Of a DNA stretch of 64,000 nucleotides, positions 1 to 64,000 are shown piece by piece. The notes beneath the pieces are model-generated. The model did not search any database. It was given only the letters and a program-made list of their open reading frames with translations, and was not told where the DNA came from. The translations under genes were made by a program, and so were the position numbers. Positions within the stretch are counted from its first letter, which is position 1. Every line of letters starts with the position of its first letter. This stretch comes from an uncultured Anaerolineaceae bacterium (GTDB lineage: Bacteria > Chloroflexota > Anaerolineae > Anaerolineales > UBA4823), in NCBI GenBank assembly GCA_964385625.1, contig CAYLPS010000004.1:6407-70406 (forward strand), given 5' to 3'.

Positions 1-108
1 GGTGGGTTCGTTTTTAATCCAATTCATAATGTGCAGGCTTGTATTCCTGTGGAAAATTTGATTGCTCTATATGAAGCAGTGCGTGATTATCGTAGCCTTG
101 TGGACTAA
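1..108 (+). CDS. 3-prime end of a gene cut by the window edge; C-terminus resembles URO-D / MtaA-type methyltransferase family
   Basis: Frame 1 reads GGFVFNPIHNVQACIPVENLIALYEAVRDYRSLVD with stop at 106-108. The GG.I.NP.H.....P.EN pattern is typical of URO-D-fold C-termini. Only 35 codons are visible. Confidence 0.4.
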   Translation, partial: GGFVFNPIHNVQACIPVENLIALYEAVRDYRSLVD

Positions 109-114
109 TTTTTT

Positions 115-1593
115 ATGGACCAACTTCTCCTCGGTTTAGATATCGGTACCAGCCATATAAAAGCGACTGTAATCACCCCAGCAGGCCAGGTATTGGCAAA
201 TGCCCAGGTAGATTACCCCACCTATTTTCCAAAGCCAGGCTGGGCCGAACAGTCACCACCAGATTGGTGGCGAGGAGTGGCAACCGTTACCCGCCAGGTG
301 ATGAAGCGGGTGAACGGAGAAATTGCATGTATTGGCGTGAGCGGCCAGGGCTGCGCGGTTACCTTGATTGATCGAAAAGGGGATGTCATCCGCCCGGCAA
401 TCATCTGGATGGATAGCAGGGCTGAGCCGCAATGCGAGAGGTTGCGCCGCTGCTGTATCACAGATGTCCTGGCCAGGAATGGAAAATCTCCTGCTCCTTA
501 CAATGCTGATCCGGTACTGATGTGGCTCATTGAAAACGAGCCCGAATCAATCAAGTTGGCAAATACCAGTCTTACGACCACTGCTTACATCACTTTCCGG
601 TTGACTGGAAGAGTGGTTGCAAATCTTTCAGATGCCAGCATCCTGTTGGCATTTGATCTGGAGAAACAGACCTGGTCTGAAGCGTTGATTGAGAATTTTG
701 CACTGCCAGAACGCCTGTACCCACCTCTGGCGGCCTGTGATGAGGTGATCGGCGAACTGACCTCTGAGGCAGCCAACGAACTGGGCCTGCCGGCTGGAAT
801 ACCCGTAGTTGCAGGTGGAGAGGATACTTCTTCTGCTGGATTGGCATCAGGCGCAACTCGCCCTGGTATGGTTTACCTTTCCCTCGGCACTGCGGGCACA
901 ATCAATGTTCCGATCAATACTTTAGCCATTCACCCTCAGTTGTTGACATTTTTACATGTGCTATCAGGGCAATACCTGGTTGGTGGTTCAATGGTGGCAC
1001 TGGGCGCCTCGATGGTCTCATGCCGCAAGATCCTGGGCGAAGATTTGGATTTTGACAGCCTGATTGCCCTGGCTGCTCAAAGTGAGCCGGGGGCCGGCCG
1101 GCTGATTTTCCTGCCCTATCTCAGTGGTGAACTTCAGCCAATTAATGATGGCCATGCCCGCGGAGTCCTGTTTGGCCTCAGCTTAAGTACAGAGCGCAAA
1201 CACATTGTCAGGGCAGTGCTTGAGGGCACAGCGTTTGCAATTGCCCATAATCTCTCCATCATTGAATCACTCAATTTGCCTGTGAATGAGATCCGGGCAG
1301 TTGGCGGGCCAACTCGTTCTCCGCTGTGGTGTCAGATCATTGCAGATGTTACAGGCTACCCTTTGCATGTCCTCAATGATCAGGGCGGGGCGCCATTTGG
1401 GAATGCGCTGCTGGCTGGCAAGGGAGTTGGGTTGATTGATGATCCGGCAAAAGTGGCATTGTCTGCTGCTCGTATCGAAACCACCTACCAGCCTGACGCT
1501 CGATTATTTTCGCGCTACCAGGCCCAGTACGCAATTTACCGGCAGTTGTACCCCCAGTTAAAAGAACAATTTGTTCGGTTATCAAACTTATGA
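115..1593 (+). CDS. FGGY-family carbohydrate kinase (xylulokinase-like; substrate unknown)
   Basis: 492-aa ORF with N-terminal LGLDIGTSHIKA phosphate-binding motif and overall FGGY kinase layout. Confidence 0.85.
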   Translation: MDQLLLGLDIGTSHIKATVITPAGQVLANAQVDYPTYFPKPGWAEQSPPDWWRGVATVTRQVMKRVNGEIACIGVSGQGCAVTLIDRKGDVIRPAIIWMDSRAEPQCERLRRCCITDVLARNGKSPAPYNADPVLMWLIENEPESIKLANTSLTTTAYITFRLTGRVVANLSDASILLAFDLEKQTWSEALIENFALPERLYPPLAACDEVIGELTSEAANELGLPAGIPVVAGGEDTSSAGLASGATRPGMVYLSLGTAGTINVPINTLAIHPQLLTFLHVLSGQYLVGGSMVALGASMVSCRKILGEDLDFDSLIALAAQSEPGAGRLIFLPYLSGELQPINDGHARGVLFGLSLSTERKHIVRAVLEGTAFAIAHNLSIIESLNLPVNEIRAVGGPTRSPLWCQIIADVTGYPLHVLNDQGGAPFGNALLAGKGVGLIDDPAKVALSAARIETTYQPDARLFSRYQAQYAIYRQLYPQLKEQFVRLSNL

Positions 1594-2384
1594 ATAATGG
1601 AGGCAAGGACTCAATGCGATTAGCCCAGAAAGTAGCAATAATCACGGGGGCGGCAGCGGGGATAGGCCTAGCATGTGCAGAGGCCTTTGTCAGAGAAGGT
1701 GCCGCCGTGTCTTTGCTCGATATTGACCGTAATTCTGGAGAGAGCACTGCAATTACTTTGAAGAAAAATGGCGCCGATGTTGTGTTCTTTGAAGTGGATA
1801 TTTCTGATCCTGCTGCAGTCAGTGCTGCGGTAGAAAGTACGAGGAAGCGCTACGGGCGAATCGACATCCTGGTAAGTAACGCCGGGATAGGTGGACGAAA
1901 ACTCGGGGATGGCCCGGTACATCTTTGTTCGCTTGAAGCCTGGGATGCTGTGATGAGTGTAAATTTACGAGGCACCTTCCTGGTTTGCAAAGCTGTTTTG
2001 CCTTTCATGCTGCAACAGGGCTGCGGCAGCATTATTACGATTGCCTCCGTGCTGGGGTTGGTAGGTACCCAGGGTTTGTTTGATACGCATGCTTATGCAA
2101 CCAGCAAAGCTGGCATTATCGGTCTGACACGTTCGATCGCAGCTCATTATGCTCGGAACAAAATCCGAGCGAATACGATTGCCCCAGGTTTGATTGATAC
2201 ACAAATGGCGAATAGGGCGAAGTCTGACCCTGCTCTGCTTGAGCGTGTTGCTTTCTGGCAGCCTTTGGGCCCGTTGGGTGTTGCAGACGATGTTGCTGCT
2301 GCAGCGGTATTTCTTGCCAGCGATGAAGCCAGCTTCATTACTGGGGCAATGTTACCCGTTGATGGCGGTTGGACCGTTCAATAA
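1590..2384 (+). CDS. Short-chain dehydrogenase/reductase (SDR)
   Basis: TGAAAGIG Rossmann motif, NAG, and YATSK (YxxxK) catalytic motif. ATGA start/stop overlap with the upstream kinase. Confidence 0.9.
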   Translation: MNNGGKDSMRLAQKVAIITGAAAGIGLACAEAFVREGAAVSLLDIDRNSGESTAITLKKNGADVVFFEVDISDPAAVSAAVESTRKRYGRIDILVSNAGIGGRKLGDGPVHLCSLEAWDAVMSVNLRGTFLVCKAVLPFMLQQGCGSIITIASVLGLVGTQGLFDTHAYATSKAGIIGLTRSIAAHYARNKIRANTIAPGLIDTQMANRAKSDPALLERVAFWQPLGPLGVADDVAAAAVFLASDEASFITGAMLPVDGGWTVQ

Positions 2385-2413
2385 TCAACCACCTGGATTC
2401 ATAAGGAGAAAGT

Positions 2414-3736
2414 GTGGAATTTTACACCCGGCAAATCAATCAATCGTTGGAGACAGATGTAGTTGTCATTGGATCAGGCTCTGCCGGTTCTATTGCCGCC
2501 ATCGCAGCCGCCCGCAATGGCGCGAAAACGATTTTGGTAGAAAGGTACGGTTTCCTGGGGGGGACCAGCACTCAAGTACTGGATACCTTCTATGGTTTTT
2601 ATACTCCCGGCACTGTAGCCTATAAAGTAGTCGGGGGCATACCCGATGAGGTCGTGCAGACGTTAAAAAAATATGGCGCAGCCTTTGAACGCCCGAATAG
2701 TTTTGGTGCAGGCACAGGCGTCACTTATGATCCGGAAATTCTGAAAATTGTTTGGGAGACTTTAGCAGAACAGGCCGGTGTGCGATTACTCTATCACAGC
2801 TTTTGTACCGATGTAGTAATGGATGGTGAACGGATTTGTGGGGTCATCGTGGATGGCAAAAAAGGTTTGATGAAGATCTCCGCGCGCGTGGTGATCGACT
2901 GCAGTGGCGATGCTGATGTCTGCCACTGGGCAGGTGCCCCTTATGAACGAGCTGGTGAGATTGACCCGGCCCAAACCCTGACCACTACCTTCCGTATGGT
3001 TAATGTAGATATCTCCAAAGCCCAGGCTTTTGGAAAAAAGGCTCTTGCTGAAAAGATGGAAGCTGCCGCGGAGTCTGGGCAGTACCACCTACCTCGCCGC
3101 GAAGGAAGCTGGCATATTACCACGCAGGCTGGTGTGATCCACACCATCATGACCCGTGTAGCCAATGTAGACGGTACAGATCCAATAGCTCTGACAACGG
3201 CTGAAATCGAGGGTCGCAGGCAGGCTTACGAATATGCTCGTTTTTTGAAGGATTGCGTGCCGGGTTATAGAGACGCCCAGCTTTCCTGGCTGAGCCACCC
3301 AATTGGTGTACGTGAAACCCGCCGAATATACGGCGAATACCGCTTGACCCGGGAAGACTGCCTGTCTGCCCATAAGTTTTCAGACGCAATTGCAGCTTGC
3401 GGAGCCCCCATTGAAGATCACCACGCCGGCAAACATACAACGTGGCAGTATCTACCCGATGGCATGACCTATGATATTCCTTACCGTACACTGCTGCCAC
3501 AAAAAATCAGGGGGCTGCTGGTGGCCGGGCGTTGTTTCAGCGCCACACATGATGCCCATGCCTCCTGCCGCTCCATGGCCCAAACGATGAGCATGGGCCA
3601 GGCAGCAGGCACAGCTGCTGCCCTTGCTATCCTTCACAATAATCTACCCCATGAACTGCCAATCTTCCTCCTTCAAGAACAGCTGGTTCAGATGGGTGCC
3701 AGATTTGGCGATATACGTGCTGATCGGATAAGTTAA
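2414..3736 (+). CDS. FAD-dependent oxidoreductase
   Basis: VVVIGSGSAGSIAAIAAARNG...VERYGFLGGT dinucleotide-binding motif. GTG start preceded by AAGGAG (2403-2408). Confidence 0.8.
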   Translation: MEFYTRQINQSLETDVVVIGSGSAGSIAAIAAARNGAKTILVERYGFLGGTSTQVLDTFYGFYTPGTVAYKVVGGIPDEVVQTLKKYGAAFERPNSFGAGTGVTYDPEILKIVWETLAEQAGVRLLYHSFCTDVVMDGERICGVIVDGKKGLMKISARVVIDCSGDADVCHWAGAPYERAGEIDPAQTLTTTFRMVNVDISKAQAFGKKALAEKMEAAAESGQYHLPRREGSWHITTQAGVIHTIMTRVANVDGTDPIALTTAEIEGRRQAYEYARFLKDCVPGYRDAQLSWLSHPIGVRETRRIYGEYRLTREDCLSAHKFSDAIAACGAPIEDHHAGKHTTWQYLPDGMTYDIPYRTLLPQKIRGLLVAGRCFSATHDAHASCRSMAQTMSMGQAAGTAAALAILHNNLPHELPIFLLQEQLVQMGARFGDIRADRIS

Positions 3737-3747
3737 GAGGCGAAGAT

Positions 3748-4407
3748 ATGAAACCGATCATCGATAAGCTACTTTCTTGTTGCTTAATGGGTATCATCCG
3801 CATGCCGCGCTATGAATATCCTGCAGAGGTAGCCAGGGCACTGAAGGATGGTGGCCTCCAGGTGTTGGAGTTTACCTTGAGTGGTGAAGGTGCCTTGCAC
3901 GCGATTGAGTTGGCACGCCATGCCCTGCCCCGCCAGGTATTCTTGGGAGCTGGAACTGTTTTGAACCCAGGAGATGTAAACGATGCCAGGTCGGCTGGGG
4001 CAGAATTTATTGTCACCCCGACCCTCAGTATCCCAGTCATCGAAGCCTGCCAGCGCCACGATCTGCCAATCGTATGTGGGGCGTTGACCCCCACCGAAAT
4101 CTTTACAGCGATGCAGGCTGGGGCTGACCTGGTGAAACTTTTCCCGGCGCGCCTGGGTGGCGCACAATACCTGCGCGACCTGCTTGCTCCCCTGCCCGGG
4201 GTAAAACTGGTCCCCACCGGAGGCGTTACCTCAGAGAACGCTCAAAGCTATCTTGAGGCTGGGGCAGTTGCCGTAGCGATTGGCGGCAGCCTGGTTGATC
4301 CCCAGCTTGTTATCCAGCGTAAGTTTTTCGAGATCAGTGAAAGAGGACGGCGCTGTGTAGAGGCCGTTGCCAGATATAAATCCACCCGAGGAGAAAATCA
4401 TTCATGA
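3748..4407 (+). CDS. eda: KDPG / KHG aldolase family protein
   Basis: 219 aa with the Eda-type motif series GAGTV, FIVTP, CGALTPTEI, VKLFPA, PTGGV. Confidence 0.75.
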   Translation: MKPIIDKLLSCCLMGIIRMPRYEYPAEVARALKDGGLQVLEFTLSGEGALHAIELARHALPRQVFLGAGTVLNPGDVNDARSAGAEFIVTPTLSIPVIEACQRHDLPIVCGALTPTEIFTAMQAGADLVKLFPARLGGAQYLRDLLAPLPGVKLVPTGGVTSENAQSYLEAGAVAVAIGGSLVDPQLVIQRKFFEISERGRRCVEAVARYKSTRGENHS

Positions 4408-5096
4408 TCGAATGGGCTCAACTTACCAGCGATGAGATAAAAACCACAGACCGCAACCTGCCAGTGATTATCCCGGTAGGATTGATAGAAGCACACGGGC
4501 ATCATCTACCCCTGGGTCTTGATAATGAAACCGCTGAGTTCTTCAGTCGAAAAACCGCAGCAGCAGCTGGAGCAATCCTGGCGCCACCGATCTATTACGG
4601 TTTTGCAGATGCGATGCGGGAATATCCAGGTACCATTGGAGTAACGGTAGAAACATTGAGCCTTGTTGTTCGGGATATCACGATGATGTTTTACCGGCAT
4701 GGCTTCAAAAAACAAATTTACTTCAGTGGACACGGCGGAAATAAAATAGCCTGTGAACTGGGCTTTTACAAGGCATGGGAAGTTCATCCCGATTTAAAGC
4801 TTGCTTATTGGAACTGGTGGACGGAGGCTGGCTTCAACAGAATTCACCACGCTGATAAAGGTGAAACCGAGATTGCGCTGGCGATCGGCTCCGCAGTACA
4901 CATGGAGCTCGCCCGTGACTATACTTTCGAAAAGCCCTGGCATATGGTCTACTCACGTTACCAATACCAGCCTGAAACCGGTGGTATCAATGGCTTTCCA
5001 ACGCAAGCCGATCAGGCTGCGGGAGAGCAGATGCGAGATCAGGTGATTGCCCTTCTTACAGAGCGCTTAAAAGGGATCATTGCCGATCGTGGTTAA
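4404..5096 (+). CDS. Creatininase-family amidohydrolase
   Basis: PVGLIEAHGHHLPLGLD metal-binding signature. ATGA overlap with the upstream gene. Confidence 0.75.
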   Translation: MIEWAQLTSDEIKTTDRNLPVIIPVGLIEAHGHHLPLGLDNETAEFFSRKTAAAAGAILAPPIYYGFADAMREYPGTIGVTVETLSLVVRDITMMFYRHGFKKQIYFSGHGGNKIACELGFYKAWEVHPDLKLAYWNWWTEAGFNRIHHADKGETEIALAIGSAVHMELARDYTFEKPWHMVYSRYQYQPETGGINGFPTQADQAAGEQMRDQVIALLTERLKGIIADRG

Positions 5097-5116
5097 AAAT
5101 TTATAAGGTTAGAAAC

Positions 5117-5656
5117 ATGAAAAAAATTACATTGTACCCTGTACCTATCACTATTCAAATTCTCGTAGAACTAGAAGAACGTGATCTGATCCGTATGTTC
5201 CACCCCACTGCAGCCACCTTGTATCCGCCGCCCGGGGAGAATGTGGCTGAAGCTCTTTACGAATCCGACCCTGCCTTTGGCCCCCATCGCTTGATTGCAG
5301 TTGGCGTGAACAAACAGCGTGTGCGCTGGGGAACCCATTCTGATCATGAAGAATTCTTGATACCATCTCATGGAACTGAGGTAAAACCGCTTTACCTGGT
5401 TATCTCTTACCTCAAGGAAAAAGAGTTGCGCGCCCGCGATGCTGCTGGTGAATTGAAGCCAGAAGATTTCATATGTTTGAATATGTACCCCTGTCCGCGG
5501 GGAGCAGAGATGTTCACCATGCTTCCAGGGACAGTCCATTGTGAATTGACGCTTCCAGGTGAGGGCAGTATTGGAAGTTTTTACGTAACAGAACCGCGCG
5601 ATCTGGATATCATCTGGATCGATCTAGCGGCATCAGATTTTTGCATCCAGATTTGA
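5117..5656 (+). CDS. Hypothetical protein (179 aa)
   Basis: Clean ORF in operon context; no family recognised. Confidence 0.5.
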   Translation: MKKITLYPVPITIQILVELEERDLIRMFHPTAATLYPPPGENVAEALYESDPAFGPHRLIAVGVNKQRVRWGTHSDHEEFLIPSHGTEVKPLYLVISYLKEKELRARDAAGELKPEDFICLNMYPCPRGAEMFTMLPGTVHCELTLPGEGSIGSFYVTEPRDLDIIWIDLAASDFCIQI

Positions 5657-5680
5657 ACTACAGCAGGAAGGATTAGGTTT

Positions 5681-6319
5681 ATGTCAACATTACTCTCAAC
5701 ACTCTATAACGCTATCTTAGATGGAGATACACCTGGGGCCCAACAAGGAGTTAGAGAAGCCCTGGCAGCTGGGCTTGAGCCAGGTCAAATCCTTGCTGAA
5801 GGTATGATTGCGGCCATGAAAGAGGTTGGTAAACGTTTTGAGGAAGGTGAGTATTTTGTGCCAGAAATGCTGATCTCGGCGCGCGCCATGCAGTCTGGGC
5901 TGACGCTTCTCAAACCTTCCCTGGCCAATACCGGCGTTAAGGCAGCAGGGAAAGTGGTAATCGGCACCGTTAAAGGCGATTTGCATGATATTGGGAAAAA
6001 CCTGGTAGCCTTGATGCTCGAAGGTGCCGGGTTTGAAGTTAAAGACCTTGGGGTGGATATCGCTCCAGAAAAGTTCGTCCAGGCTATTGAAACCGAAAAC
6101 GCCAATATTGTTGCTCTTTCAGCCCTGCTGACCACGACCATGTCGAATATGAAAGCGACGGTCGATGCCATTCAGCAGGCGGGTATGCGTGAACGAGTCA
6201 AAATCATGATTGGCGGCGCGCCCGTCACCCAGGATTATGCCAACCAAATTGGGGCAGATGGCTTTGCTGCTGATGCCAGTCGTGCAGTCAGCATGGCGCA
6301 TTCTTTACTCGCAGGATAA
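5681..6319 (+). CDS. Corrinoid (B12-binding) protein of a methyltransferase system
   Basis: DxHxxG cobalamin-binding motif (GDLHDIGKNLV) after an N-terminal helical cap domain; 212 aa. Confidence 0.85.
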   Translation: MSTLLSTLYNAILDGDTPGAQQGVREALAAGLEPGQILAEGMIAAMKEVGKRFEEGEYFVPEMLISARAMQSGLTLLKPSLANTGVKAAGKVVIGTVKGDLHDIGKNLVALMLEGAGFEVKDLGVDIAPEKFVQAIETENANIVALSALLTTTMSNMKATVDAIQQAGMRERVKIMIGGAPVTQDYANQIGADGFAADASRAVSMAHSLLAG

Positions 6320-6520
6320 AACCCCAGGGGAACAATCTTATGCAGCACAACGAAAACCGTCCACCTTGAAAGGGAAAAACCGCCTGGATTATTGGGCACA
6401 GGTGATACCAACCGACATGGGTGAAACCACCTGTGCCGGAACTGGTTCTTGAAAAGTAAAAAGTAGCTCCTAAAGTTGCCAGTGCACTACGGGAGAAGCT
6501 TTTTATGTATGGTTTTTGCT

Positions 6521-8308
6521 TCAAAGATCAAAACAGCACCATACCTTCCGCATCCGCCAACAAATCCCCCTGATCCCCGATTTCGACAATCCAAACTGTT
6601 CGGCAAGTTCACGCGTCGATTTTCCTCCCTTATGCAGCTCATAAATCTTCAAATCCCTCTCTGACGGCCCCCTCGACGCCGCTTTCAACCGCCGTCGTGT
6701 CTTCTTCCCCTCCCCAGCTAACTCTGCCACCATCATCCCCCTGGCTTCAACGCCCTTATAGCCCTCAATTGGGAAGGCATACCACACCTTTGCCCGATCA
6801 TACCCCAGTTCCACCTTAGTAATAAACCGTGGGAACAGCAGATTGCGTAGCACCCGAACGTCGCCGGCCTGGCTGGCGGCCTGGATCTTACCCCGCCATA
6901 CATCCAGCACCACTTTCAACGCTTCAGGAGAGATTTCCAATTGGGAGGCGGCTTTTTTTGATTGCAAATCCCAGATTTCTGCCTGGTGGAAAGCTAATTC
7001 AGCTTCACGTGCCTTCAGCCGCTCGCCAGCCGCCTGGGCGCCGTAGGTTTCGGCCAGGTCGAGCAGGTTCTGGATCGCCTTCTGCGTTTCTTTGACTTGC
7101 TTTTCCAGGCGCTCGATATCCCGTTCGATGGCCGATGTATCCGCCAGTTGGGCTCTGGTTTCGGCCAGCAGGGCCTGGATGAAGTCCGGGGTCAGGATGC
7201 GGGTCAGGACGGCATCCAGGATGGCATTTTCAGCTTTTTCGGCGTTGACCATCCGTCCCTGGCAACTATCCCAGCCATAACGCGACTTCTGGCCGCACAT
7301 GTAGTACGGCCATGTGAAGTTCCGCCCCTGCTGTGTGTTCGCTTGGCTGTACGCAACGGCCGCGCCACAGTGGATACACACTGCATGTCCCGAAAGCAGC
7401 GATGGGGCAGATTGCCGGCGAGGGTGGGCCACACTGGAAGTCTGCTTGTGTTTGGGGTGAGCACCTTGGATTTTCTGTACCGCGTCCCAGGTAGCCTGAT
7501 CTACCACTGCCGGGTGGTGATTGGGGATTTCTAAATCCCCGCATTTGCCAATGCCCAGGTAGGTCTTATTGGCGAAGAAACTTGGCCAACAGCTCTTGGA
7601 CTTGTAGAGGAATCCATGCGTGGCTTCCTGGATTTCCCCATAGCTTTTCCCCTGGAAACGCATGACCCAGGCCAGCTTCGCCAGTTCAAAAAGCTCCGGA
7701 TCCTCTATCCAGCGGCTGACTTTGCGCGGCATTCCGTTGCGCTTGGTTCCGATAATCACTTCTTCAGCCTGGTATCCTCGTGCAGGCACCCCGCCGGAAG
7801 AAAAGCCTTGTCGCACCTGGGCCGCAAGTGAGCGTTTCACATCGCGTGAGGTCTGCCGGCGCTTTTCTTCGTTGGTGATATCAATGATAACTTCCACTAC
7901 CCGGCCGTAGACACCCTCCGGGATCGGATCAGTCAGTGAATGAATGATTACACCCTGCTTACGGATCAGGGCTTTGTAATAGCTGGAGTCATCAAGTTCG
8001 CGAGCAAAGCGGGCAAAGTTCCATAATAGCAACCCGCGTGGGCGCAGGTCTGAGTCTTTGACCATATCCACCAGGTCGTTGAAAGCATCGCGTCCGATGA
8101 CGCTGCCGCCGCTGCGGGCTACATCGGCAAAGACATGCCCCATCAGCAGGTTGTGCCGCAGGCAGTAAGCCTCAATTTCCGTCTTTTGCTGGGGAACGCT
8201 TTGTTCCTGGCTGTCGCCGCCCGAATCGCGCAAATATGCCCAAACTATGGACCCGGGCGGAAGCGCAGCAGGTGGGGGCATATAGTCAGGCATGGTTTTT
8301 ACCTTCAA
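6521..8308 (-). CDS. Large serine recombinase (integrase type) with an extra C-terminal HTH
   Basis: Resolvase-type catalytic N-terminus (AYLRDSGGDSQEQS), recombinase domain, Cys-rich zinc ribbon (CIHCG...CGQKSRYGWDSC) and a long coiled coil. The last ~45 aa look like a sigma70-region-4/LuxR-type HTH (STRELAEQFGLSKSGIRGI). Confidence 0.9.
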   Translation of the reverse strand: MKVKTMPDYMPPPAALPPGSIVWAYLRDSGGDSQEQSVPQQKTEIEAYCLRHNLLMGHVFADVARSGGSVIGRDAFNDLVDMVKDSDLRPRGLLLWNFARFARELDDSSYYKALIRKQGVIIHSLTDPIPEGVYGRVVEVIIDITNEEKRRQTSRDVKRSLAAQVRQGFSSGGVPARGYQAEEVIIGTKRNGMPRKVSRWIEDPELFELAKLAWVMRFQGKSYGEIQEATHGFLYKSKSCWPSFFANKTYLGIGKCGDLEIPNHHPAVVDQATWDAVQKIQGAHPKHKQTSSVAHPRRQSAPSLLSGHAVCIHCGAAVAYSQANTQQGRNFTWPYYMCGQKSRYGWDSCQGRMVNAEKAENAILDAVLTRILTPDFIQALLAETRAQLADTSAIERDIERLEKQVKETQKAIQNLLDLAETYGAQAAGERLKAREAELAFHQAEIWDLQSKKAASQLEISPEALKVVLDVWRGKIQAASQAGDVRVLRNLLFPRFITKVELGYDRAKVWYAFPIEGYKGVEARGMMVAELAGEGKKTRRRLKAASRGPSERDLKIYELHKGGKSTRELAEQFGLSKSGIRGICWRMRKVWCCFDL

Positions 8309-8339
8309 TCGATGGTGATATTTTGTTTGATACTGTCAC

Positions 8340-8582
8340 TTATGGAGCCGCTGCTCGGGATGACGTTGTATGTGGCAGCGGCGCAAGCGACACTGAACCG
8401 TCCTTGATGATGACACGACCGTTCTCTACCGTCAGAATCCCCTGGGAGATCAAAGAACGCAGCGTCGCTGCCAGTTCCACAGCCAGGGGCTGCAGGGCAG
8501 CCTGCTGGGCGCTGGCCAGATTGGGGAAAGTCTGCTCTCCCCGGCATTCTTCGACCACGAACGGTGTCATCGTCCTGGCCAC
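8340..8582 (-). CDS. Small hypothetical protein (80 aa), possibly winged-helix
   Basis: Its ATG lies 3 nt after the primase stop and sits in the operon between primase and recombinase. The overlapping 98-aa alternative frame has non-protein-like composition. Confidence 0.5.
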   Translation of the reverse strand: MARTMTPFVVEECRGEQTFPNLASAQQAALQPLAVELAATLRSLISQGILTVENGRVIIKDGSVSLAPLPHTTSSRAAAP

Positions 8583-8584
8583 AG

Positions 8585-9943
8585 TTATTCAAGCTCCACA
8601 ATCGGGTGGGGCTCGCCGCGGGGCCAGGTGACAGATTTAATGTGCAGGCTTTTCGCCCGCATGTATTCAGCCGTTTCTTCTATAGAGCGGATGACAGCCC
8701 GCCGCTGTGGAGGCGGTGCGGGCAGCGCCACAACTTGCGGCGCATTTTCTATTGGGATGGTCGGCTCTGGAGCTGGATTTTCAGACGGCCTGGCCTGCTC
8801 CCGGTGCTCAATTTGCGTCAGCGCCCAGGAAACCAGGTCGAGCAGCCGCCCACCGGAACGGTGATAATCGGTCAGGTCTTTATCATGGGGGCGGATATTG
8901 CGCCACTCGACCAGCCGGGTGCGTGCGCTCAGGTTCTGCCAGAAGTGGATCGCCCGCTGGCTCTTGCCATCCTGATCATAAAAGAGCAAAAAATATTTGA
9001 CCGGGTAGAAATAACGCGCCCATTGTTCAAGGCAAGGATAGTAAGAATTGCTGCCCAGGGTGATCACCCCCAGGGCTTGCCAGCGCGGGTTATCGGCGTG
9101 CAGCAGGCATTGCCTTAGCAGCATGGCGTCCAGTTCCCCTTCCGTGATACAGACCGCTTCTGGGGCGGAAAGCAGCGTCTCAGCCTGGAAAAGACCCGGC
9201 TGGCCGCCGCGCACCTGGATATACTTGGGTTTCCCTGCCGGCCGCCTAATCTTCAGGTTTGATATCGTCCCGTTGACCTGAGAAGGGATCAGGATTCCCT
9301 GGGAAAGGTACACCGGCCCTCCAGTCAACCCCCAGTGAGCGGGTTGATCGGTCGAGTCTATTGGAATATAGCCAATCTGAGCCGCCTGCAGTGTGGCAGG
9401 TTCGAGCCCCCGCTCTTGCATCCAATCCAACGGGGGTACCCGCCGTAGGCAGGGCTCACCGCTAACCGGGTCGGTTTCCTGCCATGCGACATCTACTGTA
9501 CCGGCTTTGCCCAACAGGCGCTCCATCCCCCTTTCGACAACTTGCCCGGCTCGCTTCTGCCAGCGGTCGTCTGGTGGCCGGCAGGGTTTTGCCGCCTTGG
9601 GCGCCTGCACCTTACGCTCCGGTGCAGCAGGCAGACCATCCTGTGTCAAAGCCAGGACCGCCTGCGTAAAAGTCTGCCCACTGAGGCGCATTTGCAGCTC
9701 GATGGCATCTTTCCAGCCGCCATCCTCTGGACCACCCGTGCAGTGGCGGCAAAACCAACGGTTGGTCTCTTCCTGGACATGGAAACGGTCATCGCCGCCG
9801 CATATCGGGCAGGGCCCGGCATATTCCCCTCCGCCGGTAGTGGCCACCCGCCTGAGCGTGGTTTTCCGGGACGCCAGGTCCTGCACATTTACCTGCCTGG
9901 CGCTCCTGATTTGGTCTGTTGAAACCATGGATTCTCTCCCCAT
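8585..9943 (-). CDS. DnaG-like primase (zinc finger + Toprim)
   Basis: CPICGGDDRFH...WFCRHC zinc finger; Toprim acidic motifs CITEGELDAM and LFYDQDGKS. Confidence 0.8.
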   Translation of the reverse strand: MGRESMVSTDQIRSARQVNVQDLASRKTTLRRVATTGGGEYAGPCPICGGDDRFHVQEETNRWFCRHCTGGPEDGGWKDAIELQMRLSGQTFTQAVLALTQDGLPAAPERKVQAPKAAKPCRPPDDRWQKRAGQVVERGMERLLGKAGTVDVAWQETDPVSGEPCLRRVPPLDWMQERGLEPATLQAAQIGYIPIDSTDQPAHWGLTGGPVYLSQGILIPSQVNGTISNLKIRRPAGKPKYIQVRGGQPGLFQAETLLSAPEAVCITEGELDAMLLRQCLLHADNPRWQALGVITLGSNSYYPCLEQWARYFYPVKYFLLFYDQDGKSQRAIHFWQNLSARTRLVEWRNIRPHDKDLTDYHRSGGRLLDLVSWALTQIEHREQARPSENPAPEPTIPIENAPQVVALPAPPPQRRAVIRSIEETAEYMRAKSLHIKSVTWPRGEPHPIVELE

Positions 9944-9945
9944 AC

Positions 9946-10012
9946 CCGGAAGGGCGTCCTTCGGGTTTCGGATTTCGCGTTTTAAAAACCCGAAACATGA
10001 AACCCGAAATCC
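9946..10012. repeat. Repeat-rich intergenic region (TTTCGGG / CCCGAAA units around a TTTTAAAAA centre)
   Basis: Sequence ccggaagggcgtccttcgggtttcggatttcgcgttttaaaaacccgaaacatgaaacccgaaatcc, between the helicase-like gene and the primase gene. Confidence 0.5.
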
Positions 10013-10018
10013 ACCCCT

Positions 10019-11851
10019 TCATGTTTTGTCGCTCTTGAACCTGCCAGGCAGGCCGCCACCCATCAAAATCCAGGCCTGGGCTGCCGGCCCACGCGCCCCT
10101 TTGCGCTCGACCAGGTCAATCAACCCATCCCGGCGCATCCGTTCCACCAGGCGATCCACCAGGTCACGGCGGTTGCTGTCCGTCATACTCAAAGCAATGG
10201 CCAGCTCGCGAGTGGACAGGCCGGCCGGTTTCTGGCGCAGGACACGGATGGTCTTGGCTTCCAGGTCATCATCTTCGCTGGCACGGCCGGCGTCTGCGAT
10301 CATCCGGTGCAGGCTGGCGCGCATCGCCTCGGTAATCACCTGGGCCTTTGCCCAGTGCTCCATGGTGACGGTGACAGTCCCGGTGTGAGAGGCGTTTGCC
10401 CAATCGGTTGTGGCCAGTAGCAGGGCTATTTTCATTGCCAGGGCGTGAAAGCGGCCATAGTTGGCGTAGAATTTCTCGAGCACCAGTTTCTGGCGCATTA
10501 GCTCCCACAACCCACTGTGGTAAGCATCCCAGCTCTCCCACACTCCCCTGGCCAGTGCCGCCTGCAGCGCCGCTGCGTTCTGGATTTCACCCAGGCCCGT
10601 TTCTTGCGGCTGAGGCAATATCTCCAATGCCAGGTCATGCAAGGAACTGATCAGCCCATGAGGGGTCTCAACCTGCGGTGGGTAGAAGACCCGCCAGGGT
10701 GGCACATCCGGCGTGATAAAGCCGACACGGGCAAACAGACCGTTGCCCCAATACGCCCGGTTATTGATATGCACGCGCATCGCGGAAGGTGTGGTAGAGC
10801 CACAAATGGTCAAATAAGCGTTATGGATGGTCTGGCGGCCGCGGATAATCGTGGAGGCAGCGGTCAGTTTCTTGGGACAATCGAACAACCTCAACACCTG
10901 ATTGAGTAAATCGGACGTGTACTTCTGGTCAAACGCTTCCAGCAGGGCAGCCGCTTCGTCGATCAGCCAGACACGCTGCGCTGCAAAAGGGCGTTCACGG
11001 CGCCAATCTTCCTGATCGTTCAGTTCCCAGGAGGCGAACGTATCAGGCTGGCGACCGGTCAGCTCGCTGATCAGGCTTTGCGGGGTGATCCCCACTGGCA
11101 GCATGAACCGCTCCAGGCCTGCCTGTTCCAGGATATAGCGAGCGAGGTCCAGCGCAGTGGTTTTGGCATACAGCGTCGAATGGGCCACAATCAAGCCATA
11201 AAAGTTGGAGTACAGGCTGGTGTTCGACACGCGCAAGAACACCCGCCTGGCGATGGCGGTGGCAAGGAGCGCCAGGCCTAAGATCAGGTGAAACAACCGT
11301 GGGCTCATGGGAGCCGCCTGGCAGGCAAAATCCATATAGGCACCCAACCAGCCGCCAATGCCATCGATCCCTCTGACCAGCTTCTCAGGATAACGAGCCG
11401 AAGCAGGCAGTTCAGGCACATCCGTCAGCATGCTCAGTTCCTGGGCCTTGGTTTCTGCTTTGAACTCATCCTCGTCTTCGGCAAGCGGGGCGGAAAGAAC
11501 CTCTGCTCGAATTTCGTTGGCATCGTCGCGACTGGCAATCAGCTCTTCAAATATTTCCACTGCGCTGCGCCCATTGCGCCGGGCAATAATCTCCCGAGCC
11601 AGTCCATTCCAGGGCTCAACCAGGTTCACTGCATCAGGCACATGCTCCCCCGCAATCAAACGGGCGATGTGACGTGCCCCTGCGTTTGCGGTATAATTTG
11701 AATAGCTACCGGCACGGTTTTCCGTGTCCTCTGAATTGGGCGCCTGCGACAAGGCGCCCAGTTTGTTTTCTTCCATGGGCATCTCCTGCTTGAGTTCAGC
11801 CAGCCTGGCCAGGCTCAGGTTCCGTGCGGTTCTGGTTTTCAACCTCCGCAT
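10019..11851 (-). CDS. Helicase/loader-like replication protein (DUF3987-like, tentative) with C-terminal winged helix
   Basis: 610 aa with a deviant P-loop-like VAHSTLYAKTTAL, Walker-B-like WLIDEAA, and C-terminal STRELAIALSM...LVERMRRDGLI. Lies directly upstream of the primase. Confidence 0.45.
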   Translation of the reverse strand: MRRLKTRTARNLSLARLAELKQEMPMEENKLGALSQAPNSEDTENRAGSYSNYTANAGARHIARLIAGEHVPDAVNLVEPWNGLAREIIARRNGRSAVEIFEELIASRDDANEIRAEVLSAPLAEDEDEFKAETKAQELSMLTDVPELPASARYPEKLVRGIDGIGGWLGAYMDFACQAAPMSPRLFHLILGLALLATAIARRVFLRVSNTSLYSNFYGLIVAHSTLYAKTTALDLARYILEQAGLERFMLPVGITPQSLISELTGRQPDTFASWELNDQEDWRRERPFAAQRVWLIDEAAALLEAFDQKYTSDLLNQVLRLFDCPKKLTAASTIIRGRQTIHNAYLTICGSTTPSAMRVHINNRAYWGNGLFARVGFITPDVPPWRVFYPPQVETPHGLISSLHDLALEILPQPQETGLGEIQNAAALQAALARGVWESWDAYHSGLWELMRQKLVLEKFYANYGRFHALAMKIALLLATTDWANASHTGTVTVTMEHWAKAQVITEAMRASLHRMIADAGRASEDDDLEAKTIRVLRQKPAGLSTRELAIALSMTDSNRRDLVDRLVERMRRDGLIDLVERKGARGPAAQAWILMGGGLPGRFKSDKT

Positions 11852-12011
11852 CGGCAGACTGGTGGATCAAGTCTGGCAGCAGCCCTCGGCGCAGCAGCTC
11901 CTGCCGGACAAGGAAACGGATCTGGTCACGCGGGTCGCGCATTTCCAGCGCCGCCCACTGGGCCAGGGTTTCCGCTTCGGTTTCGTTCAAGTGAACCAAC
12001 AATCGGATCAT
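11796..12011 (-). CDS. Ribbon-helix-helix (CopG/Arc-like) DNA-binding protein, 71 aa
   Basis: Internal ATG at 12011 with GGAGG 5 nt upstream (cctcc at 12017-12021 on +). MIRLLVHLNETEAETLAQWAAL fits a strand-helix-helix pattern. The 124-aa ORF-track version is probably over-extended. Confidence 0.6.
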   Translation of the reverse strand: MIRLLVHLNETEAETLAQWAALEMRDPRDQIRFLVRQELLRRGLLPDLIHQSADAEVENQNRTEPEPGQAG

Positions 12012-12213
12012 CAAAACCTCCTGAATCATGTTTATTGGACATACTTGCAACAGGATATCGAAAAGTGGAGGAAGGAAAAAGGGATTATTTCTTTTCCTTC
12101 TTAACCTTCCTGCACGTTGCCGTGCCTCTTCCCCGCCCTCAATCCGCCTTGTTTTGTATCGGGCTCGCACCGCCGGGTGGGAAGAGTATGAAGTTGGTAA
12201 TGTTCAGGGGTTG

Positions 12214-12269
12214 CTATTGTGTAACACAATAGGTTTGGCGAAATAAGTACTTATTGTATTATACAATAG
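12214..12269. promoter_or_regulatory. Paired palindromic operator-like sites (CTATTGTG-taa-CACAATAG; TTATTGTAT-t-ATACAATAG)
   Basis: Perfect 8-bp arms at 12214-12232 and 8/9 arms at 12251-12269, upstream of the RHH/replication operon. 12248-12272 recurs at 33248-33272 with 24/25 identity. Confidence 0.55.
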
Positions 12270-12330
12270 GTTATAACAAAACAAACACAGATCCTGGAAC
12301 CTGTACCTGGATTCAAATTATCAGCAACCC

Positions 12331-13344
12331 TTACCTGGTTTTCTTTTGAAGTTCGCGCTTAACCTGCTGCACTTCATCCAGCAGGGCATCATCGGCTTCT
12401 TGATAGCGCTTCAGCCGTTTTCGGGCATATTCCAGCAGCTTTACATCATGAGGCCAACCAATCCTGAGTTTGATTTCCTTCCAGGGCATCCGGGGGTCTT
12501 GTTCACGAATTTCTTCTGCCCACTGTGCATATGCCATACGCTGGATAATTTCTTCTTTAGATAATCCTGGGTTGCCTGGCTGAGCGTTACGGGCGGGTGC
12601 GATCACTTCGGCTGCTGATGTTGCAGAGGTTTCGGCTTGCAGCAGCCCGTCCCGCTGCAAGCGCCGTTCTATATGCACCAGTAGTTGATTTTGCTTGTCC
12701 AGCTTCTGCTGTAGCAGCCTTATCTGACCCACGTTCAGCATGCGAGGCCGGGTAGTATTCAAACATTCCTTAAATCCGGGATCCAGCGGATCACAATTTT
12801 TCATTGCTTCACCTAAAGCCAGCGCGTCCAGCTTGTTCTCCGCTTCTGAACGCTTGTGCAGGATATGATCGGTATGGTAAGCCCATCCGACCAGGTAATA
12901 CATGGTCTCTTCCTCCGATGGCATGTCGGGGTCGGTCGCTCGCAAGTTGGTGCGCTGATCACCAATCGACCTCAGCCAGATCTCGCCGAAATATCCCATG
13001 CGGGACCACCCTGAGTCATCGAAAAGGGTGTAAATGATCAAGCCATCCATTTGGGGCGGCCTGCGCCACCAGCGTACCTTATCGCCAAATTGATCCACCA
13101 GGTACACCATCACAGCCGCGTCTACGGATGCCAGAGGAGCCTGGATGACGATTCCATCTGTGCGAATTTTATTGTTGCCTTCCATATCCTGAACACTGCC
13201 CCTTTCGGCGCTAATTTTACCCGGTGTACAATAGGATGGCAAACAAGTACTCTTGTAGTGAAAGATTGGGGGGTAAGGCGCGTTTTTCTGGTCGCCGCCA
13301 GGCCAATAACGGCTGAAAAGGATGGCGTATAATTGGATGGACAA
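12331..13344 (-). CDS. Hypothetical protein (up to 337 aa; start uncertain, alternative ATG at 13185)
   Basis: Long ORF with a protein-like C-terminal two-thirds (coiled-coil and charged helical region). No family recognised. Confidence 0.5.
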   Translation of the reverse strand: MSIQLYAILFSRYWPGGDQKNAPYPPIFHYKSTCLPSYCTPGKISAERGSVQDMEGNNKIRTDGIVIQAPLASVDAAVMVYLVDQFGDKVRWWRRPPQMDGLIIYTLFDDSGWSRMGYFGEIWLRSIGDQRTNLRATDPDMPSEEETMYYLVGWAYHTDHILHKRSEAENKLDALALGEAMKNCDPLDPGFKECLNTTRPRMLNVGQIRLLQQKLDKQNQLLVHIERRLQRDGLLQAETSATSAAEVIAPARNAQPGNPGLSKEEIIQRMAYAQWAEEIREQDPRMPWKEIKLRIGWPHDVKLLEYARKRLKRYQEADDALLDEVQQVKRELQKKTR

Positions 13345-13369
13345 AATTGTGCTTCACTATTCTGCCCGT

Positions 13370-13387
13370 TTTCAGCAAATGCTGAAA
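13370..13387. promoter_or_regulatory. Palindrome TTTCAGCA-aa-TGCTGAAA upstream of abiEi
   Basis: Perfect 8-bp inverted arms about 85 nt upstream of the abiEi ATG. Confidence 0.3.
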
Positions 13388-13472
13388 GTGCAAGCAGAAG
13401 GTCAACAGAAAGACGTAGAGGCAGGATCCGTTATCCATTGCATTAATTTAGCATCGGTGCTAGGATTCAATC

Positions 13473-14126
13473 ATGGAATTTGAGCGCTTGTTGGAGCTGG
13501 TTGGCGATGAACCGGTCTTTGAGACCGCCCTGCTGTTGGCTGGCAAGGTCAACCCAGATATCGTGCGCCTGCAGCTCACCCGCTGGACGAATAGCGGGCG
13601 GGTGTATCAACTGCGTCGCGGCCTGTACGCCATCGCCCCGCCCTATCAAAAAGTCAAGCCGCACCCCTTCCTGATTGCCAACCGCATGCGGCGCGCCTCC
13701 TATGTCAGCGGGCAGTCGGCCCTGGCTTTTTACGGGCTGATCCCCGATACTGTGCAGCTCACCCTCAGCATCACTACCGGCCGCCCAGAGCGTTTAGAAA
13801 CGCCGCTGGGCGTTTTTGAGTTCCGCCACGTCAAACCCGAGCTGCTGCGCGGCTATCGCATGCTGGCGCTGCACGGCCAAAAAGCCCCAGAGCAACAGGC
13901 CCTGGTAGCCACACCCGAAAAGGCCCTGCTGGACCTGGTGTATTTACAGCCCGGCGGTGATACCCCATCTTACCTGCACGAGCTGCGCCTACAAAACCTG
14001 GAGCGGCTGGATCTTGACGAGCTGCGCCGCCAGGCTGAAACCTTCCATACCCCCAAACTGCGCCGGGCCGTCAAGGCCATTACCAGCCTGGCGCACAGCG
14101 AAACCCAGGAGTATGAAACATTATGA
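13473..14126 (+). CDS. abiEi: AbiEi-family antitoxin (type IV TA / abortive infection)
   Basis: N-terminal winged helix (LQLTRWTNSGRVYQLRRGLYAI), C-terminal AbiEi-type domain, and ATGA overlap with the downstream AbiEii gene. Confidence 0.85.
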   Translation: MEFERLLELVGDEPVFETALLLAGKVNPDIVRLQLTRWTNSGRVYQLRRGLYAIAPPYQKVKPHPFLIANRMRRASYVSGQSALAFYGLIPDTVQLTLSITTGRPERLETPLGVFEFRHVKPELLRGYRMLALHGQKAPEQQALVATPEKALLDLVYLQPGGDTPSYLHELRLQNLERLDLDELRRQAETFHTPKLRRAVKAITSLAHSETQEYETL

Positions 14127-14929
14127 GAGAGCACCTGGCTGAACTGGTTCGGCAGACTGCCACGCCCGCCCAAGGCCGCAACCTGGCAAGAGAATACCTG
14201 CAGGCCCGCATCCTGGCTGCGTTGCAGCGCGCCGGGGCGATGATCCCGCTGGCTTTTCATGGCGGCACCGCCCTGCGCTTTCTATATGCCCACGGGCGTT
14301 ACTCTGAAGATTTGGACTTCGCCCTGGAAGGCGACCGCGGCAGCTACGATTTTCGCGGCTACCTGCAAGCAATTCGAGCCGAGTTGACGCCGGAGGGTTA
14401 CCCGGTTGAGCTCAAGGTCAGCGATCAAAAGACCGTCCACAGCGCCTTCGTGCGCTTCCCCGGCCTGTTGTACGATCTGGGGCTGTCTGGCCAGCAAAGA
14501 GAAGTCTTGGCCGTGAAAATCGAAGTGGACACCAACCCACCCGCCGGCGCCGGGGTGGCGACCACGGTCGTGCGCCGCTTTGTGGTGCTCCAGCTTCAGC
14601 ACCACGATAAGCCCTCGCTGCTCTCAGGCAAGCTGCACGCCATCTTGCAGCGTTCTTACACCAAGGGCCGCGACCTTTACGACCTGCTCTGGTATCTCAG
14701 CGACCCCGCCTGGCCGCCGCCGAACCTGACCCTGCTTAACAATGCCCTGGCGCAAACCGGCTGGCAAGGCGAGATATTGACAGCGATCAACTGGCGAAAC
14801 CAGGTGCGCCAGCGCCTGCGCCGCCTGGATTGGGAGAACATCCAGGCGGACGTGCGCCCGTTCATAGAATCGGGGTTTGACTTGAGTTTATTGAGCCTGG
14901 AAAACCTGGAACGGGTGTTGGGAGAATAG
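14123..14929 (+). CDS. abiEii: AbiEii/AbiGii-family nucleotidyltransferase toxin
   Basis: LAFHGGTALRFLY...RYSEDLDFAL nucleotidyltransferase signature; 268 aa. Confidence 0.9.
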   Translation: MREHLAELVRQTATPAQGRNLAREYLQARILAALQRAGAMIPLAFHGGTALRFLYAHGRYSEDLDFALEGDRGSYDFRGYLQAIRAELTPEGYPVELKVSDQKTVHSAFVRFPGLLYDLGLSGQQREVLAVKIEVDTNPPAGAGVATTVVRRFVVLQLQHHDKPSLLSGKLHAILQRSYTKGRDLYDLLWYLSDPAWPPPNLTLLNNALAQTGWQGEILTAINWRNQVRQRLRRLDWENIQADVRPFIESGFDLSLLSLENLERVLGE

Positions 14930-14933
14930 TGGA

Positions 14934-17681
14934 ATGCGCAAAATTTCCGAAGCTGAGACTCGCAAAAAGTTGATCGACCCTGCCCTGGAAAGAGCAGGAT
15001 GGAATCTGAAGAACCATGCCCAGGTCGGTTTGGAAATTCCAGTGGATGGGTATGACAAAGAGCCCTGGAATGGAGTCACCGATTACTGTCTCTACCGGGC
15101 AAATGGTGAAGTGATCGCTGTGGTAGAAGCTAAACGTACCAGCCATGACCCGCGCCTGGCACAGCAGCAAGCCGAGCATTATGTAACCGAAATCACCAAA
15201 CACCAGCGCTTTCAGCCCTTTGCCTTCCTGACAAACGGAACAGATATCTATTTCCTGGAAAAAGGCCTGGCTCCAAAGCGCCTGGTTTATGGCTTTTTCT
15301 CGCCCGACGATCTGGAACGCTTGCTCTTCTTGCGGCAGCAGCAAAAGCCTCTCAGCAGCATTGCAATTGATAATACCATCACTGATCGCGCTTACCAGCA
15401 TGAAGCGATTCGTCGGGTGTGTGAAGCCTTCGACGCGGGCAAACGTAAAGCTTTGCTTGTAATGGCAACAGGCACCGGCAAAACCCGGACAACCATGTCC
15501 ATTATTGATGTTTTTCTGCGCGCCAACCAGGCGCGCACGATCTTATTTGTCGCTGACCGCGACGCTCTGGTTGAGCAAGCGAAAACCGATGGTTTTGAGA
15601 AGTTTTTGCCGCATGAACCATGCGATCGGATTTACTCCCATACGATCGATAAAACCAAACGTCTGTACGCAGTAACCTTGCAAACGCTTAGCCAATGCTT
15701 TGAACAATTTTCGCCTGCCTTTTTCGATTTGATCATTTTTGATGAGGTTCACCGCTCCATTTTCAACAAGTTCAATGAGGTGCTTCAGTATTTTGATGCA
15801 CGCATGATCGGCCTGACCGCCACCCCAGCGCAGTTCATTGATCGGGATACGTTTCGTGTTTTTGAATGCGGCGATGGCAAGCCCACCTTTTTGTACCCTT
15901 ACAAACAGGCCATCGAAGAAGGCTTCCTAGTGGATTACACGCTTTACGCCGCGCAAACCCGTTTTCAGCGCTCCGGCATTCGCGGCGTTGACTTGAGCGA
16001 CGAAGAGCGGAATTTACTGATCGAGCAGGGTTTTGATCCTGATGAAATTGATTTCGAAGGTACTCAGCTCGAAAAGGATGTCAGCAACAAGGATACCCTG
16101 CGCAAGCAGTGGGAAGAGATCATGGATAAATGCTACCGTGACCAATCCGGTCAACTACCGGGTAAGACCATCATTTTTGCCATAACCCAAGAACATGCCC
16201 TGCGCTTGCAAGAAATCTTCGACCAGATGTATCCCCAGTTCCCGAACCTGGTGCGCGTGATAACGCATAAATCTGAATATCGCGGCCAATTGGTCAAGAA
16301 TTTCAAACAGGAAGATATGCCGCGGATTGCCATTTCGGTGGACATGCTCGATACCGGCATTGATGTCCCCGAAGTAGTCAACCTAGTATTCATGAAACCT
16401 GTTCAGTCACGCATCAAGCTGGAGCAGATGGTCGGACGTGGCACCCGCTCGAACGCGGCATGCAGGTTTCCCGAGCGCCTGCCCGGCGGCGTTAAACGCG
16501 AGTTCCAGGTGATTGATTTCTGGGAAAATGATTTCAATAAAGCCCCTGAAGTAGCCCAGGCCCAAGAACTGCCCGTGCTGGTCTCGCTATTTAACACCCG
16601 CCTGCGATTGTTAGAAACTTATCTCGGAGAACAGGATGATCCTGGCTGCCAGCAGACGATTGGCGATCTACGCGCTCAGATTGGGCGCATTCCCAAGGAA
16701 TCTTTCTCTGTGCGGCGCGTGCTTCCCGAGATCGAAGAAGCCTTCACCGATGCATTTTGGGGCTATTTGGTCTCTACGAAAATCGATTTTCTACGCCTCA
16801 AGGTTGGTCCCCTGCTGCGTTTAGCCCCAGACGTGGATGTGCCGGCAGAAACCTTCCACCACAAAATTGAACGGTTGAAGTTAGCTCAACGCACAGGAAG
16901 AGACCCTGCCGATCTTGTGCAATCTATTGTTGAGGATGCTGCCAGTCTGCCCGATTTTGTCATTCAAGATCCGGCGCTTTCTCCACTAGTCAAACAATGT
17001 AAGCCCAACAATTTGACGCAAGCTTCACCCAGCGAACTCAGCCAGATTGCGGCTGGCCTGGCGCCGCAGATGAAGAACAAGCGCCGGGTGAGCAGTTTCT
17101 TGACCCTGGATCTGCCTGATCGCATTGATCTGAGCGGTTACATCTTGCTAACCCAAAGCGGTGAGCAAGTGTATGTCAAGGAATACCGCCAACGGGTGGA
17201 GACGCGTATCCTGGCAATCGTTGAAAACCACCCCGCAATGCAAGCCATTGGCCGCGGCGAAACCCCCGATGATTTGCTACTGCTCGATCTGGAACGAACC
17301 TTGCAAGCTGAGCTGGCTGCAAGCGAGTTGGAGTTGACGCCGCAAAATATCCGCCGCGCTTATGGTGTACAAGTGGAAAGTTTCCTGGACTTTCTGCGCC
17401 TGATATTAGCTGTGGATGCCATTCCTGGGTATCGTGAGATCGTTCAACATCAATTCCAACAATTCATCAGTGCTCACCTGTATAATGCCAATCAAATCCG
17501 CTTCTTGCGCGCCGTACAAAGCGTATTTCTACAAAAACGCCGCCTGGCTTTGCCCGATTTCTATGCTGAACCGCTCACCAATTTTGGCGCCGATGCCGTT
17601 GATCGCTGGTTTAGCCAGGACGAAGTGTCTGAAGTCCTGGAATTTACTGAAAAACTTACCCTTGCTGATGGTCCAAAATGA
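14934..17681 (+). CDS. hsdR: Type I restriction enzyme R subunit
   Basis: N-terminal nuclease motif (DYCLY...AVVEAKR), helicase motif I MATGTGKTRT, motif II IIFDEVHRS, and an EcoEI-R-type C-terminal domain. Confidence 0.9.
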   Translation: MRKISEAETRKKLIDPALERAGWNLKNHAQVGLEIPVDGYDKEPWNGVTDYCLYRANGEVIAVVEAKRTSHDPRLAQQQAEHYVTEITKHQRFQPFAFLTNGTDIYFLEKGLAPKRLVYGFFSPDDLERLLFLRQQQKPLSSIAIDNTITDRAYQHEAIRRVCEAFDAGKRKALLVMATGTGKTRTTMSIIDVFLRANQARTILFVADRDALVEQAKTDGFEKFLPHEPCDRIYSHTIDKTKRLYAVTLQTLSQCFEQFSPAFFDLIIFDEVHRSIFNKFNEVLQYFDARMIGLTATPAQFIDRDTFRVFECGDGKPTFLYPYKQAIEEGFLVDYTLYAAQTRFQRSGIRGVDLSDEERNLLIEQGFDPDEIDFEGTQLEKDVSNKDTLRKQWEEIMDKCYRDQSGQLPGKTIIFAITQEHALRLQEIFDQMYPQFPNLVRVITHKSEYRGQLVKNFKQEDMPRIAISVDMLDTGIDVPEVVNLVFMKPVQSRIKLEQMVGRGTRSNAACRFPERLPGGVKREFQVIDFWENDFNKAPEVAQAQELPVLVSLFNTRLRLLETYLGEQDDPGCQQTIGDLRAQIGRIPKESFSVRRVLPEIEEAFTDAFWGYLVSTKIDFLRLKVGPLLRLAPDVDVPAETFHHKIERLKLAQRTGRDPADLVQSIVEDAASLPDFVIQDPALSPLVKQCKPNNLTQASPSELSQIAAGLAPQMKNKRRVSSFLTLDLPDRIDLSGYILLTQSGEQVYVKEYRQRVETRILAIVENHPAMQAIGRGETPDDLLLLDLERTLQAELAASELELTPQNIRRAYGVQVESFLDFLRLILAVDAIPGYREIVQHQFQQFISAHLYNANQIRFLRAVQSVFLQKRRLALPDFYAEPLTNFGADAVDRWFSQDEVSEVLEFTEKLTLADGPK

Positions 17682-18541
17682 TCGAATTTATTGAATCTCA
17701 CCGTGGAAAACCAATCTGCCAGACCTTTAAAGACCTGGCTGCCCGGACGTGGAATTATCTGGCTGAGGGCGCCAGGATCGGTATGCCTCCGGGTGAGGAA
17801 ACATTGACCGATGAAAACCTGATGGCGATCCTGGCTCTGCATGCAAGCCAGGTGGCAATTTGGCGTTTCACCAAGCACAGGGAAAGCCAGGTTGGTGCAG
17901 ATTGGGAATGGTGGTTCGGCAACCCGACAAACGGCTGGTTTGGAATGCGAGTGCAGGCTAAAAAGCTTGACCTGAAACAATTCTCCTCTTATTACGGGGT
18001 TGACCACCCCGATCACACCAACCAACAGATTGATGCATTGATTCGGGAAAGCCAAAGTGCAGGTCTGTTTCCTGCTTACTGCCTCTATAACACCCATTTA
18101 TCTCCCAGACTCCCCGAATGGGGCTGCAGCATAACATCTGCTGTGGCCATGCGGAGCGCCTTAGGACAGCCCCAGGCGCGCCGTTCGCACGCTGTTGCGT
18201 TTAAAGATATTGAAAAATATTTGTTCCCCTGGCATCGCCTGGTTTGCCATCCTGAAACAGGCCACCCCGACGGCGGTGGTTTTCCTGACCTGGTGCGCAA
18301 TTCAATTTTGCCTGGCCTTCCATCTAGTCTGCAGGGAGAGGTGCCGGAGACTCACCCCGAGTTGCCCGATTACGCCAGAAAACTGGTGGGAGAAGTGACT
18401 GCTTCTTTGGAAAATAAAATGATCCCTGCTGTGGATACCATGGAACTTGAGTTTCCCACCCAATATCTGGTTGTTGTGTCAGACCAACCCATATTTCCGC
18501 GATTTATCATTGATGAGATGAAACCTTTTCGGGAGAAATAA
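17678..18541 (+). CDS. Uncharacterised 287-aa protein embedded in the hsd operon; possible PD-(D/E)xK-like fold
   Basis: ATGA overlap with the hsdR stop; its stop is 3 nt before the hsdM ATG. Pattern is E40/E41, D75 (GADWEWWF), Q93-A-K95 (MRVQAKK). No family recognised. Confidence 0.6.
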   Translation: MIEFIESHRGKPICQTFKDLAARTWNYLAEGARIGMPPGEETLTDENLMAILALHASQVAIWRFTKHRESQVGADWEWWFGNPTNGWFGMRVQAKKLDLKQFSSYYGVDHPDHTNQQIDALIRESQSAGLFPAYCLYNTHLSPRLPEWGCSITSAVAMRSALGQPQARRSHAVAFKDIEKYLFPWHRLVCHPETGHPDGGGFPDLVRNSILPGLPSSLQGEVPETHPELPDYARKLVGEVTASLENKMIPAVDTMELEFPTQYLVVVSDQPIFPRFIIDEMKPFREK

Positions 18542-18544
18542 ACG

Positions 18545-20254
18545 ATGCTAACGGACCCCAAACTTCGCAGCCAGGTTGATTCTCTGTGGGACAAGTTCTG
18601 GTCAGGCGGCCTGACGAACCCCCTCGACGCCATCGAGCAGTTTTCTTACCTGCTTTTTCTCAAACGCATGGACGACGCCGAAAGCAGGCGCGAGAAACTG
18701 GCCAAGAAGCTGGGGCAAGCTTACACTCCTGGCCTGGCGCCAGATCTGCGTTGGGGCTATTGGACAAACCTGAAGGCTGATGAAGCGCTGCGCCACCTGA
18801 AAGAAGTGATCTTCCCCGATCTGCGCAAGCTGGGTGCAGCCGGCAGCTCGTTTGAGCGTTACATGGCCAACGCTGAATGCAAGATCAGCAAACCATCCTT
18901 GCTCATCGAAGCCTGTAAGCTGATTGACCAGATGGAAATCAGCCAGCAGAACCAGGATGTGCAGGGCGATCTATATGAATACCTGCTCAGCAAGCTCAAC
19001 ACTGCCGGCCGCAACGGCCAGTTCCGCACGCCGCGCCATATCATCCGCATGATGGTGCAGATGTTGGCGCCGCAGCCGATGGAGCGCATCGGCGACCTGG
19101 CCGGCGGCACCTGCGGTTTTCCGGTCAATGCGCACCAGTATATTTTGGAGACTCACACCTCGCCTGAGATTTTGGAATATGACGAGGCTGGCCTGCCGCA
19201 CAACTTGATTGGCGATTTGCTCAAGCCGGAAGAACGCACTTTCATGGCTTCCGCCAGGTACTTGCGCGCCTTCGATAATGACGCCGGCATGACCATGCTG
19301 CGGATCGGCTCCATGAACTTGATCTTGCATGGGATCGAATCGCCGCAGTTTTTTTACATGGACACGCTCTCCAAAGCCTTCATCGACGAGCGCGAGTACG
19401 ATGTGATCCTGATGAATCCGCCTTTCAAGGGAGCGGTGGACAAAGGCGATGTCAACCCCAGCCTGCCCGGCGACACGACCAAGACTGAGCTGCTCTTCCT
19501 GCACCTGATCCTGCGCGCCCTGGACATGGGTGGGCGCTGTGCGGTGATTGTGCCGGACGGGGTGTTGTTTGGCTCCAGCAAGGCGCATGTGGCGCTGCGT
19601 AAAAAGATCATTGAGGAAAACCGCCTGGACGGGGTCGTTTCCATGCCTCCGGGCGTGTTCAGGCCCTATGCCGGGGTTTCAACGGCCATTCTGTTCTTCA
19701 CCCGCGGCGCCAAAACTGAGCGTATCTGGTTCTATGACATGGCGCATGATGGGTTTTCGCTGGACGACAAGCGCCTGCCTGTGGGGGAGAACGATATTCC
19801 AGATGTACTGCTGTGCTGGCAGAAGCGCGGCGACAATGCCTTCCAGCAAGCCCGTCAGCAGCGATTGGACGAACTCAAAGCCCAGGTTGCGCCGCTGAAG
19901 GTCGAGCAATTGAGTCTGCACGCTGAGATCAACCGCCTGACCTTCGAACAGGCCATTGCCCCAGAGGGAGATAGCCCGTTGACGGCTGAACTGGCCGCAG
20001 CACAAGCCCGTCTTGTCGACCTTGATGCCCACATTGCCCCCTTGCAGGCCGAAATGGATCAACTCTCGCGCCAGTTCTGGGTTAACAAAGCTCAGGTCAA
20101 GGCCAACAAGTATGATTTGTCCACCAGCCGCTATCGTCAATTTGAGATAGACGAAACATATTATGAGAAACCACAGATCACTCTAAAGCGTATGAGAAAA
20201 CTGGAGGAAATTTGTTTGGACACTCTGGATGAACTTCAGGATTACAGCAGATGA
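18545..20254 (+). CDS. hsdM: Type I R-M N6-adenine DNA methyltransferase subunit
   Basis: HsdM N-terminal domain, AdoMet motif DLAGGTCGF, catalytic NPPF (LMNPPFKG), and a C-terminal coiled coil. Confidence 0.9.
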   Translation: MLTDPKLRSQVDSLWDKFWSGGLTNPLDAIEQFSYLLFLKRMDDAESRREKLAKKLGQAYTPGLAPDLRWGYWTNLKADEALRHLKEVIFPDLRKLGAAGSSFERYMANAECKISKPSLLIEACKLIDQMEISQQNQDVQGDLYEYLLSKLNTAGRNGQFRTPRHIIRMMVQMLAPQPMERIGDLAGGTCGFPVNAHQYILETHTSPEILEYDEAGLPHNLIGDLLKPEERTFMASARYLRAFDNDAGMTMLRIGSMNLILHGIESPQFFYMDTLSKAFIDEREYDVILMNPPFKGAVDKGDVNPSLPGDTTKTELLFLHLILRALDMGGRCAVIVPDGVLFGSSKAHVALRKKIIEENRLDGVVSMPPGVFRPYAGVSTAILFFTRGAKTERIWFYDMAHDGFSLDDKRLPVGENDIPDVLLCWQKRGDNAFQQARQQRLDELKAQVAPLKVEQLSLHAEINRLTFEQAIAPEGDSPLTAELAAAQARLVDLDAHIAPLQAEMDQLSRQFWVNKAQVKANKYDLSTSRYRQFEIDETYYEKPQITLKRMRKLEEICLDTLDELQDYSR

Positions 20255-20784
20255 AAGAGGTCTCTCTTTCTGATGTCAGCCGAATTAACCCACCCAAGCG
20301 GGCTGGCTTATCACGTGATCTGTTGTGTTCATTCGTGCCCATGGAATATGTAGACGATATTTCAGGCACCATCACCCAGACATCAGTTCGTTCAGTTGGA
20401 GAAGTTGAAAAAGGATATACACCGTTTCTAAATGGCGATGTAATTTTTGCAAAAATTACACCTTGCATGGAAAATGGCAAATGTGCCATAGCCCAAGGAA
20501 TGATGAACGGCGTTGGTTTTGGCTCGACAGAATTTCATGTTCTGCGCGCAGAACATGATGTTCTGCCAGAGTGGATTTATTACTTCTTGCGCCAGGAAAA
20601 AATCAGACAACAAGCAGCGCGCTGGTTTCGTGGTACCGCTGGTCAGCAACGTGTTCCAAGCGACTTTCTCGATCAATTGAAGCTCCCCCTCCCAACTATT
20701 CCAGAACAGCGCCGCCTCGCCGCCATCCTGGCCAAAGCCGACCGCCTGCGCAGCCTGCGCCGTTACGCCAATGCGCTGGGATAG
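20251..20784 (+). CDS. hsdS: Type I R-M specificity subunit, proximal half (TRD1 + part of central conserved region), ends at in-frame TAG
   Basis: ATGA overlap with hsdM. TRD-like region followed by LPLPTIPEQRRLAAILAKADRLRSL. TAG at 20782-20784. Confidence 0.85.
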   Translation: MKEVSLSDVSRINPPKRAGLSRDLLCSFVPMEYVDDISGTITQTSVRSVGEVEKGYTPFLNGDVIFAKITPCMENGKCAIAQGMMNGVGFGSTEFHVLRAEHDVLPEWIYYFLRQEKIRQQAARWFRGTAGQQRVPSDFLDQLKLPLPTIPEQRRLAAILAKADRLRSLRRYANALG

Positions 20785-20805
20785 ACCTACCTGCAGTCTG
20801 TATTT

Positions 20806-21429
20806 ATGGAAATGTTTGGGAATGTTGCTATAAATCAAACGAAATGGGAAGTGGAGGCTTTGGTAAATTTATGCACCAATGTTACTGATGGAACACACGA
20901 TACACCAGAACGGGTGCCAGTAGGGGTGCCTTTTATCACATCAAAGAATATTCGACCTTATGAAATTGATTTAACAAATCTAGAATTTGTATCGATGGAA
21001 ACACATCAAGAAATCATAAAAAGGTGCAATCCTAAATCAGGTGATATTCTGTATACAAATATTGGTGTGAACGTGGGTAATGCTGTTGCAAATCGACTAG
21101 GTTTTTCCTTTAGCTTAAAAAACGTTGCCCTCTTCCAATTGAACACCGCAAAGCTAGACCCATACTATATGGAATCCCTTTTGAATAACCCCGGCTTCAA
21201 AGAAAGTAGGTTACAATTTTCTTCGGTTGGTGGGGCTCAAAAATTTATGTCGTTGGATGTATTACGAGAAATGCCAATACCTATCCCGCCACTTGATTTA
21301 CAAGAGCGCTTCGCTACTGTGGTGCAGTGTTACGAGCGCCTGCATTCCCAGCAGCGTGAGGCCAGTCGTCAGGCAGAGTTGCTGTTCCAGGGCCTGCTTG
21401 CCGATGCATTCAATATGTGTCAATATTAA
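20806..21429 (+). CDS. hsdS: Type I R-M specificity subunit, distal half (TRD2 + C-terminal conserved region)
   Basis: Same reading frame as 20251-20784. Begins inside the central conserved FxEMFG motif and ends PIPPLDLQERF...LLFQGLLADAF. AT-rich. Confidence 0.8.
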   Translation: MEMFGNVAINQTKWEVEALVNLCTNVTDGTHDTPERVPVGVPFITSKNIRPYEIDLTNLEFVSMETHQEIIKRCNPKSGDILYTNIGVNVGNAVANRLGFSFSLKNVALFQLNTAKLDPYYMESLLNNPGFKESRLQFSSVGGAQKFMSLDVLREMPIPIPPLDLQERFATVVQCYERLHSQQREASRQAELLFQGLLADAFNMCQY

Positions 21430-21435
21430 CCACCT

Positions 21436-21915
21436 ATGAATGAGAAAACCTTTCATTTAGCCATACGCTTCTCCGATAATTTATTTTCTATTGGGGATGT
21501 GGTGGTTAAACACAATGAAGTATTTTACCAAAAAGGATACGTGTGGTTTGGGAAGATGGGTCAAACGATCTCTCAAACCAGAATGGATTTATTGAATCGC
21601 CAAATTGCACAGAGTATTCCCACATTCGTTTACCTAGTAAAAGGCAATCGAAAAAAATCCACCTTCTATCGCGCGGACCTTATCGCCATTACCAAAGAAC
21701 TACCTATAGGCGAAGAAGTTGCAATTCCCAGTTATTACCAAAATAATAATCTTCTTCAATACATGAAAACATGGGTCAGAATTTCGGAAATTGTTGCAAT
21801 AGAAATATCAGTAATTTCACATTTGCAGGCAATTGGTTCAGTATTTCCACTTCAAGAAACCCTTATTAGAAGCTCGTCCGGATATTTTCTGGTTCGCGAG
21901 GCAAAAAATATTTAA
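21436..21915 (+). CDS. Hypothetical protein (159 aa)
   Basis: Starts 7 nt after the hsdS stop. AT-rich and beta-rich-looking sequence; no family recognised. Confidence 0.5.
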   Translation: MNEKTFHLAIRFSDNLFSIGDVVVKHNEVFYQKGYVWFGKMGQTISQTRMDLLNRQIAQSIPTFVYLVKGNRKKSTFYRADLIAITKELPIGEEVAIPSYYQNNNLLQYMKTWVRISEIVAIEISVISHLQAIGSVFPLQETLIRSSSGYFLVREAKNI

Positions 21916-21944
21916 CATTGAGAGCCTCGTTACCGCGAAGCGAA

Positions 21945-22064
21945 TTTCCATGGAGTACCATTCCTTTGTTGGAAGAAAACTTCCCAATGATGGCATCCCA
22001 GGTGCTACAGGCTAAAAAGCTAGTCCAAGGCCTCCTCAGCTCGGCATTTACGGGGGACATGTGA
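21945..22064 (+). pseudogene. Possible relic of an HsdS C-terminal conserved region
   Basis: Translates to FPWSTIPLLEENFPMMASQVLQAKKLVQGLLSSAFTGDM*, which parallels the genuine HsdS end (PIPPLDLQERF...LLFQGLLADAF). By-eye similarity only. Confidence 0.3.
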
Positions 22065-22744
22065 TTGCGTTTAAATACGGGCAGGTTGCCGAAAGTCAGG
22101 CCATCAACGCGTTCATTTACCTCTGTTTTGAGGAATTCGAAGAAAGCGCACAGCAAAAATTCGTCAAACTGTTTCGCCAACAGCCGTATGACCAGGCGCA
22201 GGTTATGCACACCTTTCGCGAATTGATCCTGGGCGCTTACTTGCATCGCGCTGGTTTTCGGGTGCTCTACGCGCAACATTTACAAGGCAAAACCCCGGAT
22301 TGGGTGATCGTAAACGAGCAATTGATTCCTCTGGCAATTGTAGAGTTGGTGAATTTTCATATTGATCGCCAGACGGAAATGGCCCTTCAAAAACAAAGCC
22401 AGACCAGGCCGGCAGTGGTGGGTTATTGGCGCGATGGGAATGTGGATAATATAGAGCGCCTGAGGTATCGCCTGCAAGAGAAGGCTCAGGTTTACCAGGA
22501 TTTAGTGACCAAGCTGGCCTATGTCATTGCAGTGTTTGGTGAGTTTGAGGCGGCATTAGATGTGGATGATATCGTGGCTTGTCTGAACGGAGAACGGGAG
22601 GGGCTGTTTGATCAATATCCGCATGTCAGTGGAGTGTTATTTTTCGACGAAAACGGCGGCAAGTACCGCTTTCAATATTTTGAGAACCCCGCCAATCCAC
22701 GAAAACTGGAAATACCTGCAGGAATATTTTCAAGAGGCTCTTGA
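22061..22744 (+). CDS. Hypothetical protein (227 aa, GTG start)
   Basis: ORF in the co-directional array. KTPDWVIV...(13 aa)...AIVELVN is reminiscent of a PD-(D/E)xK core but lacks the Lys. No family recognised. Confidence 0.5.
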   Translation: MIAFKYGQVAESQAINAFIYLCFEEFEESAQQKFVKLFRQQPYDQAQVMHTFRELILGAYLHRAGFRVLYAQHLQGKTPDWVIVNEQLIPLAIVELVNFHIDRQTEMALQKQSQTRPAVVGYWRDGNVDNIERLRYRLQEKAQVYQDLVTKLAYVIAVFGEFEAALDVDDIVACLNGEREGLFDQYPHVSGVLFFDENGGKYRFQYFENPANPRKLEIPAGIFSRGS

Positions 22745-22757
22745 TGCAAAGGAATGA

Positions 22758-23717
22758 ATGATGAGTCCAGAAGAACAAATCTCTTTTACTTTGATGGAAA
22801 ATGGCCTGGATTTTATCCTGCGATCGTTGGAGTATCTAACCGACGACCCAGACACTCGCTCTTTAAAATACGCTGTTCTCCATTTGCATTCTGGAATTGA
22901 GCTGATCCTAAAAGAGCGCTTGCGCAGGGAACACTGGGCGTTGGTCTTCGAGAAACCTGATGAAGCCAATATGGCCAAATACGAGGCGGGTGATTTCGTC
23001 AGTGTTCAATGGAAGACCTGCCTGAGCAGACTTCAAGGCATCTGCAAAGTTGATATACCAGAGGATCAGCGCAAATTATTAGAGGAACTCAAGAAAAAGC
23101 GAAACCGCCTTGAACATTTTGGTATTGTGGATACTGTTTTAGCGGTCAAAGGCTCGACAGTCCCGGTACTCGCGTTTGCATTAGATTTCATCAACGATGA
23201 AATTGGCATAGATCAGCTCTCGGAATCGGAGGTGGCTCTCTTGCAACAAATACGGAGAGCTTTGGGGAATTTCCAGGATTTCGTCTCGGAACGAACCAGA
23301 TCTATAGCAGCGCAATTGGACCCTTACGGCAAGAGCATTGTCACCTGCCCGCGCTGCATGCAGGATGCAATGGTTATTGATGATGGCGCTCTATGCTACT
23401 TTTGTGGTCACCGGCATGATGATATGGAAGCCGCTATTCAAGAATTTGTTCATGATGTGCTAGAAATTGATTGGCATACCGTCGCGCGGGGAGGGGAATG
23501 GCCAGTCTACACATGCCCAGGTTGTGGAATAGATACTCTGGTTGACTTGAAAGAAGCCGAACAAGAGGATAAGCCACGTTTCATTTGCTTTTATTGTGGT
23601 AATCACTGGGACTGGGGGCACTTAATCTTCTGCTCGAATTGCGGTCAGCCTTATGAGCCAAACGGGATGGCAGCTTGCGACGATTGTTTTGAATGGAGTT
23701 TGCGTCGAAACGATTGA
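22758..23717 (+). CDS. HEPN-like domain protein fused to three CxxC...CxxC zinc ribbons (319 aa)
   Basis: The helical N-terminal ~130 aa ends with R115-N-R-L-E-H120 (Rx4H with RN, nt 23100-23117). C-terminal half carries CPRC..CYFC, CPGC..CFYC and CSNC..CDDC. Confidence 0.6.
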   Translation: MMSPEEQISFTLMENGLDFILRSLEYLTDDPDTRSLKYAVLHLHSGIELILKERLRREHWALVFEKPDEANMAKYEAGDFVSVQWKTCLSRLQGICKVDIPEDQRKLLEELKKKRNRLEHFGIVDTVLAVKGSTVPVLAFALDFINDEIGIDQLSESEVALLQQIRRALGNFQDFVSERTRSIAAQLDPYGKSIVTCPRCMQDAMVIDDGALCYFCGHRHDDMEAAIQEFVHDVLEIDWHTVARGGEWPVYTCPGCGIDTLVDLKEAEQEDKPRFICFYCGNHWDWGHLIFCSNCGQPYEPNGMAACDDCFEWSLRRND

Positions 23718-24271
23718 TGAGCGCTTTAGATTCCTTACTCCACCAAGCCCTTCGCTCCACCTGGTCGAAAGCTCCCGGCGAGAAAGCACGCCGTTACATC
23801 GGCAAGTTCTATGCCCTGGAGCGGATCGGGGATCGGATCACCGGTAAGGTAGAAGGCAATCATGGCACCTATACTGTCTCAATCCGAGTAGATGATGGGC
23901 ATGTGTCATCCACCTGCGGATGCTATATTGGCAAGCATGGCTACTGTCACCACTGTGAAGCCCTGGCGCACACCTTTTTCCAAACTCCCGAAGCCTTTGT
24001 TGAAGTGATTTCAAAAGATAAGGCTGAACTCTCTGCATTGGGCGATCTGCCCGACTATATCAAGACCGCCACGTTGGAATCCCTGCTGGCTGAGTTGAAG
24101 GCCAAGGGCATCACCCAGAAAGCCTTTGCGGAAAGCATTGGCATGAACCCCCGTCATTTGACCGCCGTCAAATCCAGCGAGCTGCGCAACCATTACTTCA
24201 ACGAATTAGGGGCCCTCAAGCTGGCTTGCCTGTGGATGTTGGACCACATCAGCAATGAAAAAGACGCATAG
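23717..24271 (+). CDS. SWIM zinc-finger protein with C-terminal XRE-type HTH (184 aa from ATG 23717)
   Basis: CGCYIGKHGYCHH = CxCx7CxH SWIM motif. C-terminal GITQKAFAESIGMNPRHLTAVKS is an HTH. TGATG stop/start overlap with the upstream HEPN-like gene. Confidence 0.65.
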   Translation: MSALDSLLHQALRSTWSKAPGEKARRYIGKFYALERIGDRITGKVEGNHGTYTVSIRVDDGHVSSTCGCYIGKHGYCHHCEALAHTFFQTPEAFVEVISKDKAELSALGDLPDYIKTATLESLLAELKAKGITQKAFAESIGMNPRHLTAVKSSELRNHYFNELGALKLACLWMLDHISNEKDA

Positions 24272-24276
24272 CTCGC

Positions 24277-25770
24277 TCAGAGCGTATCCAACACCGTCCT
24301 GATTACATACTGTTTATCCCCAATCCGGTCAAAGAAGCACTCCTCAAGCGTGTTCGTGGCGATCAGGTAATGAGCCTGCGCCGGCTGCGCCAACAAGCCC
24401 TCGGCGCGCTGCTGGTCGGCGGGCGTGAAGCCCAGCTCCACAAACAACGCCTGGCGGGCCGGTGCGAGGTTCCAGCCACGGCTGTCGGCGCGGATGCTGA
24501 TGACGATGAGACGGCACGCCGAGTCGTTGGTAAAGCGCTCAATGGCTTTTGCCCGTTTGCGTTTTGTCGTTTCGCCGGTGATCCAGGGGGCCTGGAACGC
24601 GCCGGCAATGTCACCCACGATCTCGCGGTGATAGGCAAAAATCACCAGCTTGTCCGGTTTGTTTTTCAGAAACGCCCGGACCCAGGCGAGCGCGGCATCG
24701 AACTTGCCCCAGGCTAATTCCAGGCGCGGTGCGGTGTGCCAGCCCACCCAGTCGTCATCCTTCGAAGCCGCCACTTCCGTGGAGTTGTAATCCTCCCGGT
24801 TGTCAATGCGCACACGATGGTATTGGCGGGGCATCGTCTCCGGGTCCAGCCTGGGCCGGCGCAGCAGGCAGCGGGTGCGCAACAGCCGGCCAAGCTCGTC
24901 CAGGCGGGCGGCGCCGTTTTCTTGCCCCAGGCAGTAGCGCTGGAAGAAACCGGCGCGACCGCCGAATTTATCCAACCGCCCCATCACATTCAATTGGCTG
25001 ATCAGCTCCGCCGGGCCGTTGAGGATTGGGGTGGGCGTGAGCAGCAGCCGGTAGTGGATGCCCTGTGCCAGGGCCAGGGAGCGCCTGGTGCGCTGGGCAT
25101 CCCAACTCTTCACGTAATGCGCCTCGTCCAGGATCAGGCCATAAGGGCGGCGGTTCAAATGTTGGATCACGGCGCCAGCGGCATCCAGCGTTTCGTAGTT
25201 GACCAGCACCAGGTCGGCCGCCGCGTCCACGGCGGCGTCTTTGCAAGTGGGCAGCTTTTTACCGGGCAGGTATCGTTCGATGGCGCGATGCCAGGCCTGG
25301 CTGCGGTTCGCCGGGCAGACGATCCAGGCCGGAAAAGCATTGGCGGCTTGCACAGCGCCCAGGGCGATGGCCATCCGATCTTGCTCATCGTCATCGGCGA
25401 TAAAACAGCGCATGGCCTTGAGGGTATACTGCACGCCGGCAACTTGAAAAGGCGTCAGGCCTGGCAATGGTGACTTGAAGAGTGATTCGGGTTCCAGGGC
25501 GTGGCTGGCATCGTAACGGCTGCTTTCGAAACGTGCCATCAGCTCTTCTGCCGGCAGCTTGAAAGCAGGGTGCACGGCCATGCGATATTGATTGGCCAGC
25601 GACAGCACCGATTGAATAACACCGGGTGAAGGCCAGGCCAGCCAGCCGCGCTGCTGGTAAAAGTCAAAATGCGCGCTCGGGATACGCCGGACTGCGTTTC
25701 TGATAGCGTCATTCTTGGGGAAATCAATCACGATCTCCCCCGCTTGATCAAGATAAACTCTTCCAGGCAT
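24277..25770 (-). CDS. SNF2-family helicase-like protein with degenerate motif I
   Basis: Q-motif-like LTPFQVAGVQY, motif II LILDEAHYVK, and a helicase C-terminal domain. The GLGKT position reads DDDEQDRM. Confidence 0.75.
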   Translation of the reverse strand: MPGRVYLDQAGEIVIDFPKNDAIRNAVRRIPSAHFDFYQQRGWLAWPSPGVIQSVLSLANQYRMAVHPAFKLPAEELMARFESSRYDASHALEPESLFKSPLPGLTPFQVAGVQYTLKAMRCFIADDDEQDRMAIALGAVQAANAFPAWIVCPANRSQAWHRAIERYLPGKKLPTCKDAAVDAAADLVLVNYETLDAAGAVIQHLNRRPYGLILDEAHYVKSWDAQRTRRSLALAQGIHYRLLLTPTPILNGPAELISQLNVMGRLDKFGGRAGFFQRYCLGQENGAARLDELGRLLRTRCLLRRPRLDPETMPRQYHRVRIDNREDYNSTEVAASKDDDWVGWHTAPRLELAWGKFDAALAWVRAFLKNKPDKLVIFAYHREIVGDIAGAFQAPWITGETTKRKRAKAIERFTNDSACRLIVISIRADSRGWNLAPARQALFVELGFTPADQQRAEGLLAQPAQAHYLIATNTLEECFFDRIGDKQYVIRTVLDTL

Positions 25771-25772
25771 GC

Positions 25773-26714
25773 TTAATCCTCTAACTTGGCTACGGCTTCT
25801 TCCAGATCGCGCTCGCCAGGCGTGGTATAGATCCGGGTGGTGTTCAGACTGTTATGGCCGAGCAGCGCGGCGACTTTTTCAAGCGTTACGCCCTCATCCA
25901 GCAACGCCTTGGCAAAACTGTGCCTGAGCGTGTGGGGCGATACGTTTTGTAAGCCAGCGGCGGTCGCGGCGCGTTCCACAGCCCGCTGCACCGAGCGCAC
26001 ACCCACCCGCTCTCCCCGCTGGCCAATGAACAAAGCCTCGCCAGATCCTTCAGGCCGCACCGCCAACCACTCGTTCAGAAGCTGGCGCGCCGGGCCGTTC
26101 AAGGGAATAGAACGCTGTTTTTGACCCTTGCCGGAGCGCACCACCAGGCTGCCCTTGCGCTCGCCGATCTGCACATCGTTCAGTTGCAGGGCGCACAGCT
26201 CGCCAACACGCAAGCCGGTGTTCAGCAGCGTTAGCGCCATCGCGGCGTCCCGCAGGCGCATCACCCACAAGCGTGGGTAGCGCTGCCTGGCCAGGCGCAG
26301 ATCGTTTTCAACGGCCCGCACCAGCGCCGCCCGCTGGCGTTTGTCCAGCCATTTCGGGGCCAGGGGCACGCTTTCCACGTTGCGGATATTGAGCGCCGGG
26401 TTTTGGGTCAGCTTGCCGGTTTGGACTGCCCAGTGCCCGTAAGCGACCAACGCCGCCAGCTTGCGATTGATGGTGTGCGGCCGAGCGCCGGCTTCGCTCA
26501 GAGATTGACGATAGGCGCGCAGTTCACTCGCCGACCAGTCAAGCAGGCGAAACGGCTCGCCTTTGGCGTGGGCTGACCAGGCGGCATAGATACGGATGTC
26601 GCTGATATAACCACGGATAGTGACCGGAGAGCGATCTTGCTCGGTGAGGTACCCGGCAAAAGCCTGCAAGTCCAGGCCATCGTCATATTCGGTTAAGTGT
26701 GATGTAGTTGTCAT
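25773..26714 (-). CDS. Tyrosine recombinase (XerC/XerD-like)
   Basis: N-terminal SAM-like domain. Catalytic region has ARxxxxxLxxxGLRVGE, HTLRHSFA, LLGHNSLNTTRIYT. Confidence 0.9.
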   Translation of the reverse strand: MTTTSHLTEYDDGLDLQAFAGYLTEQDRSPVTIRGYISDIRIYAAWSAHAKGEPFRLLDWSASELRAYRQSLSEAGARPHTINRKLAALVAYGHWAVQTGKLTQNPALNIRNVESVPLAPKWLDKRQRAALVRAVENDLRLARQRYPRLWVMRLRDAAMALTLLNTGLRVGELCALQLNDVQIGERKGSLVVRSGKGQKQRSIPLNGPARQLLNEWLAVRPEGSGEALFIGQRGERVGVRSVQRAVERAATAAGLQNVSPHTLRHSFAKALLDEGVTLEKVAALLGHNSLNTTRIYTTPGERDLEEAVAKLED

Positions 26715-26738
26715 GGCGAGAATTCCTTTCGATGGGTT

Positions 26739-28205
26739 TTACCAAAACGGGGGTTTCTTCAATCCCAGGTGATGGGTTTCCGCAAAGAGTGCGCTTAACA
26801 CCCAGGCCAGGGATTTTTCCAGGATTTCGATTTCCTGCTTGCCCGGCACAACTTCGGTTTCTGCAGGCATCAGGATTTCGGGATCGGTGATCTCAACATT
26901 GACGCTCAGGCGGCGCGGGCCGCGCGTCTGGTAGTCAGGCGTGTAGGAATAAGCCAGCAGCGGGCCGTCGCTCTGCCAGCCGTGGTATTCCAGGAAGGCG
27001 TCAATCACCACCTGCATGCGGTGCAGGGCGGTGCTCTGGTTCCAATGGATGCGCCGGGCATCCATCTGGATGGTCTGCTCCACCAGTTGCAGCAGCCCAG
27101 GGTTCATGCGCAGGTAGTGGTACAGCAGGTACAGCGACTCGCGCGGCACGCCGCTGCGCGTCAAAGCCGCGGCGAAGGGATCGTGCGAAGCCAGGTAAAT
27201 GGTGCGCATAACGTACAGGAACTCGCTGTCCGCCTGCGGCTGGTTCGTATACAGTCCGTTTTGCTGCAGTTCCTGGTAAAGGGCGGCCAGGATCATGCGC
27301 CGTTCCGGGTTGGTGAACTGCGGCATCTCCTGGGCCACCTGGGCCAATGATTTGGCTTCACCTAAAGCAGTTGCCAGGGCTCCGGTGGCCGTCAAATCTA
27401 CCCAACGGCCTGCTGTCGGCTCGATCTCCCACTCCGGGTTGGCCAGGAACTCGCTCAACGGCAGCGCCAGCAGGCGGAACGGCAGCCGGCCATGCTTCTG
27501 GCGGGCGATTTCCACTGCCTGGCGCCAGGTGTTCAAGGTGCGCTGCCATTCTTTGCCGCGCGGCAGGTCAACCAGCATGCGCACCACCGGCGAGAACTCC
27601 TGCGCTGGCGAGCTGGCGTAAAAGGCAACCTTATGATCCAGGCTACGCAGGATCCGCTCTAGAAAATCTGAACGGGCGTCTTGCTCGGATTCGAAAATGG
27701 CTTTGGTCATATCCGCCAGCGTGACCAGGTTATCTGGGCGGATGTGGCCATCTTCGCCATAATCCAGGTTGCGGTCGGTGGTCACATTCAAACCAGCCGC
27801 CAGCGCCGCCAGGTGGACATCCAGCACACCCAGGGCATGCCGGATGGCCCGGGGCTCCTCAAGCTGGCAGGCGCGGGCGTTCGCGAGACCATCCAGCTTG
27901 CACAAGGCGGCGCCGCTTTCGCCCAGGCGATAAACGCGGGGCGCTGGGCCTGTCTGCCCCCCGCGTTTGAGCTTGCTGCTGTAGGTTGAGAAAAGCGGTG
28001 GGAACCCGGCGCTGGCCGCTTCCATTTTTTCCAACGTCCGGCGCAGGCGGTCGCGGTTCAGTCCGCTGGCCTGGGTCAGTTGTTTGTTATCGGCCACGCC
28101 GACGACTGCCTGCGTGTGCAGGATTTTGCGCCAGCCGTTGTTACGCACCTGGTTGTCCAGGGCTTCCTGTAGTTCCAGGATTCTTTCAGGGGAAAGAGAA
28201 CTCAT
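26739..28205 (-). CDS. Replication-relaxation-family-like protein (488 aa from ATG 28205)
   Basis: N-terminal winged-helix-like region, then HALGVLDVHLAL...IRPDNLVTL...AIFESEQD (H..D / PD / ExE pattern seen in Replic_Relax proteins). AAGGAG lies before the ATG at 28205. Assignment is tentative. Confidence 0.5.
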   Translation of the reverse strand: MSSLSPERILELQEALDNQVRNNGWRKILHTQAVVGVADNKQLTQASGLNRDRLRRTLEKMEAASAGFPPLFSTYSSKLKRGGQTGPAPRVYRLGESGAALCKLDGLANARACQLEEPRAIRHALGVLDVHLAALAAGLNVTTDRNLDYGEDGHIRPDNLVTLADMTKAIFESEQDARSDFLERILRSLDHKVAFYASSPAQEFSPVVRMLVDLPRGKEWQRTLNTWRQAVEIARQKHGRLPFRLLALPLSEFLANPEWEIEPTAGRWVDLTATGALATALGEAKSLAQVAQEMPQFTNPERRMILAALYQELQQNGLYTNQPQADSEFLYVMRTIYLASHDPFAAALTRSGVPRESLYLLYHYLRMNPGLLQLVEQTIQMDARRIHWNQSTALHRMQVVIDAFLEYHGWQSDGPLLAYSYTPDYQTRGPRRLSVNVEITDPEILMPAETEVVPGKQEIEILEKSLAWVLSALFAETHHLGLKKPPFW

Positions 28206-28262
28206 CCATAACTCCTTGCAAGGGTGAGGGTGACTGCGCGCCCTGTTGCGCACATTGGATGC

Positions 28263-28304
28263 TGCGCACATTGCTCGCGCACAGCCACCCTCTTAATATG
28301 CGCA
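28263..28304. repeat. Left copy of a 42-nt inverted repeat (partner 30360-30401)
   Basis: TGCGCACATTGCTCGCGCACAGCCACCCTCTTAATATGCGCA equals the reverse complement of 30360-30401 at 39/42 positions (20 nt perfect). It lies in a cluster of (T/C)GCGCA hexamers. Confidence 0.85.
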
Positions 28305-28369
28305 CGGTTTATGCGTGTACTCCGCTGGTGGCAGAGCGGATAGGAAATATCCGGTAGCGACCGCGCACA

Positions 28370-28921
28370 TCAGGCTTGATCCTCGGACGTTTCTGCGTCA
28401 GAGGGCTCGCTGGGCAGCGTGCTGCAGCCCAGGTGATCGAGCTGGATACGCTGCTTGGCGATAATGCTGTTCTGGGTAACGAAGGCTTGCTGCATTTCTC
28501 GCCTCTCATGCTGGCGAGCAGTTTGCTCAGCTTCCAGGGCGCGCCGAGTGGCGGCCAGGTCGCGTTCGGCTTTTTCGGCTCGTACGGTGAGATCGAGAAC
28601 TTGCTGCTGGGCCTGGCCCAGTTTTTGGCGCACTGGCTCATTGCGTAAGCGCTCGGTTTCCAGAAGCAGCCCTTCGATGCGGATTTCGGAAAACCGCAGG
28701 GCATGCTGCAAGTCCGTAATGCGGGTCTGCTGCTGACGCAAATGGTCAGCCAGTGCGATGCCAAACTCAGATAAGATGCTTTCGGGCGACTGGCCGCTCT
28801 CGATGGCTGAGGCATAGGTCGAGAAATCGCCAGATAAGCGCGCTTCCAGGCTGCGCAAGAAGCTGATGGCAGCCTGGCGGCGGATTTCATCAGGATTAGG
28901 GGGAGATGTGAACCAGGGCAC
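28370..28921 (-). CDS. Coiled-coil hypothetical protein (about 184 aa; GTG start at 28921 is a guess)
   Basis: Long heptad-like region (LRQQQTRITDLQHAL...AEKAERDLAATRRALEAEQTARQHE). The overlapping 215-aa frame is Ser/Pro/Ala/Arg-rich and was rejected. Confidence 0.5.
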   Translation of the reverse strand: MPWFTSPPNPDEIRRQAAISFLRSLEARLSGDFSTYASAIESGQSPESILSEFGIALADHLRQQQTRITDLQHALRFSEIRIEGLLLETERLRNEPVRQKLGQAQQQVLDLTVRAEKAERDLAATRRALEAEQTARQHERREMQQAFVTQNSIIAKQRIQLDHLGCSTLPSEPSDAETSEDQA

Positions 28922-28946
28922 GGTGATAACTCGATGAAGATGATGA

Positions 28947-29174
28947 CTAGCTCCACAGCTCGCCCAACGAATCCAGGATGGCGTTGGCCTCTTCCTGCTC
29001 GCTGAGCGGCTGGGGTTGGTTGGATAGCCCGCCGCGCATGGCGCGTAAGACTGCTGCTGCACGCTGGCGGGGCGGGACGGTCTCTAGAAAGCGGATGATG
29101 TCATCATCACGCCCCGGCACAAGCCATAATTTGAGCGGTACAACGACAACTTGAGAACGGCGGGGGCGAGCCAT
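28947..29174 (-). CDS. Small DNA-binding-like protein (75 aa), ParR-like by position
   Basis: Lies immediately downstream of the ParM-like gene. N-terminal basic stretch plus a beta-strand-like VVVVPLKLWLV followed by helices. Function inferred from gene order only. Confidence 0.4.
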   Translation of the reverse strand: MARPRRSQVVVVPLKLWLVPGRDDDIIRFLETVPPRQRAAAVLRAMRGGLSNQPQPLSEQEEANAILDSLGELWS

Positions 29175-29213
29175 AGAGCGCTTTTTATGCTACCTGATTG
29201 GGTCTGAAGGCAA

Positions 29214-30323
29214 TCATGCTACCTGTTTGGGCGCATCCAGCACCCCGGCGCGTTGGGCAAACTTGGCCAGGCCGCGGGCATTTGCAGTTACCAGTTCAGG
29301 CAGTTCGATGGCATTGGGGTAAGCCGAGCGCAGCCGCTCGCCCAGCGCCAAAATACCGCCGCCCGTGAGTAAGATATAGTCGAAGGCTTTGCCATCTTCC
29401 CAGGTTTGGGATAGATAAGCGCGCACTTCGCCGGCGGCAATATCCAACGCCTGGCGCGCCAGCGGTTTCAGGTCGAGCGCCTCGCCTTTGACCAGCAGTT
29501 CTGCCCGGTGGCCATTGCAGGCCAGGCGGACATATTCATCGGCCTCGTGCAGGCTGAAGCGCCGCCCGCCTTTTTGCAGCAGCAGGTCTTGCATGACCTT
29601 GGCAGCCCGGCGCTGGCCAAGCGTCTCGCCGCCGGTGTAGCGCCGGACGATCTGCCCACCGGCCAGGTGGAACAAATCGAGCGTGTTGAAACCCTGGTCG
29701 AGCACCGCTACCGAGGCTTTTAGATCGGCCGGTGAGCGCCCCCACTGGCCGTTGCTATTCAGCCCCCAGTCGAAGAAACTGCCGAGCGGCTGAGCCATGG
29801 CCTTGAGCGCCTGAATGTGCAGGTGAAAGGCCTGGCTGTTGAGGATGAAGTGATGATCGCCGATCAGCCAGGTTTCAAGCGCCTGCACCACGGTTTTCGC
29901 GTCTGGGCTTTGCAGCACCTGCACCGGCAGCGCCACGATCAGAGCCAACTCGATCAACGGCTCAAGTTCCACCTTGACGCCCAGGCGTAAGAGCAGCCTC
30001 CCCAAGGTGGTATAGAGCAGGGCGCGTAACTCGGGCGAGAAAGTCAGCCGGTCAAAGTCCAGGCGCTCGATGGGGCGGGCATACAGGTTAACGTGCTGAC
30101 CCACCAGGTGGCGCAGATCGTCCACGATGACCACATCGGGCATTTGCTTCTTCTGGCGGACCAGGCCAATACTCAACAGCCCGTTGTCAGTTTCACCCAC
30201 GCCCACAATGGCGGGAACCCGTTCGGTCACGATTTTATCTTCCCAAACGGCAGCGGCCTTGAAGGCGTAAAAGCCAACATCCACGGCGATTTTATAAGTG
30301 GAAGGTGTATTTTGAGATGTCAT
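29214..30323 (-). CDS. ParM/StbA-like actin-fold partition ATPase (369 aa from ATG 30323)
   Basis: Actin-fold motifs IAVDVGFYAFK, VAVLDQGFNTLD, ILLTGGG. AAGGAG lies 8 nt before the ATG at 30323; the longer ORF-track start was rejected. Confidence 0.8.
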   Translation of the reverse strand: MTSQNTPSTYKIAVDVGFYAFKAAAVWEDKIVTERVPAIVGVGETDNGLLSIGLVRQKKQMPDVVIVDDLRHLVGQHVNLYARPIERLDFDRLTFSPELRALLYTTLGRLLLRLGVKVELEPLIELALIVALPVQVLQSPDAKTVVQALETWLIGDHHFILNSQAFHLHIQALKAMAQPLGSFFDWGLNSNGQWGRSPADLKASVAVLDQGFNTLDLFHLAGGQIVRRYTGGETLGQRRAAKVMQDLLLQKGGRRFSLHEADEYVRLACNGHRAELLVKGEALDLKPLARQALDIAAGEVRAYLSQTWEDGKAFDYILLTGGGILALGERLRSAYPNAIELPELVTANARGLAKFAQRAGVLDAPKQVA

Positions 30324-30359
30324 GCAAAAGTCTCCTTGTCTGCGAGTGCGCAAATTCAT

Positions 30360-30401
30360 TGCGCATATTAAGAGGGTGGATGTGCGCGGGCAATATGCGC
30401 A
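30360..30401. repeat. Right copy of the 42-nt inverted repeat; contains a sigma70-like promoter facing the ParM-like gene
   Basis: On the minus strand: TTGCCC-17 nt-TAATAT, ending about 41 nt upstream of the ParM-like ATG. TGCGCA hexamers occur throughout 30346-30417. Confidence 0.8.
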
Positions 30402-30409
30402 CACAGAAA

Positions 30410-31777
30410 TCATGCGCATCCAGCCTGTACGGGTTCCTGTATGGGCAGGACTGCCCCTGTATGGGCATGTACGGCCTGTACGCCTGTATGCGCTACCCCG
30501 GCCAGGCGAGCCAATTCGAGGGTAATGCGGCGGGCGTCGGTGGCGTGTTGGGGTTTGGTCAGCCAGCTCCGGCGCTCGAATTGCTCGGCGATCTTCTGCA
30601 CCTGGTGGTGGCTGATCCCCTGCCCTGCCAGCGCCTGCGCCAGCCGATTGACGATGAAACGCCCTTCGAGCTGCTCCAGGGCATAAGCCACCAGCGCCCG
30701 CTCCACATCGCTCAAAGGGTTGAACTCTACCGGCTGAGCGGGGACAGCTTGCTCAGCCGTGAGGCGGTACGCCTGGAAAATGCTGTACTGACCGTTCATG
30801 AATAGGATGCCCCGCCCTGGCAAGCGCAGACTCAGCGCTTCTTTACCCCACCGGCGCGACCCCAACACGACCGCTGCCGAGGTATCGTCTGAAACGCGGA
30901 AGGAGATGCGCACCGGGATCATCGCCGAAAGCCCGCGCGGCACATCCTTTGCCCGCCAGTTGTGGCCGGCCAACACAACGGTCAAACCCCACTTGCGCCC
31001 GCGCCGCGCCAAGTCGGTGACCTGTTCCAAGATTTCCTTGTCGTCGAAGTAGGAGTTGGCCTCGTCAACGAACAGGATCAGGCGCGGCAGCGGCTCTTTG
31101 GCGATCTGGTTGTACTCGTCCAGATTAGTTGGCATTGCTCCGTTCTGAGCGGCTTCCTGGAACAGCGTCCGGCGCCGGGCCAGTTCAGCGTGAACCGCTC
31201 CCAACAGAACTTTGAACTCCTTAGCAGACTGAGCAACTGGGTAAGGGTTCTTGGGGTTGAGCACATCGGGGTTGAACGTGGTAGCGTCCGGGTCAACATA
31301 GAACCTGATCCAGCCATGTAGAGTTGCGGCGTAGTTCAGGCCTTCCAACAAGTTGCTCTTGCCCGAACCCGGCTCACCGCAGATCAGGGTGTTTTGCAGG
31401 GTCAACATGGCGAGCGGCCCAGACAGCCCGACGCCCAGGGGCAGCGAGTTTTTCTCGAACACACTGGGGTAGGGGATCATTTCGGGCAGCTTGGGAAGGG
31501 CACTGAGCAAGATCATGTAACGTAATCCTGTCGAGTTAGAGAGAAAAACTGGTTTACCGTGCAAGGCCGTACTCAGGTGATGCAGGGTTTCGCTGGAGAT
31601 GAAGCCTTCCAGCCGCCCTTCCATCTGGGTCAAGTTGAGCACCACAGCCAGCCAGACCAGGCCGTTGCGTTCGGTCAGGTAGAAGGTGACTGCCGCGTTC
31701 AGGTTGCGTTGTGCCAGGGTATGCACAATCAGCCGGGCGCAGTGCCTGGCTTCTGAGAAAAAGCGAGATCCGTTCAT
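30410..31777 (-). CDS. FtsK/SpoIIIE-family DNA translocase (TraB-like) with C-terminal winged helix
   Basis: Walker A GEPGSGKSNLL, Walker B LILFVDEANSYF, no N-terminal membrane spans, and a C-terminal wHTH-like region (IVNRLAQALAGQGISHHQVQKIAEQF). Confidence 0.85.
   Translation of the reverse strand: MNGSRFFSEARHCARLIVHTLAQRNLNAAVTFYLTERNGLVWLAVVLNLTQMEGRLEGFISSETLHHLSTALHGKPVFLSNSTGLRYMILLSALPKLPEMIPYPSVFEKNSLPLGVGLSGPLAMLTLQNTLICGEPGSGKSNLLEGLNYAATLHGWIRFYVDPDATTFNPDVLNPKNPYPVAQSAKEFKVLLGAVHAELARRRTLFQEAAQNGAMPTNLDEYNQIAKEPLPRLILFVDEANSYFDDKEILEQVTDLARRGRKWGLTVVLAGHNWRAKDVPRGLSAMIPVRISFRVSDDTSAAVVLGSRRWGKEALSLRLPGRGILFMNGQYSIFQAYRLTAEQAVPAQPVEFNPLSDVERALVAYALEQLEGRFIVNRLAQALAGQGISHHQVQKIAEQFERRSWLTKPQHATDARRITLELARLAGVAHTGVQAVHAHTGAVLPIQEPVQAGCA
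30424..30492. repeat. Iteron cluster CCTGTA(C/T)GG x5 plus one CATGTACGG
   Basis: Copies start at 30424, 30436, 30456, 30466, 30475 and 30483, inside the last ~25 codons of the TraB-like gene. Confidence 0.7.
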
Positions 31778-32799
31778 ACATGGTTTCCTCCAGTGAGCAA
31801 CTTGGGTTCGATTTCATCCAATAAGGGGCGGACGCGCGGGTCATCAGGGGGGATGACGATGACTTCTGTATCCACGATGTCCCCTTCCGGCAAGGCCGGT
31901 TGGGTAGCCTTGTTACCGGCCTGCAGCGCCTGGCGCAGCACGGTGCGGCGTTGGGCGCTCTGAACCGCCTGGCCGGAGTTGGCGGCCAGCATCAGTTCAG
32001 CCGCCTGGGCGCGGGCAGCCACCTGGCTTTGGAGCTGGGGATCATCGGCGCCACCGGCGGTGAGCACCTTGCCTTCCTTGCTGACCGAGGCGCCAGGGTT
32101 CAACGAGCGGCTGATGTCGAAGATGTTGAACCCGCCCTTGCCATTCGGGGTGATCACCACCGGGCGATTCGCCAGGCGGTGGATGCCAAAAGCGCGCAGC
32201 AGCACCCAACTGACCGACTGCCAGGCGATGAACATTCCAACTGCGAACAAGACTACCAGAGCAATGCGCCCGGCCCAGGTGCGAAAGAGCAGGGTTTGGC
32301 GCTCGCTTTCACGCTGTTCAGCCAGGCGCTCCACCTGGGCGGTGGCTGAGGCTTGCAGCAGCCCAACGGCGATGCTGGTCGAGGTAGCCTGGTTGTTGTA
32401 GGCCGACTGAGTGGCTGTGCCGGCAGCGCTCAAGGCTGCTTGCGTGTGAACAGCGGCTTGTGCGGTGGCTGTGGCTTCGATAGACTGTTGGGCGGCCGTG
32501 ACGGTGGCAGCCTGAGCCTGTTCCGTCTGGCGCAAGAAATAGGCTTCAGTCGCTGCGGCCTGGGTCATCTGTAAAACAACCGCTGTACTTTCAGCGGCCA
32601 GTTCGGACATGCGGCCTTCGCTGGCCTGGCGGGTAGCCCGCGCCTGCAGGGCGGCGGCCTGGTCCGTAGCCACATAGGGCGGGATCGGCGTGGCGATCTC
32701 CACACGAACATCATCGGTTACAGGAGCGCCGGTACAAGCCTGGAGCAAAACCGCCAGGCCCAAGATCGCGAACAGGATCACCACAACCCGAGGGTTCAT
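31774..32799 (-). CDS. Membrane/lipoprotein-like protein with Ala/Gln/Thr-rich region (341 aa from ATG 32799)
   Basis: MNPRVVVILFAILGLAVLLQAC is signal/lipobox-like. There is a second hydrophobic span IALVVLFAVGMFIAW. ATGA-type overlap with the TraB-like gene. Confidence 0.5.
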   Translation of the reverse strand: MNPRVVVILFAILGLAVLLQACTGAPVTDDVRVEIATPIPPYVATDQAAALQARATRQASEGRMSELAAESTAVVLQMTQAAATEAYFLRQTEQAQAATVTAAQQSIEATATAQAAVHTQAALSAAGTATQSAYNNQATSTSIAVGLLQASATAQVERLAEQRESERQTLLFRTWAGRIALVVLFAVGMFIAWQSVSWVLLRAFGIHRLANRPVVITPNGKGGFNIFDISRSLNPGASVSKEGKVLTAGGADDPQLQSQVAARAQAAELMLAANSGQAVQSAQRRTVLRQALQAGNKATQPALPEGDIVDTEVIVIPPDDPRVRPLLDEIEPKLLTGGNHV

Positions 32800-32809
32800 A
32801 CCGATCACT

Positions 32810-33226
32810 CTAGAATCCCCAACCTTGCAGGGGGAGATCGTCATCTTCCTCAACATTTGCCGCCAGCAGTATCTGCTGCTTTGGCAGCGGCTGAGGCTGC
32901 GGGGAAGATAATTGTGCCCGTATGGGTACATTTATTTTCTGCCAACGGGCGTTGGGGCCAGGCAGCCAGCGGGGCTGGGCCGTCGGCGCTGGCAGCGACT
33001 TGCCGCGCAACACGCCTACGCCCAGGCCAAACACAATGCCGGCCGCTAAAGAGACAACCACCAGGAAGGCAGTCAGGCACTGGCCGGTGAGCAAGGCTGT
33101 GCTCGACGCCAGATTGGCCGCGCCGTTGGCCAGGCTGGCCATGGAAGCAGTCAACGCAACCCCTAATGCGCCAAAGGCGAATATGAGCAGAAGGATGCCG
33201 GCAGAGATGTAGAGAACCTTGTTCAT
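32810..33226 (-). CDS. Small membrane protein (138 aa, two predicted spans)
   Basis: Hydrophobic stretches ISAGILLLIFAFGALGVAL and CLTAFLVVVSLAAGIVFGLGVGV. First gene of the leftward transfer operon. Confidence 0.5.
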   Translation of the reverse strand: MNKVLYISAGILLLIFAFGALGVALTASMASLANGAANLASSTALLTGQCLTAFLVVVSLAAGIVFGLGVGVLRGKSLPAPTAQPRWLPGPNARWQKINVPIRAQLSSPQPQPLPKQQILLAANVEEDDDLPLQGWGF

Positions 33227-33250
33227 GATCGTGTCACTCGATAATGTTAC

Positions 33251-33308
33251 TTATTGTATAATACAATAGGTTTGGATATTAAAAATGCCTATTGTGGCAT
33301 ACAATAGG
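33251..33308. promoter_or_regulatory. Second pair of palindromic operator-like sites (TTATTGTAT-a-ATACAATAG; CCTATTGT-ggcat-ACAATAGG)
   Basis: Located at 33251-33269 and 33288-33308, directly upstream of the transfer operon start (33226). Shares 24/25 nt with 12248-12272. Confidence 0.55.
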
Positions 33309-33334
33309 ATAGCATAATCTCACCATTTGGTCAA

Positions 33335-33365
33335 GGAAAAACAAACGCCTCCGCAATGGGAGGCG
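33335..33365 (-). terminator. Rho-independent terminator after the 353-aa gene
   Basis: Minus strand reads CGCCUCCC-AUUGC-GGAGGCG followed by UUUGUUUUUCC. Confidence 0.6.
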
Positions 33366-33376
33366 TAGATGCACAA

Positions 33377-34438
33377 TTAATTCTTTTTGCCCCGTCTACC
33401 TCTGGAGCGTTTCTTCTGCTGCTTCTGCTCCTTGGTAACAGCCTGATGGTTTGCGGCAGTCTGGTTCAGCTTTCTTTCTGCCATACGTAAGGCGGAAGCT
33501 TTTTCAGGTTTTCCCCATTCTTTATATAAACCCGTTAGACGTTCCAGTAGATCGGGACGATTCTTCAATTGAGGACGCGCCAATGCTTGCAGCATGATTG
33601 CTTCTGCTCGAGCATATTGCTTGGGAGACTTATCCAGTATCCAATATTTGTCTGCCCATCCAATATAAGCCCAGGCTTCATCTGGCAGGCGTTTTACCAG
33701 ATCAGAGTAAACAGCTTCTGACTCTGCCTGCTTCCCCAATTCCCACAATGCTTCTGCGCGTCCACTGCTAAAATTCAAGACAACATCGTTGTCTTCATCT
33801 GGAAACTGAGTGAAGAATTCCTGAATATATTGAAGGCGATACTCGTGGAACGTGCGGTTATCCAGTCCCGCATTATGAAGCTCAAACATAAAGTCATAGC
33901 ACCAGTTATCAAAATCCGGGTTGAGTTGCGGATGAGCCTTGCTGAATTCATCCCGTGTGCGCATTTCTGGTCGGGCCATCGTCTTGGCAATTTCCCATGC
34001 CTGTATCCATGTCTGGCAGGCGGCAAGGAAATCCTGTTTTTCCAGAAATTGGTAACCGATTTGCATCTGGTCTATGAAACGTTGTTCAGGAGCTAGCTGA
34101 ATCACTGGCAAACTTCCGTTTCGGGTCTGTGCCCAATGTGCTTCCTCGCTCATTTGGAAGGCATCAATGGTCTGGATAGCCGACTGACCGGCATCTACAC
34201 CCACGTGGTGAATGACTGCGCTACGCAATGCCTTGACAAGAAAAGCATTAACCTCTGGGTTATCTCCGCCATCTTCAACCTGCATTGTTAGCGCGCCAAG
34301 AATGCCATTCAATTTGCGAAACTGGATCAGAGACAATCTCAAACCTTGAATCGCTTTCTCAACTGGCTTCAATTGATTCAGCCGAGGGCGATCAATATTT
34401 TTACCTGGGACGGATGATGGTATCCGATTCACGCGCAT
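33377..34438 (-). CDS. Hypothetical helical-repeat protein with basic C-terminal tail (353 aa)
   Basis: Long ORF with TPR-like helical content and a C-terminus KEQKQQKKRSRGRRGKKN. No family recognised. Confidence 0.5.
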   Translation of the reverse strand: MRVNRIPSSVPGKNIDRPRLNQLKPVEKAIQGLRLSLIQFRKLNGILGALTMQVEDGGDNPEVNAFLVKALRSAVIHHVGVDAGQSAIQTIDAFQMSEEAHWAQTRNGSLPVIQLAPEQRFIDQMQIGYQFLEKQDFLAACQTWIQAWEIAKTMARPEMRTRDEFSKAHPQLNPDFDNWCYDFMFELHNAGLDNRTFHEYRLQYIQEFFTQFPDEDNDVVLNFSSGRAEALWELGKQAESEAVYSDLVKRLPDEAWAYIGWADKYWILDKSPKQYARAEAIMLQALARPQLKNRPDLLERLTGLYKEWGKPEKASALRMAERKLNQTAANHQAVTKEQKQQKKRSRGRRGKKN

Positions 34439-34490
34439 TCTCCCAATTGAATTTTAATTTCAAGATCAAGCTATACCTGAGGCCCACTGA

Positions 34491-34700
34491 CTATTTTCTG
34501 CCCCGCCTTGGGTCAAACTTGCTCAAATCCTTATTTTGTTCCTGGTAATCTTCTACGGATTTCTTGAGCACCAGCCAGGCCGTGCCGATCTTCTCCCCCT
34601 GGAGATCGCCTTCGCGCAGCAGCCGGCGCACATGCTCAACATGGAATTGCAAAATGCGCGCTGCTTCTTCGGTTGTTACAAAGTCTCTAAGGTCTGGCAT
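34491..34700 (-). CDS. Excisionase-family (MerR-like) HTH protein, 69 aa
   Basis: FVTTEEAARILQFHVEHVRRLLREGDLQGEKIGTAWLV matches the excisionase-type HTH pattern. The ATG at 34700 was chosen because the longer start at 34787 lies in a palindrome. Confidence 0.7.
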   Translation of the reverse strand: MPDLRDFVTTEEAARILQFHVEHVRRLLREGDLQGEKIGTAWLVLKKSVEDYQEQNKDLSKFDPRRGRK

Positions 34701-34734
34701 CCGTACCCTCTTGTATGGCACAACAGGTTTCGCC

Positions 34735-34787
34735 TTGATAAAAGGGTACTGATTTACGGTGGCCGTAAGCCTGTACCCTTTTATCAA
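34735..34787. repeat. 53-bp nested palindrome between the excisionase-like gene and tRNA-Glu
   Basis: TTGATAAAAGGGTAC (34735-34749) and GTACCCTTTTATCAA (34773-34787) are perfect 15-bp inverted arms enclosing TTACGG-tgg-CCGTAA (34754-34768). Confidence 0.8.
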
Positions 34788-34807
34788 TAAGACACGCGAA
34801 CTGCGTG

Positions 34808-34880
34808 TGCCCCCACCCAGATTCGAACTGGGGTTTTAGCCTTGAAAGGGCTGCGTCCTGGTCCCCTAGACGATGGGGGC
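34808..34880 (-). tRNA. tRNA-Glu (anticodon UUC)
   Basis: GCCCCCATCGTCTAGGGGACCAGGACGCAGCCCTTTCAAGGCTAAAACCCCAGTTCGAATCTGGGTGGGGGCA has a 7-bp acceptor stem, D arm GTCT/GGAC, anticodon loop CTTTCAA, and T arm CCCAG-TTCGAAT-CTGGG. CCA is not encoded. Confidence 0.9.
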
Positions 34881-35001
34881 GGGTTCCAAGCGCACGGATT
34901 TTACCATCAGCACTGATTCGGGTCAAGGAAAACTGGACAAAAATGCCACCCTCAAGTAAAATATTGTGCCTTTATTCAGATGGATTATTTGGAGGAACAA
35001 G

Positions 35002-35277
35002 TTGGCCAACACCAAATCTGCAATCAAACGCATCAAGCAAAATCACAAGCGGCGATCACGCAACCGCCTGTTCACCGGCCGGGCACGTACATATATCAAG
35101 CAGGCCCGTTCCACGATCGCCAATGGCACACCCGAAGATGCCCGCACTGCAACCCTCAACGCCATCAGCGCATTGGACAAAGCGGCTGAAAAGGGTATCA
35201 TCCACAAAAACAACGCCGCTCGCCGCAAGAGCCGCCTGATGCACCGGCTTGCCCAAATGGAAAAGCCCGAAGCCTAA
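35002..35277 (+). CDS. rpsT: 30S ribosomal protein S20
   Basis: LANTKSAIKRIKQNHKRRSRN... is a typical S20 sequence. TTG start at 35002 with GGAGG at 34991-34995. Confidence 0.9.
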   Translation: MANTKSAIKRIKQNHKRRSRNRLFTGRARTYIKQARSTIANGTPEDARTATLNAISALDKAAEKGIIHKNNAARRKSRLMHRLAQMEKPEA

Positions 35278-35381
35278 TATTCCTTACTCTGGTCTTGCAT
35301 TGTCTGCAAGGCACTAGCATATTGCATGGTAAATCTCAGCGGGAGTATCAGGAACTCCCGCTTTTTGTTACAATTGGGCAT

Positions 35382-37199
35382 ATGTTTGAGCTTCAACAGC
35401 AGCTTATATCCGATAAAATCCGCTCGTATTGCAGCGAGCATCACCTGCCTCAACCGGGTGAGATCATTTGGAGCCCCATCCCGTTCGCCGGTGAATGGGG
35501 TATCACCACTTCCTTCTTCCAACTCGCTGCCCTGGAAAGTAAAGCGGTAAAGGAAGCCACCGGGCATTCGATCAATGTCTCCCAACGTGCCCAGGAGCTA
35601 TCGATCGCCATCGCCGAATACTTGGGCGATATACCGGGTTTTACACGCCTGGAAGCCGTAAAAGGCTATCTGAACCTATATTTCACTCCGGCTGAATATT
35701 CCCAGCGCCTGGTGGATATGGTGATCGAGCAGGGCGACGATTTTGGGCGTGGTAAGCCCAAGAGAGAGCGAGTGATGATCGAGTATGCCCAGCCCAACAT
35801 GCTTCACTCCTTCCACATCGGCCATTACCGTAATGCCATTCTGGGTGAATCGCTCGCCCGCATTGTGGATTTTGCCGGCTTCGAAACCATCCGAGCCACC
35901 TATCCGGGGGATATCGGCCTGGGCGTCATCACCGTTTTGTGGATCTACCAAAAGTATTACCAGAGATTAGAACCTGAAGGGATTCACGAGCGGGGGCAGT
36001 GGTTACTAAAGATTTATGCCGAAGCCACCGCCATGCTCGAGCCTAAGGAAGGCGAAACACCCGAGCAGAAAGCCCAACGCGAAGCCTATGATACCGAACG
36101 CCGTGAGCTTTACCGCAAATGGAATGAAAAAGATCCCGCAGTACGCGAACTCTGGTTGAAAACCCGCCAGTGGAGCCTGGATGAGCTCAATGACATTTTC
36201 CAGATGCTGGATATCAGGATGGATGTATGGTTCTTTGAAAGCGATGTGGATGAACCCGCCAAGGAGATCGTGGATGAGCTGATCCAGAAAGGCATAGCTG
36301 AAGATGAGCGCCCTCAGGGTGGTCCGGTGATCGTGCACATCGATGAAAAACTTGGGTTACAAAAGGAAAAGTATCATAGCAACATTATTCTGCGTAGCGA
36401 TGGTACCACCCTGTACCTCACCAAAGACCTAGCCCTTGCCAAGATCAAATTCCAAACATACCATGTGGAACGCTCGGTATACGTGGTGGATGTACGCCAG
36501 GGCTTGCACTTGCAACAAGCGTTTAAAATCCTGGAACTGCTTGGTTTCCCGCAGGCTGCTAAATGCTATCACCTGGGATATGGCTTTGTCAGCCTGCCAG
36601 AAGGGGCGATGTCAGCCCGTGAAGGCCGGGTGGTGTTATTCAAAAATGTGGTCGATGAAGCCATCCGCAAGGCTGTTTTGGAAATCGAGAAGATCAATCC
36701 TGACCTGATCGATCAGCAGCGCCAGACAGCTGCCAGGCAAGTTGGCCTGGGCGCGATGGCTTACGCCATGCTGTCCGTCGACAATAATAAGGACATGGTC
36801 TATGATATGCAAGCTGCGCTCAACTTTGATGGACATACCGGGCCGTACATCCAGTACGCCCACGTGCGTGCTAATAGCATAATCAAGAAAAGCGACGGTA
36901 TCCCGCCACAAGCTAATTTCAAATATCCACTCACCAGCCACGAAATCCAGCTGATTGATCTCATGTCACGCTTCCCATCCACCGTTGAGTTAGCAGCCAA
37001 AGAGTACCGCCCATTGATCGTTGCCAATTACGCCTATGAGCTAGCCAGCACGTTCCACAGTTTTTACCACGTGGTCAAGGTCATTCAAACGGAAAACCCG
37101 GGTATACGGGCAGCCAGGCTGCGGCTGGTGGCAGCTGCGCGCCAGACGCTGGCCAATGCATTACAATTGCTGGATATCGAAGCACCACAAGAGATGTAG
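35382..37199 (+). CDS. argS: Arginine--tRNA ligase
   Basis: HIGH-type motif SFHIGHYRNA and a DALR anticodon-binding C-terminus (GPYIQYAHVRANSI). The start was moved to the ATG at 35382 (MFELQQQL). Confidence 0.9.
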   Translation: MFELQQQLISDKIRSYCSEHHLPQPGEIIWSPIPFAGEWGITTSFFQLAALESKAVKEATGHSINVSQRAQELSIAIAEYLGDIPGFTRLEAVKGYLNLYFTPAEYSQRLVDMVIEQGDDFGRGKPKRERVMIEYAQPNMLHSFHIGHYRNAILGESLARIVDFAGFETIRATYPGDIGLGVITVLWIYQKYYQRLEPEGIHERGQWLLKIYAEATAMLEPKEGETPEQKAQREAYDTERRELYRKWNEKDPAVRELWLKTRQWSLDELNDIFQMLDIRMDVWFFESDVDEPAKEIVDELIQKGIAEDERPQGGPVIVHIDEKLGLQKEKYHSNIILRSDGTTLYLTKDLALAKIKFQTYHVERSVYVVDVRQGLHLQQAFKILELLGFPQAAKCYHLGYGFVSLPEGAMSAREGRVVLFKNVVDEAIRKAVLEIEKINPDLIDQQRQTAARQVGLGAMAYAMLSVDNNKDMVYDMQAALNFDGHTGPYIQYAHVRANSIIKKSDGIPPQANFKYPLTSHEIQLIDLMSRFPSTVELAAKEYRPLIVANYAYELASTFHSFYHVVKVIQTENPGIRAARLRLVAAARQTLANALQLLDIEAPQEM

Positions 37200-37270
37200 T
37201 CAGGTATGGTTTTCAAGGAAACCTGCACCAACCTGTTTAAAAATCCAATCTCGAGGAGTATAACCAGTCT

Positions 37271-38590
37271 ATGTCAGCCATCCGTACACTTATCATGGGC
37301 GCCGCCGGGCGCGATTTTCACAACTTCAATGTCTTCTTCCGCAATAACCCCGATTATGAGGTTGTTGCTTTCACCGCCACCCAGATTCCCGATATCGAGG
37401 GGCGCACCTACCCCACCGAGCTGGCCGGTAAGCTGTATCCCAAGGGCATCCCCATTTACGCTGAAAGCGACCTGAACAAACTGATTGGCGAGTACCATGT
37501 GGACCAGGTGATCTTCGCTTATAGCGATGTTCCTCACGAGGTACTGATGCATAAAGCTTCCGCAGTGCTCGCCTCTGGAGCTGATTTCCGCCTGATGGGC
37601 ACTAAGTCTACACAGATTAAGTCCACCAAACCTGTGGTTTCAGTATGTGCAGTGCGCACTGGCTCTGGTAAGAGCCAGACCACGCGGCGAGTATCGCTTA
37701 TCTTGCGCAACATGGGCTACCGGGTCGCTGCCATTCGCCATCCCATGCCATATGGTGACCTGGCTAAACAAGCCGTCCAGCGCTTTGCCGATTATTCTGA
37801 CCTCGATAAGCATGAATGTACAATTGAGGAGCGCGAAGAGTACGAACCTCACCTGGACAACGGGGTCATTGTATATGCCGGCGTGGATTATGAAAAAATC
37901 CTGCGCCAGGCCGAGCAGGAAGTGGACATCGTGCTGTGGGATGGCGGCAATAATGACTTCCCATTTTACGTATCTGACTTGCAAATTGTAGTCGCTGATC
38001 CGCATCGTGCAGGCCATGAACGCAGCTATTATCCCGGTGAAACAAATGTTGATGCCGCAGATGTATTTGTGATCAACAAGGTGGATACCGCCGATCCAGA
38101 AAAAGTGATCATCGTACGCCAGAACCTGCGTATGCTTAACCCCGGCGCGATCGTGATTGAAGCTGCTTCCCCGCTATTTGTTGAAAATCCTGACGCCATC
38201 CACGGGAAACGCGTGCTGGTGATCGAAGATGGCCCTACGCTGACCCATGGTGAAATGGCATACGGGGCAGGCTACGTGGCTGCCCGCCGCTTTGGCGCCG
38301 CGGAGATCGTCGACCCGCGCCCTTTCGCGGTCAAGTCTATCAAAGCCACCTACGAAAAATACCCCAAGACCGGCCCGATCCTGCCCGCCATGGGTTATGG
38401 CGAAGCTCAAACGCGTGACCTGGAAGCCACGATCAACCAAGCCGATGTGGATTTGGTGATTATTGGCACACCTATAGACATGAACCGCGTGATGAAGATC
38501 AATAAGCCCACCCAGCGCGTGCGCTACGAGCTGCAGGAGATCGGCAAACCGACTTTGGAAGATGTTCTAAAAGCAAAATTTGGCAAATAG
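37271..38590 (+). CDS. P-loop NTPase of the predicted-GTPase (COG2403-like) type
   Basis: LIMGAAGRDFHNFN N-terminus and a P-loop VRTGSGKSQTT; 439 aa. Family recalled by eye; function unknown. Confidence 0.5.
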   Translation: MSAIRTLIMGAAGRDFHNFNVFFRNNPDYEVVAFTATQIPDIEGRTYPTELAGKLYPKGIPIYAESDLNKLIGEYHVDQVIFAYSDVPHEVLMHKASAVLASGADFRLMGTKSTQIKSTKPVVSVCAVRTGSGKSQTTRRVSLILRNMGYRVAAIRHPMPYGDLAKQAVQRFADYSDLDKHECTIEEREEYEPHLDNGVIVYAGVDYEKILRQAEQEVDIVLWDGGNNDFPFYVSDLQIVVADPHRAGHERSYYPGETNVDAADVFVINKVDTADPEKVIIVRQNLRMLNPGAIVIEAASPLFVENPDAIHGKRVLVIEDGPTLTHGEMAYGAGYVAARRFGAAEIVDPRPFAVKSIKATYEKYPKTGPILPAMGYGEAQTRDLEATINQADVDLVIIGTPIDMNRVMKINKPTQRVRYELQEIGKPTLEDVLKAKFGK

Positions 38591-38619
38591 TAGACCAGGA
38601 TATTTGAAACCAGGACCAG

Positions 38620-39867
38620 ATGCCCTCGTTAAATTGGGCTTCTAAATTTCTATCCGTACCCTCACCAACCGCCCTGGAGATGGATTCTATCGTCTATCCC
38701 CAGGGCAATGGCTACCCTAATGCCACACCGGTAAATCAGCTGATACTGGGCGAAAACCTGGCCGTGATGGCTGCCCTGCTGCCAGAGTATCGCGGTAGGA
38801 TTAATTTGATCTATGCGGACCCACCCTTTTTCACCAACCGGCGCTATCATGTGCGCATCGGCAGGGGAGAAGATTCACGCCACCCCCAAGATTGGCAGCT
38901 CGAAGAGGGCTATCCAGATCATTGGGCTAACCTCGATGCCTACCTCGACATGCTCTACCCGCGCATCAAATTAATGCACGAATTGCTCGCTCCAACCGGC
39001 ACACTTTACCTGCACCTCGATTGGCACGCTGATGCCTACGCGCGCCTGTTGCTGGATGAGATTTTCGGTGAAGACCGCTTGCTAAATGAGATAATTTGGG
39101 TGTACCACGGCCCATCCCCCATTCGTTCTGCGTTTAACCGCAAGCACGACACAATCCTGGTATATACCAAGAGCGATAAGTATACTTTCAATGTCGATGA
39201 CGTGCGCCAGCCTTATGATCCCATCACAGTGAAAACCTTTGCATCATCATCCAAGGCTGGGTTTGGAAAAATCCCCAACCTGGCCAGGGGCAAAGTACCT
39301 GAAGACTGGTGGTACTTTCCTGTGATCGCCCGCTTGCACTCCGAACGCAGTGGTTACCCAACTCAAAAGCCTGAGGCGCTGCTGGAGCGTATCATCCTGG
39401 CGTCATCCAACCCGGGGGATTTGGTGGCAGATTTTTTCTGCGGTTCTGGAACCACCCCGGTGGTGGCCGCAAAACTCGAGCGCTGTTTCATCGCTAATGA
39501 TATAAGCTTCCGCGCCATCCACACTTCCCGTCTCAGGTTGGTTGGCTCGGTTTCGCCTGCATTCAACATCCGCCAGGCCATGGGGAGCCATCTTGCTGAA
39601 AACGATCCCAGGTTATCTCAATCTACCTCGCTGTTTGTCGACGGCCAATCAGTTCGGCTGCAATCAGAAGATGCCAGGTCAATCGATTACTGGGAAGTAG
39701 ACCCTCACTGGGACGGGAAGCTTTTCCGCAGCGCCCGCCAGGTGATCAGGCCACCCAGGAAAGGTTCCATCAGTAATCACATTTCCCTGCCTGGTTCTAA
39801 TTGTTCGTACACCGTCTGTGCCCGGATAGTCGATATCCACGGCAAAATTCGCATCCTATCGTATTAA
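38620..39867 (+). CDS. Beta-class N4/N6 DNA methyltransferase, no cognate nuclease seen
   Basis: Motif IV DPPF (LIYADPPFF) precedes motif I FFCGSGTT. There is an extra ~110-aa C-terminal region. Confidence 0.8.
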   Translation: MPSLNWASKFLSVPSPTALEMDSIVYPQGNGYPNATPVNQLILGENLAVMAALLPEYRGRINLIYADPPFFTNRRYHVRIGRGEDSRHPQDWQLEEGYPDHWANLDAYLDMLYPRIKLMHELLAPTGTLYLHLDWHADAYARLLLDEIFGEDRLLNEIIWVYHGPSPIRSAFNRKHDTILVYTKSDKYTFNVDDVRQPYDPITVKTFASSSKAGFGKIPNLARGKVPEDWWYFPVIARLHSERSGYPTQKPEALLERIILASSNPGDLVADFFCGSGTTPVVAAKLERCFIANDISFRAIHTSRLRLVGSVSPAFNIRQAMGSHLAENDPRLSQSTSLFVDGQSVRLQSEDARSIDYWEVDPHWDGKLFRSARQVIRPPRKGSISNHISLPGSNCSYTVCARIVDIHGKIRILSY

Positions 39868-39951
39868 ATTAGCTCTATATCGAGAACTGTTATTTAAACA
39901 AAAAACCCGCCTGTACGATAAAGTGGGTGATTTGCTGCAGCGTTGCGACCT

Positions 39952-40608
39952 TTACGCATCCAGCCGGTAGCCCACCCCCCGGATGGTCTTCAAGAATTGC
40001 GGCTGTCGCGGGTTTTCTTCGATGGCCTCGCGCAGCCAGCTGATGTGCACATCCAGGGTACGCGTATCCACGGTGTATTGCGTATCCCAAACCTCCGAGA
40101 ACAGCCTTTGCCGCTCAACCGCTTCCCCGGCGTGCAGCAGTAACACCTGCAACAAGCGATTTAACCTGGGAGTCAGGCGTGCTTCGCGCCCCCGGCAGCG
40201 TACGCGTTTCAGTTCCAAATCCAGGCGGATGTAACCCACGTGCAGGATATTCTTTCCATCGCCTGGCAACAGGGGCGCGATGCGGTTCAGCAACTTTCGC
40301 GAAGTGAAAGGCAGCTCAAGGACAACATTCGCAGAGGTTTCACCCAACGCCTTATGCTCAGGGGAGGTGATCAAAACAATGGGTAATTCAGCAGATTTTT
40401 CACGGATTTCATTGCAGATGCGCTTGCCACTGCTGCGCATCGAGGCAGCGTTGATCACCACCAAGTCCGGGTCAATCTCCACAAGGCGCGCTAGTGCAGC
40501 AGCGCCTGTGGGCACAAGCTCCACCAAGTATTCTTTTTTCCTTAAGGAGGGCACGAAGGATTTATACTCCGTTCGATTTCCCTCCACCCATAAAATCCTA
40601 GCTTTCAT
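39952..40608 (-). CDS. OmpR-family winged-helix regulator with a pseudo-receiver domain
   Basis: C-terminal trans_reg_C (LTPRLNRLLQVLL...TIRGVGYRLDA). The receiver lacks the acidic pair (VEGN), the phospho-Asp (VVINAA) and the conserved Lys (LELPF). Confidence 0.8.
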   Translation of the reverse strand: MKARILWVEGNRTEYKSFVPSLRKKEYLVELVPTGAAALARLVEIDPDLVVINAASMRSSGKRICNEIREKSAELPIVLITSPEHKALGETSANVVLELPFTSRKLLNRIAPLLPGDGKNILHVGYIRLDLELKRVRCRGREARLTPRLNRLLQVLLLHAGEAVERQRLFSEVWDTQYTVDTRTLDVHISWLREAIEENPRQPQFLKTIRGVGYRLDA

Positions 40609-40833
40609 GCATCAATATTCCAATTAATAAAATTACCCTGGGTAAAATAATCCCCTGCGACCTATTAAAAGTGCCAGTATTATACCGTAATCTATTCATC
40701 AAGCAAGATGTTAAAGGATTCTTTTAACAAAATTGCTCTATTCATTCTTTCATCCAGGTTTTACCGAGATCAATTTCTACATTGCTAAACCATGTTACAA
40801 TCATTCCGCGGAGAATATTGCTGGAGGCGTTTT

Positions 40834-41409
40834 ATGTCAGATATGGTAGAAGTTGTTATTGATAGCATCCGCGTTAGCCTGATATCACAACAGCGAATCG
40901 TCATTTTAAGGGAAGTGGGTGCTGACCGATATTTGCCCATCTGGATCGGCATTTATGAAGCGGAAGCTATCGCCTTAGCCCTTCAGGATGTCGAAGTAGC
41001 CCGCCCTCTCACCTGGGATTTATTGAAAAATGTATTCTCTCTTATGGAAGCACAAATCTTGCGCGTTGAAGTGACCTCCCTACATGAAGACACTTATTAC
41101 GGCAATATCGTTGTCGAGCTCGATGGGCGAAATATCGATATTGATTCCCGTCCCTCCGACGCCATTGCTTTGGCAGTCCGCGCTCATGTGCCGATATTGG
41201 TATCGCGCCCCATCCTGGATTCTGTGGGGGTTACCCCCGAGGAAGACATGCAAGAAACTGCTCAAGGGAAAGGCCAAAACGCGGAGACGCCTGCCTCGGA
41301 GGTCAATGAGGAGAATTTATCGGTCTTCAAAGATTTCCTGGAAAATCTTGACATTGACGATGAAGATAAAGGCGACGAAGAAGATAACGGTAAAAAGAAA
41401 AAACTTTAG
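40834..41409 (+). CDS. Bifunctional-nuclease-domain (DUF151/BFN) protein with acidic tail
   Basis: RIVILREVGADRYLPIWIGIYEAEAIALAL...RPLTWDLL pattern. ATG at 40834 follows GGAGG. Confidence 0.7.
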   Translation: MSDMVEVVIDSIRVSLISQQRIVILREVGADRYLPIWIGIYEAEAIALALQDVEVARPLTWDLLKNVFSLMEAQILRVEVTSLHEDTYYGNIVVELDGRNIDIDSRPSDAIALAVRAHVPILVSRPILDSVGVTPEEDMQETAQGKGQNAETPASEVNEENLSVFKDFLENLDIDDEDKGDEEDNGKKKKL

Positions 41410-41492
41410 AAATTTTCAATCTGATTCTTTTTAAGATTGTAATTCGTGATATCCTATAGTTTACACCCAACCGATCAAACTGATGAAGGCCG

Positions 41493-42872
41493 GTGATGAG
41501 CGATTTATTTACCTTTGATGAAACTCCTGCAGCCGCTCCACAGGTGGTGCCGCACAGCCGTGAGGCCGAGGAAGCGGTGTTAGGTGCTGTGTTGATCAAT
41601 CCCGAAGCGTATTATGAGGTCTCATCTTTCCTGCGCCCGGATGATTTTTACCTTCAACGCCATCGCTGGCTTTGGGAAGCTTTCATGCACCTTCATGAAC
41701 AACGCACCCCTATCGATTTCCTCACTGTGGTAGAGGAGCTTGAACAAGCGGGTAAGCTGAACGAGGTTGGTGGGCCTGCTTATGTGTCAACCCTGATCAA
41801 CAACGTGCCTTCTTCACTCCATGCAGAGGCATATGGCCGGATCATTGAGCAAACTGCCATCCGCCGGCGGATGCTGGATGCAGCCAACCAGATCGCCAAG
41901 CTGGCTTACCAGGAGGAAAGCCGCCTCGAGATGGTGATGGATGAAGCTGAAAAAGCCATCTTTGGGGTCAGCGAGCGACGAATGACGCGTGATCTGCAAC
42001 CCATCAGGACGGTATTAAGCGACTACTTGTTCCGTATCGATCAGCTATCAAAACGCGATGAAGAAACTTTTGGCGTGCCCACCGGCTTCATCGACTTGGA
42101 CCGCCTGCTGGGTGGTTTACAACCCTCCGATTTTTTGATCATCGCCGGCAGGCCTGGCACCGGCAAGACTTCTTTTATGCTGTCAGTGGCGAAGAATGCG
42201 GCCCTTATCCACAAGAAACACATCGCTGTTTTTTCCATGGAGATGTCCAACGACCAGCTTGCCCAGCGCCTGATTGCCCAGCAAACCGGCATCGATGCCC
42301 ACCACCTGCGCACCGGCAAGCTTAGCGATGACGAATGGGCGCTGTTCGCCCAGGCCATCGAAGTGCTCAACGATACCTCCATCTTCCTGGATGACACCCC
42401 TGGCCTCACCCCTATCCAGCTGCGCACAAAAAGCCGCCGCCTGCACATGGAGTTCAACCTCGACCTGATCCTGGTGGACTACCTGCAGCTGATGAGCGGC
42501 GGCGTGCGCTCTGAAAACCGCGTCCAGGAAGTATCCTATATCTCGCGCAATATGAAAATCCTGGCACGTGAGCTGAATGTGCCCGTCCTGGCTGCAGCGC
42601 AACTCTCGCGTGCTATCGAGCAACGCACCGACAAGGAGCCCCAGCTTTCCGACCTGCGCGAGTCAGGCAGCCTGGAGCAGGACTCGGATGTGGTAATGTT
42701 CATCCATCGACCCGAATTGTATGAAAAAGATACCCTCAAGCGCCACTTGGTACAGATAAAAATAGCCAAGCACCGTAACGGCCCTATCGGTAATATCGAG
42801 CTCGTTTTCCGAGAGAACATCACCAAGTTTGAAAATGCCGCTACCCAGGTGATTGACCTGCGGAAGATCTAG
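41493..42872 (+). CDS. dnaB: Replicative DNA helicase
   Basis: PHSREAEEAVLGAVLI N-terminal domain, Walker A GRPGTGKTSF, Walker B LILVDYLQLM. Confidence 0.9.
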   Translation: MMSDLFTFDETPAAAPQVVPHSREAEEAVLGAVLINPEAYYEVSSFLRPDDFYLQRHRWLWEAFMHLHEQRTPIDFLTVVEELEQAGKLNEVGGPAYVSTLINNVPSSLHAEAYGRIIEQTAIRRRMLDAANQIAKLAYQEESRLEMVMDEAEKAIFGVSERRMTRDLQPIRTVLSDYLFRIDQLSKRDEETFGVPTGFIDLDRLLGGLQPSDFLIIAGRPGTGKTSFMLSVAKNAALIHKKHIAVFSMEMSNDQLAQRLIAQQTGIDAHHLRTGKLSDDEWALFAQAIEVLNDTSIFLDDTPGLTPIQLRTKSRRLHMEFNLDLILVDYLQLMSGGVRSENRVQEVSYISRNMKILARELNVPVLAAAQLSRAIEQRTDKEPQLSDLRESGSLEQDSDVVMFIHRPELYEKDTLKRHLVQIKIAKHRNGPIGNIELVFRENITKFENAATQVIDLRKI

Positions 42873-42874
42873 CC

Positions 42875-43570
42875 ATGACCTTTCAAGGTTTTCCTGAAGA
42901 AGGCACTACTCAGATACGCATACCAGAGCAGTTCTTTAGGCATATTTTGCTCGATATCAGCAATCTGAATGAACTCAAGCTCACCCTGTATATTTTCTGG
43001 CGCTTGGAGGGCATGGAAGGACCCTTTCGTTACCTGCGCTTCAGTGACTTGATGAATGATTCCCGTTTGGTGGAATCGATAGCGCGAGATGCAGAAAAAG
43101 CACGCTCCGCCATGGAAACTGCCTTGAACCGGGCGGTGAAGCACGGCGCAATCTTGCAAGCAGAGATTATCAAAAATAAAGAGAAGGATAAGATCATTTG
43201 CTTAAACTCACCCAGGGGTCGGGCGGCCGTAGCAGCCATCAAGAAGGGTGAATGGCGGGTCATTGACCGCTTAAACCAATCCATCGAGATCTATACAGAG
43301 CACCCGAATATTTTCCAGCTATACGAAGCCAATATCGGACCGCTTACACCCCTGATGGCAGATACCCTACGGGATGCAGAAAAGACCTACCAGGCCGATT
43401 GGATCGAGGATGCCTTTCGCATCGCCGTGGAGCATAACAAGCGTAACTGGCACTACATTGAGGCAATCCTACGGCGCTGGCAGGATGGAGGACGTAATGA
43501 CCGAAAAGATCAGCAGGATCGATACAACCCTGAAGAAGCTCGGCGAAAATACAGAGAATGGGAAAAATGA
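42875..43570 (+). CDS. DnaD-domain replication initiation/primosome protein
   Basis: C-terminal IFQLYEANIGPLTPLMADTL...AVEHNKRNWHYIEAILRRW matches the DnaD/DnaB_2 domain pattern. Confidence 0.7.
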   Translation: MTFQGFPEEGTTQIRIPEQFFRHILLDISNLNELKLTLYIFWRLEGMEGPFRYLRFSDLMNDSRLVESIARDAEKARSAMETALNRAVKHGAILQAEIIKNKEKDKIICLNSPRGRAAVAAIKKGEWRVIDRLNQSIEIYTEHPNIFQLYEANIGPLTPLMADTLRDAEKTYQADWIEDAFRIAVEHNKRNWHYIEAILRRWQDGGRNDRKDQQDRYNPEEARRKYREWEK

Positions 43571-44930
43571 ACCAGCTGACGAAATGAGTGAGCTGGAATA
43601 TCTTGAATCTGCCAACCTAGCAGGTGATATCAATTGCCCCTACTGCCATGGCTTGGGGTATTTACGCCGCGACCTGCCCATCGGCCACCCTGATTTTGGC
43701 AAGCTGCAAATTTGCTCCTGCCGTCAAAATCAGGTGTCACAGCAAATCCACCAACGCCTGTTCTCCATCAGCAATCTGGAAAACCTGCAGCACCTGACCT
43801 TTGAGAATTTCCAGCCACGCGGTCGGATCGGTCTTGGTCCTTGGCAAGCTGATTCGCTCGAACGGGCTTTTAACCAGGCACAGCAATTCGCCCAAAAAGC
43901 CGAAGGTTGGCTGCTCTTCCAGGGTGGCTTTGGCTGCGGTAAAACCCACCTGGCTGCCGCCATTGCTAATTTCAGCGTCAGCCTGGGATTACCCACCCTC
44001 TTTATTACCGTCCCCGACCTGCTGGATGCGCTGCGTTTTGCCTATGACAACCCGGAGAGCACTTTTGAGCAGCGTTTCGAGGAAATCCGCGCCGCGCCCC
44101 TGCTGATCATGGACGATTTTGGTACCCAAAATGCCACCACCTGGGCACAGGAAAAGCTCTTCCAAATCCTTAATTATCGCTACATCAACAGGCTGCCCCT
44201 GGTGGTGACCACTAACCTGCTGCTTGAGCAAATCGAGGGGCGTATCCGCTCGCGCCTGGAAGACCCTGAGCTGGTCACCCGCGTCTTCATCCAGGCCCCC
44301 GATTACCGGCGTCCTACCGATGACACCACCCACTCCGACCTGTCATCCCTGGCCATGCATCACGAGCAAACCTTTAGCAGCTGGGACGACCGGCGGAACG
44401 AAGGTTTGGCTTTGGAAGAAATAAAAAGTCTGGAAAAAGCCCTCCTAACTGCCACGGAATATGCGAAATCACCCAATGGTTGGTTGGTCTTCACTGGAAT
44501 ATATGCCTGCGGGAAAACCCATCTGGCCGCGGCCATCGCAAACTCTCGCGCCGATATTTGCCAGCCTCCCATGCTCATCAGCGTGTCTGATTTACTCGAT
44601 CACCTTCGGGCTACATTCAGTTCCAACAGTCCCATCAGCCTCGACCGGCGCTTCGAGGAAATCCGCACCACCTCCTTGTTGATCTTGGATGCATTGGGAG
44701 AGCAGTCTCCAACACCATGGGCGAATGAAAAACTATTCCAGCTGATCGATTACCGCCACCTTAACAAATTACCCACAGTGATCACCACCGCTAAATTCTT
44801 GAATGGGTTGGATCCCAGGATTCTCAGCCGCATTTATGATACCCGCTTGTGTACGATTTGCTTAATCGATGCTCCCGGTTATACGGGAGGAACAACCAAA
44901 GTTACCAAACGGCGCAAACGCGTACACTGA
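43497..44930 (+). CDS. Helicase-loader-like protein with two tandem DnaC/DnaI-type AAA+ modules (start uncertain: 43497 or 43584)
   Basis: N-terminal Cys cluster CPYCHG...CSC. Module 1 has GGFGCGKTHLAAAIAN / LLIMDDFG; module 2 has GIYACGKTHLAAAIAN / LLILDALG. Confidence 0.75.
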   Translation: MTEKISRIDTTLKKLGENTENGKNEPADEMSELEYLESANLAGDINCPYCHGLGYLRRDLPIGHPDFGKLQICSCRQNQVSQQIHQRLFSISNLENLQHLTFENFQPRGRIGLGPWQADSLERAFNQAQQFAQKAEGWLLFQGGFGCGKTHLAAAIANFSVSLGLPTLFITVPDLLDALRFAYDNPESTFEQRFEEIRAAPLLIMDDFGTQNATTWAQEKLFQILNYRYINRLPLVVTTNLLLEQIEGRIRSRLEDPELVTRVFIQAPDYRRPTDDTTHSDLSSLAMHHEQTFSSWDDRRNEGLALEEIKSLEKALLTATEYAKSPNGWLVFTGIYACGKTHLAAAIANSRADICQPPMLISVSDLLDHLRATFSSNSPISLDRRFEEIRTTSLLILDALGEQSPTPWANEKLFQLIDYRHLNKLPTVITTAKFLNGLDPRILSRIYDTRLCTICLIDAPGYTGGTTKVTKRRKRVH

Positions 44931-44938
44931 TGCGAAAA

Positions 44939-44975
44939 AAACGACGGGGAATGAATAATGGCCGCCGTTTTAATT
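44939..44975. terminator. Probable bidirectional terminator between convergent genes
   Basis: AAACGACGG ... CCGCCGTTT (one mismatch) flanked by an A-run and a T-run. Confidence 0.45.
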
Positions 44976-44987
44976 CTATCGAGTTAA

Positions 44988-45569
44988 TCATTCCTCCCGC
45001 GTCAGCCAGCGATCCATACCAGTTGGATACTGGAAACTCTCCAGCTTATCGAGCAATCCCTGTGGTTCATCGTCCACCACGAATAATGAATGGTGCTCGG
45101 CATACATAAAACCCTCTTTGTGGGCGTACTCAATGGCCGCCAGTAGTGCATCGAAATAATGATATGCATTCAGCAAGCCAACCGGCTTGGTGTGCAGTCC
45201 AATTTGCGACCAGGTGAGCACCTCAAAAAGCTCCTCGAAAGTGCCATAACCTCCTGGTAGGGCAATAAATGCATCCGATATATCGACCAGGCGTTGCTTG
45301 CGGGCATGCATGCTCTCCACAATCTCGAGTTTTGACAGCCCATTATGCATCAATGTTGGGGTGGCAAACATGCCGGGGATCACGCCAACTACCTCACCAC
45401 CGGCTTCTAAAGCACCATCCGCCACCGCTCCCATCATACCGGTGCAACCAGCACCGTAATTCATAATTAATCCACGCCTGGCAATGGCGTTCCCCACTTT
45501 CCAGGCAGCTTGCAAGTAAGCTTCCCGCATTTTATCTGACGAGCCACAGTAAACACACACCGATTTCAT
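44988..45569 (-). CDS. LOG-family (TIGR00730-type) nucleotide phosphoribohydrolase
   Basis: VCVYCGSS, GGGxGxMG-like YGAGCTGMMGAV, and PGGYGTFEE motifs. Confidence 0.85.
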   Translation of the reverse strand: MKSVCVYCGSSDKMREAYLQAAWKVGNAIARRGLIMNYGAGCTGMMGAVADGALEAGGEVVGVIPGMFATPTLMHNGLSKLEIVESMHARKQRLVDISDAFIALPGGYGTFEELFEVLTWSQIGLHTKPVGLLNAYHYFDALLAAIEYAHKEGFMYAEHHSLFVVDDEPQGLLDKLESFQYPTGMDRWLTREE

Positions 45570-45765
45570 AGCACCTTTTCCCTGATAATTATCGATCGAA
45601 TTTCGTAATTATAGCATCCCCAGATATCGCCTAAAAAATCATCCAAATTATAGTAAGATATAGCCTTCAAGATCTAAGAACAATCCTCGGATAATCTGTG
45701 CCATAATTGTTGTGAATGCCTTAAAATTGGTGGAGACCAAATGAAGATGTATTACTAGGAAGGAC

Positions 45766-46689
45766 TTGTTCATGCATACAGTTGAAATTTCACATATCAG
45801 CAAATCTTTCGGCGCTTTGAAGGCTGTTGATGATGTCTCATTCGAAGTGGAAAAAGGCGAGATATTCGGACTTCTGGGTCCAAATGGAGCCGGCAAGACC
45901 ACATCTATAAGGGTGATGCTAGACATCTTCAAACCCGATCAGGGCAATGTCAATATCCTGGGTGGACCCATGACCGAAGCGAAGAAAGATCGTATCGGCT
46001 ATATGCCTGAAGAGCGAGGCATGTATCAGGATATCCCGCTAGATCGCTGCCTGACATACTTGGCTACCCTGAAGGGGCTGACACCTGCTGAAGCTCATTC
46101 CAGAATGGTCAGGTACCTTCAAAGCTTTGACTTGATGTCCTCACGCTATAAAAAAGTCAAGGAGCTCAGCAAGGGTATGCAACAAAAGGCTCAGCTAATC
46201 ACCACACTTATCCATGAACCTGAGCTGGTCATCATCGATGAACCATTCGGCGGCCTCGATCCGGTTAATACCCAGATGGTAAAAGACCTGTTGCGCGAGC
46301 AGCGTGATAAGGGAGTGACCATCCTTATGTCTACTCACCAGATGCACCAGGTGGAAGAACTCTGCGATCGCATTGTGTTGATCGACCACGGACGGACTGT
46401 CCTATATGGTCGATTGGACGAGATCAGGCGTCAATTCGCCGGACATGCGGTCATCGTTCAAACACCCGATGCAATCCCCGAGCTGGCTGGCGTAACTAAT
46501 ATCGAAAAACACAACTCATCAGCAATTCGGCTCAACCTGGCCCAATCAACCAGCACCCAGGATGTGCTACGGAGGTTGGTTGAACAGGGCATCCGGGTAG
46601 ATCAATTCGAGATCGCCACACCCACCCTGGATGAAATTTTCATCCGTGTGGTGCAGAAAGACAACCAGGAGCTAGGAGCCAAGTCATGA
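45766..46689 (+). CDS. ABC transporter ATP-binding protein (ABC-2 type)
   Basis: Walker A GPNGAGKTT, signature LSKGMQQK, Walker B LVIIDEP. Confidence 0.9.
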   Translation: MFMHTVEISHISKSFGALKAVDDVSFEVEKGEIFGLLGPNGAGKTTSIRVMLDIFKPDQGNVNILGGPMTEAKKDRIGYMPEERGMYQDIPLDRCLTYLATLKGLTPAEAHSRMVRYLQSFDLMSSRYKKVKELSKGMQQKAQLITTLIHEPELVIIDEPFGGLDPVNTQMVKDLLREQRDKGVTILMSTHQMHQVEELCDRIVLIDHGRTVLYGRLDEIRRQFAGHAVIVQTPDAIPELAGVTNIEKHNSSAIRLNLAQSTSTQDVLRRLVEQGIRVDQFEIATPTLDEIFIRVVQKDNQELGAKS

Positions 46690-47888
46690 ATAAGTTCTGG
46701 CAGGTTACCTGGCATGAATATTCCAGGCACGTGTTGCGTAAGCGTTTTATATTTGCTTTGTTGAGTGTGCCATTCTTTATCGCAATCACGATTGGATTGG
46801 TTGTCTTGATTATATGGATGCAATCGACCCCTACCCCGGTTGGCTACATCGATCAATCGGGTTTACTGGCAAATCCAGTCCCGCGGCCGCCGGTGAAATT
46901 CCCCGAGCGCTTGATACCGATTCAGGCTTATCCAGATGAGGCTAAAGCCATGGCTGACCTCGAAGCTGGCAAATTGCAGGTGTATTATGTGGTCCCGGCG
47001 GATTTTCTCCAATCTGGTCAAGTCACCCAATTTTATAAAAATAATCCTGAAGAGTTAGCAGTCAATCAATTCAATACCATTTTAACCGCTAATTTACTGT
47101 CTAAACAACCGGCTGATATCGCCAATCGAATACTCAATGGAAACCAGCTGATTGTTCAATCGGTGGATAAATCCAGGGAAGTTTCGCTTGAAGGCATCGT
47201 CAACATTATCTTGCCCTTCATAGCAGGCATCCTGTTCATCGTGGCTATGAGCACCAGCTCGGGATATTTGTTGCAAGCAGTGGTGGAAGAAAAAGAAAAC
47301 CGCACCATGGAAATCGTGGTGACATCCGTATCACCAGGCCAGCTTATGAGCGGAAAAATCCTGGCAGATATTGGTATAGGCGTCACCCAGCTAGTTGTTT
47401 GGGGAATATTCATTGTTTTGGTATTGTTGCTGGGCAAGCCCTACTTCTCATTCCTGAGTGGGCTCACCTTTTCCGGCAGCATGATTGTAACCCTGATTGC
47501 AGTGATGGTACCGGCGTTTGTTATGATTTGTGGCCTGATGGCCGCCGTGGGGGCAACGGTAACGGAAGCCAGCGAGGGTCAGCAAATCATGGCTTTGTTC
47601 ACCATCCCGATCTGGATTCCCTATTTATTGATATCGGTCTTTATCCAAAATCCCAACAGCCCACTGGTAATCGCTATGAGCATCTTCCCGTTAACTGCCC
47701 CGATGTCGGTTGCCATGCGTATCGGATTCACGAATATTCCTTCCTGGCAGGTCCTAGCTTCAATCGTCCTGTTGGTGCTATCAGCGATTGGCGCAATTTG
47801 GCTGGCGGGCAGGGTTTTTCGCCTGGGCATGTTGCGCTACGGCCAGCGATTACGCTGGAATGAAATTTTTAGTCGTCAGAGAGTATAA
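46686..47888 (+). CDS. ABC-2 family transporter permease
   Basis: ATGA overlap with the ATPase gene. One N-terminal span plus a C-terminal multi-span region after a large loop. Confidence 0.75.
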   Translation: MNKFWQVTWHEYSRHVLRKRFIFALLSVPFFIAITIGLVVLIIWMQSTPTPVGYIDQSGLLANPVPRPPVKFPERLIPIQAYPDEAKAMADLEAGKLQVYYVVPADFLQSGQVTQFYKNNPEELAVNQFNTILTANLLSKQPADIANRILNGNQLIVQSVDKSREVSLEGIVNIILPFIAGILFIVAMSTSSGYLLQAVVEEKENRTMEIVVTSVSPGQLMSGKILADIGIGVTQLVVWGIFIVLVLLLGKPYFSFLSGLTFSGSMIVTLIAVMVPAFVMICGLMAAVGATVTEASEGQQIMALFTIPIWIPYLLISVFIQNPNSPLVIAMSIFPLTAPMSVAMRIGFTNIPSWQVLASIVLLVLSAIGAIWLAGRVFRLGMLRYGQRLRWNEIFSRQRV

Positions 47889-47891
47889 ACT

Positions 47892-49124
47892 ATGAACAAA
47901 ATCTGGTTGGTTTTACGCCAAGAAATCGTCAATACCCTTTCACGCAAATCGTTTCTATTTGCCATGTTCGGCATTCCTATCATCGGAGTGGTGGTCTTCC
48001 TCATCGCCGGTCAGCTTTCCAAAGACAACCCGGCACAAAATATAATCAGCCAGTTGATCGGCAGCCCTCCTGGTGTGCAAACCGAGGGCTATGTGGACCT
48101 GAGCGGGATAATCAAGAAGTTACCGGCCAATGTGCCCACCAGCGTCTTAGAGGCCTTTCCCAATGAAGCAGCGGCTATGGAAGCGATGAAAAAAGGTGAA
48201 ATTTCGGGCTATTACATCATTCCTCCCGATTACATCCAAACCGGAGAGATTACCTACATACCGGTGAATTTCAGCCCTCTCGGATCAACAGGCAAATCAA
48301 GCACGCTTGACTACGTGATCAATTACAATTTATTGGATGAGAATGCTCAGCTCGCGAATCTGGTCAATGGCCCTTCTGTAATACCGCATCCCCTTTCGGC
48401 TGCACCACAGCGAGAACAAAGTAACCCGCTCACCTATTTCCTGCCGTATGGCGCCACGATGCTGTTCTACATTATCATCCTCAGCGCAGCCAGCCTGCTG
48501 CTGAGCAGTGTGGCCAAGGAAAAGGAAAACCGGGTGATTGAAATCTTGATGTTATCTGTCACGCCGCGCCAGCTGCTCACCGGCAAGATTGTGGGCTTGG
48601 GATTGCTTGGCCTGCTACAAACGATCATCTGGGTTGGAACCGCACGCATCTTGCTGGCTCAGGGAGGCTCAATTTTCAATCTGCCGGCTGCATTTCAGCT
48701 GCCTGCCTCGTTCCTGGTGTGGGGGATCATCTTCTTCGTGCTGGGTTATGCGGTATATGCCAGCCTGATGGCCGGCTTGGGCGCCTTGGTACCCAACCTG
48801 CGCGAAGCCACTCAAGCCACCATCATGGTGATTTTCCCGCTGATCATCCCCATCTTCCTGCTCAGTGTCTTGATCAATGAGCCCAATAACATGCTGTCTA
48901 TCGTTCTGAGCATCTTCCCATTTACTGCTCCCATTGCCATGATCACCCGCCTGTCTGCAATAGAAGTGCCCCTATGGCAAATCCTGGTGGCGATTACTTT
49001 ATTGCTCATCACAACCGTGTTGATCGTTCGGGCAGTAGCGCGCATGTTCCAGGCCCAAACCATCTTATCCGGGCAACCTTTCAGCCGCAAGTTATTTATC
49101 AACACGCTGTTCGGTAGGGCTTAA
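47892..49124 (+). CDS. ABC-2 family transporter permease (paralogue)
   Basis: Same architecture as the upstream permease (KEKENR motif before the membrane block). Confidence 0.75.
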   Translation: MNKIWLVLRQEIVNTLSRKSFLFAMFGIPIIGVVVFLIAGQLSKDNPAQNIISQLIGSPPGVQTEGYVDLSGIIKKLPANVPTSVLEAFPNEAAAMEAMKKGEISGYYIIPPDYIQTGEITYIPVNFSPLGSTGKSSTLDYVINYNLLDENAQLANLVNGPSVIPHPLSAAPQREQSNPLTYFLPYGATMLFYIIILSAASLLLSSVAKEKENRVIEILMLSVTPRQLLTGKIVGLGLLGLLQTIIWVGTARILLAQGGSIFNLPAAFQLPASFLVWGIIFFVLGYAVYASLMAGLGALVPNLREATQATIMVIFPLIIPIFLLSVLINEPNNMLSIVLSIFPFTAPIAMITRLSAIEVPLWQILVAITLLLITTVLIVRAVARMFQAQTILSGQPFSRKLFINTLFGRA

Positions 49125-49162
49125 GCTGGCTCACCAGCCCAAGACGAATCAATTCTAAATGC

Positions 49163-49600
49163 TCATGCTTCCAGCCAAATGGTCACCGGGCCATCGTTGG
49201 CGATTTCAACCAGCATATGTGCGCCAAACTCACCTGTCTGGGTGGGCACTCCCTGTTCCCGCAACAACTCTGCGAAACGCTCTACCAGCGGACGGGCTAC
49301 ACCTGGTGAGGCTGCGTCAGTAAAAGAGGGTCGCCTGCCCTTTCGGGTATCGGCATACAATGTAAATTGTGAGACGATGATTGCCTCTCCCTGCACATCC
49401 AGTATTGAAAGGTTCATTTTTCCTTGCTGATCTTCGAAGATCCGCAGCTGAGCGATCTTGTCAGCTAAATTTCGCACTTGCTCTTCTCCGTCCTGCGGGC
49501 CTATTCCAAGCAAGATTACCAACCCCTTACCTATCTCAGCAATGGTCTGACCTGCTACCAGCACCCTGCCTGATTTGGCCCTTTGCATTACAAGGCGCAT
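49163..49600 (-). CDS. dtd: D-aminoacyl-tRNA deacylase
   Basis: MRLVMQRA...[17 protein letters not shown]...GEFGAHM is a typical Dtd sequence. Confidence 0.9.
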
Positions 49601-49607
49601 AAATTGC

Positions 49608-50153
49608 TTATCCTTTTGGAATGCGCAGCAGGGCGAAGGATACCGCTGCTGCCCAGGCTAATACCTTGAATTCACCGTTCAATAATGCAGTTTCGAGATC
49701 ATCCCGGCGCAGCATGAGTATCTCTTGCTCCTCAAGATCATCGCTTTCAATTGACGTGACCCGTCTCGCCTGACAAGCCAGAAACAAATAACCTGTCGCA
49801 ACTCCCCGGTTGGGATCTACGATGTAACTTCCCAGGGAATGCCAGTCTTGTGCAATATAACCGGTCTCTTCACGCAGCTCACGCTGTGCAGCTGACAGAG
49901 GGGTTTCCCCTGGCTCGACATAACCTCCTACCAGTGCCAGCATGGGCTCATCCACCGCATACTTGAGCTGCTTGAAGCACAAAAACAATCCTTCATCGGT
50001 CTGTACCACCACGTTGATGTAATCAGGCGTTTTAATCCATGTCCAATCGGTTATGATGCGTCCGCCAGGCAGCTTCACTTCGTGATACTCCACCCTCAGC
50101 CAGGGTGGCTGGTCCATAATGAGGCGTCGGTTGAGTGTTTTCCAGGCAGTCAT
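49608..50153 (-). CDS. NUDIX hydrolase
   Basis: Nudix box [24 protein letters not shown]. The start was set at ATG 50153, just downstream of the trpS stop. Confidence 0.8.
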
Positions 50154-50160
50154 GATCGCT

Positions 50161-51153
50161 TTATGGCAGCCCAACCGCCCCACGAACTTCTGCCATGGTC
50201 TGCTCGGCAATCTTGCGCGCCCGGTTTGCACCATCATCCAGCACACCCATCACGTAATTGGGGTCCTTGGCTAATTCGTTCCGACGTTCTCGGAAAGGTG
50301 CCAGGTGGGTGTTCAGGTTTTTCGCGTACAGCATCTTGCAATCCACACAGCCAATCCCTGCCCGCCGGCACTCCCGATCAACCATGGCTATTTCATCAGG
50401 CGAAGAGAATATCTTGTGCATGGTGAACACATTGCAGATATCAGGATTGCCCGGGTCGCTGCGCAGGATGCGGGCTGGGTCAGTCATCATCATCCTCACT
50501 CGTTGGGTAGTCTCTTCGGGTGTAGCGGCAATTTCGATATGGTTATTGAGGCTCTTGCTCATCTTTTCCACCCCGTCGATGCCCAGCACCTTGGGAATTT
50601 CAGTATTTTTCATCTGTGGCTCGATTAGAACACCCGTGTTGTAGCGGAAATTAAACGAGCGCACGGTCTCACGAGCATATTCGAGGTGGGGTTGCTGGTC
50701 GATACCCACCGGCACAATATTCGCCTTGTACAGCACAATATCGGCGGTCATTAACACCGGGTAGCCCACCAGGCCATAGTTTACATTGTTGGGTTGAAAG
50801 CGCACCTTTTCTTTAAATGTTGGCAGATCAGTTAACTTGCCCAGCGGTGATACCATGGAAAGGATCAGGTGCAGCTCGGTAACTTGCGGGACGTGTGATT
50901 GGATGAACATGATGGTTTCTTCCGGTCGGATGCCCGCCGCCAGGAAGTCCAATGCCATCTCCAGGGTGTTCTGGCGGAGATTGATGGTGTCCTCAACCGT
51001 GGTCAGGGCGTGCAGGTCGACGATGCAGTAAATGCATTCATATTCATCCTGCAAAGCCACATAATTCTTGATCGCTCCCAGGTAATTGCCCAAATGCTGC
51101 CGGCCCGTGGGGCGGGCTCCCGAGAAAACGCGCCCTTTCTTTTGAGAGCTCAT
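50161..51153 (-). CDS. trpS: Tryptophan--tRNA ligase
   Basis: RPTGRQHLGNYLGA (HIGH-type) and KMSKS motifs. ATG at 51153 is preceded by AAGGAG. Confidence 0.9.
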   Translation of the reverse strand: MSSQKKGRVFSGARPTGRQHLGNYLGAIKNYVALQDEYECIYCIVDLHALTTVEDTINLRQNTLEMALDFLAAGIRPEETIMFIQSHVPQVTELHLILSMVSPLGKLTDLPTFKEKVRFQPNNVNYGLVGYPVLMTADIVLYKANIVPVGIDQQPHLEYARETVRSFNFRYNTGVLIEPQMKNTEIPKVLGIDGVEKMSKSLNNHIEIAATPEETTQRVRMMMTDPARILRSDPGNPDICNVFTMHKIFSSPDEIAMVDRECRRAGIGCVDCKMLYAKNLNTHLAPFRERRNELAKDPNYVMGVLDDGANRARKIAEQTMAEVRGAVGLP

Positions 51154-51209
51154 AACTTCTCCTTTCACTCATCGTTTCATTTTTACTGTCAGGGTAAGAA
51201 CCATCGAAA

Positions 51210-51452
51210 TTATTCTTGCCTCAGGTATTTCCTCACCAATCCTGCAATCTCACCCAGTTCTGCGTGCCGATGGGTTTCCAGCTTGGAATACAACAGCTTT
51301 CCATTTATCGAAAACTCGAACCTCCCCCCATCAGAAGGCACCAGGGTGATTGATTCAATATCTGGCTCAAATTCATCAAGTAATTCGGCTGCCAGACCGG
51401 TAGCCCGCTCGGTATAGTGTCAGACCGCACAATAAATCAGCTCAATTTTCAT
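51210..51452 (-). CDS. SelW-like (Rdx family) selenoprotein, 80 aa with Sec at codon 11 (in-frame TGA 51420-51422)
   Basis: MKIELIYCAV-U-HYTERATGLAAELLDEFEPDIESITLVPSDGGRFEFSINGKLLYSKLETHRHAELGEIAGLVRKYLRQE. It has a CxxU redox motif and the Rdx-type GGRFE...NG.L.YSK pattern. A hairpin lies 15 nt after the UGA (51387-51405). Confidence 0.75.
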
Positions 51453-51475
51453 CAACGTTGCAAACCTCTGAAATG

Positions 51476-51513
51476 CTAAGAATAAACACCCCTGCCGGTG
51501 ATGCGACAGGGGT
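51476..51513 (-). terminator. Terminator/attenuator-like hairpin in the leader of the selW-like/trpS operon
   Basis: Minus strand reads ACCCCUGUCG-CAUCA-CCGGCAGGGGU followed by GUUUAUUCUU, and preceded by U8. Confidence 0.4.
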
Positions 51514-52065
51514 AAAAAAAAGCCAGCTTCACTCTTCAAGTACGGTGCAATGCACGATACCTTTTGCCTGGCTAACGGTGGCAGCTCCGGCACGGGATAA
51601 TCCCAGAGAGGTTTCACCCTGCAGCTCTGAAGTCCATTCAACGCAGGCGCACGGGCGGGATTTGCACCAGCTACCGCTCTCTTTTCCGCCGCTTCCGCGC
51701 ATACTCGTCTTCGTCAACGCTATTTTTTATCGAAGGGTAGTATAACATAAATAGGTTTGGAGAAGGAAAATTCTATACCTGTAAGGGTTTTTTTTCATTA
51801 CTATATTTTCTATGCTATGGGGAGGGATGGTTATCAGTTTGTATTTCTAAATTATCCCGGTTTGACCGATATGGCTTTTCCTACACCTTGTGCTTGATGC
51901 TCTCATGAACAGGCTTGTTTGGGCGGGATATGGGATTCCTTAATGTAAAAATAAACTTGCTGGGTAATATGACCTGTTGACGATTAATAATCACCTCATT
52001 ATCGTTTGCTGGGATTTTGAATATTTGCAGCCGGGTCGATCTTATTATTCCTGGTACCCGGGAGG

Positions 52066-52176
52066 GGTAATCGTGCCGCACGATTAATTATTATTTTCAG
52101 GCTGATCCAGGCTATCGGAGGCGCTTTCTTAATTTCCAACTCAGCTGCAATCATAACCGATGCCTTCCCGCCTGAG
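52066..52176 (+). pseudogene. Possible relic of an MFS transporter gene
   Basis: Translates to GNRAARLIIIFRLIQAIGGAFLISNSAAIITDAFPPE, resembling the R.(I/L)QG.G.A...P...A.I...FP TM4-5 signature of drug-efflux MFS proteins. No intact ORF surrounds it. Confidence 0.3.
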
Positions 52177-52355
52177 CCGTATTCGCTTAACCTTGAAAAC
52201 AAGTCGCGCCAACCGTACGGTCGAGGTAGCCCTTCCTGGTGGTTGTGGAATGAGCTGAGCCGGGCAAATAAGAGGATATTTCTGCACCTAATCACTCCAA
52301 ATTCAAGCTGCAGCCTCTCCCAAATATGCTACAATTTATCCGCTATAAGGAGGAT

Positions 52356-53216
52356 ATGATGAGCGCGAATATCGATGTGCGTCCTTCCCCAATTGCCGGG
52401 CAATGGTATCCGGGCAATCCTGAGCAGTTATCCAGGAGTGTGGACCGCTACATCCATGACGCTACTTTGCCAAAGTTGGATGGAGAAGTGATAGCCATCA
52501 TCACCCCGCACGCCGGGCACATGTATTCGGGGCCTGTGGCAGGTTACGCTTTCGCAGCTGTTAAGGACATGAATCCCGAGCTGGTCGCCGTTGTTTCTCC
52601 GATGCACTATCCGTACAATGAGCCGTTGCTCACCACAGCACACCAGGCCTACCAGACGCCTCTCGGGATTATTCCAGTAGATAGCGAAGCGGTTGAAGTG
52701 TTAAACCACCAGCTGGAAGATGAGCTGGGTTACGGTTTATCGTATGTCAGGCGCGACCGTGAACATTCATTGGAAATCGAATTGCCTTTCCTGCAGCGCT
52801 CAATAGCGCCCGGCTTCAAGCTCTTGCCACTCATGGTGCGCGAGCAAAGCCATAAAGTGACCCGCATCCTGGGGCGGTGCCTGGCAATGACCCTGCGTGG
52901 ACGAAATGCGTTGCTAGTTGCCAGCACTGACTTGTCTCATTTCTACCCCCAGGAAATCGCCAACCAGCTAGACGCTGAAATGTTGAAAGCCATCGAATCT
53001 TTTGATCCAGATCTGGTAATCCAAACCGAGGAAGAGGGCAGAGGTTTTGCCTGTGGTAGAGGTGCTCTAGCGGCTGTATTATGGGCAGCCAGGAATCTGG
53101 GGGCAGATCACATCACAATCCTCCATCATGCCACCTCAGGGGATGTCACCGGCGATACCGGGCAGGTAGTGGGATACGGAGCGGCGGTGATCCTGCGCCA
53201 ATCAAAGGCTGCATGA
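52356..53216 (+). CDS. amrB: AmmeMemoRadiSam system protein B (MEMO1 family)
   Basis: RPSPIAGQWYPG...IITPHAGHMYSGPVAGYAF signature. ATG at 52356 follows AAGGAGG. Confidence 0.85.
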   Translation: MMSANIDVRPSPIAGQWYPGNPEQLSRSVDRYIHDATLPKLDGEVIAIITPHAGHMYSGPVAGYAFAAVKDMNPELVAVVSPMHYPYNEPLLTTAHQAYQTPLGIIPVDSEAVEVLNHQLEDELGYGLSYVRRDREHSLEIELPFLQRSIAPGFKLLPLMVREQSHKVTRILGRCLAMTLRGRNALLVASTDLSHFYPQEIANQLDAEMLKAIESFDPDLVIQTEEEGRGFACGRGALAAVLWAARNLGADHITILHHATSGDVTGDTGQVVGYGAAVILRQSKAA

Positions 53217-53268
53217 AGGAAATTCTCAGAAATTTACAAATTAGCTATTTGATCGGATTGATGTAAAG

Positions 53269-54603
53269 ATGTTTGTGTGGAATTTTTTATTAATTCTAGG
53301 GCTGATTGCTATAAATGCATTCTTTGTAAGCGTGGAATTTGCCGCAGTGAGCTCCCGCAGGTATCGCATCGAGCTCCTATCGAAAGAAGGTAATTCAGCT
53401 GCCAACCTCGTAAAACAATGGCTTGAAAATCCAACAGCTCGAGACCGAATAATTGCAGCGGTCCAGCTTGGGATTACTATGGATGGTTTGGCGCTTGGTG
53501 CGCTTGGGGAAAACACTTTCCAGCGATTATTACTACCAATATTTAGCGTAATAAACCTTCCCAATAATTTTCAATTCCTTTCGTCAATATTGAATGCTTT
53601 GCCACTGATCCTGTCTTTAGTCATCATCACAGGCTTGCTGGTGGTGCTGGGCGAAATGGTGCCTAAAGTGGCAACCCTGCAGCAGCCGGAGCGCGTTGCC
53701 ATGCTCTCTGCTCAACCAATGAAAGTTTTCAGTAACATCTTCAAATGGTTCATCGACATCCTGGATTGGTCGACCAAGCTCGTATTGCGCATCCTTGGCT
53801 TAAAATTGGTTGGAGAACATTCATTGATCTATACTGTCGACGATCTTAAGCAGATGATTAATGAATCTGAGGAAAGTGGGGTCATAGAATCTCCTGAGCG
53901 TGAGATGATCGAATCGGTGTTTGACTTCGGTGAGCTATTGGTTCGGCAGGTGATGATCCCACGCACCGAGATCGTCGCCATCGAAGGTGAAACAAAATTA
54001 AAAGACATCATTGCCTTGGTGACAAAATACAGCTACACTAAGCTACCGGTATATGAATCTGACCTTGACCAGATCGTCGGCATACTGCATGTCAAAGATG
54101 TGCTGCATGTGATGAACCAGCCTGGCAGCCAGGGTACCACTGCACGTGAGTTGGCCCGTGAGACGCTATACTTGCCGGAAACCCTTCCTGTGAATCAGCT
54201 GCTATACCAGTTCCGTCAGTTCCGCCAGCATATTGCCATTGTATTGGATGAATACGGCGGCACGGCTGGTTTAGTCACTTTAGAAGACCTCTTGGAAGAA
54301 ATCGTGGGTGAGGTGAGTGATCAGTTTGATAAACAGACACCCGAAATTCAGAAACAGCCCGATGGCAGTGTGCTTATCAACGGCTTGACTTTAATTGAAG
54401 ATGTTAACGAGCAATTGGAACTTAACCTCGCGGACCCGCACTACGATACGATTGCCGGTTACTTCCTGGGTAAATTAGGGCGTATCCCCAAGATCGGTGA
54501 TGCTGTAGAGGCAGCTGGTGTTCGGCTGCAGGTTGAATCTATGGATGGCCTTCGCATCTCGCAGCTCAGCTTGGTGCGCGATAAGGACTCCTCCCCTGAT
54601 TAA
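53269..54603 (+). CDS. CNNM/HlyC-CorC family transporter (DUF21 + CBS pair + CorC_HlyC)
   Basis: N-terminal membrane domain, a CBS region ([14 protein letters not shown]...), and a C-terminal transporter-associated domain. Confidence 0.85.
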
Positions 54604-57159
54604 ATGATGACTTACGTGGAAGTTGCAGTCAATGTTCCACAGGTGAGCGGCACCTTTCACTATCACCTGCCAAATGATCTTGAAGGCGTGGTAAAACCTG
54701 GCATGCTGGTGGAAATCCCATTTGGCCGCCAACAGGTGCAGGGAGTGGTATTTCGCCTGGTAGAACAACCTGAAGTTCCCGAGACCAAGCCGGTTATTTC
54801 CCTGCTCGACCCATTAGCCGTGCTGACGCCCGCTCAAATCAAACTGGCGGAAGAGCTATCACAATCCACTTTGGCGCCCCTGGCCGCCTGCATCGATGCC
54901 ATGATCCCGCCCGGCCTGGCTCAACAGGCAGATACGTTGTACCAGAAAAGCACCCCCGTGATACTGCCCGCTCACCCCCTGACCTCATTGCAAAATCGTA
55001 TCCTCAACCTGATGAATGAGCGAGGTGCCCTGCGAGGGCGCCAGCTGGATAATGCCTTCAGGCACGTAGATTGGCGTCCATCGGTGCGCTCGCTGGTTAA
55101 CCATGGTTTGCTAAGCGCTCATACCGTGTTGCCGCCACCGGCCATCACCGCAAAAACCGTGCGTACCGCCTTGCTGGCTTGCCCTCCAGAACAGGCTCGG
55201 GCTGAGATGCCCGACCTGGCACGCCCCGGCACACCCGCACTTCAGCGCCGGCAAGCCATGCTCAATATATTGTTGCGCGAACACGGTGAGGTCGAGGTGG
55301 CCTGGCTGTACGCCGAAAGCGGCGGTAACCTGGCAGACCTGAAAGCCCTCGCAAAACGCAACCTGGTGCTCCTGGGCAAATCAGAAGTGTGGCGCGACCC
55401 CCTTGACGGGATGGAGTTCGTGTCCAGCTCACCTCCTGAGCTCACCTCAGACCAATCTGTAGTATGGGAAGTGATTGAAAGTGGCATCAAACTAGCTACC
55501 AAAGGATCTCCTATTCTCCCTTATATGCTGCATGGCGTAACTGGCTCGGGAAAAACTGAGGTCTACCTTCGAGCGGTTAAGGAAACCCTGGACCTCGGGC
55601 GCCAGGCAATCATCCTTGTGCCCGAGATTGCCCTTACACCCCAGACCATCCGGCGGTTTGTCAGCCGCTTTCCCGGTTTGGTGGGAAGCATGCATTCGCG
55701 CTTATCGGCCGGTGAGCGTTTCGATACCTGGCGTCGTGCCCGGTTGGGTGAGATCAAGGTGATTGTTGGGCCACGCAGTGCATTATTTACCCCTTTTTCG
55801 AATCTTGGGCTGATCGTGGTAGATGAATTCCATGATGATACCTATTACCAATCTGAAACCCAGCCGCATTATCACGCCCGTGACATGGCAGTGAGATACG
55901 CCCAGCTTACCAGCGCAGTTTGCATATTGGGTTCTGCCACTCCGGATATTGTCAGTCGATACCAGGCAGAGCAACATCACTGGTATTACCTGAAGCTTCC
56001 CCAACGTATCCTGGCGCATCGCCAGGCAGTTCAAAAACAAGTCGAAAAGCTGGGTATCAGCTCGCGCTACCAATCCATCGGCCACCTGACTGAGTTCATC
56101 GACCTGCCGCCTGTTGATGTGGTTGACATGCGGCAAGAGCTCCAGGAAGGCAACCGTTCGATATTCAGCCGGTCATTGCAGGCAGCGCTGCATGAAACCC
56201 TGGAGCACGAGCAGCAAGCCATCCTGTTCCTTAACCGCCGGGGGAGTGCCACATATATCTTCTGCCGTAATTGCGGTTATATCCTCAAGTGTCCCCGCTG
56301 TGATCTGCCACTCACCTTCCACGTGGCTGGCTCGAAGTTAGGCATAAAGACAGTGATCACCGAAGACCAGCTCAATTGTCACTACTGTGGCTATGAGCGC
56401 AAACTGCCCACGCATTGCCCGCAGTGTAACAGTGATCGTATCCGCCAGTATGGCACCGGCACCGAAAAGCTGGAAAAGGAAGTGCAGGCACTCATCCCAG
56501 GGGTTCGCACTCTGCGCTGGGATTTCGAGACCACCCGCCAGAAAGGTGCGCACGATATCATCCTGAGCCACTTCGTCAACCACCATGCCGATGTGCTGGT
56601 TGGCACGCAGATGATCGCTAAAGGGTTGGACCTGCCCCTTGTAACGCTGGTTGGGGTGGTGCTGGCTGATGTTGGCCTAAGCCTGCCGGATTTACGTTCT
56701 GCCGAGCGCACCTTCCAGATTCTTACCCAGGTGGCGGGAAGGGCTGGACGCAGCCCTCTGGGAGGGCAGGTGATTCTGCAAACCTTCCTACCCGAGCATT
56801 ATGTCATCCAGGCGGCTTCCCGGCATGATTACCAGGCGTTTTACCAGCAGGAGCTGGAATACCGCCGCCAGCTGCATTATCCTCCCTTCTCTCAGCTGGT
56901 GCGACTGGAATACCGCCACCGCGACCCTCAACGCGCTGAAGCTACGGCCCAGACGATGGCAGCACAAATCAAAACCTGGCTGGTGGAGGAGAAATTTCTC
57001 GAGACAGAGCTGGTGGGCCCAGTGCCATGCTTTTTTTCGCGTATTGGTGGTTTGTACCGCTGGCAGCTGGTGTTACGCGGGCCCAACCCGGCTTCACTGT
57101 TGCGTGGACGCAACCTGGGAGACTGGCGTGTTGAGGTGAACCCGCCTTCTTTGCTATAA
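54604..57159 (+). CDS. priA: Primosomal protein N-prime (replication restart helicase)
   Basis: Walker A GVTGSGKTEV, DEFH box, Cys cluster CRNCGYILKCPRCD...CHYCG...CPQC. Confidence 0.9.
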   Translation: MMTYVEVAVNVPQVSGTFHYHLPNDLEGVVKPGMLVEIPFGRQQVQGVVFRLVEQPEVPETKPVISLLDPLAVLTPAQIKLAEELSQSTLAPLAACIDAMIPPGLAQQADTLYQKSTPVILPAHPLTSLQNRILNLMNERGALRGRQLDNAFRHVDWRPSVRSLVNHGLLSAHTVLPPPAITAKTVRTALLACPPEQARAEMPDLARPGTPALQRRQAMLNILLREHGEVEVAWLYAESGGNLADLKALAKRNLVLLGKSEVWRDPLDGMEFVSSSPPELTSDQSVVWEVIESGIKLATKGSPILPYMLHGVTGSGKTEVYLRAVKETLDLGRQAIILVPEIALTPQTIRRFVSRFPGLVGSMHSRLSAGERFDTWRRARLGEIKVIVGPRSALFTPFSNLGLIVVDEFHDDTYYQSETQPHYHARDMAVRYAQLTSAVCILGSATPDIVSRYQAEQHHWYYLKLPQRILAHRQAVQKQVEKLGISSRYQSIGHLTEFIDLPPVDVVDMRQELQEGNRSIFSRSLQAALHETLEHEQQAILFLNRRGSATYIFCRNCGYILKCPRCDLPLTFHVAGSKLGIKTVITEDQLNCHYCGYERKLPTHCPQCNSDRIRQYGTGTEKLEKEVQALIPGVRTLRWDFETTRQKGAHDIILSHFVNHHADVLVGTQMIAKGLDLPLVTLVGVVLADVGLSLPDLRSAERTFQILTQVAGRAGRSPLGGQVILQTFLPEHYVIQAASRHDYQAFYQQELEYRRQLHYPPFSQLVRLEYRHRDPQRAEATAQTMAAQIKTWLVEEKFLETELVGPVPCFFSRIGGLYRWQLVLRGPNPASLLRGRNLGDWRVEVNPPSLL

Positions 57160-57237
57160 TATTCTCAGGTTTACGAGCTTACAATTTAACGGCCAATTCG
57201 GAATCCATCAAGCAAATGATCCAAATTGGAGGTCAGT

Positions 57238-58119
57238 ATGCAAAGCATCAATCGCGGGTGGGGATTCTTAAAACAAGCCTGGCAAATGGCCATGGTCGAT
57301 AAAGACCTGCTCAAACCGTCCATCTACGCCCTGTTTGCAGGAATTATCATCACGATCATCCTGGTCATCCCCATTGGGGCGATATCATTCCTGTTGCAAG
57401 ACTTCAATGGTGGGCAATACGTCATCTATGTGCTTGGGGCAATCCTGATCTTCATTCAATACATGGTGGGATATATATTTTCCAGCATGACGGTATATCT
57501 CATCTACGGCTACCTGGCCGAAGGTGATGGTAGGATGGACAAAGCCTGGGCTATCGTCAGGCGTGATCTGTGGGACATCGCTAGCCTGGCCGCGGCATCA
57601 ACTTTAGTCAATCTTCTCAAGAGCGCAGTGCGGGGCAAAGGTAAAAGTGGAGGTCGAAACCTGCTGGCTGGAATCATCGAAACAGTCTGGACGGAAGCCG
57701 CCTTTCTAATCTTGCCCGCCATGGTGATTGAAGATATCAACCTGAAAGGAGGCATCAAGCGCGCCACACAAATCATCAAGGAAAACCTGTTGCTGGTTGG
57801 TATTAGCACTGTGGGTGTTAAAACCATCACCGGTTTGATTGGTTTCCTGTTGGGTGCTCTGGGCATCGCATTTGGTTTTGGCGTAGGGCTGGGCATCGTC
57901 TCCGCCAGCCAGGGGTCTGTGGCAGGCATGGTTGGCGGAGTGACGTTGGGGATTCTGATAGCCACACCATTCATCATGGTAGCGACCATCATCGCCACTT
58001 ACACCTCCACTGCCTATCACACCTGCTTGTACTTGTGGGCACGCGATGTCGAGCGAGCCAGGCTGTCAGGTCAAGCCGGTGAAGTTCGTGCCCCATCACC
58101 ACTTTCAGCAGTCTTATAA
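57238..58119 (+). CDS. Multi-span membrane protein, unknown function
   Basis: Several long hydrophobic segments. ATG at 57238 follows GGAGG. Confidence 0.55.
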   Translation: MQSINRGWGFLKQAWQMAMVDKDLLKPSIYALFAGIIITIILVIPIGAISFLLQDFNGGQYVIYVLGAILIFIQYMVGYIFSSMTVYLIYGYLAEGDGRMDKAWAIVRRDLWDIASLAAASTLVNLLKSAVRGKGKSGGRNLLAGIIETVWTEAAFLILPAMVIEDINLKGGIKRATQIIKENLLLVGISTVGVKTITGLIGFLLGALGIAFGFGVGLGIVSASQGSVAGMVGGVTLGILIATPFIMVATIIATYTSTAYHTCLYLWARDVERARLSGQAGEVRAPSPLSAVL

Positions 58120-58160
58120 TAAGAACACTACCCATAATCATTAAACCACCGGAGTTTGGG

Positions 58161-58661
58161 ATGCCAGAAATACGCCATGAAACGATAACCTGGGACGAAG
58201 TGGACAAGCTGATCGAACACCTGTTGCCTCAGTTTGAGGGGGAATTTGAGGTGATGGTGATCATCACCCGGGGTGGCGTCATCCCTGGCGGGTTGTTGGC
58301 TGAAGCCATGGGTATCCAGACCATCCTGACCGCCTCAGTGGATTTCCCTGGGGAAGCTGAACGCCAGAAAGCCGGCTTATATGCCTGGCCACGCTTTATC
58401 GAATTCCCCGGCGATGAATTGCTGAACGGTAAACGCTGCCTGGTGGTGGATGATGTATGGGGCTCCGGGCGCACCATAACCGCCGTGAAAAACCGCATTG
58501 TCGCCGCGGGTGGCATCCCGCTCACCTGCGTACTGCATTTCAATCCATACCGCACCTTGTTTGGCAGCCTATGCCCCGATTACTACGCCGCCATCACCGA
58601 TGCCTATATCGTTTATCCATGGGAAAGACGGCGCGGAGCCGATAAGGTCCGCCTGGGTTAA
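58161..58661 (+). CDS. Purine/xanthine-type phosphoribosyltransferase
   Basis: PRPP-binding motif CLVVDDVWGSGRT; 166 aa. Confidence 0.8.
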   Translation: MPEIRHETITWDEVDKLIEHLLPQFEGEFEVMVIITRGGVIPGGLLAEAMGIQTILTASVDFPGEAERQKAGLYAWPRFIEFPGDELLNGKRCLVVDDVWGSGRTITAVKNRIVAAGGIPLTCVLHFNPYRTLFGSLCPDYYAAITDAYIVYPWERRRGADKVRLG

Positions 58662-58727
58662 CTTGACACTGGTTTTCACCAGGCTGTAAAGATTCCTGAT
58701 TGTTGAACAATATAAGCTCTGTGTGAT

Positions 58728-59654
58728 CTACTGTTTTTGAATATCGGCTCGTGGATAAGGCTTCTCTTTTGGATCGAGCAATACGAGTAAGCCCAAGGCG
58801 CCCATATCTGAAAACAACATGGGGGCTAGGAAGGGTGCCCCGCGGATGAATCGCTCCACCACGATGGTATTATCCAGGCCCAGGTTGCGCAGGATGTGCA
58901 GCACAACTCCCACCATGCCTACGGCGAGTAGCAAAAGCATCGCAGCCAGGTATGTCAATAAATCGCCGCGATGTGGTGATTTAAGCATGCCGAGTAATAT
59001 TGTTACTATAGTAGCAAACACGCCAATGCCAGTTGGCAGCCACAGCCATGGATTCTCGAAATTTGTTCGGGCGTGGTCTAAGACGCTGCTGATTACGGTA
59101 GCCAGAATGCCCAACCCCACCATGAAAAAGAAGGCTGTGGATTTATTGAGTGGCAGGGTGACTTTGCGTCCAGCCGGAAGCTTCAACCTGCCACTGTCGG
59201 CAGGCTGTTCGGTCCATATAGCAAAAATGCCCATCAAGCCGACCAGCGCAAAGGTTAGCGGCGCCAACAGAGGGGGTGCCCATACTAGCAGCGGGATGGA
59301 AACCTGCTCCCCGGTTGGAGCAAAAGGCAGCACGGCGCGCATCAAGTGAAAAGATATCCCCAGTAACCCAACCACGATACTAGCAAAATAGATCAGCGTA
59401 CCAACGACATTCGCGGTAGCGCGTTTGCGGATGGCCAGAAGCCCCACTGCTGCCAGCATTGTGCCGGCCAGTGGGCCAAAAATAATCGGAATCCACTCCT
59501 TGGGCATAATTGTCCCGCTGATTGAATGTGCCAGGTAGGTTTCGAGACCCAATAAAAACTCATTCAAGGCCAGCATCAAGAGCATCGCCTGGTCGCGTGT
59601 GACCGGTATGCGCACCCGCTCTATCTTCGGGAAAATTGTTGCCAGGTAGTACAT
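58728..59654 (-). CDS. Integral membrane protein (about 8 spans) downstream of the octaheme cytochrome gene
   Basis: Highly hydrophobic 308-aa ORF. Its start lies 2 nt after the cytochrome stop. Confidence 0.6.
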   Translation of the reverse strand: MYYLATIFPKIERVRIPVTRDQAMLLMLALNEFLLGLETYLAHSISGTIMPKEWIPIIFGPLAGTMLAAVGLLAIRKRATANVVGTLIYFASIVVGLLGISFHLMRAVLPFAPTGEQVSIPLLVWAPPLLAPLTFALVGLMGIFAIWTEQPADSGRLKLPAGRKVTLPLNKSTAFFFMVGLGILATVISSVLDHARTNFENPWLWLPTGIGVFATIVTILLGMLKSPHRGDLLTYLAAMLLLLAVGMVGVVLHILRNLGLDNTIVVERFIRGAPFLAPMLFSDMGALGLLVLLDPKEKPYPRADIQKQ

Positions 59655-59656
59655 GC

Positions 59657-60940
59657 TTATGGTGTCATCCCAGCCGCCTGCTGCTTTGCATTGACCATCT
59701 CACGCAGGCTGGCCAGGGTCTCTTGCAAAGGATAAGCGCCGTGCCATTGTGCGTAATCAGGTCCTTGCATCCATGCCCCAAACTTGGTCGTGCGCCCCCA
59801 ATAATGCCACAGGTTGAAGAAAGTGAAATCTATCGTTTCATCGAAAGTATTCGTGTCAACCAATCCCTGTTCCTGGAGAGGGGCTACCAGGTCGTTGCTC
59901 TCCTGTACCCAGGCATTCACTTGGTGAGTAGCAGAATCAGCCTTGGCATATATACTCTCGACGAATGTCTGGTTATGACATTCAAAACAAACGCTTTGCA
60001 TGCGGGCGCGATTATCCTCCCATGCGGGTCTCTGGGTACTTATGGAGGCGAACAGGTACCATGAAAGCCTGTCGCCTACATCATGGGTTGTGCCATTGCT
60101 ACCAAAACCGCTCATATGGCAAACCGCGCAGGTGGGAGCTGGAAAATCGATCACAGTGAGATTGCCGGGCTCCGCCTCCCAATTCCAACCTGCTCCCATG
60201 GTGGCATATGAAATCCCATGTGCCGATTCCTGGTAAATCTCCCATTGGGGGTGGTCGGGGCCAATGTGGCAGTTGTTGCACGTCTCGGGTTTGCGTGCCT
60301 GCTCCAGGCTGAATGCGTGACGGATATGACATTTCTGGCAACGGCCAACCGATTCATCCGCAGCTGGCAAACCAATACTGTGGCAATCTTCACAGGCGAT
60401 GGGGGTGATCGCCGGACCTTCCAGAACTGCGATTGCGTTGCGAGCTTTATCAGGGGCGAAAGAACCCTCAGGGATGGCCTGGTACATCGCCAGGAGCGTG
60501 GATGACAAACCCTGCGAGCCGGCGACAGCTACATAAGCAGGCAATCCATGCCGGCTTTGATAAAACTGGGCTACTTCAGCTTCATGGCAATTCTGGCACA
60601 TGGCGGTGGTGGGGGCCGACAGGATATACGCACCTTCATGTTCTACGGCACCCGGGTAACCAGCCTTGACCTCGTGACAGCTGCGGCATGTTACCTGTGT
60701 TGCCGCCATACTGCTGTGGCTAAACTGGTCAACAATACCCGGGCTGGTTTCTCGGTGGCAGGTAACACACGCATCTGTGCTGTTTGCCAGGACGTCCACC
60801 TGTTCCAGATTCACCTTTGTCCCTGAGTGGCCGATTACCAGCACCAGGAATGCGATGCCCACGATGACCAGCGTCGATATCAGGCCAAGGATCAGGACGC
60901 GAATTGATCGAAATCGTCCAGAAGGTTGGTCCATCAGCAC
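59657..60940 (-). CDS. Octaheme c-type cytochrome (HAO-like family candidate)
   Basis: Eight CxxCH motifs (CVTCH, CRSCH, CQNCH, CEDCH, CQKCH, CNNCH, CAVCH, CFECH) after an N-terminal membrane/signal span. Confidence 0.85.
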   Translation of the reverse strand: MLMDQPSGRFRSIRVLILGLISTLVIVGIAFLVLVIGHSGTKVNLEQVDVLANSTDACVTCHRETSPGIVDQFSHSSMAATQVTCRSCHEVKAGYPGAVEHEGAYILSAPTTAMCQNCHEAEVAQFYQSRHGLPAYVAVAGSQGLSSTLLAMYQAIPEGSFAPDKARNAIAVLEGPAITPIACEDCHSIGLPAADESVGRCQKCHIRHAFSLEQARKPETCNNCHIGPDHPQWEIYQESAHGISYATMGAGWNWEAEPGNLTVIDFPAPTCAVCHMSGFGSNGTTHDVGDRLSWYLFASISTQRPAWEDNRARMQSVCFECHNQTFVESIYAKADSATHQVNAWVQESNDLVAPLQEQGLVDTNTFDETIDFTFFNLWHYWGRTTKFGAWMQGPDYAQWHGAYPLQETLASLREMVNAKQQAAGMTP

Positions 60941-61169
60941 TCTCCTCGAAAAAAGTTAAAAAAACATGGTGGTGGAATGATCTTCGGTCAGGAGGTACCT
61001 CACAAGTGAAGCATTCAGTCACAATCCCAGTCGCTGCCAAGCCACACTCAGGGTTACGCTACTTTTCGAACCAATATTACTCTGCACGGAAATTATACCA
61101 GGAGTAATAATATTAATTCTCCATTAATGTGAATTGCCGTCCAGGTTTTATTTCGCTCAGGGAATGTAA

Positions 61170-62339
61170 TTATCTGTAATGCCGGCCCTTCCAGCTGACC
61201 CCTCGCCCTGACACCACTTTGTAAACCGAAGCTACCATCATGGCGGTGAAGATGAGTGCTCCCAAGGGGAAAGTAAAGGCATACCCGGAGTGGATGCCAA
61301 ATTCCTGGCAAGCATGCAGCCGCTTTTCCAATAAGAAACCCCACAGGATCAACGCTTCGATGACCACTACACTAGCTACCATTCCTCCTCCAGCTGCCAA
61401 CCATATCAGCCCACCTACCAGCCACAGGGGCAATAAGATTGAAACCAGCAATCCCAGCACTGCTCCGAATAACAACAGCCATAACCGGTCACGCAGCCCA
61501 AGATAGATATTCTTGGTCCAGCCTTCCCACATCTCGGGCAAGGAAGTGTACATGCGCGTGCTGGCAACCTGGCGCCCATCTGCCAGGATGAGCCTGAAAC
61601 CAGCCTGTTTAACCACGATTGCCAGGGCTTTGTCTTCATCGATGCGGTCTTTTACCGATGCATGCCCCCCAATCTGATCGTAAACACCCCGCCTGATCAG
61701 GATGAACTGTCCGTTGGAGATGGCTTCAGGGCGGGCAGGGTCATTTACGCGTTCCACTGGAAAACCGAAGGAAAGGCCCATGAAAACCAGTGGGAGAACG
61801 GTCCGTTCCCAGAAAGTGCCCAGCTCCTGGCGGGAGAGGATGGAGAACATATCGGCCTGGTTTTCATTTGCCTCGAGATATGCCGCAAAGAGCAGGTCAG
61901 GGTGGGCGAAGGTATCTGCATCCATAAAACACAGCCATTCGCCACGTGCTGACTCAGCACCTTGCACCAACGCGTGTGGCTTGCCGGCCCATCCTTTGGG
62001 TAATTCGGTCCCATGGATGACGCTTATCCGCGCATCTGCATCAGCCTGCTCAGCCAGGATATGCGGCGTTTCATCGCTTGACCGGTCATCCACAACGATT
62101 AGCTCAAAATGCGGGTATGTTTGCCTGAGCAATGCCTGGATACATCGGTAGATATTGCGGGCTTCATTGCGCGCGGGGATGATCACAGAAATCAAAGGCA
62201 ACCGTCTCGCCAACAGCTCTTCCGGCTGCTCAGCCAGTGGCTTAACTACAACCTGGAACCTTCCCTGGGTGTGCACCAGCCGGGTGATATACAACCCCAG
62301 CAGCATGGCCAGGGTTGAGAAAATAGCTATGGATGACAA
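61170..62339 (-). CDS. Family 2 glycosyltransferase with C-terminal membrane spans
   Basis: SVIIPARNEARNI, VVDDRSSDET and FMDADT (DxD) motifs, with a hydrophobic C-terminal third. Confidence 0.8.
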   Translation of the reverse strand: MSSIAIFSTLAMLLGLYITRLVHTQGRFQVVVKPLAEQPEELLARRLPLISVIIPARNEARNIYRCIQALLRQTYPHFELIVVDDRSSDETPHILAEQADADARISVIHGTELPKGWAGKPHALVQGAESARGEWLCFMDADTFAHPDLLFAAYLEANENQADMFSILSRQELGTFWERTVLPLVFMGLSFGFPVERVNDPARPEAISNGQFILIRRGVYDQIGGHASVKDRIDEDKALAIVVKQAGFRLILADGRQVASTRMYTSLPEMWEGWTKNIYLGLRDRLWLLLFGAVLGLLVSILLPLWLVGGLIWLAAGGGMVASVVVIEALILWGFLLEKRLHACQEFGIHSGYAFTFPLGALIFTAMMVASVYKVVSGRGVSWKGRHYR

Positions 62340-62341
62340 GC

Positions 62342-64000
62342 CTACACCACCCTTATTGTGCTACCGCGTAGCGTTTTCTCGACCTCGATAAGGGTGGGGA
62401 ATGCTTCCTTCAGATCGTCGATATGGCTAATTACCAGCACCTTGGCGAAATCCTGCTTGACCAGATTAATGGCTTCGATTAGATGTTGGCGCCCCTGTGC
62501 ATCCTGACTTCCAAAGCCTTCATCTACCACAAGGGTCTGCAGCCGCGCCCCGGCGCGCTTGGCTAGCAGTTCGGAAAGCGCCAGGCGGATGGCAAAATTG
62601 ACCCGGAATGCCTCGCCGCCTGAAAATAGTTCGTAATCTCGCGTACCGGCGCCATCCGATATCAGGATATCAAGGGTTTCCTTCATATCAGCACGATTCT
62701 TATCCTTGAAGGCTGCCTGGGTAATGAAGCGCACAGACATATTACCCTCACTAAGTCGGTCGAGCAACTCATTGGCACGCGTCTCTATCTCAGGCAAGGC
62801 CTGTTCGATCAGCAATGCAGGCACGCCATCCTTTCCGAAAGCCTTATCTAGCAGCTTATATTGTCCCACCAGGCGGGCAAGCTGCTCACGCTGGCCAGTG
62901 ATCTCCTTCAATCGTATTTTAAGGTCTTTCAGGACCGTCACCTTTTGCTGGGCAGCGCCAACTTCCATGCGCTGGGTATTTTCCTGCTCGAGCAGGTCTT
63001 GCAAGAGCTGCTCGGTAGCCTCCAGGTCTGGTGCGACCGCTTCAGCTGCAGCCAGCCGGGCAGCAGCTTCGTCGAAATCGTGTTGCTGACGGGTGGCTTC
63101 ATCACGCAAGGCTTCCAGCTGGGCACGCAGGCCATCGATCTCGTGCTGCAGTGGCTGTAGTGCAGCCCTGGCACTCTCCAGGGCGCGGTATTCTTCATCT
63201 GCTGAACGCAAATCGGCTTCCTGCCGTCGGCAGTCATCATGCGCCGCAGCATCATAGCCAATGGCTTTCAGCTCATCATCAATCTGTGCCAGCTGCTGGC
63301 GGGCTTTCCCCGAAAATTCATTCTCGCGCATAATCTGCTCTAGCTCAGCCATTCTCGGGGCGCCCTTCTGCTGCCATTTCTCCGCCTTCTGTTGTATGGA
63401 TTCGATCTGGCTCTCCAACCGGCTGATGACCTTTGCCTGAGCCAGGCGCTCGCTCTCGTGACGGGAAAGCAGGTTGATTTCCATGCGCAGGGCGCGCTCC
63501 TTTTCTTCTGCCTCATTCAAAAATGACTGGTTGGAGCGAAAACGATCGCCCAGCTCGATTCCCTGTGCATTAAGCTCATCAACCAGGCGCAGGCGGTCAG
63601 AGGAATCCAATGGCCTACCGCATAACGGGCATTCGGCACCCTCCGTGGCAGAAAGCTTGTCGATGCGCGCCTTTAGTTCCACCATTTCTGTTTTCAGCCT
63701 GGGGTTCTCAGCTTGAGCTTCAGCCAGCCGTGTGCGAACAGTTTGGAGCTGCTCATCGAGCATCTCCTTGCGTTTCAAGCCCGCCTCAGCCAGTTCCATC
63801 TCCTTGCGGGTAGTGATTAGCTGCACCTGCAGTTCAACACTAGCAGCATTCTGGGTACCGACTTCCTGTTCTTCAGCCTGTAAGGTTTCTAGCTCATGCT
63901 GCAGGCGCGCTCGTTCTGTTTCAATTTGCATCAACGGCGCTTGCCGGCGGCCTTCTTGCTCCCTGAATTGTGCAGCCACCTGTTCCCAGCGTTCCAACTC
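62342..64000 (-). CDS. sbcC: SbcC/Rad50-family ATPase, C-terminal part (gene continues beyond the window)
   Basis: Long coiled coil with zinc hook CPLCGRPL, ABC signature FSGGEAFRVNFAIRLAL, and D-loop LVVDEGFGSQD. Confidence 0.8.
   Translation of the reverse strand, partial: ELERWEQVAAQFREQEGRRQAPLMQIETERARLQHELETLQAEEQEVGTQNAASVELQVQLITTRKEMELAEAGLKRKEMLDEQLQTVRTRLAEAQAENPRLKTEMVELKARIDKLSATEGAECPLCGRPLDSSDRLRLVDELNAQGIELGDRFRSNQSFLNEAEEKERALRMEINLLSRHESERLAQAKVISRLESQIESIQQKAEKWQQKGAPRMAELEQIMRENEFSGKARQQLAQIDDELKAIGYDAAAHDDCRRQEADLRSADEEYRALESARAALQPLQHEIDGLRAQLEALRDEATRQQHDFDEAAARLAAAEAVAPDLEATEQLLQDLLEQENTQRMEVGAAQQKVTVLKDLKIRLKEITGQREQLARLVGQYKLLDKAFGKDGVPALLIEQALPEIETRANELLDRLSEGNMSVRFITQAAFKDKNRADMKETLDILISDGAGTRDYELFSGGEAFRVNFAIRLALSELLAKRAGARLQTLVVDEGFGSQDAQGRQHLIEAINLVKQDFAKVLVISHIDDLKEAFPTLIEVEKTLRGSTIRVV

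What the first reader, a model, noticed from the sequence alone, without database searches (positions are those of the whole stretch)
30424..30492. Iteron cluster CCTGTAYGG at the 3-prime end of the TraB/FtsK-like gene: candidate clt-type transfer locus
There are five exact CCTGTA(C/T) copies plus one CATGTAC, starting at 30424, 30436, 30456, 30466, 30475 and 30483. Most are followed by GG(G). They sit within 69 bp that also encode the last ~25 residues of the translocase. Established knowledge: Streptomyces TraB hexamers recognise clusters of 8-bp repeats (the clt locus) through a C-terminal winged helix, and in pSVH1-type plasmids that locus lies at or just after the 3-prime end of traB. The protein here also ends with a wHTH-like region. 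The cluster abuts the TGCGCA/inverted-repeat region, so it could alternatively belong to the par centromere.
Basis: partly seen in the sequence, partly recalled or inferred. Interest (0 to 1): 0.55.

Follow-up and report, generated by a model that had tools for sequence, protein, structure and literature searches.

The report
Translocase recognition repeats inside its own gene
Six short DNA repeats at the end of a DNA-pump gene on a mobile element of a filamentous Chloroflexota bacterium look like the "address label" the pump reads on its own DNA, which suggests the one-protein, double-stranded DNA transfer known from Streptomyces also exists outside the actinomycetes.

Summary
Five CCTGTAY and one CATGTAC lie at 30424-30491, all on one strand. 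No simulation reached more than 2 copies in 69 bp.

The gene is on the minus strand, where the repeat reads (C)RTACAGG. Copies are spaced 8, 9, 10, 20 and 12 bp and cover codons 430-455 of a 455-aa FtsK/SpoIIIE-like ATPase.

The repeats are a DNA-level feature, not a peptide repeat:
- They fall in two reading frames, and in two to three frames in homologues.
- The encoded tail is predicted to be disordered.
- Synonymous codons are locked to the motif (GTA is 81% of Val codons in tails, 7% in gene bodies).
- In about 30 related Anaerolineae/Chloroflexota loci the same array sits at the same place with lineage-specific sequence. Types include GCACAGG, TCACAGG, CAGATAGG, GCACACG and CAAACC.
- In some loci the array lies wholly after the stop codon.

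The array follows the translocase gene whatever comes next (ALP, ParA, methylase, radical-SAM). Its sequence type tracks the recognition helix of the protein's C-terminal winged helix, not the ParR-like protein. The neighbouring TGCGCA boxes are a separate operator or centromere module.

Best reading: a clt-like recognition array for the element's own T4SS-independent dsDNA translocase. Binding and transfer are untested.

The parts
30424..30491 (-). Iteron array. Six direct copies of (C)RTACAGG read in gene direction: 30491-30483 GCATACAGG, 30483-30475 GCGTACAGG, 30474-30466 CCGTACATG (degenerate), 30464-30456 CCATACAGG, 30444-30436 CCATACAGG, 30432-30424 CCGTACAGG. Spacing 8, 9, 10, 20, 12 bp.
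   Evidence: The same architecture (8, 9, 10, 20, about 10-13 bp) recurs in homologous loci with other iteron sequences.
30410..31777 (-). FtsK/SpoIIIE-like ATPase gene (455 aa). Walker A GEPGSGKS is at 31355-31378 and Walker B ILFVDEAN at 31055-31078. No hydrophobic membrane segment.
   Evidence: Pfam FtsK_SpoIIIE is sub-threshold here (21.7 bits) but above threshold in homologues P0011, P0013 and P0019. phrog_1358 scores 4e-21. AF2 mean pLDDT is 84.9. Best Foldseek matches are TcpA 6o1z (TM 0.72 normalised to the target) and FtsK motor domains. hhalign to pIJ101 Tra gives 96% probability over the ATPase domain only. Hydropathy scan.
30500..30709 (-). [quoted passage not shown] The predicted recognition helix H3 is residues 390-402, HHQVQKIAEQFER, at 30572-30610.
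   Evidence: AF2 models. Foldseek places the domain with MarR-type wHTH DNA-binding domains, TMq about 0.66. The H3 sequence class follows the iteron class across homologues. Coordinates.
30413..30499 (-). Coding tail (residues 427-455, GVAHTGVQAVHAHTGAVLPIQEPVQAGCA). It is read-through of the iteron array. The motif is read in two frames here (cAT ACA GG = HTG; GTA CAG Gnn = VQA/IQE).
   Evidence: pLDDT is below 50 for residues 430-455. Frames. Codon-bias test. The stop codon sits at different places relative to the array in different homologues.
31774..32799 (-). Membrane protein (341 aa as called by JGI; the ORF extends to 32931). It has an N-terminal hydrophobic/lipobox-like segment and a TM segment at about 170-197. 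Its stop overlaps the start of the FtsK-like gene. Candidate membrane partner of the soluble ATPase.
   Evidence: It lies directly upstream of the FtsK-like gene in all loci with enough sequence, at 33-85% identity by tblastn and as a 329-381 aa protein in the same position in L032-L037.
32810..33226 (-). Small membrane protein (138 aa, 2-3 hydrophobic segments). It is the first gene of the conserved triad small TM protein, membrane protein, FtsK-like ATPase.
30324..30423 (.). Adjacent but separate module. TGCGCA-type boxes (30347, 30360, 30396, 30413, plus the variant TGCGCG at 30383) flank CCACCCTCTTAAT, upstream of the ALP gene. Probably the operator/parC-like site of the ALP-p75 operon, not part of the iteron array.
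   Evidence: The same box spacing is seen in L009. A second, inverted copy of the module lies at 28247-28310 without any RTACAGG.
29214..30323 (-). Actin-like partition ATPase (ALP/ParM-like, 369 aa). Downstream neighbour, not required for the array.
   Evidence: Pfam ALP_N and MreB-like_C. phrog_691 partition protein at 9e-28, with weak ParM/PRTRC_D matches.
28947..29174 (-). p75, a 75-aa protein after the ALP gene. I judged it ribbon-helix-helix-like by eye. It is the candidate ParR-like adaptor or repressor for the TGCGCA boxes.
   Evidence: No family match. The L010 homologue is 91% identical although the iterons differ.

Best explanation
The array is a cis-acting recognition (loading) site for the element's own FtsK/SpoIIIE-like double-stranded DNA translocase. 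It is functionally equivalent to the clt locus of Streptomyces plasmids and AICEs.

Proposed mechanism. The element is a GC-rich island next to tRNA-Glu. It carries a tyrosine recombinase and an HTH_17 excisionase-like gene, and it excises. The C-terminal winged-helix domains of the ATPase bind the six same-orientation (C)RTACAGG copies through helix H3. This assembles or orients a hexamer on element DNA. The soluble motor docks on the two membrane proteins encoded just upstream. It then pumps unprocessed dsDNA across a septum or cell envelope into a neighbouring cell of the filament, without a type IV secretion system or relaxase.

Because the array begins a few codons after the wHTH-coding segment, the ORF simply reads through it. 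This produces a disordered tail whose sequence is dictated by the DNA motif.

Shown: the array exists, it is constrained at the DNA level, it is linked positionally to the translocase gene, its type correlates with wHTH helix type, and the folds are as predicted. Inferred: physical binding, hexamer loading, membrane docking, intercellular transfer.

My sub-probabilities: DNA-level cis element about 0.95; bound by the wHTH about 0.7; serves intercellular transfer or spreading about 0.45-0.5.
For: (a) Clustering is far beyond chance.

(b) All 31 related loci that include the 3' end of the FtsK-like gene carry an array of 4-9 direct 7-9-bp repeats starting within a few codons of the end of the wHTH. 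The sequences are lineage-specific: GTACAGG, GCACAGG, TCACAGG, NACAGG, CAGATAGG, GCACACG, GCCAAACC, CTCAAAC, ACAAACC. The spacing pattern 8, 9, 10, 20 is shared.

(c) Copies use 2-3 reading frames. They lie partly or wholly after the stop codon in L015-L019 and L039.

(d) Codon locking: GTA 21/26 in tails against 11/169 in gene bodies (p = 8e-16); ACA 73% against 10%; CAA 96% against 24%.

(e) The tail has pLDDT below 50, while the wHTH is confidently modelled.

(f) Iteron class follows helix-H3 class. GTACAGG goes with HHQVQK.AEQFERR (20 of 21 sequences). GCACAGG goes with SHQVK[TIL]LAQ.WERR (16 of 16). Other classes have their own helices. P0019 and P0024 are 80-92% identical over the body but 40-55% over wHTH plus tail, and their arrays differ. 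The same holds for L011 against L012/L013.

(g) The array is independent of the downstream gene and of the ParR-like p75.

(h) In each locus the motif occurs essentially only in this one array.

(i) No VirB4, VirD4 or relaxase family was found in the island or in any fetched flank. The triad of two membrane proteins plus the ATPase is conserved.

(j) Precedent from the literature. Streptomyces clt loci are clusters of 7-9-bp direct repeats bound by the C-terminal wHTH of TraB/TraA. The pWTY27 clt includes 16 bp inside traA. The pJV1 repeats are CCGCACA[C/G][C/G] (PMC3583192, PMC4447253, PMC12857230).
Against: There is no experimental binding or transfer data. All sequences are from metagenomes or MAGs.

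The wHTH-iteron correlation could be due partly to physical linkage, because the two are adjacent and would co-transfer in recombination. The sequences are also phylogenetically non-independent. There is one exception: L018 has GTACAGG iterons with helix SHHTIRTLAQAWERR.

The protein lacks the membrane domain of TraB. Its closest solved structure is the T4SS coupling protein TcpA. Only the ATPase domain aligns to a Streptomyces Tra protein. The wHTH matches generic MarR-type domains, not specifically FtsK gamma.

A partition gene (ALP or ParA) lies within 0-2 kb downstream in many loci, so a segregation role cannot be excluded. Element excision and att sites were not found.
Confidence: 0.55

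Rival explanations
1. The wHTH binds the array, but the job is intracellular. It would act as a KOPS-like loading site that directs the FtsK-like motor for segregation, septal clearance or Xer-type dimer resolution of the excised or replicating element, working with the neighbouring partition genes and the XerC/D-like tyrosine recombinase. It would not serve cell-to-cell transfer.
For: The recombinase has XerC/D-like architecture (Phage_int_SAM_1 plus Phage_integrase, 313 aa). ALP or ParA genes are frequent neighbours. All copies share one orientation, as expected for a polar loading signal. By established knowledge, FtsK gamma reads KOPS and activates XerD.
Against: KOPS and SRS are dispersed, skewed chromosomal motifs, not a single array next to the motor gene. 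The conserved partners are two membrane proteins, not the recombinase. The recombinase and partition genes vary or are displaced among loci. Sequence analysis cannot separate this reading from the transfer reading.
Confidence: 0.2
2. The repeats are the centromere (parC-like) of the downstream ALP/ParM-type partition system. The small RHH-like protein p75 would bind them.
For: The array lies about 100-170 bp upstream of the ALP start. In type II systems iterated sites lie upstream of parM (established knowledge). ALP matches partition families.
Against: The array persists where the next gene is ParA (L003, L012, L013, L032), a methyltransferase (L033), a radical-SAM gene (L014, L035), a NYN-like gene (L015-17) or unknown genes (L018, L024, L036, L037). 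The same GTACAGG array is found with ALP (window) and with ParA (L003, L032). The p75 of L010 is 91% identical to the window's, but its iterons are GCACAGG. A distinct conserved TGCGCA-box module flanks the likely promoter. It is duplicated upstream of the 488-aa gene without any iterons. CAAAC-type loci have yet another intergenic repeat, CCGTCAACAAT, upstream of ALP.
Confidence: 0.08
3. The repeats are replication-origin iterons bound by an element Rep protein, for example the unannotated 488-aa protein or the primase/DUF3987 module.
For: Direct 7-9-bp iterons are typical of plasmid origins. The 488-aa protein has no assignable function.
Against: Replication genes differ between loci (488-aa family, DnaB, DnaG-type primases, DnaD/DnaC-like), while the array keeps its position and architecture. 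The 488-aa proteins of L009, L010 and L011 are all 63-66% identical to the window's, although L010 has a different iteron type. There is no adjacent AT-rich stretch.
Confidence: 0.07
4. The FtsK/HerA-type ATPase is a virus-like genome-packaging motor and the array is its pac site.
For: There is a weak PHROG match to a terminase family (phrog_2666, 7e-6). One homologue lies on an IMG/VR contig (L039). Some loci carry phage-associated domains such as DUF5131 and DUF6011.
Against: No capsid, portal or tail family was found in the island or in any fetched flank. The 13 kb fetched around L039 holds an integrase and replication-loading genes. Only 1 full-length relative was found in 2.9 million viral contigs.
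Confidence: 0.05
5. The repeat merely reflects a repeated, Q-rich peptide selected at the protein level.
For: The tail pattern TGVQAVQ..TG...Q..VQ recurs in many homologues.
Against: 'TG' and 'VQ' are the same DNA word read in two frames. L014 uses AQ/HR/HR/AQ/AQ. The arrays are non-coding in L019 and L039 and mostly so in L015. Synonymous sites are fixed. The tail is predicted disordered. The stop codon position varies relative to the array.
Confidence: 0.02

Closest known systems
Streptomyces TraB/TraA - clt (pSVH1, pJV1, pWTY27; AICEs)
   Same: Both have a single FtsK/SpoIIIE-like motor with a C-terminal wHTH. The cis site is a cluster of 7-9-bp direct repeats at or overlapping the 3' end of the motor gene. 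The pWTY27 clt includes 16 bp of traA. The pJV1 clt has nine CCGCACA[C/G][C/G] repeats, the same core as the L014, L019 and L039 iterons. No T4SS or relaxase is present. Small membrane proteins are encoded alongside. The elements are integrative with int and xis. Sources: PMC3583192, PMC4447253, PMC3429521, PMC12857230.
   Different: The host is Chloroflexota (Anaerolineae), not Actinomycetota. The protein is 455 aa with no membrane segment, whereas TraB/TraA proteins are about 650-770 aa and pWTY27 TraA has predicted TM helices. Membrane proteins are separate, translationally coupled genes. Only the ATPase domain is detectably similar (26% identity to pIJ101 Tra). The array lies largely inside the ORF and is read in several frames. 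Binding and transfer are untested.
FtsK gamma domain - KOPS, and SpoIIIE - SRS (my own knowledge of the field)
   Same: A C-terminal winged helix on an FtsK-type hexameric dsDNA pump reads a short (8-bp) oriented DNA word to load or orient the motor. FtsK motor domains are strong structural matches (E about 1e-15).
   Different: KOPS and SRS are dispersed and strand-skewed over the chromosome. Here there is one tight array per element. The wHTH here is closest to MarR-type domains, and FtsK gamma is not among the top 50 matches. There is no N-terminal membrane domain or linker.
TcpA coupling protein of Clostridium perfringens pCW3 (PDB 6o1z and others)
   Same: It is the closest solved structure (E 1e-19, TM 0.72 normalised to the target). 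It is an FtsK-like ATPase used for conjugation.
   Different: According to PMC5365140, TcpA works as a coupling protein with a T4SS-like system. No T4SS or relaxase family was found here. To my knowledge no repeat array or wHTH is known for TcpA.
ParMRC-type (type II) partition loci, e.g. R1 parC (my own knowledge)
   Same: Iterated short sites lie upstream of an actin-like ATPase gene, which is followed by a small RHH-like protein gene.
   Different: That description fits the TGCGCA-box module, not the RTACAGG array. The array is independent of ALP and p75.
TdtA / ICETh1 of Thermus thermophilus (PMC5365140)
   Same: It is a non-actinobacterial, T4SS-independent FtsK/HerA-type hexameric ATPase on a tRNA-inserted mobile element, needed for DNA donation.
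   Different: TdtA is HerA-like, has no detected DNA-binding domain and has no known cis site. Here a wHTH and a dedicated array are present.

Membership tests
Streptomyces TraB-clt conjugation system | FtsK/SpoIIIE-type ATPase motor domain | tested here: met
   Pfam FtsK_SpoIIIE is above threshold in homologues P0011, P0013 and P0019 and 21.7 bits here. Foldseek matches FtsK motors at E about 1e-15. hhalign to pIJ101 Tra gives 96% probability.
Streptomyces TraB-clt conjugation system | [quoted passage not shown] | tested here: met
   AF2 shows H-H-H-wing at residues 357-426, with pLDDT about 85-90. Foldseek places it with MarR-type wHTH domains.
Streptomyces TraB-clt conjugation system | Cluster of short (7-9 bp) direct repeats at or next to the 3' end of the tra gene | tested here: met
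   Six copies at 30424-30491. Homologous arrays are present in all 31 related loci that include the 3' end of the gene.
Streptomyces TraB-clt conjugation system | Specific binding of the wHTH (helix alpha3) to the repeats | not testable with these tools
   The evidence is indirect only. Helix-H3 class co-varies with iteron class, with two within-clade module swaps and one exception, L018.
Streptomyces TraB-clt conjugation system | cis requirement of the repeats for conjugative transfer of dsDNA | not testable with these tools
   This needs mating or mobilisation assays.
Streptomyces TraB-clt conjugation system | Membrane-association domain in the same polypeptide | tested here: not met
   The hydropathy scan finds no hydrophobic segment in the 455-aa protein. 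TM segments lie in the two upstream gene products.
Streptomyces TraB-clt conjugation system | Sequence-level kinship with TraB/Tra proteins beyond the generic ATPase core | tested here: not met
   hhalign to pIJ101 Tra covers only columns 117-337. tblastn against 72,556 plasmids gives only about 27% identity ATPase-domain hits, mainly in Bacillus and Clostridium.
Streptomyces TraB-clt conjugation system | No T4SS or relaxase on the element | tested here: met
   No VirB4, VirD4, TraG or relaxase Pfam family was found in the island or in L001 and L032-L037 flanks. Many ORFs are unannotated, so this means 'none recognisable'.
AICE (actinomycete integrative and conjugative element) | Integration/excision module (int, xis) and insertion next to a tRNA gene | tested here: met
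   Tyrosine recombinase at 25773-26714. HTH_17 gene. tRNA-Glu at 34807-34880. No att repeats were found.
AICE (actinomycete integrative and conjugative element) | Recognisable Rep protein | tested here: inconclusive
   A primase Zn-ribbon protein and a DUF3987 protein lie at 8585-11851. The 488-aa protein is unassignable.
AICE (actinomycete integrative and conjugative element) | Actinomycete host | tested here: not met
   Named relatives are Anaerolineaceae or Chloroflexota MAGs. One is binned as Saccharibacteria.
FtsK-KOPS / SpoIIIE-SRS | Recognition words dispersed and strand-skewed along the replicon | tested here: not met
   There is one tight array per locus and almost no other copies.
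Type II partition centromere (parC of ParMRC) | Iterons belong to and travel with the parM-parR operon | tested here: not met
   The array persists without ALP and is independent of p75 identity. A separate TGCGCA module fills that role.
TcpA-type T4SS coupling protein | Co-occurrence with T4SS components (VirB4-like and others) and a relaxase/oriT | tested here: not met
   None was found in the island or in flanks.
Iteron-type plasmid origin | Iterons adjacent to and co-varying with a Rep gene, with an AT-rich unwinding region | tested here: not met
   Replication genes vary while the array is constant in place. The 488-aa protein's similarity does not follow iteron type. There is no AT-rich stretch.

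The most novel reading that the evidence does not exclude
Filamentous Chloroflexota (Anaerolineae) carry a widespread family of integrative elements that move as double-stranded DNA through a T4SS-independent, TraB-like machine. The family has at least 252 protein clusters at 50% identity. The machine is split into a soluble FtsK-like motor and two membrane proteins. Element specificity is set by a swappable cassette made of the wHTH recognition helix and the iteron array that overlaps the end of the motor's own gene. This would be the first Streptomyces-type conjugation or spreading system outside the Actinomycetota, found again in a multicellular filamentous lineage.
Probability: 0.4. Interest if true: 0.8.

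Novelty: new variant of a known kind. Interest (0 to 1): 0.66.

Why it matters
Conjugation by a single FtsK-like pump that recognises a repeat locus (TraB-clt) is treated in the literature read here as a peculiarity of mycelial actinomycetes (PMC4447253, PMC12857230). A structurally analogous motor plus recognition array in Anaerolineae would do three things:
- It would extend that mechanism to another filamentous phylum.
- It would give a concrete, testable cis site for gene flow in a group that is abundant in sludge and sediments and is genetically intractable.
- It would offer a natural series of matched helix/iteron pairs (T/C/G at one iteron position against Q394K, K395T, E398Q, F400W in helix H3) for dissecting how FtsK-type motors read DNA.

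It is also a clean case of a regulatory DNA array dictating a translated protein tail in several reading frames. Annotators could mistake that tail for a conserved peptide motif.

Tried and rejected
- Megablast of the island against 72,556 plasmids found nothing.
- tblastn of the ATPase against plasmids gave only distant ATPase-core hits.
- The genome-contig scan gave only 5 loci. Most of the comparative material came from the metagenome scan and identity look-ups.
- The 488-aa protein, p75, p183, the membrane proteins and the TPR protein have no Pfam, PHROG, NCBIfam or PDB-sequence match. A Rep or relaxase could therefore be neither assigned nor excluded.
- Foldseek with the isolated C-terminal domain returned generic MarR-type wHTH domains and not FtsK gamma. 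'Gamma-domain homologue' is not claimed.
- A search for att direct repeats of the tRNA-Glu 3' end found nothing.
- The sigma-70 promoter and terminator scan of 30200-30650 found nothing.
- Vogelmann et al. 2011 (PMC3117642) and the pJV1 record (U23762) are not held. Statements on pSVH1 and pJV1 rest on secondary citations in PMC3583192, PMC4447253 and PMC12857230.
- One literature search for 'TraB recognition sequence' returned only irrelevant hits.
- The viral-packaging idea was checked in IMG/VR. It gave one full-length relative, with no structural genes in the fetched flank.
Full report
OBSERVATION. The + strand copies are CCTGTACGG (30424), CCTGTATGG (30436), CCTGTATGG (30456), CATGTACGG (30466), CCTGTACGC (30475) and CCTGTATGC (30483). 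All have the same orientation. The window has 19 CCTGTAY where 8.0 +/- 3.0 are expected, and five of them fall within 69 bp. In 300 first-order Markov simulations no 69-bp span held more than two.

The genes here are on the minus strand. In gene direction the motif is (C)RTACAGG, with start-to-start spacing 8, 9, 10, 20 and 12 bp. It overlaps codons about 430-453 of a 455-aa ORF (30410-31777). The start of the next gene, an actin-like partition ATPase (29214-30323), is 86 bp beyond the stop. That 86-bp gap carries TGCGCA boxes.

THE PROTEIN. The ORF product is an FtsK/SpoIIIE-type P-loop ATPase.
- Pfam FtsK_SpoIIIE scores 21.7 bits here and is above threshold in homologues.
- phrog_1358 'FtsK/SpoIIIE-like' scores 4e-21.
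- An AlphaFold model built on 28 homologues (mean pLDDT 84.9) shows four parts: an N-terminal alpha/beta domain (1-125), a RecA-like domain with Walker A GEPGSGKS and Walker B ILFVDEAN, a short linker, and a three-helix-plus-wing domain at 357-426.
- Residues 430-455, exactly the part encoded by the repeats, have pLDDT below 50.
- The whole model is closest to the pCW3 coupling protein TcpA (6o1z, E 1e-19, TM 0.72 normalised to the target) and then to FtsK motor domains.
- The isolated C-terminal domain (pLDDT 81) matches MarR-type winged-helix DNA-binding domains (TMq about 0.66). It is a wHTH, but it is not specifically FtsK-gamma-like.
- There is no hydrophobic segment in the protein. The two genes immediately upstream encode membrane proteins, and the stop of the second overlaps the ATPase start.

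THE REPEATS ARE A DNA FEATURE, NOT A PEPTIDE FEATURE. In the window the same word is read as cAT ACA GGn (H-T-G) and as GTA CAG Gnn (V-Q-A, I-Q-E). That is two frames.

I collected 39 related loci. All 31 that include the 3' end of the gene carry an array of 4-9 direct 7-9-bp repeats. The array begins within a few codons of the conserved '...ELA.LAG' end of the wHTH. The repeat sequences are lineage-specific:
- GTACAGG/ATACAGG: window, L003, L008, L009, L011, L018, L032.
- GCACAGG: L005, L010, L012, L013, L014=L022, L033, L039.
- TCACAGG: L036.
- NACAGG or nCAGG: L034, L035.
- CAGATAGG or ATAGG: L015-L017.
- GCACACG: L019.
- GCCAAACC, CTCAAAC, ACAAACC: L007, L020, L021, L023-26, L037.

The spacing pattern 8, 9, 10, 20, about 10-13 bp is shared across these sequence classes. 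In L014 five consecutive copies are read as AQ/HR/HR/AQ/AQ. In L007 three frames are used. In L019 and L039 the whole array lies after the stop codon. In L015-L018 it straddles the stop or follows it. So the stop codon sits at different places relative to a fixed cis element.

Synonymous sites are locked to the motif (the sequences are related, so the p-values are only indicative):
- GTA is 21/26 Val codons in tails against 11/169 in gene bodies (p = 8e-16).
- ACA is 73% against 10% of Thr codons.
- GCA is 56% against 16% of Ala codons.
- CAA is 96% against 24% of Gln codons.

In each locus the motif occurs essentially only in this one array.

WHOSE SITE IS IT? Three observations tie the array to the translocase rather than to the partition genes.

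(i) Synteny. The array keeps its place whatever follows:
- ALP: window, L007-L011, L020, L021.
- ParA, in L032 overlapping the stop: L003, L012, L013, L032.
- A DNA methyltransferase: L033.
- A radical-SAM gene: L014, L035.
- A NYN-like gene: L015-17.
- Unknown genes: L018, L024, L036, L037, L039.
The same GTACAGG array occurs with ALP and with ParA.

(ii) The candidate ParR-like protein does not follow the iterons. This is p75, a 75-aa protein after ALP that looks RHH-like by eye. L010's p75 is 91% identical to the window's, yet L010 has GCACAGG. L009 and L011 have p75 at 72-75% identity and share the window's GTACAGG.

(iii) The intergenic region has its own conserved module: TGCGCA-N11-TGCGCA-N7-YGCGCA, then CCACCCTCTTAAT, then TGCGCA-N7-TGCGCA. 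The box spacing is identical in the window and L009. The module recurs, inverted and without any RTACAGG, upstream of the 488-aa gene at 28247-28310. That module is the natural operator or centromere for the ALP-p75 operon. CAAAC-type loci likewise have a different intergenic repeat, CCGTCAACAAT, before ALP.

By contrast, iteron class follows the predicted recognition helix H3 (residues 390-402) of the translocase's wHTH:
- GTACAGG goes with [ST]HHQVQK.AEQFERR (20 of 21 sequences).
- GCACAGG goes with [ST]SHQVK[TIL]LAQ.WERR (16 of 16).
- G[GA]ACAGG goes with .YR[VI]SKLAE.WE.R.
- CAGATAGG goes with NYQVQK.AERFE.R.
- GCACACG goes with HHRVRKLAEQWETC.
- The CAAAC types go with ..AR...ERYE.R.

Two switches are independent of the overall phylogeny. 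P0019 (L032) and P0024 (L033) come from the same metagenome. They are 80-92% identical over the body but only 40-55% identical over wHTH plus tail, and they carry GTACAGG and GCACAGG arrays respectively. L011 against L012/L013 behaves the same way. The wHTH and its array therefore move as one specificity cassette.

Caveats. The two parts are adjacent, so linkage alone could co-transfer them. L018 is an exception (GTACAGG with SHHTIRTLAQAWERR).

CONTEXT. The gene sits in a GC-rich island (0.59-0.62 against about 0.50) between about 6.4 and 34.8 kb, next to tRNA-Glu (34807-34880). The island carries:
- a serine recombinase, a primase and a DUF3987 protein;
- an AbiE toxin and a type I R-M system;
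- an SNF2 helicase and an XerC/D-like tyrosine recombinase;
- the unassigned 488-aa protein, p183 and p75;
- ALP and the translocase;
- the two membrane proteins, a TPR protein and an HTH_17 excisionase-like protein.

No VirB4, VirD4, TraG or relaxase family is recognisable there or in the flanks of L001 and L032-L037. The conserved core everywhere is the triad of a small TM protein, a 330-385-aa membrane protein and the FtsK-like ATPase. Named relatives are Anaerolineaceae or Chloroflexota MAGs. A profile search of 1.84 billion representatives finds 252 clusters at E <= 1e-30. Most are full-length, and many have repeat-type tails such as TNLQTLQTPTN, SNRQTGQT and HTGIQAIQAQTG.

MECHANISM. The best-supported reading is that the array is the recognition or loading site of the element's own dsDNA translocase. 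The wHTH domains of a hexamer bind the same-orientation repeats. The motor docks on the upstream-encoded membrane proteins. It then pumps unprocessed element DNA to a neighbouring cell.

This parallels Streptomyces TraB-clt:
- clt loci are clusters of direct 7-9-bp repeats recognised by helix alpha3 of the C-terminal wHTH.
- The pWTY27 clt includes 16 bp inside traA plus 159 bp downstream, and TraA footprints on it.
- The pJV1 clt has nine CCGCACA[C/G][C/G] repeats. Strikingly, this is the same core as the L014, L019 and L039 iterons.
(PMC3583192, PMC4447253, PMC12857230.)

Shown here: the existence of the array, its DNA-level constraint, its position, its uniqueness per locus, its correlation with the wHTH, and the predicted folds. 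Inferred: binding, hexamer loading, membrane docking, intercellular transfer.

The main rival keeps the wHTH-array interaction but assigns it to intracellular segregation or Xer-type resolution. Sequence analysis cannot separate the two. The parC, oriV, pac-site and peptide-repeat readings are each contradicted by specific comparisons (see the rival explanations).

COMPARISON AND NOVELTY. It works like TraB-clt, but membership is not established.
- There is no membrane segment in the polypeptide.
- Only the ATPase core aligns to pIJ101 Tra.
- There are no closer plasmid relatives.
- The host phylum is different.
- It differs from FtsK-KOPS in having one array instead of dispersed skewed words.
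- It differs from TcpA in lacking any T4SS.

I found no paper in the held library linking AICE-type elements with Chloroflexota. That shows absence from this library only.

I classify it as a new variant of a known kind. The motor is split (soluble ATPase plus separate membrane proteins). The wHTH/iteron specificity cassette overlaps the motor gene's own 3' end. The host is a second filamentous phylum.

Noticed in passing
window 30347-30418 and 28247-28310: There are two inverted copies of a module made of TGCGCA boxes flanking CCACCCTCTTAAT. One lies upstream of the ALP gene and the other upstream of the 488-aa gene, so they bracket the ALP-p75-p183 genes. The box spacing is conserved in L009. 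This is probably the operator or parC-like site of the RHH-like p75.
   Followed up: partly
window 12211-12272, 33248-33310 (weak copy 34705-34729): Pairs of 25-nt palindromic boxes (TACTTATTGTATAATACAATAGGTT, 96% identical between sites) lie 21 kb apart, at both ends of the R-M/transfer part of the island. They may be repressor operators or element-internal recombination sites.
   Followed up: no
window ~6400-34880: A GC-rich island (0.59-0.62) next to tRNA-Glu (34807-34880) is interrupted by a low-GC type I R-M/AbiE cargo block (GC down to 0.435 at 20-22 kb). It carries both a large serine recombinase (6521-8308) and an XerC/D-like tyrosine recombinase (25773-26714), plus a primase and a DUF3987 protein. 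It may be two elements in tandem. No att repeats were found.
   Followed up: partly
L032 11297-11351 vs L033 11297-11351 (same metagenome 3300044712): Two closely related translocases are 80-92% identical over the body. They differ sharply in the wHTH plus tail (40-55%) and in iteron type (GTACAGG against GCACAGG). This looks like a recombinational swap of a specificity cassette.
   Followed up: yes
L018 5121-5233: Here four to six direct GTACAGG-like copies straddle the stop codon. They are followed about 20 bp later by three inverted copies (CCTGTACG). This gives a convergent arrangement not seen in the other loci. The same protein is the one exception to the helix/iteron correlation.
   Followed up: no
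L014 1577-1621, L019 1381-1434, L039 11310-11365: The iterons CCGCACAGG and CCGCACACG have the same core as the nine-fold clt repeat CCGCACA[C/G][C/G] reported for Streptomyces plasmid pJV1 (PMC3583192). This could be coincidence or a shared mode of recognition. The pJV1 record could not be fetched.
   Followed up: no
window, whole: Outside the array, CCTGTAY is somewhat over-represented (14 found against about 8 expected). It is also strand-biased: 11 on +, 3 on -. I did not test whether this reflects gene orientation or clt-like chromosomal sites.
   Followed up: no
L007 (CAZBOT010000103.1): One family member, with a GCCAAACC x6 array and an ALP gene downstream, lies on a contig binned as Candidatus Saccharibacteria. 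Either the family reaches beyond Chloroflexota or the contig is mis-binned.
   Followed up: no
literature, PMC9513070: [quoted passage not shown] This recalls the translocase-ALP adjacency seen here and may point to an older link between FtsK-like transfer motors and actin-like partition genes.
   Followed up: no
L010 5357-5441: In L010 the translocase ORF runs on for a further 28 codons, through the upstream half of the TGCGCA-box region, before stopping. This is another sign that the 3' extension of these ORFs is incidental read-through of regulatory DNA.
   Followed up: partly

What the first reader, a model, noticed from the sequence alone, without database searches (positions are those of the whole stretch)
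51210..51452. Hidden selenoprotein gene: SelW-like Rdx protein with in-frame UGA and a SECIS-like hairpin, missed by the ORF track
The minus strand reads ATG AAA ATT GAG CTG ATT TAT TGT GCG GTC TGA CAC TAT ACC.... Translating the TGA (51420-51422) as Sec gives an 80-aa protein: MKIELIYCAVUHYTERATGLAAELL...GGRFEFSINGKLLYSKLETHRHAELGEI.... That is the CxxU redox motif and fold pattern of bacterial SelW/SelT/SelH (Rdx) proteins. The frame stays open for 69 codons after the TGA and ends 57 nt before the trpS start. Fifteen nt after the UGA lies the hairpin GGCU-A-CCG GUC UGG-C-AGCC (51387-51405). It has a G/U-containing apical loop, as expected for a bacterial SECIS. The ORF track shows only the 10 codons before the TGA as the tail of a spurious 73-aa ORF.
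Basis: partly seen in the sequence, partly recalled or inferred. Interest (0 to 1): 0.6.

Follow-up and report, generated by a model that had tools for sequence, protein, structure and literature searches.

The report
Missed SelW-like selenoprotein gene before trpS
A small redox-protein gene that gene finders miss because it uses the stop codon UGA for selenocysteine is real and conserved in about 90 related Anaerolineae bacteria; the protein family is well known, and the only unusual point is that the gene is the first gene of a tryptophan-tRNA-sensing (T-box) operon with the tryptophanyl-tRNA synthetase gene.

Summary
On the minus strand, 51452 (or TTG 51455) to 51210 encodes an 80/81-aa Rdx (SelW/SelT/SelH) protein with a CxxU motif; the U is TGA 51422-51420. 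Pfam Rdx matches full length across the TGA (E 1.8e-17). Solved bacterial SelW-related proteins place their second Cys on the UGA. A model of an 85%-identical homologue superposes on them (TM 0.92). All 88 clade members examined (Anaerolineales/Chloroflexia MAGs and metagenomes) keep TGA there, with coding conservation on both sides. The hairpin at 51405-51387 is conserved with compensatory changes, and its loop GU is fixed at a synonymous site. TGA is an ordinary stop elsewhere in the window. The window holds no sel genes. In nine relatives, a selD with TGA at its catalytic codon lies 4-5 kb away. This is therefore a new member of a known kind that public annotation truncates or misses. A new detail is that a Trp-specific T-box leader (51726-51516, UGG specifier, terminator 51514-51487) directly precedes the gene and trpS directly follows it. 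trpS follows in 74 of 87 loci, and the T-box was found only where trpS follows. Sec insertion itself and the Sec machinery of this genome remain untested.

The parts
51210..51455 (-). SelW-like (Rdx family) selenoprotein gene. The start is TTG 51455 or ATG 51452 and the stop is TAA 51212-51210, giving 80 or 81 aa with Sec at residue 11 (ATG numbering).
   Evidence: Translation. Pfam PF10262 E 1.8e-17 and TIGR02174 above its cut-off. 88 orthologues have the same frame on both sides of the TGA. The start-codon shift is seen.
51429..51431 (-). Cys8 codon (TGT), the first residue of the CxxU redox motif.
   Evidence: Sequence. T22 and G23 of alignment A2, the first two bases of this codon, are invariant in all 80 sequences. 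The codon aligns with the first Cys of CxxC in 2FA8 and 2P0G.
51420..51422 (-). In-frame TGA read as selenocysteine (U11).
   Evidence: TGA in 88 of 88 clade members. It aligns with the second Cys of Cys-type homologues. TGA ends 26 of 55 long ORFs in the window, so it is not reassigned genome-wide.
51387..51405 (-). SECIS-like hairpin: a 7-bp stem (A.C mismatch at 51401/51391) and loop GGUCU at 51398-51394, with the conserved GU at 51397-51396.
   Evidence: 87.3% of cells are paired, against 18-57% when partners are slid. Four of seven pairs show double-sided changes, and 0 of 500 shuffles reach the covariation score. RNAalifold picks the same core. The loop codon is GGT in 46 of 47 Gly cases, against 81 of 395 T-ending codons at other Gly positions. 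The local MFE is -8.3 kcal/mol.
51465..51469 (-). Shine-Dalgarno-like AGAGG, 9 nt before TTG 51455 and 12 nt before ATG 51452.
   Evidence: Sequence. Relatives have GGAGG at the aligned place, about 7 nt before their ATG.
51487..51514 (-). Intrinsic terminator of the leader: an 11-bp stem CCCCUG...CAGGGG followed by UUUAUUCUU.
   Evidence: Terminator scan. It is conserved in relatives as CCCC(C)G...CGGGG(G) plus a U-run.
51516..51726 (-). T-box leader specific for tRNA-Trp, with specifier UGG at 51636-51634 and T-box bulge UGGC at 51525-51522.
   Evidence: Rfam RF00230 at 58.7 bits, E 3.8e-12, model 1-219 of 219, below the gathering score of 93. The same call is made in 6 of 8 relatives. The specifier is UGG in 37 of 37 and the bulge UGGC in 47 of 47 recognisable cases.
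51770..51798 (-). Promoter-like site (ATGAAA, 17 nt, TAGAAT) about 45 nt upstream of the leader.
   Evidence: Consensus scan only, 9 of 12 matches. This is weak evidence.
50161..51153 (-). trpS (tryptophanyl-tRNA synthetase), the next gene on the same strand, 56 nt after the selenoprotein stop. The scan found no terminator in that 56-nt spacer.
   Evidence: ORF. Pfam tRNA-synt_1b on the identical protein. It lies directly downstream in 74 of 87 loci. The only terminator-like hit near here (51149-51132) is a weak 5-bp stem just inside trpS.

Best explanation
This is a genuine gene for a small thioredoxin-fold oxidoreductase of the Rdx (SelW/SelT/SelH) family. Its active site is Cys8-x-x-Sec11.

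Proposed decoding: the UGA at 51422-51420 is decoded as selenocysteine because the mRNA hairpin that starts 15 nt downstream acts as a bacterial SECIS. Its loop presents a conserved G-U. That element would recruit SelB carrying Sec-tRNA(Sec) to the ribosome in competition with release factor 2.

Proposed regulation: the gene is the first cistron of an operon with trpS. The operon is transcribed from a promoter upstream of a Trp-specific T-box leader. When uncharged tRNA-Trp pairs with the UGG specifier and the UGGC bulge, the terminator at 51514-51487 is bypassed and both genes are expressed.

Shown here:
- family membership and fold;
- conservation of the TGA and of the frame on both sides of it;
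- conservation, covariation and synonymous-site constraint of the hairpin;
- the conserved T-box / selW-like / trpS arrangement;
- a Sec-type selD in relatives.

Inferred:
- actual Sec insertion and SelB binding;
- presence of selA, selB, selC and selD in this genome;
- co-transcription with trpS and antitermination;
- the biochemical substrate of the protein, which is unknown for bacterial Rdx proteins.
For: Family and fold:
- Pfam Rdx matches at E 1.8e-17 over model positions 1-74 of 74. The part after the TGA matches on its own at 1.3e-12.
- TIGR02174 scores 47 bits against a cut-off of 34.2.
- PDB 2FA8, 2P0G, 2OJL, 2OBK, 3DEX and 2OKA match at E 8e-9 to 9e-6, with Cys aligned to the UGA.
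- The AlphaFold model of P0001 (85% identical) has pLDDT 94 and a b1-a1-b2-b3-b4-a2 topology. Its TM-score is 0.92 to 2FA8/2OBK and 0.72 to mouse SelW 2NPB.

The TGA is a sense codon:
- TGA is present in 88 of 88 orthologues and none has Cys.
- The Ala codon two positions before the TGA uses all four third bases (C10, G30, A24, T14) while the amino acid is kept, so the ten codons before the TGA are translated in this frame.
- A GGAGG ribosome-binding site precedes the N-terminal start in relatives.
- TGA is an ordinary stop in 26 of 55 ORFs of the window.

SECIS-like hairpin:
- 87.3% of cells are paired, against 18-57% with slid partners. Four of seven pairs have compensatory changes in 49 cells, and the covariation score is 0.362 against 0.237 for shuffles, reached by 0 of 500.
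- RNAalifold finds the same core as the only consensus structure.
- Two third-codon positions co-vary as U-A 45, C-G 29, U.G 7 and C.A 1.
- The loop codon is GGT in 46 of 47 Gly cases and AGT in 37 of 39 Ser cases.
- The hairpin is the local MFE in 72 of 80 sequences.

Sec trait in the clade:
- selD with an in-frame TGA at the catalytic site (SSCAG*ASK) lies 4-5 kb away in 9 loci.
- Chloroflexi are recorded as Sec users (PMC1794560, PMC5389517).

Operon context.
Against: - No selA, selB, selD or tRNA-Sec is found in the 64-kb window, so the Sec machinery of this particular genome is unverified.
The selD probe worked on relatives, but the selA and selB probes had no positive control.
- Longer MFE folds of the window sequence do not stand out from shuffles (z about 0).
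- The window's hairpin has an A.C mismatch and ranks 50th of 80 in stability.
- The sequences are related, so the shuffle and Fisher statistics overstate independence.
- The loop GU sits 3 nt further from the UGA than in E. coli fdhF, a comparison made from memory.
- The T-box scores below Rfam's gathering cut-off (58.7 against 93 bits).
- There is no experimental evidence of any kind.
Confidence: 0.88

Rival explanations
1. The TGA is a true stop. The real product is a shorter protein starting after it, like the 55-62-aa proteins in public databases, or the locus is a decaying pseudogene of a Cys-type Rdx gene.
For: Most database homologues are annotated as 55-62-aa proteins that begin after the TGA. 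NCBI records call them 'hypothetical protein' (P0039, P0042).
Against: - The ten codons before the TGA, including the invariant Tyr-Cys, are conserved as protein with free synonymous variation.
- The ribosome-binding site sits before the N-terminal start, and the truncated starts are inconsistent (M, L or V at different residues).
- A pseudogene would not keep TGA in 88 of 88 copies with no other disruption.
- A truncated protein would lack strand b1 and the redox motif.
Confidence: 0.03
2. The UGA is read through without selenocysteine. One route is near-cognate tRNA-Trp, which would echo the Trp-sensing operon. Another is genome-wide reassignment of UGA (codes 4 or 25), as the 'W' in the full-length database entries suggests.
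For: - Thirteen full-length homologues retrieved from the database read YCAVW or YCVVW.
- The gene lies in a Trp T-box operon with trpS.
- No Sec machinery was seen in the window.
Against: - For P0001 the 'W' is shown directly to be a TGA in the DNA, on a contig of 1150 bp. It reflects the translation table chosen by the gene caller.
- TGA terminates 26 of 55 long ORFs here, so the codon is not reassigned.
- A Trp in place of the second redox residue would destroy the CxxC/CxxU site that defines the family.
- The conserved, co-varying hairpin with a fixed loop GU has no role in near-cognate read-through.
- Relatives have a Sec-type selD.
Confidence: 0.04
3. The gene is a selenoprotein, but the hairpin is only a by-product of conserved amino acids (A-V-G-L-A-A). 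The true SECIS lies elsewhere, or is not needed.
For: The stem lies in a conserved part of helix a1, so much of its sequence identity is expected from protein constraint. MFE z-scores for the window alone are about 0.
Against: - Four-fold sites inside the hairpin carry 0.4-1.2 bits of entropy, while most four-fold sites elsewhere carry 1.3-2.0 bits. A few CTG-Leu sites outside the hairpin are also low.
- The loop U is a third-codon position fixed in 83 of 86 sequences.
- Amino-acid replacements occur in compensating pairs, for example GLA to SLT with C-G to U-A, and TGLA to TSLV with A.C to A-U.
- The three sequences that lose this stem (L006, L084, L086) form a hairpin shifted 3 nt upstream with a GU-containing loop.
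- RNAalifold finds no other consensus structure within 65 nt of the UGA.
Confidence: 0.05

Closest known systems
Bacterial SelW-like selenoproteins (Pfam Rdx PF10262; NCBIfam TIGR02174 CXXU_selWTH). They were described by Zhang, Gladyshev and co-workers in the Sargasso Sea and in genomes of Geobacter, Desulfotalea, Alkaliphilus and Symbiobacterium (PMC1088965, PMC1794560).
   Same: The size is similar at about 80 aa. The CxxU motif sits between strand b1 and helix a1, and the fold is thioredoxin-like. The Sec-UGA is followed directly by a small hairpin with G in its apical loop. Cys forms are rare among close relatives: PMC1794560 notes that SelW-like proteins have few Cys homologues in Sec-using organisms, and none was found among 88 here. 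The biochemical function is unknown.
   Different: The lineage is different (Anaerolineales/Chloroflexia). The gene is the first cistron of a Trp T-box operon with trpS, which I did not find described. It is only about 28-30% identical to the solved Cys-type structures.
Solved Cys-type bacterial Rdx proteins: 2FA8 (Agrobacterium Atu0228), 2OBK, 2OKA, 2P0G, 2OJL and 3DEX.
   Same: The fold superposes at TM 0.92 and rmsd 1.0-1.6 A over about 80 residues. The CxxC motif aligns with CxxU.
   Different: Those proteins have Cys, not Sec, and a CxQC motif followed by N/R-W. This clade has C-A-V-U-H/N-Y.
E. coli fdhF SECIS, the SelB-binding mRNA hairpin (described here from my own knowledge of the Bock laboratory work).
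   Same: Both are hairpins inside the coding sequence directly after the UGA. Both have a small apical loop reading GGUC(U), with the G-U exposed.
   Different: The loop GU is at nucleotides 26-27 counted from the U of UGA, against 23-24 in fdhF. There is no bulged U in the upper stem. The SelB of this clade is unknown.
T-box leaders (Rfam RF00230), including the Trp-specific ones reported in Chloroflexi upstream of trpE and a trpB-like gene in Dehalococcoides (PMC2494555).
   Same: The match covers the full model length. It has a UGG specifier, a UGGC bulge complementary to the 3' end of tRNA-Trp, a terminator hairpin, and an aminoacyl-tRNA synthetase gene downstream.
   Different: It scores 54-62 bits, below the curated cut-off of 93. 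The first regulated gene is a selenoprotein, whereas described T-box regulons hold aaRS, amino-acid biosynthesis and transporter genes (PMC3766115).

Membership tests
Rdx / SelW-SelT-SelH family (PF10262, TIGR02174) | Profile match above the curated cut-off over the whole domain | tested here: met
   PF10262 scores 63.7 bits against a cut-off of 22.6, over model 1-74 of 74. TIGR02174 scores 47 bits against 34.2.
Rdx / SelW-SelT-SelH family (PF10262, TIGR02174) | CxxC or CxxU redox motif at the end of strand b1, before helix a1 | tested here: met
   Y-C-A-V-U-H-Y lies at residues 7-13. It aligns with YCTQCNW of 2FA8 and YCRQCNW of 2P0G. The motif falls between E3-10 and H16-33 of the model.
Rdx / SelW-SelT-SelH family (PF10262, TIGR02174) | Thioredoxin-like b1-a1-b2-b3-b4-a2 fold | tested here: met
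   The AlphaFold model of homologue P0001 (85% identical to the window protein, W at the Sec site) has pLDDT 94. Foldseek gives TM 0.92 to 2FA8/2OBK and 0.72 to mouse SelW 2NPB.
NF041051 SelTWH_Campy (equivalog) | Score above the equivalog cut-off | tested here: not met
   68.9 bits against a cut-off of 88. The protein is related to this specific equivalog but is not a member of it.
Bacterial selenoprotein gene (Sec-UGA plus SECIS) | In-frame UGA at a position occupied by Cys in homologues | tested here: met
   L007 (Myxococcota) has CRQC and the PDB Rdx proteins have CxQC at that position. Replacing C by X at the site costs 7 bits in the Pfam score.
Bacterial selenoprotein gene (Sec-UGA plus SECIS) | UGA and the reading frame on both sides conserved among orthologues | tested here: met
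   88 of 88 have TGA. The alignment is gap-free, with synonymous variation before and after the TGA.
Bacterial selenoprotein gene (Sec-UGA plus SECIS) | Stem-loop directly downstream of the UGA with a small apical loop containing G (criterion as worded in PMC1088965) | tested here: met
   The hairpin is at 51405-51387 with loop GGUCU. G56 is invariant and U57 is present in at least 90% of 80 sequences. The bSECISearch program itself was not available.
Bacterial selenoprotein gene (Sec-UGA plus SECIS) | selA, selB, selC and selD present in the same genome | not testable with these tools
   Only 64 kb of this genome is available and it holds none of them. As a proxy, a Sec-type selD lies next to the orthologue in 9 relatives. 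No tRNA-Sec was found in the flanks of 42 loci.
Bacterial selenoprotein gene (Sec-UGA plus SECIS) | Selenium actually incorporated at the UGA | not testable with these tools
   This needs 75Se labelling or mass spectrometry.
T-box leader (RF00230) | Covariance-model score at or above Rfam's gathering score | tested here: not met
   58.7 bits against 93, with E 3.8e-12 over the full model. Six relatives score 54-62 bits. It works like a T-box and is very probably one, but it fails the curated threshold.
T-box leader (RF00230) | Specifier codon matching the amino acid of the regulated aaRS | tested here: met
   GAA-UGG-A at 51636-51634, with trpS downstream. The specifier is UGG in 37 of 37 relatives where the motif is recognisable.
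T-box leader (RF00230) | UGGN bulge complementary to the tRNA acceptor end, and alternative terminator and antiterminator structures | tested here: inconclusive
   UGGC is at 51525-51522 and is found in 47 of 47 recognisable cases. That it pairs with G73-C-C-A of bacterial tRNA-Trp rests on my own knowledge. The terminator was found. The antiterminator fold was not modelled.

The most novel reading that the evidence does not exclude
The Rdx selenoprotein may be functionally tied to tryptophanyl-tRNA metabolism and not merely a passenger in the operon. Its expression would be switched on by uncharged tRNA-Trp through the T-box, together with trpS, and in most relatives a D-aminoacyl-tRNA deacylase gene lies close downstream. 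Two possible links are redox control or repair of TrpRS, and an interplay between the Sec-UGA and near-cognate tRNA-Trp, the main natural UGA misreader. If so, this would be the first T-box-controlled selenoprotein and the first functional clue for bacterial SelW-like proteins.
Probability: 0.15. Interest if true: 0.65.

Novelty: new member of a known kind. Interest (0 to 1): 0.35.

Why it matters
- **Annotation.** This gene is left uncalled on all five other contigs of the same organism that were shown. Its orthologues are stored in public databases as 55-62-aa 'hypothetical proteins', or as full-length proteins with a false Trp at the Sec site. The clade is a clean case for correcting selenoprotein annotation in Anaerolineae metagenome-assembled genomes.
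- **SECIS data.** The 80-sequence, gap-free alignment gives a well-supported SECIS for a phylum in which few have been described.
- **Biology.** Bacterial SelW-like proteins still have no known function. A conserved position between a Trp T-box and trpS is a concrete, testable lead.
- **What it does not change.** It does not change what is known about Sec decoding or about the Rdx family.

Tried and rejected
- **MFE folding.** Folds of 61 and 121 nt around the UGA gave z-scores near 0 and different structures. Single-sequence thermodynamics is uninformative here, so I used comparative analysis.
- **Rfam.** At gathering thresholds it found only tRNA-Glu in the window. No curated family matched the SECIS-like hairpin in either the gathering scan or the permissive scan.
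- **tRNA-Sec.** ARAGORN found none in the window or in 42 loci.
- **sel gene probes.** SelA and SelB found nothing anywhere. SelD hit 9 loci.
- **Other selenoprotein genes in the window.** A systematic scan for TGA read-through ORFs in unassigned DNA returned only this gene plus non-coding-looking translations.
- **Identifying the genome.** The exact TrpS is found on at least 22 metagenome contigs (ENA and JGI), but none is a named genome that could be searched for sel genes. The closest genome in the species collection is an Anaerolineales MAG at 85% identity.
- **GlmZ hit.** A weak GlmZ match (E 0.16) is just the terminator hairpin and was dismissed.
- **Genome-wide UGA reassignment.** This was considered because of the 'W' entries and rejected.

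Full report
**1. The observation**

It runs ATG AAA ATT GAG CTG ATT TAT TGT GCG GTC TGA CAC TAT ACC and onward, with the TGA at 51422-51420. Sixty-nine open codons follow, and the stop is TAA at 51212-51210.

The mechanical ORF list contains only two fragments. One is a 73-aa ORF (51420-51641) whose last ten codons are MKIELIYCAV. The other is a 43-aa fragment after the TGA.

The hairpin GGCUACCGGUCUGGCAGCC lies at 51405-51387, and its first base is the 15th nucleotide after the UGA. trpS follows on the same strand (ATG 51153), 56 nt after the stop.

**2. The protein family**

- With Cys in place of the TGA, the 80-aa product matches Pfam Rdx (PF10262) over the whole model, positions 1-74 of 74, at E 1.8e-17.
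- With X at the site the score falls from 63.7 to 56.6 bits, so the profile expects Cys there.
- The 69 residues after the TGA match on their own at E 1.3e-12.
- NCBIfam TIGR02174 (CXXU_selWTH) is passed at 47 bits against a cut-off of 34.2. The Campylobacter-type equivalog NF041051 is not passed, at 68.9 against 88.
- Six solved bacterial Rdx proteins match by sequence (2FA8, 2P0G, 2OJL, 2OBK, 3DEX, 2OKA; E 8e-9 to 9e-6). Their YC-x-Q-C motif places the second Cys on the UGA.
- An AlphaFold model of the 85%-identical homologue P0001 is confident (pLDDT 94). Its topology is b1, CxxU, a1, b2, b3, b4, a2.
- That model superposes on 2FA8 and 2OBK at TM 0.92, and on mouse SelW (2NPB) at TM 0.72.

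**3. The TGA is a conserved sense codon**

A protein search returned 1060 relatives. The close ones fall into two groups:

- truncated entries of 55-62 aa that start after the TGA;
- full-length entries that read YCAVW or YCVVW, mostly on contigs under 1.3 kb.

I checked one full-length entry, P0001, at the DNA level. Its 'W' is a TGA that was translated with a different genetic code.

I then fetched 8 loci from species-representative genomes (Anaerolineales, Chloroflexia and Anaerolinea MAGs, plus two Myxococcota) and 80 metagenome loci. All 88 clade members, the window included, have TGA at the CxxU position. None has Cys.

Outside the clade, the Myxococcota locus L007 has CRQC and L008 has CVR-TGA.

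The DNA alignment of 80 distinct sequences has no gaps. The Ala codon two positions before the TGA uses all four third bases while the amino acid is kept. The ten codons before the TGA are therefore translated in this frame.

Relatives have GGAGG about 7 nt before an ATG that lies two codons upstream of the window's ATG. That codon is ACG in the window, so this copy must start at TTG 51455 or ATG 51452.

TGA ends 26 of the 55 long ORFs in the window, so the codon is not reassigned in this genome.

**4. The hairpin**

In alignment A2 the stem pairs columns 48-54 with 60-66. The loop is columns 55-59, which is 51398-51394 in the window.

| Measure | Result |
|---|---|
| Cells forming standard pairs | 87.3% |
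| Same, with 3' partners slid by 1-3 columns | 18-57% |
| Pairs with changes on both sides | 4 of 7 (49 cells) |
| Covariation score | 0.362 against 0.237 for shuffles; 0 of 500 shuffles reach it |
| Independent RNAalifold prediction | Returns the core of the same hairpin as the only consensus structure in the 96 columns |
| Third-codon positions at columns 51 and 63 | U-A 45, C-G 29, U.G 7, C.A 1 |
| Columns 54 and 60 | C-G 75, U-A 8 |
| Columns 52 and 62 | G-C 66, G.U 8, A-U 7 |

- The window, with L001 and L009, carries A.C at columns 52/62 (51401/51391).
- The loop keeps G (invariant) and U. The Gly codon there is GGT in 46 of 47 cases, while only 81 of 395 other Gly codons in the same genes end in T. 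The Ser alternative is AGT in 37 of 39.
- Four-fold sites inside the stem carry 0.4-1.2 bits. Most four-fold sites elsewhere carry 1.3-2.0 bits, although a few CTG-Leu sites outside the stem are also low.
- Folded locally, the hairpin is the minimum-energy structure in 72 of 80 sequences. The window gives -8.3 kcal/mol and the median of the relatives is -8.8.
- The three sequences that lose this stem (L006, L084, L086) form a hairpin shifted 3 nt upstream.

Caveats:
- The sequences are related, so the shuffle and Fisher numbers are not true probabilities.
- Longer single-sequence folds of the window do not stand out, with z near 0.

The element fits the published description of bacterial SECIS elements: a stem-loop directly after the UGA with a small apical loop containing G (PMC1088965). 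From my own knowledge, the loop GGUC(U) resembles that of E. coli fdhF, but it lies 3 nt further from the UGA.

**5. Sec machinery**

The window has no tRNA-Sec. It holds no other credible TGA-interrupted gene.

In nine related loci the SelD probe found a clear homologue, about 40% identical over about 340 aa, 4-5 kb downstream of the selW-like gene. All nine have an in-frame TGA at the catalytic position: SSCAG*ASK against E. coli GAGCGCK. A Sec-type selD is a second, independent selenoprotein gene and a marker of the Sec-decoding trait in the clade.

Chloroflexi are recorded as Sec users, with their own tRNA-Sec form (PMC1794560, PMC5389517).

The machinery of this particular genome cannot be examined. 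Its exact TrpS occurs on at least 22 metagenome contigs, none of them a searchable genome. On all five shown, gene callers left the 1.2 kb between Memo and trpS empty.

**6. Context: a Trp T-box operon**

A permissive Rfam scan of 51150-51900 matched the T-box leader model over its full length at 51726-51516 on the minus strand. The score is 58.7 bits with E 3.8e-12, below the gathering score of 93.

- The specifier position reads GAA-UGG-A, with UGG at 51636-51634.
- The T-box motif GUGAAGCUGGCU holds UGGC at 51525-51522. This can pair with the G73-C-C-A end of bacterial tRNA-Trp; the discriminator base is from my own knowledge.
- An 11-bp terminator with a U-rich tail lies at 51514-51487.
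- A promoter-like site lies at 51798-51770.
- The scan found no terminator in the 56-nt spacer between the selenoprotein stop and trpS. The only nearby hit is a weak 5-bp stem just inside trpS.

Across the loci:

- trpS lies directly downstream on the same strand in 74 of 87.
- Among loci with enough flank, 40 have both the T-box and trpS, 16 have trpS without a detected T-box, 8 have neither, and none has a T-box without trpS.
- Rfam calls the T-box in 6 of 8 relatives tested, at 54-62 bits.
- Where the motifs are recognisable, the specifier is UGG in 37 of 37 and the bulge is UGGC in 47 of 47.
- Where trpS is missing, the next gene is a Dtd-like deacylase, sometimes preceded by a 284-aa protein of unknown function. 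Dtd also lies two genes after trpS in the window.

**7. Comparison with what is known**

SelW-like CxxU proteins are a long-known bacterial selenoprotein family. It was the most abundant selenoprotein family in the Sargasso Sea data, and it is present in several deltaproteobacteria, clostridia and Symbiobacterium (PMC1088965, PMC1794560). T-boxes, including Trp-specific ones, are known in Chloroflexi (PMC2494555).

T-box regulons are described as aaRS, amino-acid biosynthesis and transporter genes (PMC3766115). I found no paper that joins a T-box, trpS and a selenoprotein. That library is incomplete, so the absence is weak evidence.

**8. Verdict**

I estimate about 0.88 that this is a Sec-encoding SelW-like gene with a functional SECIS. 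The remainder is mostly the untested machinery of this genome.

It is a new member of a known kind, so the interest is modest. It has two useful by-products:

- a documented annotation error that affects the whole clade;
- the conserved placement of the gene as first cistron of a Trp T-box operon with trpS, which is a testable lead to the unknown function of bacterial Rdx proteins.

Noticed in passing
window 51516-51726 (-), with terminator 51487-51514 (-): A full-length T-box leader with a UGG (Trp) specifier and a UGGC bulge lies directly upstream of the selenoprotein gene. It scores 58.7 bits, below Rfam's gathering score of 93, so standard annotation would miss it.
   Followed up: yes
L004 14394-15422; L029 9985-11001; L051, L053, L054, L057, L060, L064, L067: selD (selenophosphate synthetase) lies 4-5 kb downstream of the selW-like gene in nine relatives. 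Each copy has an in-frame TGA at the catalytic Cys/Sec position (LTSLSSCAG*ASKLSA). No selD is present at the equivalent place in the window, where an ABC-transporter operon on the other strand follows Dtd.
   Followed up: partly
Proteins P0001-P0011, P0015, P0017 (locus L009 for P0001): The full-length database homologues carry Trp at the Sec position. For P0001 the DNA is TGA, so the W is an artefact of gene calling with a TGA=Trp code on a very short contig. The other twelve were not checked at the DNA level. Most other homologues are stored as 55-62-aa N-terminally truncated proteins, including NCBI 'hypothetical protein' entries P0039 and P0042.
   Followed up: partly
window 51450-51458 (-): The ATG start used by relatives (M-L-L-K...) is ACG in the window. 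This copy must start two or three codons later, at TTG 51455 or ATG 51452, 9 or 12 nt after the AGAGG.
   Followed up: partly
L006, L084, L086 (alignment A2 columns 46-60): Three divergent orthologues lose the consensus stem (G.G at columns 54/60). They form a different hairpin, CGGGCC-GUG(A)-GCCUG, shifted 3 nt towards the UGA. This suggests the structure is maintained while its sequence is not.
   Followed up: partly
window 49163-49600 (-); L004 11137-11574, L047 2836-3273, L062, L064, L068, L041, L069: A Dtd-like D-aminoacyl-tRNA deacylase gene (145 aa) stays close downstream of the selW-like gene even in loci that lack trpS. In L004, L062, L064 and L069 a conserved 284-285-aa protein with no assigned function sits between the two.
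   Followed up: no
window 51727-52325: About 600 nt with no long ORF lie between the T-box leader and the divergently transcribed Memo-family gene (52326-53216, +). Apart from weak promoter-like sites, nothing was identified there.
   Followed up: no
L056 and L061, upstream of the selW-like gene: These loci keep the 3' part of the leader (GUGAAACUGGCU or similar, plus the CCCCG...CGGGG terminator). Neither nhmmer nor Rfam detects a T-box in them, so their Stem I regions are either very divergent or replaced.
   Followed up: no
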